The notes beneath the pieces were generated by a model. That model had not been told where the DNA came from and ran no database searches. It saw nothing but the letters and a program-made list of their open reading frames with translations. The position numbers were made by a program, and so were the translations under genes. DNA of 64,000 bases from Geosiphon pyriformis uo1 (Eukaryota > Fungi > Glomeromycota), in assembly GCA_016748015.1 (NCBI GenBank), contig JAAOMT010000521.1:94907-158906 (forward strand), given 5' to 3'. How positions within the stretch are numbered: position 1 is the stretch's first letter; the number at the start of each line of letters is the position of its first letter. This document shows positions 1-64,000 of the stretch, piece after piece.

Positions 1-14089: not shown

Positions 14090-15530
14090 TTGAAACAGTT
14101 AAAACAATTTTTGAAAAATGATACATCTGAGTTGACAGAGTTTATTAAAGAAGTATAAACTCACATTCATATTATCACTTTCAAATATATTTGCTATAGA
14201 ATATAACTCTCAAAATAAATTTTTATTTTATAAAGATGCAATTTTTAAGAAGTCTGACCTATTATGAAGTTTTATAGTGCCACAAAAACTCTAGAAAAAG
14301 ATAATTTTTAAGTTATTAAATACAAACTCCTAAAATATTAAAAAAGTTTGTCGGATTGCAACAAATGGTCGAAAGGACTACATACTTGTTTTAGAATATA
14401 CAAACAGAAAAACTATAAATAAATATCTTAAATCAAACTTCTCTAAAATGAAGGTTGTAAAAAAATTATGGCTTGCAAAAAAGCTAACCTGGGAGATTTT
14501 CTGCCTTCATAAAGAAATGTTATTCATAGAGATTGGTAAGTAAAAGATATATAATTAAAAAGCAGAAGATATTATTTAACTATTTGATTTTCGAATTCCC
14601 TAAAAAGAATTCTCAATATATACGAAATGAAAAATTTGATACATATGTACTGAAAAGGCTTTTATAAAAGCTATTAGGTAAACATTCTTTATTATTGAAA
14701 GTAACTCAAAAAAAAAACCAATTTAAAAACTTCTGCCAAATATGTTCAATTTTACACTGAATGTTGAAATAAATTACCACAAAGTTGCCCATCTATAATT
14801 GAAATAATTAATTGTCTTAACGAAATTGAATGGCAATTCAGTTTTTCTTTTTAAAAAAACATTGAATCTGAGAAAACATCCAGTAATTTCAATTATGAAA
14901 ACTCTTTAATATAATTAAAAAAACATTCAATATTATCAAAAAAAAGTTTGTTGCTTGATAATTATTTAAAAGTTGTTAACACAATAAAAAAATATCTTGA
15001 AAGCAATCAAAAAACACCTAAAAATATTTTGTTTATTTAAGTATTAACACTATAAAAAGCACTATTCACTATATTTTACTTGGGTTCTCTTTAGTATATA
15101 AAGTTAAAACAAAGCTTGAATTAATAAAAGTATTTCTAAAATTTTAGAAACAACAAATATCAAGAATTTTCTTAACCAATTTTTTTTAAATTATTGTTAT
15201 TTTAATAAAATTGGCACTCTTTAAGATAAAATTAAAGCATTTGAACTTTTTTTTAATAATAACAGAAGTGAATAATAAAAATATACAGCAGAATCTTGCA
15301 ATTTGTTATAATAATAGATAAGAAACAATAAAAAATAATAAAAAAACATAAAAACTTTATTTAAAAACAGCAAAAATAAGACATAAAAAAGCATAATAAT
15401 ATCTTAAATAGTGTTATCTAAATAGATAAAAAACAACAAAAAATAAGAAAAAGTATTTAAATTCTATTTAAAAACAACAAAGATAGCAGATTAAATACAC
15501 AATACCAACTTGTATTTTGTTAAAAAAAAA
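14090..15530 (+). pseudogene. Heavily eroded kinase + SEL1-repeat pseudogene
   Basis: LTEFIKE; YILVLEYTN..KYLKSNF; VIHRDL followed by gtaag donor; YTEC*NKLPQSCPSI; then KKYLESNQKTPKN..YILLGFSL..QFFLNYCY..KAFELF, homologous to the N-terminal domain and SEL1 repeats of the genes starting at 21678 and 32010. Confidence 0.75.
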
Positions 15531-16271
15531 ATTAATATGCAACAGAATATTTCGGAGACTATTAATTTTTATCAAAAAATTACAAAAACCAAAAAAATTT
15601 AGATTTTTTTAAAAATTACTTCGCCTGAATTTTGTCCAAATATTTAACATTCTGTTTTTAATTTTTTTTTAAATTTCTATAATCCAATCTTATAAGTTTG
15701 GAAGTTGGCCAAATCCCAAATAGTATATACCGAATCTAAATTCATAATACTATTATATAATTGTAATAATAAAATAAATACTAATTATACTACAATTGTA
15801 TACTATGTTTTAAACAAATAATGCATTTAATATAATTAAACATAAAAATAAATAAAAACTTTATTATTCTTTTTATGTTTTTATAATAACAACAAAATTG
15901 GTAACAAATTAATGTTTCAAAAATAATTAAGTTTTAAATTCATAATTTTAACAATAACATTTAAATATTCAAATATTTAATATTTATTTAAGACCAATAT
16001 TAAAATATATAATTTTTAATATTAATAACTAAATCTTTAAGATTTAAAATTATTCCACAATATTTTAAAGTCTTTATTTTATAATAAAAAACGATCTATA
16101 TTTAATGTTAAAATATATAAAAAAATAATAACAAAAAATTATATTTTAATAAACAAATTAATGAATATTGCACAATACAATAACAATTATAGTATATAGG
16201 ACATAAATTTATACAGATCTGACACAAACCAAACATATATTAAGCTATATCTTCCCAAAACGCAAAAAACC

Positions 16272-18249
16272 ATGGGGAGCATTGAAGATATTAAACAAGT
16301 ATTGAAGAAAGCTAAGACTGTGTATGAAAAATATCCCAAGAAACTAGAGAAGTTTATAGAGGGTGAGAAGGGAAATAGGTTATGAAAATTAAAGAAGGAT
16401 CTAAGAGAGAAGAAGGATGTAGACAAAAAGCAAAGGAAAAAGTAGGTAGAAGAAAAGGAAAAGTTGAAAGAAGCAAATGATTAAAAGTAGAAAAGAACGA
16501 GTGGAAAGTGCAGATGCAAAAACTACAAAATGCTTTGATGGAAATAACTAAGATAAGTAACAACTTTGTGACTTGTAACTCGGGTGTTGGGAACAGAGTT
16601 TATGACTTTAAGTACTGACTCTGACTTATGCATGTTGCATTCTTGCAACTTCAATATTGTTGAATGTTGTTTCACTTGCAGAATCAAATCTCCTCCAAAA
16701 AGACTACACAATGGTATTGTAATTTTTAACACAGATTTATACATCAATGTTGATAGCCCCCTGGTTTTTAACAATTTGAACAATAGAACCTGACAACACT
16801 AAGTTTATGTGTACAAACTTATTCAGCCATTCGATACTCTGCCAAACTCATGCTGGCCAGTTGCTAGACCTCATTAATACATCTCTTCTTGCAAAGCTTC
16901 CTGTGTGTTTATACTCGGACTTAGGAAAAGTATGACCTTAATATTTATATTAGCTGTTCTTAATCTATTCATAATTGACAATATTATCTTATTTTGACAA
17001 ATGCCAGTTTCGAGAACTTGATGACTGTATCTATTATGATGAAATAAATAGGGAGAATGAATTAGCATTTATGATCAAGCATATTCTCTCTGAGATGGGA
17101 TTTACCAAAATTCTAACCAAAGGAGATATAATTACACCCGTGGAGTTATTAACCATACATTATCTGGAATTCCTCTGCCATAACTCTGATTTTCGATTCG
17201 AATTTCCCAGTAATGCAACTGAGGTGTATGTATTATTTTGTGTGCTGTTTTTAGTGTTTATTAGTTTTTGTTTTCATGTCTAACTTTAACAACAACAAAA
17301 ATTTTAGACTTAATCTTCTTGGATATGTTAAGAATGTACTAGTAATAAAAAATAAAATAAAGTCTGCATGAAACAAGTTAGAAACTGCCAAAAAAAAACT
17401 CATATCCAAGTTTAGCAAACTCGATCTATTATATTTCAGTAATATTAAATTTTTTATTTTGTTATGTTGTAGCAAAAGACATTATTTGCTTTTTTGCAAT
17501 TGATGGTCGCAGCAAAACATTGGTTGCACTATCCACAGAACTTTACCTGAATGATGTCAATGCTCAATTCACAGTTCTCAAGATAATCATTAATACTGTG
17601 CGCATTTTTAAAGTAATCCTTTTCATTAAGCCACTACAACTCGGAAATTCTACAATTAATTTCTTTGAAGACTATGTCGAGAAAGTTGTATCGGCCAGTG
17701 AACTCTATGACTTTGAGGAGGAGAGCAATTGTGTTGATACATTAAAGCTCATGTACGAGCTTGCCAAAGATCATCATGGACTCGTTCAGGTCTTGAAAGG
17801 ACCAATCTTTGAAGCAGGTTGGCCAGGGAAATATATAATTGAACTGAAGACACGTGGCATTAAACGCCCACTGAAAGACTAGCAAACAACATGAGTAATG
17901 ACATGCAGTTTGCTTATAGAACTGAAGAGACTTCATCAATTTGGTTACATTCATTGTGACATTCTTTTATCAAATATTGTTTATGATTTGAATAATTTTA
18001 AAGAGTATGAATATGTTCTTATTGATTTTGAGCATGAAGATAAAACAAACAAAGAATTTGACATTTTATTAACAGACTGAGATGATGGCACATGTGATGA
18101 GAGTAATTCCTACACAACTCTTTCAGACATGTATCAATTAGGCAAGTTATTAATACAATGTTCTCCAATGATGGACAGGACTTTACAAGCAAATTAAAAA
18201 AAAGATGCTAGAAGCAGATGCAGCACTCCAAAACCCATGGATTGCTTAA
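16272..18249 (+). pseudogene. Crinkler-family-like (nuclease-like + kinase) gene with N-terminal coiled coil, pseudogene
   Basis: K/E-rich coiled coil from ATG 16272; LISKFSKLDLLYF..FFAIDG segment; C-terminal kinase LKRLHQFGYIHCDILLSNIV..VLIDFEH..SDMYQLGKLL..ALQNPWIA*. Multiple stops (e.g. 17880, 18078) and frameshifts. Confidence 0.7.
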
Positions 18250-19301
18250 TTTGAGTTATAAGTAATGTATTTGGTGACATGATCTTTATTTGTTAATGTA
18301 TGTATATGTAGCTTTAGAATGCTACAATATTATTGATAAAAATAAAATGGGAGTGAATGAAACTTTTCTGCATTCTTGATAAGTAAGTAATGTGTACAGT
18401 CTTATTATATTATTGAGAATTTCTTTGACAAAAGTGATAAAACTGGTTAAATTTAGAATTGATACATTATGGATGTTTAAAGAAAGGAATATGCTGGTTT
18501 CTAAACTCTTTGCTTAATGAGAATGACAGTTCCTTCCTGTTTACACATAAATCATGCACAAACATTTTTTTACAGTAGAAATTGGTAACCACTTATTCAA
18601 ACGAATTGATATCAATATTATATGTGATTGAAAATTTGTCTGGCATAAAGTAAATAATACTTTATTTTTACATGTGTATTTCTGGAATTTATGTGTTAAA
18701 ACACTTAGCTCTGCTTATTCTGGGGTATCGACTGTAGCAGTGCTGATGCAAATACAAACTCGTTGGAAAAATTTTTTTTCTAACATATTATCAAATAAAG
18801 CTTTAAAAAACCCTCTTCAATAGCAATTGATTCATATTTTATCTCTTATCCTTTGTCTTTTATCCAAATCATGGAAAACAAAAAATTAATAAAAAACGTC
18901 TATATGCTCATAATTACAGCAAGTGTGAATTTTGTCAAGAGAGTACTCAATAAATGTAGTGCCATATTTTTTAAAAAACTTTTCAAGTAGTTGATAAATA
19001 ATAATAATTATTGAAATATTTTTATAAGGTATATATTTGTATAAATTAATATATGATAAAACTTTAACCATATTAATTATAGTATTATTAAATTTCATAT
19101 TTCAATATAATAAAATATACTTTTATTTATTCATGAATTTATTACAAAATATTAAAATAATTTGAAAGTGCTTACTGATTTTGTCAAGTGTGTTTTTATT
19201 TGTATGACTGATGCTAATAGAAAAATCCAGATCTGGAAAAAAAGACGCTTAAATCAAAAAAATTCTTGACCATTAAATATGATAAATGAAAGTCTTACCA
19301 C

Positions 19302-20375
19302 TCATTGAACATGTAAAGGTCTTTCTCCCGATATAATTTTACATGAAATAATAGCAAAGCTGTATATATCGCTATACTTAGTATGAGAACCACCCTTGCA
19401 AATTTCGGGCGCGAGATACTCAAGAACACCATAAGTGTTTCCAGATTGTGGAGCGTCATCTGCAGGACGACAGAGTCCAAGATCAGAAATAACAATTTTT
19501 AAGGGGTTTNNNNNNNNNNNNNNNNNNNNNNNNNNNNNNNNNNNNNNNNNNNNNNNNNNNNNNNNNNNNNNNNNNNNNNNNNNNNNNNNNNNNNNNNNNN
19601 NNNNNNNNNNNNNNNNNNNNNNNNNNNNNNNNNNNNNNNNNNNNNNNNNNNNNNNNNNNNNNNNNNNNNNNNNNNNNNNNNNNNNNNNNNNNNNNNNNNN
19701 NNNNNNNNNNNNNNNNNNNNNNNNNNNNNNNNNNNNNNNNNNNNNNNNNNNNNNNNNNNNNNNNNNNNNNNNNNNNNNNNNNNNNNNNNNNNNNNNNNNN
19801 NNNNNNNNNNNNNNNNNNNNNNNNNNNNNNNNNNNNNNNNNNNNNNNNNNNNNNNNNNNNNNNNNNNNNNNNNNNNNNNNNNNNNNNNNNNNNNNNNNNN
19901 NNNNNNNNNNNNNNNNNNNNNNNNNNNNNNNNNNNNNNNNNNNNNNNNNNNNNNNNNNNNNNNNNGTATCACAAAATGGACATATAGGAGATCCATTAAT
20001 GATTATACCCAAGTTGCCACATTTAAAACACTTGAATTCATCTGAAAGCTGGTTAAAGAAAGCTTCAAAATCTAAAAATTCTCTGTTGAAATTATCAGGG
20101 TGTTTAAAGCCTCGATTTTGGAATCGTAAAATGATATATTCAAGATCGTCTTGGTCTTTTAAAGTAAGTTCATAGACATTGATATCAGTAATATTACTTC
20201 GATAACATAAGTTAATTACTCCCACTGCTTTTAAATAGAGTTCAAATGCTTTTTGGAGGTTTTTTGTGGTTTCCCATCCTTTTTGATAACACCATCCAAG
20301 GTTATATTGTGCATTTTGATTTCCTGCCTCTGCGGTTTTTAAATAGAATTGATATATTTCTTCATGATTTTTCAC
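19302..20375 (-). pseudogene. Frameshift-detached C-terminal part of the 21678 gene: last SEL1 repeat, CxxC..CxxC motif, TKL-type kinase (spans gap)
   Basis: AQYNLGWCYQKG; CFKCG..CPFCD; after the gap IVISDLGLCRP..YGVLEYLAPEI..YSDIYSFAII..GERP (kinase subdomains VII-X), ending early. Confidence 0.8.
19510..19965. other. Assembly gap (N run)
   Basis: Run of n characters. Confidence 0.98.
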
Positions 20376-20439
20376 TATTTCCCATCATTTCAATAATACG
20401 TTCTAATACTGGTTTGTGGATTCGGATTTCCCACTTTTT

Positions 20440-21678
20440 CTAGATCTTCCGTTGTTTCCAATCGATTTCGATGATATGCTCTAAGAGCGTATTGTGCTTT
20501 AAATGTCCTACCTCTGCAGCCTTTGAATAGAGTTCAAATGCTTTTTCCTCGTTTTTCGTCGTTCCCCATCCATTAGCATAACAAACTGCCAGATTATATT
20601 GTGCATTTAAATGTCCTGCCTCTGCAACTTTTGAATAAAGTTTGAATGCTTTTTTCTCGTTTTTCGTCGTTCCTTCTCCATTTTCATAACAAATTGCAAG
20701 ATTGTATTGTGCATTTAAATGTCCTGCCTCTGCAACTTTTGAATAAAGTTTGAATGCTTTTTTCTCTTTTTTTGTCGTTCCTTCTCCTTCATCATAACAA
20801 AGTGCAAGAGCGTATTGTGCATCTAAATGTCCCGCCTCTGCTGCTTTTGAATAGAGTTCGAATGCTTTATTTGAATTTTTTGTCGTTCCTTCTCCATTAG
20901 CATAACAAATTGCAAGAGCGTATTGTGCATCTAAATGTCCCACCTCTGCTGCTTTTGAATAAAGTTCAAATGCTTTTTCTGAAGTTCTCATCGTCCCTTC
21001 TCCTTCATCATAACAAAGTGCAAGACTGTATTGTGCATCTAAATGTCCTGCCTCTGCAGCTTTTGAATAGAGTTGAAATGCTTTTTTCTCATTTTTCGTC
21101 GTTCCTTCTCCATCTTGATAACAAATTGCAAGACTGTATTGCGCATCTAAATGTCCCGCCTCTGCTGCTATTGAATAGAGTTCAAATGCTTTTTCCTCGT
21201 TTTTCGTCGTTCCTTCTCCATTAGCATAACAAATTGCAAGAGCGTATTGTGCATCTAAATGTCCTACCTCTGCAGCTTTTGAATAGAGGTTAAATGCTTT
21301 TCCTCGATCTTTTGAAATACCAATTCCATTATTATGACAATGACCTAAGAAGAATTGTCCAAAGGAATCTTCTGCATTCGCTGCTTTCTGAAATTCTAAA
21401 AATGCTTTTGTCAAATTAGGAATAGTTCCAATCCCATGTTCTAAACAAAATCCGAGCAAGATATTGTCTATCGAACGCTTTGGACTTTTATTATTCAAGC
21501 AATTGAATAAGTCTTTAGGAGTTTTCTGATTGCGCACAAGATGATTTTTAACTAAGTCAGCAACTTTTGAATATTCACTAGCTGGAAAAATGGGCAAACT
21601 TTCATTGATGACTATGAATATTCCTTCAAACCAGTCGAGGGGTGAAGTTGGGTTTTCAATTGATGATTTTGAAGACAT
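20440..21678 (-). CDS. SEL1-like repeat protein (paralog 1): ~106-aa N-terminal domain + 8 conserved 36-aa repeats, frameshifted before its kinase
   Basis: ATG 21678 (MSSKSSIEN) matches the paralog start at 32010; repeats AQYxLAxCYxxGxGTxKNxxKAFxLYSKAAEAGHLD; 1-bp deletion (tta aa- gca) at ~20497 ends the repeat frame. Confidence 0.85.
   Translation of the reverse strand: MSSKSSIENPTSPLDWFEGIFIVINESLPIFPASEYSKVADLVKNHLVRNQKTPKDLFNCLNNKSPKRSIDNILLGFCLEHGIGTIPNLTKAFLEFQKAANAEDSFGQFFLGHCHNNGIGISKDRGKAFNLYSKAAEVGHLDAQYALAICYANGEGTTKNEEKAFELYSIAAEAGHLDAQYSLAICYQDGEGTTKNEKKAFQLYSKAAEAGHLDAQYSLALCYDEGEGTMRTSEKAFELYSKAAEVGHLDAQYALAICYANGEGTTKNSNKAFELYSKAAEAGHLDAQYALALCYDEGEGTTKKEKKAFKLYSKVAEAGHLNAQYNLAICYENGEGTTKNEKKAFKLYSKVAEAGHLNAQYNLAVCYANGWGTTKNEEKAFELYSKAAEVGHLKHNTLLEHIIEIDWKQRKI
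20495..21360 (-). repeat. Coding tandem array, 108-bp unit x8
   Basis: 108-bp periodicity of tattgtgcatctaaatgtcc. Confidence 0.95.
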
Positions 21679-23719
21679 GATTTTCAAGCAACACAAATAG
21701 ATTATTAAACCCTGAATGTTTTGTATGGGTAAAGAATTATTTTCAAGGCTAATAAATAAGGATTTCAAATTCCCGAAAAGGCTAAATTGTAAACGTTAGA
21801 AAGTTCTGAAAATGTATTTTGGCATTACTTTATCAAATAAAAAATAATTTGGCTCTAATGAAACAATCAGTAAGATTCGCTCAAAGAAAGAAATTTAAGT
21901 ATAATGAAATTTAAAATATAATTTCTCCAAATGTAAGTTCTGGAAATGGATAAAGTCTGAGAACGACTCGTTTCGCTGCTTCTTCTGTGAGCTCTTGTCT
22001 CTTAAGTCAAAGTATTTTAAATAAAAAATTGTTTAGCAAGACCGAGATATATTAAAAAAGTTTTGTAAAGCTATAAAAAATACTAGCGTCTCTTTTTAAT
22101 TGATATAATATTTAATGAAGTCGAATCAATTAGTTAGAATAGACTTTTTTTAAATTAATTATAATTCGAAGTCTACTAGCAAACTTTATTAACTTTAAAA
22201 AATACCTGTCTAATTAAGTTTTCAATGTATATATATTCACACTTAATTTTCTTAAAAACCCCAAATTATTGGTAAGATGGTTTAATAAGTGTCTTAGAAA
22301 CTAATGAATTCAGTTATGTATTGGGTTTGCTGACAAATAGACTTCTTTTTTCTAGGCATTTATTGAATCAATTTGCTGTAATCATTCTATCGCTGTTTAG
22401 CTCAAATATCTTGACGCAACAATTAGTCATAACTTTTTAAGAATTCAATAAAAACAATTAAAATGTTTCCTAATTAGAATTATTAAAATTAAAAAATTCG
22501 CTATTTTAAATTGAATTCCGAGATGCAAAATTTAAATTAAACTCTTGTGATTCATTTTTTGCTTTAGCTTAATAGAATATTTTTATTCAACAGAAGTTTA
22601 TATATTAACCAAAACCCGATTGCTAAAAATATAAAATTTAAATGAAAATTAGTTTCACTAAATGTTACCAATATTGTTTAAATATCAACTGCAATTTAAT
22701 ATACATCATTTGGCATTATTATCAATTAATCAATTTTGTTTATTTTAAAAAACAACAGCTATATAATAAATGAAACCTGGCTTAAAATTGTCAATAATTG
22801 CAATTATTAATTTCTTTTTTACTTTCAAGAAAATAGATAACCTAAATTTTTGATTTTAAATTTATAAAACAAAATAAACTATTAATATAATAATTGAGAG
22901 GTCTCTTTAAATTAAATTAAATTAAATCAATCAATCAATCACTTTTTTAAGAAAATTTTCTACTTTGTTAAAATTCATTTATTTAAGTATATATTAATTA
23001 ATACACAAATATTTAATTATTTACAACTTTCTCAAACAATAAATAGTTTAATAAATTTAAAATCTAAATATTAATCAACAATACCAGATAGAAATAAAAA
23101 AATATTCATCACAAAAAACTAGCTAAAAATTCCATATTATGATGTTTAAACTGTAAATATTAAGAATTTTATACATAAAACTTTTAAGACTATATAAGAT
23201 TTTATTGAGAATTTTTTTAAAGTCTACAATTATTTTCAAGGTATTCAAATTTTGTTTAAATGACAATAAATCATGTTTTGATATAAACAATAACAAAATA
23301 AACTTTTCAAAGAATGCTATTAAAAAATTTAAATACGTTAATACTCAATAATCTAAAAATTTTCATAAATTTATTATATAATAAGTACTAATTGCAATAA
23401 TTAATTGCTAAAATGTAAAATTAGTTGTATCAAACTTCATTTTGAAATTCTGTGTTAATACAAAAATCTCATAATTTAAAGCTTTTATTACAACTAAAAA
23501 AAAATTTCACTTTAAATAAAAACCATGGAAAAAAATTAAGCCTTGTTTTGTATATACAGCACTTAATTAAACAATCAAAAAAATAGCTTCCAGAATGTGC
23601 ATTTTTGTATAACAACAAATAATTTGATTAATTGAATGAAATTTTTGATTTAATTATTTCAGATTTAAAATTTTTAATTTCACCTTATTTTCATCAATAA
23701 TTACTTCATATTTTCTTCT

Positions 23720-24440
23720 TAAAAGACAATAGAAAACAGGTCCTTCAACACTGCTACACCATATCTCCAAACCACCATGTACATAATCACCTTTTGGTTC
23801 ACGAGAAATATTATTTTGTTATTTGATAACACAATAAAGAAATATTTTACATTTTACAAGATTGCGAATTCTTTGTTATCAATACAAGGCTAACCGAATG
23901 TAATTACTAATGGCCACAAGCTTTTAGAGGCTAAGTCAAGTTTCAAACGGAATGCAAGTAATTGTGCATAAACCTAAAAATAAAAAATCAGAAATTTAGT
24001 AAAGTATTTTAAAATTACAAGTTTTTCTGCAAAAAACCTTGCCTCCGCCCGAACCAAATTCAGAATTGTAATCCTGGGTAAAGTGGAGTTTTTTACAAAC
24101 TAGAATCACTAGAATATTATTTATCACTCCAAATAATATGATTATAATAAAATCTTGTGCTTATATTTGCTCCTGAAAGAATTTTTGGGTTTTGAAAGTC
24201 AATCATATTATTATTTGAATATAACTTACACCATATTCCTTTTTTCTGAAACATGATCTGTTTTTAGTAACAAAAAGCTTCTTTTGCTATTTTAACATAT
24301 TGATCTCTATTATTAACTCGGATTTATTTACTGATACTAACTATGAAGCCAAAAGTTGAATGGATTGCTGTTTGAAATTAATTGAGACAAATTATTATTA
24401 TCATCATTGAAGTTATGTGTTAGGAAATTATCATTAATCT
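23720..24440 (-). pseudogene. Class-3 lipase-like pseudogene fragment
   Basis: Minus strand VYAQLLAF..LVITFG*PCIDNKEFA (TFGQPRIGN motif) and DYVHGGLEIW, homologous to the lipase-like genes at 38-41 kb. Confidence 0.55.
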
Positions 24441-24529
24441 CACGATATCTAAACTCTGAAAAAGATTTCAATGAAAAGTCAAAAAATATTTTATCTTATG
24501 AAGATTAAAAATCATTTAATTCTTTTTAA

Positions 24530-25290
24530 AAGCAAAAACCATATCTGATCAAACAGTAATCTTCATTGCCACTTTTCTTTATAAAAATATTATATATTAC
24601 TATGGCTATTCCAAAGAACTTTTATTTAATAAAAAAAGAGTCTTTTTCAGTACATTGGTTGAAAAACTTTATAGAAAATTAGAATTATATTACAAACTTT
24701 TATCTTTATATTACTTTAATCTTCATATTACTTTTAAACAAATAGTCTAATAAAACATTTCAATAAAACACTATGTAAAATATTTGCTAAAACTAATAAA
24801 AAAAACAAACTTATATGACAAAATACAGTTTTTAGCTTTATTTGCCTATAGAACTGTAAATTATAATATAACAAATTATGAGCCCTTTTATCTGCTTTAT
24901 AGAAAAATAACAACCTTATCAATAGCAACTAATATTGAAACAATATTTTTTAAAAAAACCACAATAAAAAAGTACAAAAATACTTTGCAAAGAAGACTTG
25001 GCACAATTCTTGACTTTTTGATAAAGACACGAATAATTGTTTTTGAAAAGATAAAACTATTTCAAGAAAAACTCAAAAAAAAAAAACATATAAAACATTT
25101 TTTTTAAGTATTAATTATTTAATTTTAGAATACTACTTATACAAAAACAATATTTATGGAGATAAATTCTCTAACTAATAAAAAAACTCTCTATAGTCAA
25201 TAAAGTTTTGAATAATAGTTTTTATATTTTATAAGATTAATTTAGAACAATCTTTAATAATCGACTTGTATATAGTAAATGATTCAGAAA
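24530..25290 (+). mobile_element. Ty3/Gypsy integrase remnant
   Basis: IATFLYKNIIYYYGYSKELL; NSLIKHFNKTLCKI (NGLVERFNRTL); LALFAYRT..TNYEPFYLLYRK (ALFAYRT..T.Y.PF.LLYGR); strongly G>A eroded. Confidence 0.75.
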
Positions 25291-28200
25291 ATATTATGAA
25301 TAACTTAAATGTTTTTCTGTTGTGATAATACCGATCCAAATAATCAATAAAAATTATTTTCTAAATCAAACATTTAAAATGGTTTCTATATTTTTTATAA
25401 GTATTGAGCCAAAAATTATCCAAATACTATTTTAATTATTGAAAAACAAACTATTATAACTGATAATAGTAGGACATATACTGTTATTAAACCAAAAAAA
25501 CTACTACCAGAAGAAAAAAAACTGGCAGTAAATTAGATAAATACATACTTAAATGCATAATATCAATTATACTATCATTTTTTAACATACTTAAAAAAAT
25601 AATTAAAAAATCTTGTCTATAAACAAAATTTTGTCATATAAAAGATAATTAAAGCTCTATGGTCGACTTAGTAAAATTATAAAAAACAACTTTAGAAATA
25701 TAAGTAAAAATTTTGGACATTATACAATTAGATATTTCAAGAGTTTTAACTATTGTCAGAAAAGCTAAAATTCTTATACAAAGATTTGGTTTCCTAGATA
25801 CAAAATTCATTTTATCTTAAATTTTATATAATTTATTTACAAAAAACTTTACTAAGCTTATTAATTTTGAATTAAATAAAATCTTTTAAGTAAAATATTT
25901 CATAAATAGTTTAATTTTAATGAAGCTTAATTTCTTTAGAGAAGATAATGTTATAATTAAAAACCATAGTTTTTATCAATTATTATATATATTAATTATT
26001 AATATTATATAATTAGCCACTCTATTTTTAAATAATTATTGATCTAATCATTAATCTTATTAATAACTTAATTATTGAATAACTATATAAGTAATAAGTT
26101 TTTTAGCATGTAAAAAATTAAAAACATAAAAATTGCTTTTAAATATTCAATCTTTATATATCACTTATTTTTTTTAATTCTTGTAAATATTTGAACATTT
26201 GTGAATAAAATATTATTTGTTAGCATTTATATATTTTATTTTTTCTTGATTTGTATAACTGTTAATCTTAAAAATTATTAAATAAATATTACTAAAATAT
26301 GCAATCAATATCTAATATTGAATTCTAAAAGTGTTAATATAAAGCAAAAAATATATATTAATATGTAGTTTTTTGTTAACAATATAAATTATTTTTTATT
26401 TTCAGATTTTTTTGTTATTTTTTAAAAAGATTAGCAATTAAAATATTTATAAAACAGATTTTATTTATTAATTTAATTTGCTTTTTTAACTTTTAATTAA
26501 TTTTATTATTATATAATTCTGTTCTTTTTTGCTATTTGTTAACTTGTTACTTTAATTTGTAATAACATCTTAGATAACACATAATTAATCAAGAATTAAT
26601 TTACTATATGTAAATAAATTCTTCTTTTTATAATTGTTTTTAAATTATTAGTGTTCATATAAACTTATTAAAAATTTTTGGCTCATATAACACAACAAAT
26701 TCATCTTTCTAAATCTTTTTAAGAAGTAATTTATTCTGTTTTTTTAAGTTTACAAAATAGACAATTAGAGCACCAATTTTACATAATAGTATTATTAATA
26801 TATAAATTTTTTTTAAAACTTTTAAGTTTTGTAAAGAAACATTTGTAAAAATAATAAAATAAAATATATGCAAAACAACAAATCTTTATTTTTTTTATCT
26901 TTTTTTTGATTTTTTTTATCTAGTACAAAATAAAAGATACTGAATAAATTAAATAATAAATAAAAAAATATAATAACAAAGAAAATAAAAAATAACAAAA
27001 ATAATATAAATTCATAAGACAAAGTTTTTATTTGTTTGAGTTGTTATTAAACATAGTATTTCTGTTCATTTTAGCAAATTTTTTTTCTATTTATCTTTTT
27101 TTATATTCAGCTTTTTTTTTTGTTTCCAATTATTATTTTTTTTATTAACTTTTTTTTTATATACTTCTCTTTTTTCTAATTTATTTAATTTTTTTAGCTT
27201 TTTTACATATCTTTTATACTCAGTTTTAGTGTTTCTTAATTTACACTTAATTTTGTTTATATTAGCCATGGTTTTTTTGTGTATTTGTTATGCTTTGGAA
27301 AAATAAAGCACTAATATATATTTAGTACAGGTAAGATTTCTGTTAGTATGCCTATATATATAATTATTCTTTAATAATTATTGTATTATGCCATATTTAT
27401 TATTATGTTTATTATTTATTATTATAGTTTTATATATTTTAATATTGAAAAAAAATTGTTTATTATTTTAATATAAAAATAATTGTAAGTTTTAAAAATT
27501 AGAATTAATACTATTTAAATTAAACCAATATTAAAATATATTTTTATATATAACTTTATATTAATTTTAAACTTGTTAAATAAATGTTTATTTATTTTAA
27601 TTTATAAATAAAACAAATTTAATAATGGTATTTTTTATGTGTTAACTAAATACAATTTAATTAAAACTTAAAATATGTTATAAAAATATTATTTACATAT
27701 TTTTTATATATAACCAATTATTTAAACTTATAATAAGCTATATAAATTAAAAAAATTATTTATTTTTATTTTATTTATGTATTTAACAACTTTTTATTTA
27801 AATACTAATTTAATTTTTATTTTAAACATTATATATTTAAGTTTTAATAACTTTATAATTATTAATATTTTTCTTGCTTCATTGAGTGTATTCTTTTTAT
27901 TATAAATATTTTTTACAAGTGACTAGCCATCCGTTTTATCATTAAATATAATATTGTAATAATTTAATTATATATATATTAATAAAGATTTTATTATTAT
28001 TAAGAATTCTAAATACGTTAATTAAGCCATATATATACCAAAATTTCTAAATAAAAAATTTAAATTTTTAAAAAATTGTATTAAAAAATTAATAATAAAA
28101 ATCATATAAAAATTGTTTTTTCAATAAATTAAATGGAGCATTTTTTAAAAATTTATAACTCAAAATTAAAATCCAGTTTGATTTAAAAACATTTTAAATT

Positions 28201-28329
28201 TAAAAATAATTAACCAAAATTTTCTAAATACCCACAACTCCAAATTAATTAATGTGTAATTGCTAATAAGTAAATAAATATATATGCTTTTAGTAATAAT
28301 ACCATCAAAAACAAAAAAATCCTACAAAT

Positions 28330-28871
28330 TCTTGGTAAAATATATTAAGCTGTATTTTTTATAATATTTGCAGCCAAAGAAAAACGACATGCACCACTCC
28401 ACAAAATTGTTAACAATTTAAGTTTATCAACTCCCACAAAATGTACTTTACAATTTCAGACTTCACCAACATATCGCAGCAAAAAACTTTATATCTCAGA
28501 AACACATGCTTATATTCCTATTAGGAAAATAAAATTATGACTATTTACCTGCCAAACCTGAATCCAACTCAGAAAATTTAGAAGCTATTGAAGGACAATA
28601 TCCAAAAACATAGTCTTTTCGAAGTTTGTGGTTGAACTTAAAATTGTGCTAAAGTAGGAATCGAAGAAATTTGATATCTCTGTTCTAAAAGAAGTTATTG
28701 TCTCAATGCCAAGGAAATTAAAGCACTATTAGAGTCAAATAGAGGGCCAACAAAGTATTAATTGGATCTAATTTTTAATTTGGTGTATAAATTGTAAAAA
28801 AATTAAGTAAATCGGGAAAGTATCAGAATTTTTGTGTTTAAATTTGAATCAGACTTTACTTTTTGGGACTG
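28330..28871 (+). mobile_element. 3' half of a Tc1/mariner element with right terminal repeat
   Basis: LPNLNP..ENL* (SPDLNPIENLW) and IVSMPRKL..GPTKY* (typical Tc1 C-terminus); ends ...gggactg followed by TA at 28872-28873. Confidence 0.6.
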
Positions 28872-29565
28872 TACATGTAGTAGTTAGATAATATTTTTAA
28901 CAAACCATTCAGTAAAGAACCATGCAGAAAAATTAATAAAATAAAATAAAATATCAAATATGTGCAACAAATTTTAATTTCTAAAAGCTAGAAAGATCAA
29001 GGTTGAAGAATCTAAATACATGTATCTCTAGCTCTTTTGAAAACCTTATTTATTCATTTTTGGGTGGGGGAAATATAAGTATTTTTACAAGTGATCGTAC
29101 AAAATCACTGTTCAAACTTGTTGTAATTTTTACAATTTTACAATAGAATGCTAAACTAATATATCAGCCAAATGTATTTAAACTTATTGTATTTTAACTT
29201 ATATTAGTGTGTTACATAAAATCCATTTCTTTCCATTTTTACTGTACGCTGAAATGCCCGAGAGCCACAGAAACGTAGGCAATGAGAAAAATGAAGTTAA
29301 ATAGAGTCGAAACTACAGGTGTACATGAAGTAGCAAAACTCGTCTACATTGCAAAACGGTTAAAAGCCATCGTTACTTGAAATACTAATCAAAGCTTTTC
29401 AAAATGTGTTTACACCTAAATAACATTGATAAGGGAAACGCTTTATAATCAATAACCTTCACGAATAATGGTAAAAATGGACTAATTATGATAGTCTATC
29501 CTATATATTAATATATAAATAAACACCCCAATTCCCCCTCAAATTCTTTATCTATTACAAATTAA

Positions 29566-30117
29566 NNNNNNNNNNNNNNNNNNNNNNNNNNNNNNNNNNN
29601 NNNNNNNNNNNNNNNNNNNNNNNNNNNNNNNNNNNNNNNNNNNNNNNNNNNNNNNNNNNNNNNNNNNNNNNNNNNNNNNNNNNNNNNNNNNNNNNNNNNN
29701 NNNNNNNNNNNNNNNNNNNNNNNNNNNNNNNNNNNNNNNNNNNNNNNNNNNNNNNNNNNNNNNNNNNNNNNNNNNNNNNNNNNNNNNNNNNNNNNNNNNN
29801 NNNNNNNNNNNNNNNNNNNNNNNNNNNNNNNNNNNNNNNNNNNNNNNNNNNNNNNNNNNNNNNNNNNNNNNNNNNNNNNNNNNNNNNNNNNNNNNNNNNN
29901 NNNNNNNNNNNNNNNNNNNNNNNNNNNNNNNNNNNNNNNNNNNNNNNNNNNNNNNNNNNNNNNNNNNNNNNNNNNNNNNNNNNNNNNNNNNNNNNNNNNN
30001 NNNNNNNNNNNNNNNNNNNNNNNNNNNNNNNNNNNNNNNNNNNNNNNNNNNNNNNNNNNNNNNNNNNNNNNNNNNNNNNNNNNNNNNNNNNNNNNNNNNN
30101 NNNNNNNNNNNNNNNNN
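29566..30117. other. Assembly gap (N run) inside the SEL1 array
   Basis: Run of n characters abutting repeat 15. Confidence 0.98.
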
Positions 30118-31692
30118 TTTTTCTAAATTTTTCATTGTTCCCCATCCATTTTGATAAGAAACTGCAAGATTGTATTGTGCATCTAAGTGTCCTGCCTCTG
30201 CAGCTTTTGAATAAAGTTTAAATGCTTTTTCTAAATTTTTCATTGTTCCTAATCCATTTTGATAAGAAACTGCAAGATTGTATTGTGCATCTAAGTGTCC
30301 CGCCTCTGCTGCTTTTGAATAGAGTTCAAATGCTTTTTCTAAATTTTTCATTGTTCCCCATCCATTTTGATAAGAAACTGCAAGATTGTATTGTGCATCT
30401 AAGTGTCCTGCCTCTGCAGCTTTTGAATAGAGTTGAAATGCTTTTTTCTCATTTTTCGTCGTTCCTAATCCATTTAGATAGCAATTTGCAAGATTATATT
30501 GTGCATCTAAATGTCCTGCCTCTGCAGCTTTTGAATAGAGTTGAAATGCTTTTTTCTCATTTTTCGTCGTTCCTTCTCCATCTTGATAACAAATTGCAAG
30601 ACTGTATTGTGCATCTAAATGTCCTGCCTCTGCAGCTTTTGAATAGAGTTTAAATGCTTTTTCTAAATTTTTCTTTGTTCCCAATTCATTATCATAACAA
30701 AGTGCAAGACTGTATTGCGCATCTAAATGTCCTGCCTCTGCAGCTTTTGAATAGAGTTGAAATGCTTTTTTCTCATTTTTCGTCGTTCCTTCTCCATCTT
30801 GATAACAAATTGCAAGACTGTATTGTGCATCTAAATGTCCTGCCTCTGCAGCTTTTGAATAGAGTTTAAATGCTTTTTCTAAATTTTTCTTTGTTCCCAA
30901 TTCATTATCATAACAAAGTGCAAGACTGTATTGCGCATCTAAATGTCCTGCCTCTGCAGCTTTTGAATAGAGTTGAAATGCTTTTTTCTCATTTTTCGTC
31001 GTTCCTTCTCCATCTTGATAACAAATTGCAAGACTGTATTGAGCATCTAAATCTCCCGCCTCTGCTGCTTTTGAATAGAGTTCGAATGCTTTTTCCTCAT
31101 TTTTCGTGGTTCCTTCTCCATTAATATAACAAAGTGCAAGATTGCATTGTGCATCTAAATGTCCTGCCTCTGCAGCTTTTGAATAGAGTTGAAATGCTTT
31201 TTTCTCATTTTTCGTCGTCCCTTCTCCATTAATATAACAAAGTGCAAGATTGTATTGTGCATCTAAATGTCCTGCCTCTGAAGCTTTTGAATAGAGTTGA
31301 AATGCTTTTTTCTCATTTTTCGTCGTTCCTAATCCATTAATATAACAAAGTGCAAGATTGTATTGTGCATCTAAATGTCCTGCCTGTGAAGCTTTTGAAT
31401 AGAGTTGAAATGCTTTTTTCTCATTTTTCGTCGTTCCTAAACCATTTAGATAGCAATTTGCAAGATTATATTGTGCATATAAATGTCCCGCCTCTGCTGC
31501 GTTTGAATAGAGTTTAAATGCTTTTTCTAAAATTTTCATCGTTCCTTCTCCATTTTGATAACAAATTGCAAGATTGTATTGTGCAGTTATATCGCCCGCC
31601 TCTGCTGCTTTTGAATAGAGTTCAAATGCTTTTCTTTGATCTTGTACGGTACCAATTCCATTGTCATAACAATGTCCTAAGAAGAATTGTCC
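30118..31692 (-). repeat. Coding tandem array, 108-bp unit x>=14.5, with a 216-bp higher-order repeat
   Basis: Repeats 7, 9 and 11 are identical in protein, as are 8 and 10. Confidence 0.95.
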
Positions 31693-32010
31693 AAAAGAAT
31701 CTTTTGCATTCGCTGCTTTCTGAAATTCTAGAAATGCTTTTGTTAAATTAGGAATAGTTCCAATCCCATGTTCAAAGGAAAAGCCGAGCAAAATATAGTC
31801 TTTCGAACACTTTAAACTTTTATCATTCAAGCAATTGAATAAGTCTTCAGGTTTTTTTTGATTGCGTTCAAGATATTTTTTCACTAATTCAGCAACTTTT
31901 GAATATTCGCTAGCTGGGTAAATGGCCAAATTTTCTTTGATGGTAATCAATGCTTCTTCAAGCCAGTCGAGGTGTGAAGTTACATTTTCAATTGATGAAG
32001 TTGAAGACAT
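30118..32010 (-). CDS. SEL1-like repeat protein (paralog 2): ~106-aa N-terminal domain + at least 15 repeats, 3' end lost in gap
   Basis: Uninterrupted ORF from ATG 32010; the N-terminal 106 aa differ from paralog 1 at 26 positions; 36-aa SEL1 repeats continue to the gap. Confidence 0.92.
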
Positions 32011-32638
32011 GTTTTGAATATTATGTATGGGTAAAAGAAAAAATTTTTAAGGAGTTCGTCTTGCTAATTAGTAAAGAATTCAATTTATAATCACATTCCC
32101 GAAAAGGCTAGGCATTGAAGAAATGTGAAACCCTGAAAATAGGCGCTTTTACTTCATTCCCTCATTTTACATTCTTAAATGGATAGAGATCAAGGCGCGA
32201 TAAGACTAACTATGCTTGTCATTGTCTTATTGTTATTTTCAGTTTAATGAAAATCTAAAAGTTGACTGATAAAAATCAATTTATTCATGAAACCTATTAC
32301 ATGTTTCGAAAAGCTATAAATGAAAAGCGACGAATGACGAAAAATGACGAAATCAAGGGGCGATATTATCGCGAGGGACCCGAGTATCACTGATGTCCCT
32401 CCACTGTGATAGGATTCATTTTAGAACTGCGCTTGACAAAGTAAGAAAGATGGTTATGCATGTACCAGTTGTTATGAGTTATTGAATGTAGTGTACTATA
32501 TTCAATAAAAATGTACATCTCGAGTCTTTTTTTTTTAATTGATTAATGTTTAAATAAAGTCAAGTCAATTTATTAGAACAGATTTTCTTTCAACCCACTT
32601 TGAATTCTTAAAAACAAGCCTTATTGCTGGCATTTACG

Positions 32639-33000
32639 TTAAACAGAATTTATAATTTTTATTGCTACTTCTCCATCTCTTCCTTGTCTTTCATATTCCA
32701 ATGAACCATGATGTTTTATGGTACTTTCACCAATTAATTCATCAATTAGGGTTGCTTTATAAATTATACCAAACCCTCCTCTAGCAATTTCGTTGATATT
32801 TGACAAACGCTCCCATGAAATCCATTCATAGTAATTCAATCTACCAATATATTTACTATAAATAAGATTCTTAATTATTTCATCAAATATTTTATTACCG
32901 CTTTAAAGTCGCAGTAAAGTTTTTCTAAAAATATGAGCATACGAATTCATAATATTTTTTCGAATGCTTCTCTGGCACATTTTACACTCATTACAATCAT
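32639..33000 (-). pseudogene. Kinase N-lobe fragment
   Basis: CKMC..*SGNKIFDEII..YEWISWERLSNINEIARGGFGIIYKA..EVAIKII* (Gly loop and VAIK), truncated. Confidence 0.75.
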
Positions 33001-35273
33001 AAGTATATGGGAGAATGTTTTTAATTTCTTTGTTTTTCATGATATGGATAAGGGATAAAGGGTTATTAAAAGCTTCTATTAATAGTAGGCTTAGAAAGTA
33101 ATTTTAACTGGGGGAAGTTCGTATTTATTTTGTTTCTCTATATTCACCAATCAATAAATAGAATCATTCATTCCTTAACCCATACTAATAGGTTTAACTA
33201 TGGAATACATTCAAGTAGCTATATTATACATAGATACCAAACAAGTTTCTCATTGTATCATTGTATTATTACTTAAGCGAATAGTTCAATTTCTTTAATA
33301 ATAATAATAAAACGGTTTAGGCTTCGTGTGAAACATGAAAGATAACGTATCAATATTACTCATATAACCTTAATTCCTGACACTAAAGCAGCAAAGCTTT
33401 AATATTAGCCGCTTTTAAATTTTTGTCTTCTGCTCATCAAACATATTGAATTCAAACCTATTTAACAGTGAGTATTTATGATATAATTTTAGTCAAGATT
33501 AAACAAAAATTAATACATAAATTTTTATAAAAAATATTATTTATTATTAATTTTGATAAAAATAATTGAGAGTAATAAATAAATAATAATGTAAAATTTA
33601 ATTTTACAATAAATAATAAAATTATATGAATTTAATTTATTTTCAAGTCCTTGGTTTCAGCTATTCAATTATTATTAAAGAAAAATATTTTATTTTGAAA
33701 GGAATCTAGTGCATGAGGCTAAAAACAATGTGAATAAAAAGTAAGAAAATGGGTTGCTTTTGAGTGGTCAGTGGATAATAAGATGAATGTTAACAAAAGA
33801 GTTTGTTGAATTGGTGTGAGAAATGGTATCAAAGGTTCGAAATTATAATTACGCTTCTGGTTCAAACGATGACCAAAAAAACTGGCTTTAAATCTAATAA
33901 ATGTTTGTCCAATCAATTTTTTTTTCTATTTTACTGACATGATACATTGATCAAACTTTTTAACATGGAATTGCACAAATATAGCATATTCAAAACTTTG
34001 TTCTGTTTTGGAGGCAGTAACATTATCAAATAGTGTTAACATCTGATGAGAAAACTTTCAAAGTAATCTTAACAAACTTTTATTACAAAAGACATTTCAC
34101 ATTTTGATATTAAGTATCATCGAAGCATAAAGGTCAAGGGTTTTTAAGTTAGTATTTTACTAATTTGTTAATTGAGAAAGCTGCAAAAAGTAGAATAATG
34201 TTTCATAAATTCAGAGCTACTATTAAAAATAAAACATTGACAATTTTGATTATCTCACAAGCCTTTGAAAAGTTTTTGTGATGTCATTAACTAGTTTTTA
34301 TACTTTCATATTTTTGGTTTAAAGATTAAATCTTAAAGCGTAAATTTTACATCAAATACAGAATATTAGGCTTATTAATTATATTATCCTCCATTTTAAA
34401 ATTGAGTTTAGTGAAAATATTTTTGGGACTTTTAGGGTAAAACAATATAGATTAGTTCAATTTGTTGGATGTTCTTAAAGGTTTTCTCGAGGAAAATTTA
34501 ACTTTATTTTCAATTTTTGCCTTATATGACAGAAAATTGTTGTGGCGCTAACTTTTCAATAATCGGATGCCTCATTTTTTGAACGTAATATTCAGAGTTG
34601 TCTCATAGTATTAATAGAAAGTTCTTGGATACAAGAAATTTTTGACCCATGAACTTTGTAGCCACATTATTCGATGTTTTACTTGTTTGCAATCTAAATC
34701 ATAGAATTTGTTCTTGTTCCAAAAATGTTTGGCAGTATAGAAAAACACAAAGTCTATACAAATAACTCAGTTACTGTGTCTATATTTAATAATCTACAAT
34801 ATCTGACATGTTAAAGAATCATTTAAGAAAGTTGCAATTGAATTAAAAATATGTGATTGAAATTTTTTAATTTATATTCATAGTTAAAATATGTTTAGAA
34901 AAATAATTTTATAATAAAAATTTAATGAAAATATATTTTTAGTATACCTTCTAGGTACAAATCTAAATTTTTATTAATTTTATAATTTTATTAAAAATAA
35001 ACAACATATAGCTCAATAAATTAATAGATATGTATTAATGTATGCTAATTTTTAAAAATTCAAAATAATTTTTTTTACAAATATAAAATGGTTGAATAAA
35101 AAATGTAATCTTAAAAATTTATTGTTTTAAATACAAATTCCCAAGATTTTTTTTTAAAATACCATTGATAAAGTGATATAATGTATATAAAAAATTATGA
35201 AAATCATAATAGAAATAATTAAAAGTAACAAATAACAAATGTATTGTACTTATTTAAATTTATAAGGCCGAAC

Positions 35274-36190
35274 ATGTCACCTACAATTTTATCCTTTTTG
35301 TTCTTCTTGTGTCTCATTTATACCTTTTGTTTTCAATATATTACCAGTTAAAGGGAAACAAAAACGTGGTTTAAATGAAAATTATGTTTACCCATCATCA
35401 TTAAAACAGAAAAGTATTTGTGAAAAATCCCATAATAAATCACAAAATGAGGTCAAAAAAATTCAATTCTCTCCATCTTTTAAACATAACCCATTTGTCA
35501 TCGAACCCATTCAAAAAAGAAATAACCGACATCCTCATTTCGTATATCAGCTAATAGCAAAGATCAAATATGTAGGATTCTTAAAAAAAGTTGTTGTTAA
35601 CGATAAAGAATTTTTAAATAACCTATCAAAGATTGTACTTTTGCATGGGAAGCATATTGTCAAAACCTCATAATTTATCAAAAATTCTTATTAAAAAGTC
35701 CTCAGATACAAGTTAGGGTTTAGTAACTATATTAATTTCTAATTTTGAAAGTTTCCTACGGAAAAATCAAAAAACAACTTAATATTCGGAATCATTGTGT
35801 AAACAGTCATATTCTGGAAAACTAGAATTGCTTTTGGGGCGATGGATTATGATTTCAATTATTTCACAACGGATCATCGAAAGACGAAATGGGAGATGGT
35901 TTCCCACATTTTTTTATAGCTGTTGGGAACTGTAATGGGTTCATTTTCGGAAAGAATAAAAAAATTTGAATCGAAAAGACCAACCAAATTTAAACACTCC
36001 ACATTTACAGGCTTCGGTTATGGAACTGGTAAGTAAATTTAATTTATATTGAAAAAAATTTTAGTTTTCGCCGTATTTACTGCGCTCGAATACATCACTT
36101 TTGGTCACTCTACAACATATTTGTTTATCACACGGAATTTGGATAGAACCTCCATGTGATTATGAAGATCCAAAAATTTACTTATGTCAT
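35274..36190 (+). pseudogene. Secreted class-3 lipase-like pseudogene
   Basis: Hydrophobic leader MSPTILSFLFFLCLIYTFCF; AWEAYCQ; TFTGFGYGT|intron|VFAVFTALEYITFG; WIEPPCD..PKI. Same intron position as the 39813 gene, with stops and deletions. Confidence 0.65.
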
Positions 36191-36401
36191 CATACGTAAA
36201 AACTTCTAAAGCCACTTAAAAACTTCTAAAGTCACGTAACAGCTATCAGCTTTTTTCAAGATTGCAACGCGTGAAGTAGAAATTTTTTATAAATATAGTT
36301 GATTTTTAAAATTCAAAAAACCCATCTCATTCAATAATAAATCGAAAATCAATGATAAACTAAAAATCTTGCATAATAACAGAAATCCATCAAATTTCAA
36401 A

Positions 36402-37304
36402 ATGATTTCAAATCTCCATCCAGAAAATTATATCAATGGTCCAATGAACCAGATCGCAAAAAATTTCCTTGAGTCGATCAATCGTGGAGAAACTTATTGT
36501 GATATCGCACTCAAAATCCAAAACAATCTTAAAAGTTACAACCTTTCCCTTGAATATCTAATTGAAAAACTTACGAATAGAACACATTATGTTCGACAGT
36601 TTAGATGCCTTCTCGGATTCTGTCATCAGCATATCAAGGAATGTTTTGATCCGATAAAAGCATTTGAAGCTTACGAGGTTGCCTCCGATAATGGTTACTC
36701 GTATGGTCATTTATTCCTTGGAATCTGTTTCGAGATTGAATTTGGCGTGGAAAAAAATCTAGAAAGAGCTTTCGAATTATATTTGATGTCTGCGAATGAT
36801 AATAATGGACATTCCCAATATCGGCTTGCACGGTGTTATCAGCGTGGAATAGGAACCATTGCTGATATGGAAAAATCATTAGAATGGTTTCTTAGATCTG
36901 CTGAATCTGGTCAATTAGGTGCCCAAAATAACGTCGGATGCTTTTACAAATCAGGATTAGGTACTCGGTGAAATCCTGTCAAAGCTTTATATTGGTATCA
37001 AACAGCAGCCATGGCTGGTCTTCCCTGTGCTCAATTTAATTTGGCCGAGTGCTTTCGAGAGGCACAGGGTACAAAAAAGAATGATAAACGAGCATTATAT
37101 TGGTATAAGAAAGCTGCAGCGGGTGGTGATCTTAATGCCAAGGTTCAGCTGGCTAATCTCAACAAAGAACAGGTCATCAAAAAGGAGAAGAAATATGCAT
37201 CAAACGTTTATTTGAGCTCGGCAAGTTGTGATGATCCTCAGGCTCAGTTTGCTCCAAAGGAAATGTACGAAAATCGAAAACTTGGTCTAGATCACCAACG
37301 GTAA
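36402..37304 (+). CDS. SEL1-repeat (HCP-like) protein, intronless, interrupted by one in-frame TGA
   Basis: ORFs 36369-36971 and 37011-37304 share a frame; GLGTR*NPVKALYWYQTAAMAGLPCAQFNLAEC continues the SEL1 repeat through TGA 36969-36971; ~5-6 divergent repeats. Confidence 0.8.
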
Positions 37305-37959
37305 TCCGAAGTTGAACACAAAAAAAAATTGGTGAGATATGAATATCTCGCCAAAAGTAAATGACAAATATTATTAAATGTAGTTTTATCTTTCATTAAA
37401 TAAATAATAATAATAATAATAATAATTTTTATCGTGTTTAGTAAATTATGACCGATTTGAAAAATCTTTTATTTAATACTAAAAATTATTTTATTTTATT
37501 TCCATTAAATACAACAACCAATTTTAAATCATATAATATTGAAATTATTTATTAATTTGTATTTTGCAAAAATATTTATAAATAAAAATTTAACATTATT
37601 CTTTCAATCTTATGAATGTAATTAATTTTACTGTATAAACTTAAAAATTTGTCAAATTTTGTTTAATCTATATACAGCTTGAACAAACTCCTTTTTTATA
37701 AAGGCTTTTGATTTGCTTTTAAATTAGTTCAAAAATAAGACTAATTTGAAAACTTTTGTTTTTAGAGATAATTCAAATAATTTGTCAGTAATTTTTCTTA
37801 TATATATATAGATAAAAAGTGAGATTAAATAAAAAGTTATATAACTTCAAGAAATATAAATTTTTAATTATCTCTTTTTTGCCAGTTAAATTTGTTTAAA
37901 TGCAAAGAGTCTCAAAATTTTTAAAACTTCCATGTTATCCATTTCATATTTCATTAATC

Positions 37960-39498
37960 TCAATTGTATTTCTCTTTTAACAGATCATTAGTTTCGAGGT
38001 TTCCACAATAATTCATATTTTTTTGAAAATATGGACCATAACGAAAGTCATTTGGTTTTCCGAATTTCTTATGCTGAGTTGTAAAGTCAAACGCGTGATT
38101 ACGAGCATTGCATTCCTAAAAATTGGTTAAATGTTAATCTTAAACATTTATCATTTTCTGAAAATATAAGATATTTTGAGGATTGTACCGGATGTTCGTC
38201 CAATGAATGGGTGTTATAACATTCATATACAAGTGAAGAGGCGCTTTGAGGGCATTCACAAAACATTTCTTGGGAAACTGAATTTTTTTGAAGTTCGATC
38301 CAAAATTCAGGTTGAAAGTGTTTGTATTCTTCATATATTGTGGGAAGGTTGCTCGGTCTTTCGGATTCATCATCCCATTTAGAAAATTTTCTTATCCCTC
38401 GTAGTGGCAAATTAGGTAGCCAATCATCTTCAAGAGTTACACGATATATCTTGATTTTTTAAAATGAATTCAATTCAATTCAATTCAATTCAATTCAATC
38501 AAAACTTTTTAGCAAGCTTCTTTTAATATTATTCACAAAAAATAAATCTTTTTTACCTTTAGTTTGGATCGAGCGTAAGCGACAAAAATCTCATTTCCCA
38601 TTCTTGGTTGACCAAAAGTAACAACTATTGGTCTCTCTTCTGGTTTATACTTTTTTAAAAATGCAAGAGCAGCAAAGATTGCATAAGCTGATTTGCATGA
38701 GAGATGTAAATGTAGAAATTAAATTTTTGCATTTTCTTAAATTCATGATTTCATTTAGTAAATTAAAATTTACGACTGCTCTCGCCAAATCCAGTGAATT
38801 CAAAATTAGAAAATTTGGATTCCTTTTGAAGACGACGAAAAAATTTTGTTTCAAGATATTTTTGCCATCTGTGATAGTAGTTTGCAGCAACCCAGGCACC
38901 GAATACATCTGGGAACTGAACGACTGTATATAATTGCCATGAAGTCTTCAACAACGTTTGCATATGATTGATTTTATAATCTGCGAAGCTAAATGTGATC
39001 TTTGAATGACCATGGGCGAACAAAAATAAATCAAATTTACGGCTGTCTGTTTCAAATAACATCTTGAGATGATTAGAGATGTTCAATCTTTAAATTTTTA
39101 GCGAAAAAAAAACTAAATGTTCACCTTTATTTAAAGAATGTACTTGCTGCAAAAGACAATGTGCTTTTCAAGCTAAATTTGCTTTGTTAATAAGTAACTC
39201 TAATATGTTTTTACTATTGATTAAAATTTTCATAAAAAAAGGACCAAAATTATTATTTCTCTTTTTTAAAATGAAATTATCTAATTTAATTTGAGCTATT
39301 TTTTATTGAAACTTGATGATGGTCTATTAGATTATTTTTGATTTCCAATATCTTTTGAGAAGGATGAGAATAATTAATTTTCGTGTTATTCTGTATTAAA
39401 TGATCCAACGAAAAATTTTCATCTAACCATAAAAAGGATTTAAAAAGAGTCAAAAAAAGGGTTGCAATGATTTGTGCAAAGAAAAAGCTTTTAACCAT
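37960..39498 (-). pseudogene. Secreted class-3 lipase-like gene, multi-exon, lesions in first exon
   Basis: Leader MVKSFFFAQIIATLFL; ANLA*KAHC (TGG>TGA); FEFTGFGESS|YAIFAAL..VVTFGQPRMGN|IYRVTLEDDWLPNLP..KHFQPEFWI..DEHP|ECNARN..RYGPYF; GT-AG introns; stop at 37960. Confidence 0.8.
38467..38499. repeat. (AATTC)n microsatellite in intron
   Basis: About 6 copies of aattc. Confidence 0.85.
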
Positions 39499-39812
39499 AT
39501 TTCTAAATTTATTACCCATCAAAGTTTTTTCTTTCCGTCAATTTTCAGAATTTATTGTGCTTATATAATTGAAAAGAGTTGGTCAATTATATACACAATT
39601 ATTCACACTTTTGTTTAAAAGCTTGACAAATTCAAGAACATTCCAAATTTAAAAATTTTGTGTTGTTGAAACATGGATTTATTTGTTTTGAAAATTGTAT
39701 CTTTTGTTTTCATTCCTAGATTAAATTTCAAGTTTTTAAAGTTTATCCGATAATAAGAATATAAATCATACATAGGATGCTAGTCAGGGAAGAAATACGT
39801 GCAATTTTGAAA

Positions 39813-41396
39813 ATGATTTATTTAACGAAACATAATTGGTTAAAAATATTCCTTAAAATATTATCATTCTTTTCATATTTGAATCCAACTTCTTTTTTTT
39901 ATGTGTTCTCTAAAAGTGAACTTATTACACTTGATAATGATCAAATCCTTTTACATTCGCAAAAAGAGAGAAATTTTCTTGAATCACTCCAAAATAAAAC
40001 TGAAAATGAGTTTCAAATCTCGTCGTCTTATTCAAAACAGAAAAAGATTTCAATCCAAAAAAGAAATAATATATTTTTCACTAATACTCAGGCTTTTACT
40101 ATGTCAGCAAATAGCCTTGATGATACGATTATTACAATGAGAAGAACTGATAACGTAGATGTAACCTTTGTAAAAGAGCGAGTTAGGGACAAAAATATTT
40201 TGCATGAAATATCCTCAAGTGCAAATTTAGCATGGAAAGCATCTTGTCAAATTGTTTTTAGAGCTAGTCATTATCATTATTTATCAGGTCGTGGGAAAGA
40301 CCAAGTATTAGGTGAGTAATATATACATTTTTAGTTGATTAAGTTCTAAGGGTGAAAAAAATATAAAGTGAAAAAAGAGTAATCCCAATTTCTCGAATTA
40401 ATATTTTAACAGTAATATTTTCAAAGGCATTTATCGCTTTTGGTGGTTTTGAGAATGATTTTAATTATACAGTAATTCATACGACCAATGATAGATGGGA
40501 TGTCATTCCATACCCACACGTAGAGAATGGGTTTGTTTCTAAAGATTTTTATAAACGTTGGGAATATGTTGCAAAAGAATTTTGGAAAAAATTTGAAAGA
40601 TTTGAAAAGCAAGAAATAGGGAAAAATTATACATTTACGGGTTTCGGTGTCGGAGCTGGTAAATCAAGTCTATATTTTGGCTGAAAAAAAACTTTGAAAA
40701 AAATTACTGATATAAATTTTTTTAAAAATATTTAGTGATCGCGGTATTTGCTGCACTTGAATATAAAATGAAGTACCAATCTTCTCCAGTAAATCTTATT
40801 ACTTTTGGCCAACCACGAATTGGAAATGAATTATTCGTTCATCATACCACAGAAATCTTGTCTAAAGCTTGGAGGGTAACTCATGGTGATGATTGGGTGC
40901 CTAATTTTCCGGCTGATGGCTTTCATCGTGTAAAACAGACGACTTCAAGTAAATCAGAAAGACCTCGCAGGATTCTATTTAGACACTTGCCAGAAGAATT
41001 TTGGATAGAGCCAATCTCATGTGATTGTCCAAAGCCGAAAATTTTTTTGTGCTATCATACGGCCACTTTATATGAAAATGAGGTAGTTCTTTGTTCGAAT
41101 GTTTTATTTATCAAAAAAATTTTCGAATTTTTATTAATCTTAATTGAAAACCTTTTTAGAATTGTAATGCACGAAATCATTTTAACAGGGCCACATATCC
41201 AGGTATAAATGAAAGAGATTCGCTAAAAATGTATAGAGAATCGCACCCTGATGATGAACATTTAGGTCCATATTTTGGTCGCACCATGTGTCCTTTCCCC
41301 ATCAAAGAAAAGTCCGAAGAAAAGCCGAAAAATAAGAAAACTCGGGAGAGAGAAAAAGACCCAATAACCTTTAAGGAACTTTTTTTTGGGAACTGA
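39813..41396 (+). CDS. Secreted class-3 lipase-like protein lacking the catalytic Ser; 4 exons (39813-40311, 40413-40658, 40736-41082, 41160-41396), ~440 aa
   Basis: GT-AG splicing gives one open frame: YTFTGFGVGAVIAVFAAL, ITFGQPRIGN, RVTHGDDWVPNFP, RHLPEEFWI, ENENCN, EHLGPYFG; hydrophobic N-terminus. Confidence 0.88.
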
Positions 41397-42449
41397 CTAG
41401 AATTTTTTTTAGATTGAAGACTAAAGAAATTATTTTTAAATATCAATGATCCTTCGGTACTCTTTTAATTTATCAAGTGTTCAATGGATCCTTAAAAGTT
41501 TTTTTAATTGAAAAGTATAAAAAAGGTATTGAACTATTTTTTTCAAAGTTTTCAAAAGGCTCTGAATTATAATAACTGACACATTGGAACGTTTTCAAAT
41601 AACTCTGTTATTTCTTTTAACATAGAAACACCTTTTAACTTAATTGATCTTGTGATACATCTTCTAAGAAAATAACTTTGTTCTTAATTGATTAGATGAT
41701 AATTCTAATGATTAATTGAGGATTGCCCGAGTGTCCTTGGAGATTATTTTTTTACTTGACTTAAAGTAGAATTTATCGTCTCTAAAATTAAATATGCAAA
41801 CTTTTGATTCTTGAAATTGAAAATCAATTGCTATAACTGTTCTTGGATGAAATTTTTTATCCGTCAAAATAAAAGCTTGTATATTTTGAGCAGAAATAAT
41901 GATATGATTGAATTAATTATAAAGGCAAATCCTCAAATAAATATGAGAATTTTTTCACCAAGAGCTTAAATTTACATGATTACTATACAAGCCGCGGATT
42001 TGAATAAAATTCAACGAGATCTAAACACTTTAAAATGACATTTAGCTTTGAATCTCAACCAATAGGCATATCAATGGGCTACACTCGAGAATTAAATTTT
42101 CTAAATAATATAATAATTTAAAGTTTTGAAATAAAAGTTTAATGCAAAGCTCAATACGATAGATATTTTAGATTTTATGATGTAAAAATTAGAATAAATA
42201 ATTTTTTACTGAAATTGAATTCAAAAGAATTTCAACGGCAATAATCTACAATTTATTTTTTGACCTCTTAAAAAGCATTAAAAATGAGACAATTTTTTAA
42301 GTGTTTGAAAATAACATCCAAATTTTGATATAGACGTTTTCGTTTGTACTCTTTGGATTTTTTTCAGCGTGATAACTTATTCAAATGTTATTTTAAACCA
42401 AACCAATGTTATTTTATCGCTTCTTTTGAACGATAATAGCATGATCTAA

Positions 42450-42830
42450 AAATAACATCCGGATGTATATTTCCTCATTCCTCTCCTTTCACTCTTTAGT
42501 GTGCCGTCCCTATTATAATAGTAGTATCTAAGTTTATACTGCGCATCTATGTTTGTTTGTTTCTTCCTTCCTTCAGCTGTTTTAATTACCATTTCTCAAA
42601 GTTTTTACTAATGCCATCCCCGTTATAATACCAAGAAGCTCCAAGTTTATATTGAACATTTACATTTCCTTGTTTCACTGCTTTTAATAGAGCATTTCAG
42701 TAAAGAACCGAAATTTGTGATGAGTTATCAGAATTGAAAGTGTTGCTCTTGTTGTTGATTAAGGGTATTATTATGCCAGAATTCATTGAAAGATTTTTTA
42801 AATCACTGGCAGGATTTGAATTCCATCCAA
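42450..42830 (-). pseudogene. SEL1-repeat gene fragment
   Basis: KAVKQGNVNVQYKLGASWYYNGDGISKNFEKW* and DAQYKLRYYYYNRDGT. Confidence 0.6.
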
Positions 42831-43475
42831 TTTTCGCAAGCCGTTCCTCCCTTTAATGTATAACTTGCGTGCAATGTTTCAAAAATAAAAAACATAATAT
42901 TTATGCTTCCGGATTTTTTATGAGAATTGACAAGTGATCATAGCAATTCAAGGATATTGAAGGCATTTAATTTTTTATTTTTGTCATTATTATCGTTAAT
43001 AATTGATAAAGATTCTATTCAATATTAATTTCAATTAAGTAGTTTAACAATAATATTTTTAATAAGCTACAAATTTACAAGAATTGTAAAAAATTTTCAT
43101 ATTAAAATTGTTTATCTTTAAACTAGAACCCTAATCAGATTTTTTAACATTATAAACATGATTGTATTTTTGGAATAATTTATCAGCATGAATAAATTTT
43201 ACTTAAAGCATCATAGTTCATTTTTTTGCATAAACAATTTTTGAGTAAATTATAGAAAAAAAGATTCAATCAAAATTGAATTGACAAAAAATTCCACTAA
43301 CAAATTTGCTAAGTTTGGAATTTCCAGCTTTGCCATCTCTAAGGAAAAAATCTATATATATTACAAATTTAATAATAATCAATAAGTAATCCAAAATTAT
43401 ATACATAATTGAAACCATATAGATTTACTTTACAATGTTTTAATTTAAAACCAAAAATTTTGCTCATGTCATCAA

Positions 43476-45480
43476 TTCTCAAGCCAGCTTAGACTATACT
43501 ATACTAATATAATAAAAAAAATTACCCAAAAAAGACATTTTTTGAACTACTTTAAATAAAATAACACCACAAAAAACCAATTCAACCAGTTATTTAGCTG
43601 TCTTCAAAAGATTAGTCTTTACTTTAACAGATTCATGAATCCAAAGTAATATTAAATTAAAAAATGTTTTATTGTTAACAACAACTTAATTCACAAAATC
43701 ACCAAATATGTCAACATTATTTATGCAACATTTTTTTTTTAATAATACCATTTTTCTCTCCAACTTATTAACAATCTTATTAAAAGCATGCAGATATATC
43801 ATAAGTTTATTAATCTTAAAACTAAAAATACTGCTCAAAACGAAATCATTTTTAATAAATTGTTTAAATACAATTACCAAGAAACTAACAGATTCAACAA
43901 TAGATCTAATCAAAATGATTAACTTGACCAAATCAGATTCCAAAAAAGCCAACTAAAAAGAAACCAAAAAATTACTAACAACTACAAAAAAAAAAGCAAA
44001 CACTGCCAAAAGAAGAAAATTAAGAATACTTAAAAGAACAAAAGCCTTAATATAAGATTTGACATTTATAAAATGAGGTGCAAATATCTTGGAAATTTTG
44101 AGAAAAGAAAATAGAAATATCTTGTAGTTTACAGCCAAATGATTTATTTTTTAACACTTAAAACAATGTCAACAAATAGAGATTTCTTATTAGATATGGC
44201 ACTTTTTTAGTATACTAATTTTAACTACTATTATATCTAATTTAGCTTAAAATTTAAACATAATAAAAACAAACCAGAAATAACAACCAGAATTAGAAAA
44301 GTGAGAAATAAAACATATTTAACCACTAACTTAAGAAATTATATCACTAATTTTAAAAACAGTACAGCCAGAAAAAAGGTTAATCAACTTGGTTTTAAAT
44401 TTATTATAAAACAAAATAGTTTTTTTTTAATTTATCAAAGAAAAAATCCTAATATTATTCTTATTTACTAATACTAATCAATAATTTAAAACAAACACAG
44501 TAGTATTTAGCTCTTTAAAATAAACAACAACAGCAAAAAAAAACCAGTTTTAAAAACCACCAAAAACTTGGTGATTTTAAGAATAGTTAGGCAAACAAAG
44601 CTTATAAATTCAACCAAAAAAGCAATTTTTAAAGACTTTTAAAAAAGAAACTCTATATAAAAGAGTTTTACATTCAAAAAACCATGTACAAACTGAAAAA
44701 CAGTCTTAATATAAGCCAATTTAATTTGAAAAGTTGTATCAGACATCAAAATAGAAACTATTTATTTAATAAATCTTTAATAACTAGTAATAATTTCTCA
44801 AATATCATTAGCAATAGCACTAAAAATCAAAAAAAAACAATATTAAATCAGTTTTTATTTAGTCAGCTTAGTTTTTAAGAACAGGTAGCTTAACAAAAAA
44901 TTGTTGTTTTGTTTCTAAAACCAATAAAAATTTGCCAAAAAATATTATATTTAACAATATAGCCAATAGTTAATCTTGGCTTATTTTATATGACATATTA
45001 GATAATATAATAGAGATCATATCCAAAATTTCATATAAAACCACAAAAAAATTCAATATAACAATAATAAAAGCAAGCAATTGCTCTTGTTTTTTGGAAT
45101 TTTTGGTCTTTCTGGCCATTTTCAAGAAAGTAATACTAGTAGTATCATATATAATAGCAATAGTTAAAAAAACAGCTTGTTAACTGGTCTACTATTAAAA
45201 ACTTTTAAGCTCTTAGTAAAAATAAAGAAAACACTAAAACTAATCTAAATGTGTTTCTTTAAAAAAACTTTAATTGGTAAAAAACCAATTAAAAATAAAA
45301 AAAATGCTTTAGCAGCTATTAAAAACAGTTTTTTATTACTATTATTTAAGAAAAAAGTTTTTAAAATATTCTGCTTAACTGTTTTTATAATAGAGAAAAC
45401 TTCTCTAGTTAAAATTTTATTAGATATTTTAGAAAAAATATCAGAAACAGCTTTTTTACTTTTTGTTTTGATCATGATTA
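43476..45480 (-). mobile_element. ORF1-only non-LTR element, copy A (3' tail truncated)
   Basis: Start MIKTKSKKAVSDIFSKISNK and distal VVFKQFI..KINKL..KLERKMVLLKKKCC segments are homologous to copies B and C. Confidence 0.75.
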
Positions 45481-46733
45481 TAAATTTAAAAAGACAAAAA
45501 AAATTATTATTTATCTTGTTTTTAGATTTGTTAAACTTTTATTTAACTTTAAAATTTGTTTTGTTTAATAAAAAAAGCTTAAATATTAATAATTCTATAA
45601 TTCTATAATTAAAAAAAATTTTAACTAATATTTATTTAATAAAACTGCCCAAAAAATATTGTTAAAAATATTGTTTAATTAAATATTAATTGTTTATAAT
45701 AAGTTTAATATGCTTTAAAAAAATAATTTTTTGACATTAAATATATTTATATTTTTACCAATTTTTGCAGCAAAATTAATTGTAAAAATATTTTAGAAAA
45801 AAACTATAAGTTATAATTGGTTTTATAAAACATTTATGAAATATATAATTTGATTAATTAATTTTATTTTTAGACTAATTTATATAAAATTAAAATATTT
45901 AACAAATTTATCAAGTTTTTAAATAGTATTTATAATAACAAGTTTAATTATATTATAACTGATTTTGAATTAACAAAAAATTACAAAATTTATAATAATT
46001 TGAATCAGAATATTGTTTTTTTTCTCATAATAAATTTTTTATGATTTTTTTGGTGTAAATATTTTTTTAAATATTGCATTAATGCTAAATTTATAACCAA
46101 AACAAATTAAATAAAAGATTAAACCAATTTTATATTTTACTTAACTATTAGTGTTTTTGTTAATAATATAATTTAGATAAAGATCAATTAAATTACTATT
46201 TAATATATTGTTAATATTGTTAATAAATTTTTCAAAATTAATAATGTATTAATCAATATTAACAAAACTGTAATTATCTTAAATAATTAGCAAATTTTTA
46301 ATATGTTTTTGTTTATCAATAGTGTATTAATTGTAATTGTTAAAAAAGAAAAATATATAAATATTTTGGTATTTTTTGGTTTATAAATAGTTTTTTTAAG
46401 TTCAGTCTAATTAAAACTTATTTTAATATTAAAGTTTTTTGTTAATATAATTTTAAAAAAAATGATCTCAAAAAAACAGTTTTTATATTTTATAATTATT
46501 ATATTATAGTCAATAATAAATTACAAAATTTAATTTGGTTTTTTTTTAAAAATATGTATCAAAAATAAAATATGTTAATTTATAAAAATTTAAAGTTTAA
46601 AGCCAAAATTTTCTAAATAAAACTTTATATTATTTTTTTTATATAGTTTAAAATTTTTTAAATATATTTAATCTAAAAATAAGATAATATTATTGTAATT
46701 AAATAATATAGTTAACTTTTTGTTTTTAATTTT

Positions 46734-49500
46734 ATGACCACAATCAAAGCAAAGAGTAAAAAAGCTGCAACTAGTATTTTTTTTTTGGTATTTTATAAAA
46801 ATTCAATTAGAAAAATTTTCTCTGTTGTAGAAACAGTTAGGCAAAACGTTCTAAAAGTTTTTTCTTTATTTAGTAATCATAAAAAATTGTTTTTAATAGC
46901 TACTAAAACATTTTTCTCATTTTTGGCTTGTTTTTTTTTTCATAGTTTTTATATCTAGTGTTGTCAGTATTTTCTCTTCAAAAAAAATGGTCAAAAAGAC
47001 CAAAAGTTTAAAAAAATGAAGCAGTTACTTGCTTTTACTATTATTATACTGAATTTTTTGTAGTTTTTAATAAAATCTTAAATAAAATTACTGTTATATT
47101 ATTTAGCACATTGTTTAAGATAAACCAAAATTAATTATTAACTATATTGTCAAATGTAGTTTTTTTTAACAGATCATTACCAATTTTAGAAGCAAAATAA
47201 TAGTTTTTTATTAGATTATTTTTTCTTAAAAACTGAACTAATCAGATAGAAATTAATTCAATTTTTCTCTGGTTTTTGGTACTGATATTAATAATGCTTA
47301 AAAAATTATTGCTAGTTATCTAAGATTTTCTAAGTAAATAGTTTCCATTCTGATATTTAGTGTTATTTTTTAGATCAAATTAGCTTATATTAAAACTGTT
47401 TTTTAGTCTGTATATGGTTTTTTGAATATAAAGTCAATGTTAAAAGATTATATAAAGCTTTTCTGTATAGAGTTTGCTTTTCAAAAGTCTTTAAAAGCTG
47501 TCTTTTTAGTTGAATTTATAAGTTCTGTTTGTTTAACTATTTTTAAAATTGCCAAGTCTTTGATAATTTCTAAGTCTGGTTTTTTTTTGTTATTGTTGTA
47601 TTGTATAATATGTCTTTAAATATATTGTTACAAGTAATTATTTAGAGTATTAAGACAAATAACAAACCTATAATTTGGTGCTTAATAGCTAATAAAGTTG
47701 GTAATTTTGAAAGTTTTAGAGTTTAAAAATTTTGGTTGAGTCTTTTGTATAATAGACAAAGATTTAATTAATGATTTCTTTTGTAAATTTTTTTCTTTAG
47801 TGTAATAACCAGTTTATTTTAACAATTGTGTTTTTTTGGTAAATTATCTTTAAATTTCTATTCTTTTTTTACTAAACTATTCTTAACATTAAATACTTAG
47901 TGCTTATTTTCTTTAATCAATAAGTAAACAACAAAAAAATAAAACAAAAAAAAATAAGAAATTAGTATTTTATCAATAATTATAATTAAGAGCTATTGAT
48001 CCAAAGTAGTTAAATATTAAATTTTATTAATATGGAGTGTTGATAAAGTGAAATAGATTAATATTTCTTTAATTAAGTAATAATAACATGAATTTGATGA
48101 AAATAAATAATTTTATTAATATGGAAATAATTCTATTTCAAGTTATAGAAAACTATTTTTTAAAGGAAGAAATATTATTAAATTCGTTTGGAATAACTTT
48201 TTCTGCTTTTAATATTCTTATTATATATATATAATTTATGTTATATGAGATTTTTGAAAATTCTGCAATTCTCCAAAAAAATCTTAGAATTTTCTATTTT
48301 ACTATGCTTATTTCTGATTGGCTATTTTATTTATTATTATACTTCCTAATTTCTATGAATACTAGTGTCTGCTTTAAATTATTAGTTAGTTTTAATAAGT
48401 AAAAATAGTATTAGAATCCTCTTTTTAGTAAATTAAAATAAAACTATTATGTTTTATGATAGGTTTAAAACCAAGTTAGTCAATTTTTTTTTGGCTGTAC
48501 TGTTTTTAAGATTAGTAATATAATTTTTCAGATTGGTAATCAGATTTGTTTTATTTTTGCTTTTTTGATTCTGGTTATCATTTTTAGTTTGCTTTGGTTA
48601 TATTTGGTTTTCAAATGAATTTAGATACTGTTGTAATTAAAACTGATGCATTAAAAAGTGCTGTATCTAGTAAAAAATTTCTGATTGTCAACATTGTTTT
48701 AAGTATTAAGAAATAAGTTATCTGGCTGTGGATTATAAAATGTCTCTACTTTTTCCTTCTAAAACCTTCAAAATATTCACATATTATTTTGTAGACTCTA
48801 AGTTTTATGCTAAAACTTCTGTTTTTTTAAACTCTTCTGAGTTTATTTTTCTAATAATTTCTGCCTTTTTTTTGTTATTGTTAATAACTTTTTGGTGTTG
48901 TTTTGGTTGTTTTTTTTGGAATCTGATTTGGCCAAACTTTTTGTTTTGGTTGGATTAATTATTAAGCTTATTGGCTTTTTAGTTATTATATTTGAACAGT
49001 TTATTAAAAATAATTAGGTTTTAAACAGTGTTTTTAGCTTCAAAATTAATGAACTTATAATTTATCTAAATTTTTTTAACAAAATTGTTGGAAGTTAGAA
49101 AGAAAAGTGGTTTTATTAAGTAAAGAGTACTACATAAATAATGTTGACATATCTGATAATTCAAATTTTTTGGTTGATATTAACAATAATATATTTTCTA
49201 ATTTGATGTCTTTTTAAACATATGAGCTTAATAGTATTAAAACTAATTCTTTAAAAATAGCTGAATGATTAATTGAATTAGTTTCTTATAGTATTAGATT
49301 ATTTGATATAATTTAAAAGATATTAGCTTTAAGTAAGTTTACTTTTATTATAGTAATATAATATAATCTAAATTAGTTTGAGTAGTTAGTTATATATAAA
49401 AAATAGGTAAACTATATTTAGTACTAAAACACTTAGTTTGTTTTTAATTTCTAAATAATTGTTAAATCATATTTATTAAATCTTAATAATAATAATAAAA
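46734..49500 (+). mobile_element. ORF1-only non-LTR element, copy B (with ~0.7-kb unrelated insert at ~47630-48360)
   Basis: MTTIKAKSKKAATS..; decayed CCHC knuckle at ~48690-48740; 3' tail ..gttatatataaaaaataggtaaactatatttagtact..ttattaaa + A-rich end. Confidence 0.75.
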
Positions 49501-49974
49501 AATTATTGTTAGTTTTTATAAATATTTTAAAATTATTAATAAATTATTTAATTACTATTTTCTGAACTTATAAATTATAAACTAAATTTCTAAAATTTAT
49601 TGTAGTTTTCTATTAAGTTGAAAATTAATTTAATTAATAATTTTCTGATTAAAGTTATTAAAATTTTTTTAGATTACAAAATTATATTAACAAATTTTTG
49701 GTTTGTAACTTTTATTTTAGATATACTAAGTATAAAATTATATTATAATAATATTATTTTTTAATATGATTTTTATTAATTAATTTATTAATAAATAGGA
49801 TCAAATTTTTAATTAAAACATATATTATTAAAAAAAAAACTTGATTTTTACTAATAATTTATTGTAAAATTTGAATTTACATAATATAACTTATAATATT
49901 ATAATATTTTTTAAGAATTTAAACATAAAAGTTAATATTTTTTGGTTTTATTTATTTTAACTAAATTATAATTT

Positions 49975-52900
49975 GTTTTTTTGTTTTTTTTTATTTATTT
50001 ATTTAATAAGTAAGATCCAAACACTACCTAGTACAATATATCAAAGAAATAATCTAACCTAGATGTGAATCATGCACTTTTTACATATAACCAGTTATTC
50101 GGACTGATCAGAACAATACTATGTAGCTATATAAACCAAGACCAAATTATCTATACCTGAAAAGAATAAATAAGATTTGCAAAGCCCAAAACAAACACCA
50201 AAAGCTTTAGTGATGCCAAGCAATTTGACTACACCAGCAAAAAATCCCAAGAAATTGACACAAAATCCAAACCATTCAATGGAATCAAACTGGCTTTTTT
50301 TATATAGACATAATATTTAGCACAAACCATCTAAACATTATCCCTAAAGGTAAAACCAAGAAAGCACACAAATTTGACAACTTCTGAACTGGCAACCTTA
50401 AAATCATGAAAGACAAAAACAGCCTTGCAAAACCAACCATCAAAAACAAAGTCCTTATAAAGAGCCATAGACACAGAAGGATTAGAAAAACAAGATGGTA
50501 ATAGCTGTAGCACACTTGACAAGAAATAAGAGAAACCAGAAAAAGCCTTCCATAAAGCTATGTAAAAGTCTAATATTCAATGTCTTGCAAAATCATTGAC
50601 CTCACAAAAAAACACATGATCTGATACCTTCACGTTACCACAATACAAACACAACACACTAGGATAATATTTGTCATAAAGACACTTTCAAATGGCAATA
50701 GACAGCCAATAATACAAGGCTTTCATAAAATAAGTGCATACACCAGCCAAGAGTCTGCTGATAAAACCAGCAGCTATGTGTAAATTAGGATGCTATACCA
50801 GCAATAAGCAGAGCCAATTGATCTCAGAAAGCAAATTATCTGTCAAAAACTTGAAACCAGAACTTACCTCCCAGTGTGCATAACAAATAAAACGATACAC
50901 ATTACATAAAAAATGTCTAAAATTACTAGAAACAACACTACCATCAGCCACTATAAAGCATTTATCCAAGCAAGGAGAAAAATGCCAATTAAAGAAAGAG
51001 GCAGTACTAGCTATTATGTCAGTATGCTCATTTCTCAAAATGCCAGAATGACTCTTTATCTTGTGCCAACTAACTCTCAAATTCTTACTATGAATGATAT
51101 TAACAATATGTCAATACTCAACCCAATACTGATTGTGAAAGTCAGGATACACCAGACCCAATTCTGACTTACAAGTATTCAAAGCAGATTGACTATTCAA
51201 AAACAAGTGAACAGAGCTAGATAAAGAAACACACTCCAGGGCCAATACAATAACCTGTAATTCTGTCATAGTTGATAACATTAAATCCAACACACCAACT
51301 CCCAAACCCAAGTTAATGTCCTCGAAAAAAGTGGCAGCACCAGCTTTATAGCCAACTGTTCTCAAATCTTTCAGAGACTTATCCGTATATACAAATAAAC
51401 TACCAGAACCAACCTGAGATAAATGGTCACAAACAGATGCAAAATTGTCAAAGTTAAAAATGTTCAAAAGACCAATTCTATTCGAAACCAAAGAATAAGT
51501 AGAAGAGAAAGCCATACCATTAAAAAATGTTGCAAAAATTATGAACCACTTAGAAACAAGACCATGGGGGTCTAGTCTCTTCTACCACTTGAAAGTATAC
51601 TAATCAAAAACAGCACCATAATTATTACAAAGTTGATTCACAAAAGCTACACTATATCAACAAAGAGAAAGAAAAAACTTGAAAAATTTTGACTCATTCA
51701 GAACAGTAGACATGAAAATCCCATTGCAAAACTGAAAAAAACAGACCAAAGAGCCATTCAGGAACAAATTGCAATTAAGCAGAATATAAACCATGCCTAC
51801 CAGAAAGTTATTAGAAGCACTAACACAAATACAGACAGAAGAACTCAAAAAATAGACAGGGCACCAGCACAGTACTTGTAAGTTATAAGACCTGTGAGAA
51901 AACAAGTGACCCAAAACTCTATCAGAGTTCATAAAACTAACAAAAGAAGCAATCTTACTCTTAGACTGAACTTGTAAGAAAAATTTTAAATCATAAAAAG
52001 AAGGGTGGTAAATTGTATCACTAGAAAAATTAAGTGGTAGACCAGATTTAAGTTTTAAGCACTTGTGAATTAGAGCATCCTATTTGTTGCACACACCAAT
52101 AGAAACAAAACTAAACTGCATTCTATAGCTAACTATAAGATAGAGAACTGCTGACACTAAATACAAGAGCTGCTTATCTGAGATAGCTTTTTACAGAACC
52201 AGATTGGTAAAAAAACAAATGTTTGAATTTGCCTTAACCAAACTAGGCTTTAAAAGACTCTTAGTTGAAAAAAAAATACCCAAATACTGATGAGATTTGT
52301 CTTTTTTGGCAATAGAGATTGGCATGCTACTGATAGAAAAAGAAAGATTATTGACCTTGCTATTGATGGGAATGGCCACTGTTTTGTTATTATTGATTGA
52401 AATGTCATTAATTTAAAAAATTCACCAGCAACATTAAGAATATGTTGAGTAGCACTCTAACTACTACCAAACCAAATTGTATTATTAACAAAAGTGCTAG
52501 CAGCAAAAAAAGAAGAAAGTCCAGCCTGAAATTTAGCACAACCACTTTTGGAGATAAAATAAAAATTCAAAATATACCTATACACACTCTCCTGACACTT
52601 TTCTTTACACAATAGAGGATTATAAAATATGTGCCACAAAAGAAGGGAAAATACTTCTTTTTGGTTCAGACTATTAAACACACAATAACAACCCATCAAA
52701 CCAAAATTGGTTATGACTCAGTTGGTACAATTCCTATGAATACTACCAAAAAATTGAATGAATTTGCTGCACATTTTAATTCAGACCAAACTTTTTTTAA
52801 GATACTTCTAGCCAACTGAATCATATACTTTCTGTATGTTTTGCAAAATTAGCCAAAGCTCCTAGTTCTTTTCCAAAGCATTTTTAATAACTGAACCAAT

Positions 52901-55900
52901 TGCAAAAATGAGAGACTGAGTTGACATACTTTTCAAAACTGAGAAATTGTCCTCACAAAAAACATTAAAAGTGCTGTACACCAAAGAAATTCTGTTAGAG
53001 AGAATTTTGGAAAGAACTTTATGAACTGTTTCAATTAAAACAATAGAATGGATATTCATTAGAATATTCTCCCACTCATATGGTTTGGAAATTATCAAAA
53101 TTCAAGCCTCCTTCCAAGAGCTGGGCACTGATTTATCAGACAAATAAGAATTTAAAAGCACCAAAACCATATCCAAAACCATCTTATCACAATGCTTCTA
53201 AAGCTTATTTGATATGCCCAAAAGACCAGCAGCTTTGCCATCAAGTAGATTAGAAATCATTCTAAACAATTCATCAAATTCAATCAAACACATGACACCA
53301 GAAAAAGCTTTATTAAAAACATACTCTAAAGGTTGATATTGACAATGCCAGTTACTAGAAATATCATCTACTATTCTATGCTTCTTAGTTCAACCCTCCA
53401 TAATTCCATCCACTTTAAACTTAACCAAATCAGGTTCTAGAATCAGTTCATTATCAACTACTAGATGATCAAGTAACACTTTGTGAAACGGATGCTTCAG
53501 CACACTTCTGATTGTATGACCCTTATCAATCTTAAAGCTTTTCATTCTCCTATTAATAGCAGATCTGATGTTTGCCTCCTTAGCCCTCAGAAATACAGCA
53601 AGTTTGGCAGCATGATAAAACTTTCTAGCATCAAAGAGAGCAGAATAAATATAATCAAAGCCAGCACCAGAGTTCACTACATTCTAAACAATTAAAGCCT
53701 TAACATTGTCCAAAGAAATCCAGCAACCCATAAGAGAATTAAAATTCACAACATTTTTTTCACATGAAGCCTTAACAATCCTAGAAACCAAAAACTTCAA
53801 CCTGTAAAATTTTGAAAATTCCTTAGTGAAAACATTATTATAGCTCTTAAATCATTTTTTCTTGAACACCTTATTAACCGAGAGAACCATTATCTTGCAA
53901 ATAATATCTCACATCATATCCAAATCTGAAAACCTTGTGGAGATGGTAAATTTACCTGAGAACATTGCTGAATTGACTGATGTGGCATCCTTAAAATTAT
54001 TTCATTTATCCTTATCAGCACCCTTGATATCAAACTTCCATTAATCTCTATTTGCTTGCTTGTAAAGAGAGTTTAACCACATATTCAAAAGTCCACTCAA
54101 ACTCACAGATACAGAAACAGATCAATGATTCATGTCAAAATGCTCATTGACTTTCAAAATATTATGATGTACTATCACATTGATTAAATTTGGAGAAACA
54201 AACACATAATCAATCATTTTCATGACACCTCTAGAATTCACCCAAGTAGGCTTCTTCACAGTTGGACTGCTAACCAAAGAATTAACTAGCCCCAAATCAA
54301 GGCATTTTTTGAAACTTGCACACTTATAAGAACTGTTTTTATTAAAATCACTACTGAGAATGATAAAAGAAGATTCATTGACAGTCTTTGCAATAAGAGA
54401 GTTGAAATCACCAGCTTGAGAAAACCAAACTGCCAAAAAGGCATCAGTATAAAGCCCCAAAATTAACACTAAGAGTTTATTCTTGAAAAGCAACTTAATA
54501 GACAGGAGCTGACCAGACACCTCCAAAACCTTGTATATATGTTTTGCCAAAGAAGAGTTTATGACAACCACAACACCAGCACCTAGATAACCAGATTTTA
54601 AACCAGAAGTAAACACTCACACATTGCCAAATTTGTTGACAATCTAAGGGCAAATCTTCCCTTTTAACTTTGATTCCATAAAAATAGAAACTAAATTGTT
54701 TTTGTCTCTGTGCCAATAAATGATATCATCCTGTTTTGCAGGATTGTTTATTTCTCTAACATTGCAAGTAGCAATTTTTCAAACCAAACCACTCATTGAG
54801 AAGAAGAAGACATTTGAAAACTCAAGTCAGCACACAATTGATCTAACTTTATCAAAACTGAACCGACTGAGACTTCAAGAGCCACCAACTTGGACTCTAA
54901 ACAGCCCATCTTAGTTGTCAAAATTTTTGAACTACTGAGCCCAGAGCCAGAACAACAGAAAAAGATATAGACACTACTACAGAACCATCTAAAATCATAT
55001 CCGAGTTCAAATCCAAATTGGTGTTTATTAGGAAAACTAAATGATCAGAAGAAAGAGAAGAAGCCAAAGGCATCAATTCTATGCCACTGATTTTGTGCAC
55101 AATGCCAGAAATCTTATCATTTAAGAGCTCTAAGGAACATTCCAATAAGGCCAAATGAGCACTCAAAAACAAATTATTGGTCAAAACAAGAGGAGAACCA
55201 CCACTCAAATCCAAAGCACCAGAAGGAGAAAAACCATAACCAGAACCAGAACCTAACTAAAAACCACCAGAAAAAGATGCAGAAGAGACTACCTGAGCCT
55301 ATAACTTGCCACCAAAAGCAGCAGAACAAGAAATAAGAACATTTTTCTTGGCATATAAACTGGCCAACTGAAGATGATTCACATTAGAAGTATTCCTTTT
55401 AAAGCTTTTTTTAAAAAGAGCAGACACCAGAGCATCAGAAACATCACATTCTAAGACTAAGTGTCTGAACTTTCCACATTTTTTACACCAAACCAAGTCT
55501 AATTTGGCCTAAAAAAGTTTTATGCCACCAAAAATTAGCTCAATGCAGAATGCAGATTCAAGCTTATTTTCAGATTTAAAACCAATAATAGTGCAGTAAG
55601 TTCAATTGCCAGTGTTACTGGAGGTTTTTGGTCTCTTTTCTTGAATGTTGTAAATGTCTGTTGGTTGCAAATTCACATTTTCTAAAAGTAATTGAACCTT
55701 TAATAACTAAATTTATCTTCAAATTATCTCCTATAATTTGAACTACTGGGCTTATAAGTGGAATGGCCAATTCCTTGCCAGTTACTTTATGTAGTTACAT
55801 TGTAGTAAATGTCAACTCTTTTTCAAGAATTGCTAGTCTGGAAGCTCACTAAAAATATGTAGTTACTTTGCTGTAAAAGTCAACTCTTCTACAGGAATTT

Positions 55901-57800
55901 TGTTTGTAGGCTACCCTAATGATTGTAATAAGAAAAGAAAAGAAAAATAAAAAAAATGTAAAAAAAATAGAATTCTGTCAAAGGAAACGTTTTCTATCCA
56001 GGCCTGGAGTCACTAACAGGTTACTGAAATTGGTAGCTAATCAATTTCAAAATGTTAGTTGGGTTTTGGGGATTTTCCAAGTACAATAATTAAAGAATTT
56101 GGTTTTTCAAATTATTTGATATTTATTTTTTTTTGTGTGTATAGGAATGGTTTTAAGTGATAAATCTAAAGTAAGATACATTTTCTTGAAGAGAAAAGCT
56201 CTTCTTTTATACAACTTGTTGTAGTACTAGTCTATAAACTTTCACTTTTTTTCTTTGCTCAAATTTTGGCGAATTAAAAATACATTTTGATGAACTACAA
56301 GTTATTTCGCTAAACTATTAATTAATTTGGGTGAACTATTCATTATTTCGGCAAATTTCTATAAATTTTGGCAAATTTCTTATAAATTTTGGCGAATTTC
56401 TGTAAATTTCAGCAAATTTTTGAATGTTACAAAGTTCAGGGTATTGTGTAATTTGATCATTCTACTTTCTGTTATACTAATTAGATTATTTAATTGAATC
56501 GTGATATGTAATAATTGATTAAATAATAAATAATAATTTAAAATGATATTAATATGCTAATTAATTATAGAAATTATAAGGATAATTTCATGCTAATTGA
56601 TAGCTAAAATTCTACTGGTAACACTAGTCTCCAGTAAGCAATTGATTACACAAGTTTTTCTACCAGCTTCTTCTAAAAGAGCACCAAGATTATGTGCAAT
56701 TGTTTTCATTAACAAAGTAAACAAAAGCACCCTAAAGCAATCCCTAAACATTCAAGTATTCTGATTTCTTACAGCCATAGCCACACGCACCAAATTTTTC
56801 TCAATTAGGAATGACCATCTTGATGCCAGTTGCTCTGTCTGTCCCAATTCAGTAAATTCTACTACAGTCTTCTGTCATATTCCAATCAACTGAATCTTAA
56901 TCAACTTGATTTCCCCAAATACAGACACTGCAATGATGATTATTTCCTTTAGTGTGTCCATGGGAATTTTCTTAATTACTACAATCCGATCTGAGCAAAT
57001 TCATTTTTTAAGATTACTGTTTATGGTGATTTCATTCTCCCTAACCAATGATACAGTCTTTTTTATGCTTTCTTCTAAGATAAACGTAGATTAAATGATT
57101 CCTTCAAATTTTAAGAGAATAGTGGCCCCTCCAAAACTATTGACTAATGAAAAAATTTTTCTAATAAGTTAAGTCTTTGCTATTGCTGATTTTCTTTCTA
57201 CAGCATTAAGATTGATATCAAGAGCAAAAGACTTTTTGATGGACACTTCAACTTGAGTTTTAATAATTTTTGAGTCAACCCACTTTTTATCAAGAGAAAT
57301 TTTAAGGGAAAAAGGGAGGGGCCCATCATTTTCATCCATGTTATAATTGATTAAGCCAAAAGGAGAGCCATAAACCAAATTAGTATCAACTTTTTTAGTT
57401 TTAGGAGTGTTTGCTGCTAAACCAAAAAGAGAATTATTGTTAACACCTAAAAAAATATCATTATTCTTACTATTACTGAATATACTGTCTATATCTGAAT
57501 ATATATTACTACTAGTAACAGGTTTAACCAAAGAAATATCTTTTTCATTTTCAGAATGCTTGATATTACCAACAAAAATCTTCTTTTTTTGGGAAAATGA
57601 ACTCCTAATAGAACCATAAAGAATCTCTTTGAATGTCTTCTTTTTAGACATAACACTATCTGAAACAGCAACCAGGTTCATTACAAAAGGATTATTTGAT
57701 TGAGAAATGTTTGCAAAAGATAGCAAAAAAAATAAAAAACTTCTTTTTCGAAAAAATGCTCTTTGGGAATATTTGGAAAGGAAGAGAGAAAGAAGTTTTT
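49975..57800 (-). mobile_element. Full-length decayed LINE: ORF1 (RRM-like + CCHC knuckle), ORF2 (APE endonuclease, RT, RNase H, C-terminal Zn motif), A-rich tail
   Basis: ORF1 WCKKCGKFRHLVLEC; APE WKIATCNVR..ILSSDFN..PTW..IDYVFVS; RT IISKP..SIVLIETVHKVLSKILSNRI, QKVYDSV, NQKEVFSLLLW, TFVNNT, YLGI; RNase H VYTDKS..TELQVI..NSQSAL..WHKIKSHSGILRNEHTD; CLYC..DHVF; T-rich tail on + at ~49975-50000. Confidence 0.92.
55613..56623 (-). mobile_element. Solo LTR (1011 bp) inserted in LINE ORF1
   Basis: Termini TGTTAC...GTAACA; flanks ccag (55609-55612) and ctag (56624-56627) form a 4-bp TSD with one transition; removing it rejoins ORF1 (TCVINCLLET|GN). Minus-strand TATAAAA (~56210) then AATAAA (~56125). 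Confidence 0.85.
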
Positions 57801-59064
57801 TTTTATATTTGTTTTTTTGGTCTTTAAATATATTTCTGTATTTAATATAATAGAAATTATTTTTAATAATTAAACAATATTAAATACTTATACTATTAAA
57901 CTTATTTCAGATTTTTTGAATCTATATAATTAATATAATAGTTGGGCTTTATTCGTAAATTACATAATAAAAAAAATAATTAATATTAAATAAAAAAAAC
58001 AAATTTTTTATTTTATAAGTAAAAAAAATTTTTAATTATTTAGTTCAAAATTAAAACAATTATATTGTTAATATATTAATTAATTATACCATTTATTTTT
58101 TTTGTGTTTTTTTGTTTTAATTAATAAAAAGTTTTTTTAAGTAAATAGTATTGTTATTTTTAATATTGCTTGCTATTTTATTTATAATATATACTAATTT
58201 ATTTATATTTAATAAAAAATTAGATTAAATACTAATATAATATCAAAAAATATGATTAAAAACATAGATTAAATATATATCTTTATAATTTAATATTTTA
58301 ATTTTTATATATATTTTAATATATATTAGTAAATCTATAACTAATTTGTATATTTATTTAATAAAAACTATTTACAAATAATTATTTATAATTATTTAAA
58401 ACTATTTATATAATATTTTGTATATTATTTTTAATAAGTATTTTGTATTTAAAAATATTAAACTGGTTATATTGTATTTAATAATTTTTGTATAATAGTT
58501 AATTATAATATATATAAAAAATACATAATTGTATAAATTAAAATACAAAATTGTAATAAAAAAAAGTGAATTAATTAGTAATAATAATATTGCTTTTTAT
58601 AATTTTTTTGGTTTAATTATAGATTTTTTTTAGTAAAATAGTTTATATATTAAGAATTAATAAGACTTTTATTATTAATTTTGGTTTATACAAAAAATAT
58701 TTGTTTTTTTAAATCTGAATAAAAGTATTAATTTTAAATAAATATGTAGTATAATATTAGTTAACTTAAATAACTGGTCATATATAATAAGTATATAAAT
58801 TATATTTAATTATAAGCATTTAATTTGTTTATATATGCTAAGCAATAATTAAATTGTATTTATTAAAGTATAATAAAAAAAATAATATATTGAAATTAAA
58901 TTATAAATAATTGTTTAATCTTAAAATATGTGTTAATTTTAATAAAATCATAATTTATTTAGATAATTAGGCTTTTTTAGATTAAAATAATTATTATTAT
59001 TTATAATTTTTATAATTAATATTAAATAAATTAATAATATTATATAAAAAAATGTTTAATTGTT

Positions 59065-61278
59065 TATTAAAACAAAGAGTAAAAAAGCTGCAATTATTAC
59101 TTTTTTTGTTATATTTAATAAAATTTTAACAAAAAAAGTTTTTTCTATAATAGAAACTATTAAATAGAATGTTTTAAAAGCTTTTCTCCTTAATAATAGT
59201 AGTAAAAAACTGCTTTTAGTAATTATTAAAGCATTTTTTTTTATTTTTGACTGGTTTTTTACTAGTTAAAATTCTTTTAAAAAAACATATTTGAATTAAT
59301 TTTAGTATTGTTTTTACCTATTCTAAAAACTCAAAAGTTTTTAATAACAAATTAGTTAACAAGCTGGTTTTTTTTTGTAGTTTTTATGTTTAATATTTCT
59401 AATATCATTTCTTTTAAAAAAATGATCAAAAAAGTCAAGAATTTAAAATAATAAAAACAATTGTTTGCTTCTATTATTATTATACTGAACTTTTTTGTGG
59501 TTTTTAATAAGATCTTAAATAAGATCTCTATTATATTAACTGGTTTATTATTTAAGATAAACCAAGATTAATTATTGGCTATATTGTCAAATATAGTGTT
59601 TTTTGGCAAATTATTATTGATTATAGAAGTAAAACAACTATTTTCTATTAAATTATCTTTTTTTAGGAATTAAACTAATCAAATAGAAATTTAATTATTT
59701 TTTTTGCTGGTTTTAATGCTGTTTTTGGTAGTACTTAAAAAATTATTATTAGTTATTAAAAGTTTGCTAAATAGGTAACTTTTATTTTAGTGTTTGATAT
59801 TATTTTCAATATTAAATTAGTTTATATTAAGATTATATTTCAATCTGTACATAGTTTTTTAGATGTAAAATCTGTTTTTAAGAACATTTTTATATGAAAT
59901 TTGCTTCTTAAAATTCTTTAAATACTGTATTTTTAGTTAAATTTGTAAGTTTTGTTTATTTAACTATTTTTAAAATTGTTAAATCTTTAATAGTTTCTGA
60001 ATTTGGTTCTTTTTTTGCTGTTATTGTATTATATAATATGCTTTTGGGTATATTTGTTGTTAATATTAAGACAGTTTTTAATTTTTTTAGTAAAATTGTT
60101 ATATTATGCTAAAATTTATTGGTATTTGACAATATATAATTGTTTATTTTAAAGAATTAAATACTGTTGTGTTTGTTCTTAATTACTAATTAGTTTTAGT
60201 AAGCAAAAATAGTATTTAGATTTTTTTTTTATAAATCAAAAAGAAACTATTTTGTTTTATAATAGATTTAAGACCAAGTTAATTAATTTTTTTTAGTTGT
60301 ACTGTCTTTAAAATCAATAATATAATTTTTCAAGTTGGTAATTAAATTTTGTTTTATTTTTGGTTTGTCTTAGTTATGTTTGACTTATAAAATATTTTAA
60401 ATACTACTATTATTAAAACTAGTACTTTGAAAAAGTGTTATATTTGATAAAAAATTCCTAAATATTAATGCTGTTTTAGATATCAAGACTTGAATTATTT
60501 GGCTGTTAATTATAAAATGTTTTTATTTCTTCTTTCTAAGATTTTCAAAACTTTTTTTTTATATTGTTGATATTAAGTCTTATGTTAAAGCTGTTGCTTT
60601 TGTGTCTTTTTTAATTTTTGATTCTCTGGTTGGTTTTATTTTTTTTTGCTAATATAATAAGTAGTAAATTTGTGATTTTTTTTCAATTAGTCTTTTTGAA
60701 ATTTGATTTGGTCAAGCTTTTTGTTTTGATTGAGTTTATTATTAAGCCAGTTGGTTCTATAGTTGTTGTATTTAAACAATTTATTAATAAAAATTTGGTT
60801 TCAAGTAATGTATTTGGTCTTAAAATTAATGAAATTTTGGTATATATAAGTCTTTTTAGCAAAACTGTTGATAAGCTAAAGCAAAAAATGGTTGCTTTAA
60901 AAACTAAATATAGTTATAAGAACATTAATATTTCTGGTTCTTATATAAGTTTGTCTGCTGTTAATAATAATATGTTTTTTAATTTAATTTTGTTTTAAAA
61001 ACATAAATTTGTTGTTGTAAAGATTAATGTCTTAAAAACAGCTAAATAGCTGATTAAATTGGTTAGTAATAATGCTATATTGTTTAAAATTGTTCAAAAA
61101 ATGGCTTCTTTGAATAAGTTTTTTTTAGAGTATTAATATAGTATAATCTAAACTGACTCAAATAGCTGGTTATATATAGAAAGTATGTAAACTATATTTA
61201 GTATTGAAACACTTAGTTTGTTTCTAATTTCTAAATAATAGTTAGACTGTACTTATTAAAGCTTAATAATAAAAAAAT
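59065..61278 (+). mobile_element. ORF1-only non-LTR element, copy C (most complete)
   Basis: KTKSKKAA start; knuckle CFRYQDLNYLAVNY (decayed CxxCxxxxHxxxxC) at ~60470; ORF end followed directly by the 3' tail and aataataaaaaaa. Confidence 0.78.
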
Positions 61279-62116
61279 AAGTACTGTTGTAGTAATTTTT
61301 AAATTACCCAATTTTATTTCTTAAATCTAATATAGAAGTATTCTTATATAAAATTACTTATATGAAACTAATTTATATTAGATCCACTATGAAACCTAAA
61401 AACTACAGTACAATTAGAAATATTCTAAAAAAAGAACAAGATAAAAAAATTGCTTCTTATGTTTTTATAATAAATAATACTCAAACATTTAAAGCTTATC
61501 TCAAGAAAAAAAAAATCACTTGTGAAATTTACCAAGAAAAATGAAAAATATTAAATATTAAAAAAAAAGCAAAATAATGGTGTACAATTACAAAATAAAA
61601 GGCAAAATCTCTAAGCAAAAAAAATTTTAACTATGAACTTACTGTTAATTTTAGCTTTATTAATGAAATTTCTAAACACAATATTAATGTTCTGGGCTCT
61701 CTCTTTTTTGCTTAAAACTTACTATATTAATAAGTAATCATGAGTAAAAGAGAATGTTTTAATTGTAAAAATATTTATACAAAGTTGCTAAAAGTTATAA
61801 AGTGTATGCATATATATATATCGTGAACAAGTTTACTTATTGCACCATGGCCGATCGTGTTAGTGAAAATTATAGTTTACATATAGGCTATTTTTAACGT
61901 TGGATCAGCGAAATTTCATCACTTCTGTCCAGGCACTGTGAATTGAGTAAACTTAACCTTAAAATGCTGCATGATTGCTAACGGAATTCGAATGCTCTTT
62001 TTGTAATGCCGAAATTTATTTTTCCGATACATACTCGTGTATTTCCAAGATATCATATGATACTAAATACAATGACCGCTCAACACTTGCATTCGTTAAT
62101 AAAACTAATCAGTTCT

Positions 62117-64000
62117 CTAATATTTTGCTTTCTTTTTTTTTAGTTGTTTTGGTGGTGTTTGTAGAGTCTTCTTTTATCTGACGATGTTACGGGAGGAGTT
62201 TTAAACCCATCATCATCAACATTATCGAATTCCCGAACTAAGGCGTTAACCAAGCCCTGTATTTATTAATGAAATGATAGTCAGAAATTTATAGTGTCAT
62301 TATTCTGGTATAAAAAAATCAAGTCTCACCCGAATGTTCCATGCCACTCTCAATGCAGATTTCAGATGGTGGTAAGTTGAAAATGTAAGCGGAAGATTAA
62401 ATGATTTTAGATGATGGAGGAAATATACCTCACGTTTCTCTATCAGGTAGATTCGAACCTGTGTCATATATGTCTGAGCAAATATAAGCGAAGCATGTAA
62501 GTACAACTTCTCTTTACGTATATCCAAGTATTAGTAATTATCGCACCTGGATCCCAACAATATATGGCTGTAATACGTTGTTTCCAGCATACAGGAACTT
62601 TAATTCTAAGTCATCAAGCATATCCTTCATAATTCTTGGAAGGTTAAATTCATCTGAGGCGAGTTTAGTCAGATTGTAGGTATATGGTCCACCGCAAGCG
62701 AGTGCGCAAGCAACCTCGTATTGCTCATAATTACATAGGAGATCCACCTGGTGACTTCGCTCAACTTGTTCGGTAAGTTTATCCTTGTCATTATTTCGAC
62801 GGCGTTGGGTTGAGAGGACAGAGATCTCTCCCCTTAACAAAATTTGAAACAAGGGAAAATCATATGTTATGCATGTACAATAAATGGAGAGAGATTCACA
62901 ACTTACCATGGAACATAGAAATTTCCATCTAATTTCAGAGCTCCTTGTATTAAAGGAATGATATAGTCGCCAGTCCACTCTCGCTCATGACAGTCATTTT
63001 TAGCGGATTTCGAAGGGACTCAAATGCATCCAGACTATAATGATAAAACAAAAAAACTGATTACATCAAAAAAAATTTGTCATATTGCATGATAAATAAT
63101 GAGTCCAACAACGTACAATTGCCCCGTTACTCGTTCTACCCAACGCTTTATTTTTTCCCAATCAACCTCTGCATATGAGAACCCATCGTCATATATAGGA
63201 GCAGCCAAATTTCTAAGTTCGTACCATCCTTTACGAGCTTGTGATAGATCCATCTAAAATAAAGGAAAAAAACAACGGGAAGTCATCATAAGACAAAGTT
63301 TACTTTCTAACCTGGAAATCCTTACTTTTTGGCTAAACAAGTGGGCGACAAGAGGCTCGATCTCGTGATGGTAAGTCTTCCGGACTGCATTCGGTCTTCT
63401 TCCAACCAACTCAACCCACTGCTTATCGTTAAATTCACCTCTTATTTTTGAAGATGGCGATAGATCTATAATAAAACTGTGGGCCGGGCTAAAAAAAATA
63501 TAAATGGAAAGTGAGCGGTAGTCAAATCATTAATTACCCAATTACTACAACTTACTCATAAAGTGAGCTTGTTTCTTTTGCGAAATAATTCTCCAAAAGA
63601 GGTAATAAGAACGAATCACTTGATGTTTGTTGCTGAGAACAAGACTCAGAAAAAACAACCATAAGAGAAGATGTCACATAGTTGGATGAATGTGATTTCT
63701 CTTCGACTCTTTCTGCATCTTTATCTTTATCGACATCTTCTCGCTCTTTAATTGATATAATTATTTACGAAGGGAACCATAATGTTTTACATATTTCCAT
63801 TAATTTAACATACCATCAAAATCATCATCATCATCTACTTCGAATACTGTATTTGTGTCGGGCTAGAAAGATAAGAGGTCAAATGCTTACTATCAAACAA
63901 AAACATTTTACCAAAAAAATAACAAAAGATACTATACTTGTTTTTTGTCATCTTCTGAAATTATTGTCTCTTGTCTAAGGCGTTTGGATGGACGATCATC
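62117..64000 (-). CDS. Multi-exon hypothetical protein, possible PD-(D/E)xK/REase-like C-terminus; 5' end outside window; two apparent frameshifts
   Basis: Spliced reading PAHSFIIDLS..WVELV | ..EREWTGDYIIPLI..VPW|GEISVLSTQRRRN..VDLL..YEVACA..KLASDEFNLPRIMKDML..IVGIQ|..SFNLPLTF; GT-AG introns; frameshifts in the A-run at ~62999 and near 62180. Confidence 0.7.

Follow-up and report, generated by a model that had tools for sequence, protein, structure and literature searches.

A gap-truncated Sel1-array gene of Geosiphon pyriformis and the fast-evolving positions along a putative groove in its Glomeromycotina family

The expansion of Sel1 and TKL-kinase (PK_Tyr_Ser-Thr) genes in the Glomeromycotina is well documented (Tisserant 2013; Maeda 2018 PMC6123716; Dallaire 2021 PMC8647823; Malar 2022 PMC9453076). 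AMF genomes hold on average about 3400 Sel1 and 1500 Pkinase_Tyr motifs each, which are among their most inflated domains (PMC9453076), and in Rhizophagus irregularis the Sel1 and kinase genes belong to the non-core compartment and show TE-like methylation (PMC8647823). The TPR, ANK and WD arrays of fungal HIC NLRs (Paoletti 2007; Dyrka 2014 PMC4986451) resemble the Sel1 family described below in their near-consensus repeats, in variation and positive selection confined to a few concave-face positions of an alpha-solenoid, in a large variable repertoire, and in units that are duplicated, and exchanged inside a gene as well as among paralogs; the Sel1 family differs from them in having neither a NOD/STAND ATPase nor a HET, lipase or prion-type N-terminal effector, its output being a C-terminal kinase. 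The same fold and repeat consensus occur in the bacterial proteins Hcp/SLR of Helicobacter pylori (Ogura 2007 PMC1941758), EsiB/c5321 (4BWR), LpnE (6DEH), LceB (8SXQ) and Oxalobacter 6OK3; unlike the AMF family, bacterial SLR proteins lack a kinase, contain few units, are secreted or located in the periplasm, and have variable residues on both helix faces. In SLR genes of H. pylori, surface residues were found under positive selection between strain alleles (Ogura 2007 PMC1941758), whereas the Sel1 family shows it among the units of a single array. In TPR proteins the hypervariable, ligand-contacting positions are 2, 5, 6, 9, 12 and 13 (Magliery & Regan 2005 PMC1261162), a pattern that spans unrelated TPR proteins, whereas the Sel1 pattern is found between units within genes of one young family; designed consensus TPR/DARPin-type libraries, like the Sel1 family, combine a fixed scaffold with hypervariable concave positions. 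A solenoid sensor joined to a TKL kinase is also the layout of non-RD TKL/IRAK and LRRK-type kinases, to which the Sel1 family may be compared by analogy only, as its solenoid is SLR and not LRR and its members appear cytoplasmic, inspection by eye showing neither a signal peptide nor a transmembrane segment. Non-RD TKL/IRAK-type receptor kinases are said to act in plant and animal innate immunity, a link reportedly drawn by Dardick and Ronald in 2006.

The window analysed was a 64,000 nt stretch of the Geosiphon pyriformis contig JAAOMT010000521.1, in which two genes with Sel1 arrays, here called A and B, were compared. Gene A (30118-32010, minus strand) is a 631-codon open reading frame that runs from an ATG at 32010 to the edge of an assembly gap, with no stop codon within. 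Its family-defining N-terminal domain (residues 1-106; 31693-32010, minus strand) consists of a helical head and a degenerate SLR, was helical with low pLDDT in the AF2 model, and matched no family in Pfam. It is followed on the same strand by a degenerate leading Sel1 unit (residues 107-142; 31585-31692), whose upper edge is the upper end of the array stretch, by thirteen canonical Sel1 units of 108 nt (36 amino acids) each (A1-A13; 30181-31584), and by a partial unit of 21 codons (A14; 30118-30180). TRF reported the 108-nt array at 30118-31633 with 14.0 copies, 88% matches and no indels, and Pfam Sel1 (PF08238) matched gene A over 14 stretches with E=6.4e-165 and 530 bits (cut-off 30.7). The array is terminated by a gap of 552 N (29566-30117); as its low end at 30118 is the edge of this gap, it is not a biological boundary. 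Below the gap, down to 26000, no coding sequence of the family was detected, and a tblastn search with a full-length paralog as query gave no kinase between 26000 and 29565; that gene A has no visible kinase is probably due to the gap. A kinase N-lobe-like open reading frame at 32640-32839 was considered and set aside as lying outside gene A, 5' of its ATG and with no array preceding it. Gene A is one ordinary, gap-truncated family member, and the locus-level news is modest.

Gene B (20440-21768, minus strand) has a paralogous N-terminal domain and a Sel1 array (Pfam Sel1, 4e-90) of seven canonical units (B1-B7; 20497-21252, minus strand), with a stop after unit B7. Past this stop the gene continues only in other frames and is broken by frameshifts, its linker and kinase being found only as pieces. 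One minus-strand piece (19966-20375) holds the last Sel1 unit and the start of the Cys-rich linker, in a frame that differs from that of the array, and reaches a gap at 19510-19965; another (19305-19508, minus strand) is a kinase C-lobe with DLG and APE motifs (Pfam Pkinase, E=1.2e-8) and 70% identity to an annotated Geosiphon paralog.

With the N-terminal part of gene A (residues 1-142) as query, at least 161 matches of 34-82% identity were found in the G. pyriformis genome; the best had 78-82% identity, and all continued into arrays. About one third of the family copies carry stops. The top protein matches were annotated G. pyriformis proteins, followed by Sel1/kinase proteins of Rhizophagus and Diversispora; Sel1-only relatives also occur. 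Full-length paralogs consist of the N-terminal domain, a Sel1 array, a Cys-rich linker (4x CxxC) and a non-RD TKL kinase with the motifs GEGGFG, VALK, HGDLHPGN, DLG and APE, in which the catalytic loop reads HGD, without the Arg of HRD. Their arrays are 3-30 units long and show no positional conservation. Gene A is a member of the known Glomeromycotina Sel1 and TKL-kinase expansion, with which its family has in common the Pfam content (Sel1 and PK_Tyr_Ser-Thr), the high copy number and the clustered, TE-rich context. An earlier note on this DNA, made from the sequence alone, had proposed the arrays as a candidate for an undescribed system independent of NLRs; the first part of that claim falls with the published expansion (PMC8647823, PMC9453076, PMC6123716), while the second agrees with the Pfam result, which gave no NACHT, NB-ARC or other NOD domain in gene A, gene B or the full-length paralogs. 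In the expansion papers found, the family is described as signalling-related only, and the per-position pattern reported below (dN/dS >1 on the concave and conservation on the convex face) is unreported.

The roughly 21 Sel1 units that the earlier note had counted in two genes were found again, as thirteen canonical units, one partial and one degenerate unit in gene A and seven canonical units in gene B. Of the 36 columns (numbered from the A of AQY), 15 are invariant among the units of both genes. The residues seen at the variable columns 4, 7, 10, 11 and 13 are exactly those listed in that note, and variation is concentrated as it had claimed; it is not limited to these five columns, which account for just 42% of the amino-acid differences between unit pairs. 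On helix 2, columns 16, 19, 20 and 24 are equally variable, as is column 36, nine columns together carry 72% of the differences, and the variable set comprises about nine to ten columns (4, 7, 10, 11, 13, 16, 19, 20, 24 and 36). The combinatorial nature of the variation held in part: 13 distinct combinations were counted in 20 units, but gene A is made of only about six unit types and includes exact duplicates. Across the family, 416 units gave 301 distinct six-residue combinations and 401 distinct unit sequences. Mutual information between variable columns was significant and linkage modest; with 4-9 effective residues per column, no discrete residue-to-ligand code was evident, and the description of the columns as code-like was dropped. 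Mean pairwise unit identity in gene A was 80-81% (amino acid) and 88% (nucleotide), with 86% to the consensus; in gene B it was 78% (amino acid). The internal identity of gene A ranked 5th among 29 sampled family genes, which is high and unexceptional, and both genes lie below the HIC threshold of >85% amino-acid identity over at least 100 residues.

The AF2 model of gene A consists of helix-turn-helix repeats with pLDDT 75-90 over the array, each unit having a first helix of 13 and a second of 16 residues with loops of 3-4 residues between. The best Foldseek matches were all SLR crystal structures (6ok3, 4bwr, 8sxq) with probability 1.0, and gene A has 30-34% identity to bacterial SLR structures with E down to 4e-74. 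In SLR solenoids helix 1 lines a concave groove, which binds peptide tails in crystals (PMC3851747). On helix 1, columns 36, 3, 4, 7, 10 and 11 share an arc of 120 degrees, a compactness matched by no more than 2 of the 924 possible choices of six positions. The placement of the variable helix-1 positions on the groove-lining helix thus bears out the earlier note when set against the published structures (PMC3851747); these positions form one stripe, predicted to face the groove. Concavity was assigned by combining the helix limits given by DSSP with helical periodicity and the published structures of SLR and TPR proteins, and on this model the hypervariable stripe is predicted to line a putative concave binding groove. 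The TPR positions 2, 5, 6, 9, 12 and 13 match columns 36, 3, 4, 7, 10 and 11 one-to-one, and with a 2-residue register shift the TPR hypervariable positions 2, 5, 9, 12, 13, 33 and 34 equal columns 36, 3, 7, 10, 11, 34 and 35, the register being taken from motif alignment (L-G/A, Y, A, Y/F, A) and not from superposed coordinates.

Selection was analysed with FastTree nucleotide trees, a custom M0 fit and a likelihood grid of 16x16 alpha/beta values, which approximate FEL and M1a/M2a and are not PAML or HyPhy; the 108 nt tested for selection had also served to build the trees, and one tree per array without recombination was assumed, though units do exchange. Global omega was 0.39. When the silent rate was set to the gene mean, a fixed-effects scan of 25 paralogs gave beta values of 1.4-3 at columns 3, 7, 10, 13, 19 and 36 (p<1e-3), and the M1a/M2a-like LRT for the family was 264. 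Tree-free ratios had gene-bootstrap confidence intervals above 1 at columns 3, 4, 7, 10, 13, 16, 19, 34, 35 and 36, and a split-column design gave the concave set an omega of 1.6-2.3 (lower bounds of the intervals at least 1.43) and the scaffold 0.3-0.4. Taken across 25-27 paralogs, dN/dS exceeded 1 at columns 3, 7, 10 and 36 and also at 34/35 and 13; in the independent lineages it did so at columns 3, 7, 10 and 36 in Diversispora and at 3, 7, 10 and 34-36 in Rhizophagus. The elevated dN/dS proposed for the variable sites was recovered by four approaches at family level, where the HIC-like positive selection on the binding face is also seen; for the two window genes alone the signal was marginal and uncorrected for 36 tests (M1a/M2a-like LRT 7.5, p=0.024), and gene A alone gave p=0.07.

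Exact duplicates in gene A (A8=A10, A7=A9, with A6 one nucleotide off A8/A10) are confined to units A6-A10 (30505-31044, minus strand), a recent higher-order duplication of a 216-nt two-unit block. Unit B2 (21037-21144, minus strand) is one nucleotide from A6/A8/A10 and has a 113-nt exact tract in common with A10, while all other pairs of A and B units differ by at least 8 nt. The proposal that recombination diversified the arrays is upheld as far as unit duplication and this one paralog exchange go; the homogenized scaffolds of NLR arrays do not follow, judging by silent divergence. Between units within one gene pS was 0.23 (0.227, scaffold; gene A 0.19), close to the 0.25 (0.249) between the N-terminal domains of paralogs, and between units of different genes it was 0.295; for 35% of the units the nearest relative was in another gene. 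The concerted evolution of HIC arrays is thus not what was found here, and it was rejected as the cause of scaffold conservation. Because within-gene pS is about that of paralogs and 35% of the units have their nearest relatives in other genes, the conserved scaffold mostly reflects purifying selection in a young family, with little homogenization.

Gene A is probably an intact-so-far, Glomeromycotina-specific cytoplasmic member of the Sel1 family with a fast-evolving groove stripe, in a family where each gene has a different groove. On this reading the array would fold as an SLR superhelix, in which about 26 of 36 positions per unit, including the convex helix-2 face, would be under purifying selection; the solvent-facing helix-1 stripe (36, 3, 4, 7, 10, 11), loop 34/35 and loop residue 13 would line the concave groove and would change at 1.5-3.5x the silent rate. 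New arrays would come from gene birth-and-death, from tandem duplication of blocks of one or two units, and occasionally from unit exchange between paralogs, so that each gene would present a different groove. Should the groove have a protein or peptide as its ligand, and should its occupancy control the C-terminal kinase, the family would be a repertoire of binding specificities. Family-wide change at groove positions that appears faster than silent change fits such a diversified binding repertoire without proving one. A bacterial or symbiont ligand, which the earlier note found plausible, is a speculation; the family is common to plant-symbiotic AMF. The role of Sel1/TKL-kinase genes in AMF has so far gone no further than the label signalling-related. 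The site-level signature (conserved scaffold, conserved convex face, fast-evolving concave groove), which was replicated in three orders, offers a specific, testable hypothesis of a kinase-wired repertoire of binding specificities; such a repertoire would parallel in function, without a NOD domain, the immune repertoires of NLRs and receptor kinases. The signature also names the residues to swap or randomize in binding experiments. Rather doubtful is the further step by which the hundreds of Glomeromycotina Sel1-array kinases would be a NOD-less, innate-immunity-like receptor-kinase repertoire, each groove recognizing a different non-self or partner-derived protein. Recognition would then be signalled via the non-RD TKL kinase, candidate ligand sources would be endobacteria or cyanobionts, mycoviruses, incompatible nuclei or hyphae, and plant factors, new specificities would arise by unit duplication, shuffling and positive selection, and the regime would have been kept from the time when Archaeosporales, Diversisporales and Glomerales diverged.

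The same columns would also vary if a young, TE-like amplified and partly decaying family had only lost constraint, its exposed SLR positions being neutral (omega about 1) with no selected ligand diversity. The closest unit pairs, a conservative comparison, gave a concave-set omega of 1.16 (CI 0.93-1.46), which is compatible with neutrality, although it is biased downward because the pairs were chosen on total distance. When the site-specific silent rate was left free in the 25 paralogs, only columns 3 and 7 were clearly above it; the many copies with stops, the frameshifts of gene B, the TE-like methylation and non-core location of the R. irregularis genes (PMC8647823), and a silent divergence among units similar to that among paralogs point the same way. 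Three other designs, however, put omega clearly above 1 with intervals that exclude it, lineages of three orders show the signal at the same columns, and each of the three AMF lineages strongly conserves the exposed convex helix-2 positions, which vary freely in bacterial SLR proteins, so that exposure alone fails to predict which positions vary; relaxed constraint alone is an unlikely account. Quite improbable is a fixed functional differentiation, in which old, specialized unit types jointly bind one extended conserved partner and purifying selection acts against their homogenization. The few unit types of gene A and the significant mutual information among variable columns suit it, and low silent divergence with multi-nucleotide codon differences would also be expected from conversion combined with selection for retained differences; the number of distinct residue combinations and unit sequences in the family and the variable length and order of paralog arrays speak against it, and there is little evident homogenization to select against.

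The pattern at the gene A locus would be unreliable if its unit order, unit number and some sequences had been mis-assembled or collapsed from paralogs, which is highly improbable. The array does adjoin the 552-N gap, and other family arrays also end in N runs. The three public runs that hold the array stretch, none of them on record as RNA, do so as contigs of 40-350 nt, too short to span units. For repeat-number polymorphism the Geosiphon material consisted of such short contigs from two samples. In R. irregularis a protein in two assemblies of one isolate is identical except for a single 36-aa unit, and the 36-aa indels seen between Rhizophagus homologs were for this reason not accepted as repeat-number polymorphism. 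Read-derived contigs at ≥95% identity nevertheless cover 29 of 30 bins of the stretch with few variant letters, and the column pattern recurs in about 29 Geosiphon genes and in three other assemblies, which makes it independent of correct assembly at the gene A locus.

Gene A is encoded on the minus strand of AT-rich eukaryotic DNA and is open for 631 codons from an ATG at 32010. The reading frame comprises an N-terminal domain of ~106 residues, a degenerate Sel1 unit (31585-31692), 13 canonical 36-residue units (A1-A13; 30181-31584) and a partial fourteenth unit of 21 codons, which ends at an assembly gap of 552 N (29566-30117). The array was delimited by Tandem Repeats Finder as a 108-nt repeat at 30118-31633 (14.0 copies, 88% matches, 0 indels) and was matched by Pfam Sel1 with E=6e-165. 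Because 30117 is the edge of the N run, the lower limit of the repeat is that of the assembly and not of the array; no family-related coding sequence was found below the gap down to 26000. Upstream (5′) of gene A, an isolated minus-strand ORF of 66 codons (32640-32839) is similar to the N-lobe start of protein kinases (G-loop GGFG, VAIK); it has no Pfam match and no Sel1 array ahead of it, and is probably a family fragment. Gene A is real but unremarkable: it belongs to a family already known to be expanded, and the assembly gap truncates it.

Gene B (minus strand, 21768-20440; tandem array at 20483-21306, Tandem Repeats Finder) combines the same N-terminal domain with seven canonical units, followed by a stop (Pfam Sel1, E=4e-90). 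Beyond the stop, the last Sel1 unit is followed by a Cys-rich linker, a gap (19510-19965) and a piece of kinase C-lobe, and continuation needs at least two frame changes; these, together with in-frame stops, separate the last canonical unit from the linker (20375-20520, minus strand). Either gene B has become a pseudogene or the assembly contains indels here. Three more diverged Sel1-family genes or fragments were located on the plus strand of the 64-kb window (5555-6364, 14930-15423 and 36369-37274), bringing the locus to at least five clustered family members. Family arrays or kinase regions abut N gaps at 19510-19965 and 29566-30117 and also at two further loci (L017 on contig C491 and L019 on contig C680); in this genome, the Sel1-kinase family seems to break the assembly systematically.

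The top protein matches were annotated Geosiphon pyriformis proteins, then Rhizophagus and Diversispora proteins carrying Sel1 and PK_Tyr_Ser-Thr domains, and the family is common to plant-symbiotic AMF as well. Residues 1-142 of gene A gave at least 161 matches across the genome (128.3 Mb, 792 contigs), many of which then run into long open frames and about one third of which contain stops. In 31 further family loci of this genome, the order was N-terminal domain, 3-30 Sel1 units, two degenerate units, a linker with four CxxC pairs, and kinase; a single exon holds everything through the kinase N-lobe, and later exons the remaining kinase. Kinase motifs were GEGGFG, VALK, HGDLHPGN (a non-RD catalytic loop), DLG and APE. 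No NOD/STAND domain occurs in this architecture, in agreement with the independence from NLRs proposed in the earlier note. The linker (for example in the ORF tails of family loci L027 and L031) is a conserved stretch of ~60 residues that matches no Pfam family; it may represent two family-specific zinc ribbons. In the annotated G. pyriformis protein P0001 (contig C642), the array-tail-linker module is present twice and the kinase N-lobe is missing, as if the gene model were chimeric or wrongly joined, or part of the gene had been duplicated in tandem. The earlier note had called the arrays an undescribed system; since Glomeromycotina are well known for their expanded Sel1 and TKL-kinase gene repertoire, which has been termed 'signalling-related' (PMC8647823; PMC9453076; PMC6123716), that designation does not hold for the family. 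A literature search reaching only a minority of subscription journals returned no report of site-specific selection or of a concave-face pattern in AMF Sel1 arrays; an earlier description is possible.

For analysis of variation, both arrays were cut at the A of AQY (column 1), giving 20 full units; the mean pairwise identity of gene A units was 80-81% (amino acid) and 88% (nucleotide). Fifteen columns were invariant. Columns 4, 7, 10, 11 and 13 carried exactly the residues that had been listed as hypervariable, and the pattern is genuine and well beyond chance; the set is wider than the few columns first named, as 16, 19, 20, 24 and 36 were equally variable. The five named columns accounted for 42% of pairwise amino-acid differences, and nine columns for 72%. 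Variation was described as combinatorial, which applies in part: 13 combinations were present in the 20 units, and gene A is composed of ~6 unit types. A8 equals A10 and A7 equals A9 at the nucleotide level, with A6 off by 1 nt; A6-A10 is a recent 216-nt two-unit duplication.

Recombination had been proposed as the source of array diversity. Local unit duplication is real, neighbouring units being more similar than distant ones. B2 is 1 nt apart from A6, A8 and A10 (exact tract with A10, 113 nt), and the distance is 8 nt or more for every other pair of an A and a B unit; judged from these sequences, at least one unit transfer between the paralogs is real. A scaffold homogenised by recombination was not borne out. 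Scaffold-codon pS was 0.227 between units within one gene (gene A, 0.19), against 0.249 between paralog N-terminal domains (A versus B, 0.229) and 0.295 between units of different genes, and 35% of units had their nearest relative in another gene. The similarity of within-gene and paralog pS, with this share of foreign relatives, indicates that the scaffold is conserved mainly by purifying selection in a young family. Strong concerted evolution, as published for NLR repeat arrays, is not what conserves the Sel1 scaffold, and the array falls short of the 85% identity used for NLR-type arrays by Dyrka et al. (PMC4986451). Exact 36-residue differences separated near-identical homologs within protein clusters of R. 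irregularis; two assemblies of a single isolate differed likewise, and these indels were therefore not counted as repeat-number polymorphism. Public runs matching the stretch were short contigs from two samples, none recorded as RNA.

Residues 1-430 of gene A were modelled with single-sequence AlphaFold2 (pLDDT over the array, 75-90), which placed helix 1 at columns 35-11, a loop at 12-15, helix 2 at 16-31 and a loop at 32-34. Best structure and sequence matches were the SLR crystal structures 6ok3, 4bwr, 8sxq and 6deh, and SEL1L. On a helical wheel, variable columns 36, 3, 4, 7, 10 and 11 fell inside a 120-degree arc of helix 1 and conserved columns 1, 2, 5, 6, 8 and 9 occupied the complementary arc; a spread as narrow as that of the variable columns occurs in just 2 of the 924 six-position subsets. 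The helix-2 set (16, 19, 20, 24) showed no significant clustering on the wheel. According to the 4BWR paper (PMC3851747), the concave surface of SLR superhelices is made by the first helices and the convex one by the second, and L7r and Y11r are core residues; these correspond to columns 5 and 9, a register shift of 2. With this shift, columns 36, 3, 4, 7, 10, 11, 34 and 35 become TPR positions 2, 5, 6, 9, 12, 13, 33 and 34, which are hypervariable, concave and ligand-contacting (Magliery and Regan, PMC1261162). By register and published structures, the variable helix-1 columns, with columns 34 and 35, would line the concave face.

About 30 genes of this genome supplied 416-458 units for the selection analysis, which used home-made approximations of standard programs; units recombine, and the 108 nt under test had also served to build the trees. 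A pooled codon model (F3x4 frequencies, FastTree trees) gave kappa 1.7 and global omega 0.39. With the silent rate at the gene mean, a fixed-effects grid scan gave beta 1.4-3 at columns 3, 7, 10, 13, 19 and 36 in the 25 non-window paralogs (p<1e-3 throughout) and 2-4.5 at 4, 7, 10 and 13 in the window genes (p=0.015-0.05, uncorrected). When the silent rate was left free at each site, columns 3 and 7 were clearly and 32 and 31 weakly significant in the paralogs, and column 7 alone stayed significant in the window genes. An M1a/M2a-like mixture over columns gave an LRT of 264 in the paralogs (omega2 ~2 for 15% of columns), 7.5 for genes A and B (p=0.024) and 5.3 for gene A by itself (p=0.07). 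Tree-free within-gene ratios (CIs bootstrapped over genes) were 1.3-3.6, with CI >1, at columns 3, 4, 7, 10, 13, 16, 19, 34, 35 and 36, and 2.6-4.3 at 4, 7, 10, 13 and 19 in the window genes. In a split-column design against selection bias, in which half of the scaffold columns picked the pairs and the other half gave the silent rate, omega was 1.6-2.3 for the concave set (CI lower bounds >=1.43), 1.0-1.4 for the helix-2 set and 0.3-0.4 for the scaffold; a deliberately conservative closest-pair analysis gave 1.16 for the concave set (CI 0.93-1.46). Ratios >1 were also obtained, from independent DNA, at columns 3, 7, 10 and 36 in Diversispora epigaea (four genes) and at 3, 7, 10, 34, 35 and 36 in Rhizophagus (five array-bearing ORFs from four loci). 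We conclude that, family-wide, concave-face columns change as fast as neutral sites or moderately faster and that exposed convex positions are constrained; solvent exposure alone would hardly produce such a pattern. The structural and evolutionary idea of a variable groove holds at family level and was replicated in three Glomeromycotina orders; the Sel1-array proteins would be candidate receptors, and the symbiont ligands proposed in the earlier note are speculative. By entropy, helix 1 was variable and helix 2 conserved in all three AMF lineages, and bacterial and metagenomic SLR proteins were variable on both helices.

In many metagenomic and bacterial relatives, the array is joined to a GTPase (MMR_HSR1/dynamin), caspase (Peptidase_C14), TIR or trypsin domain, as is typical of the architectures of conflict systems in prokaryotes.
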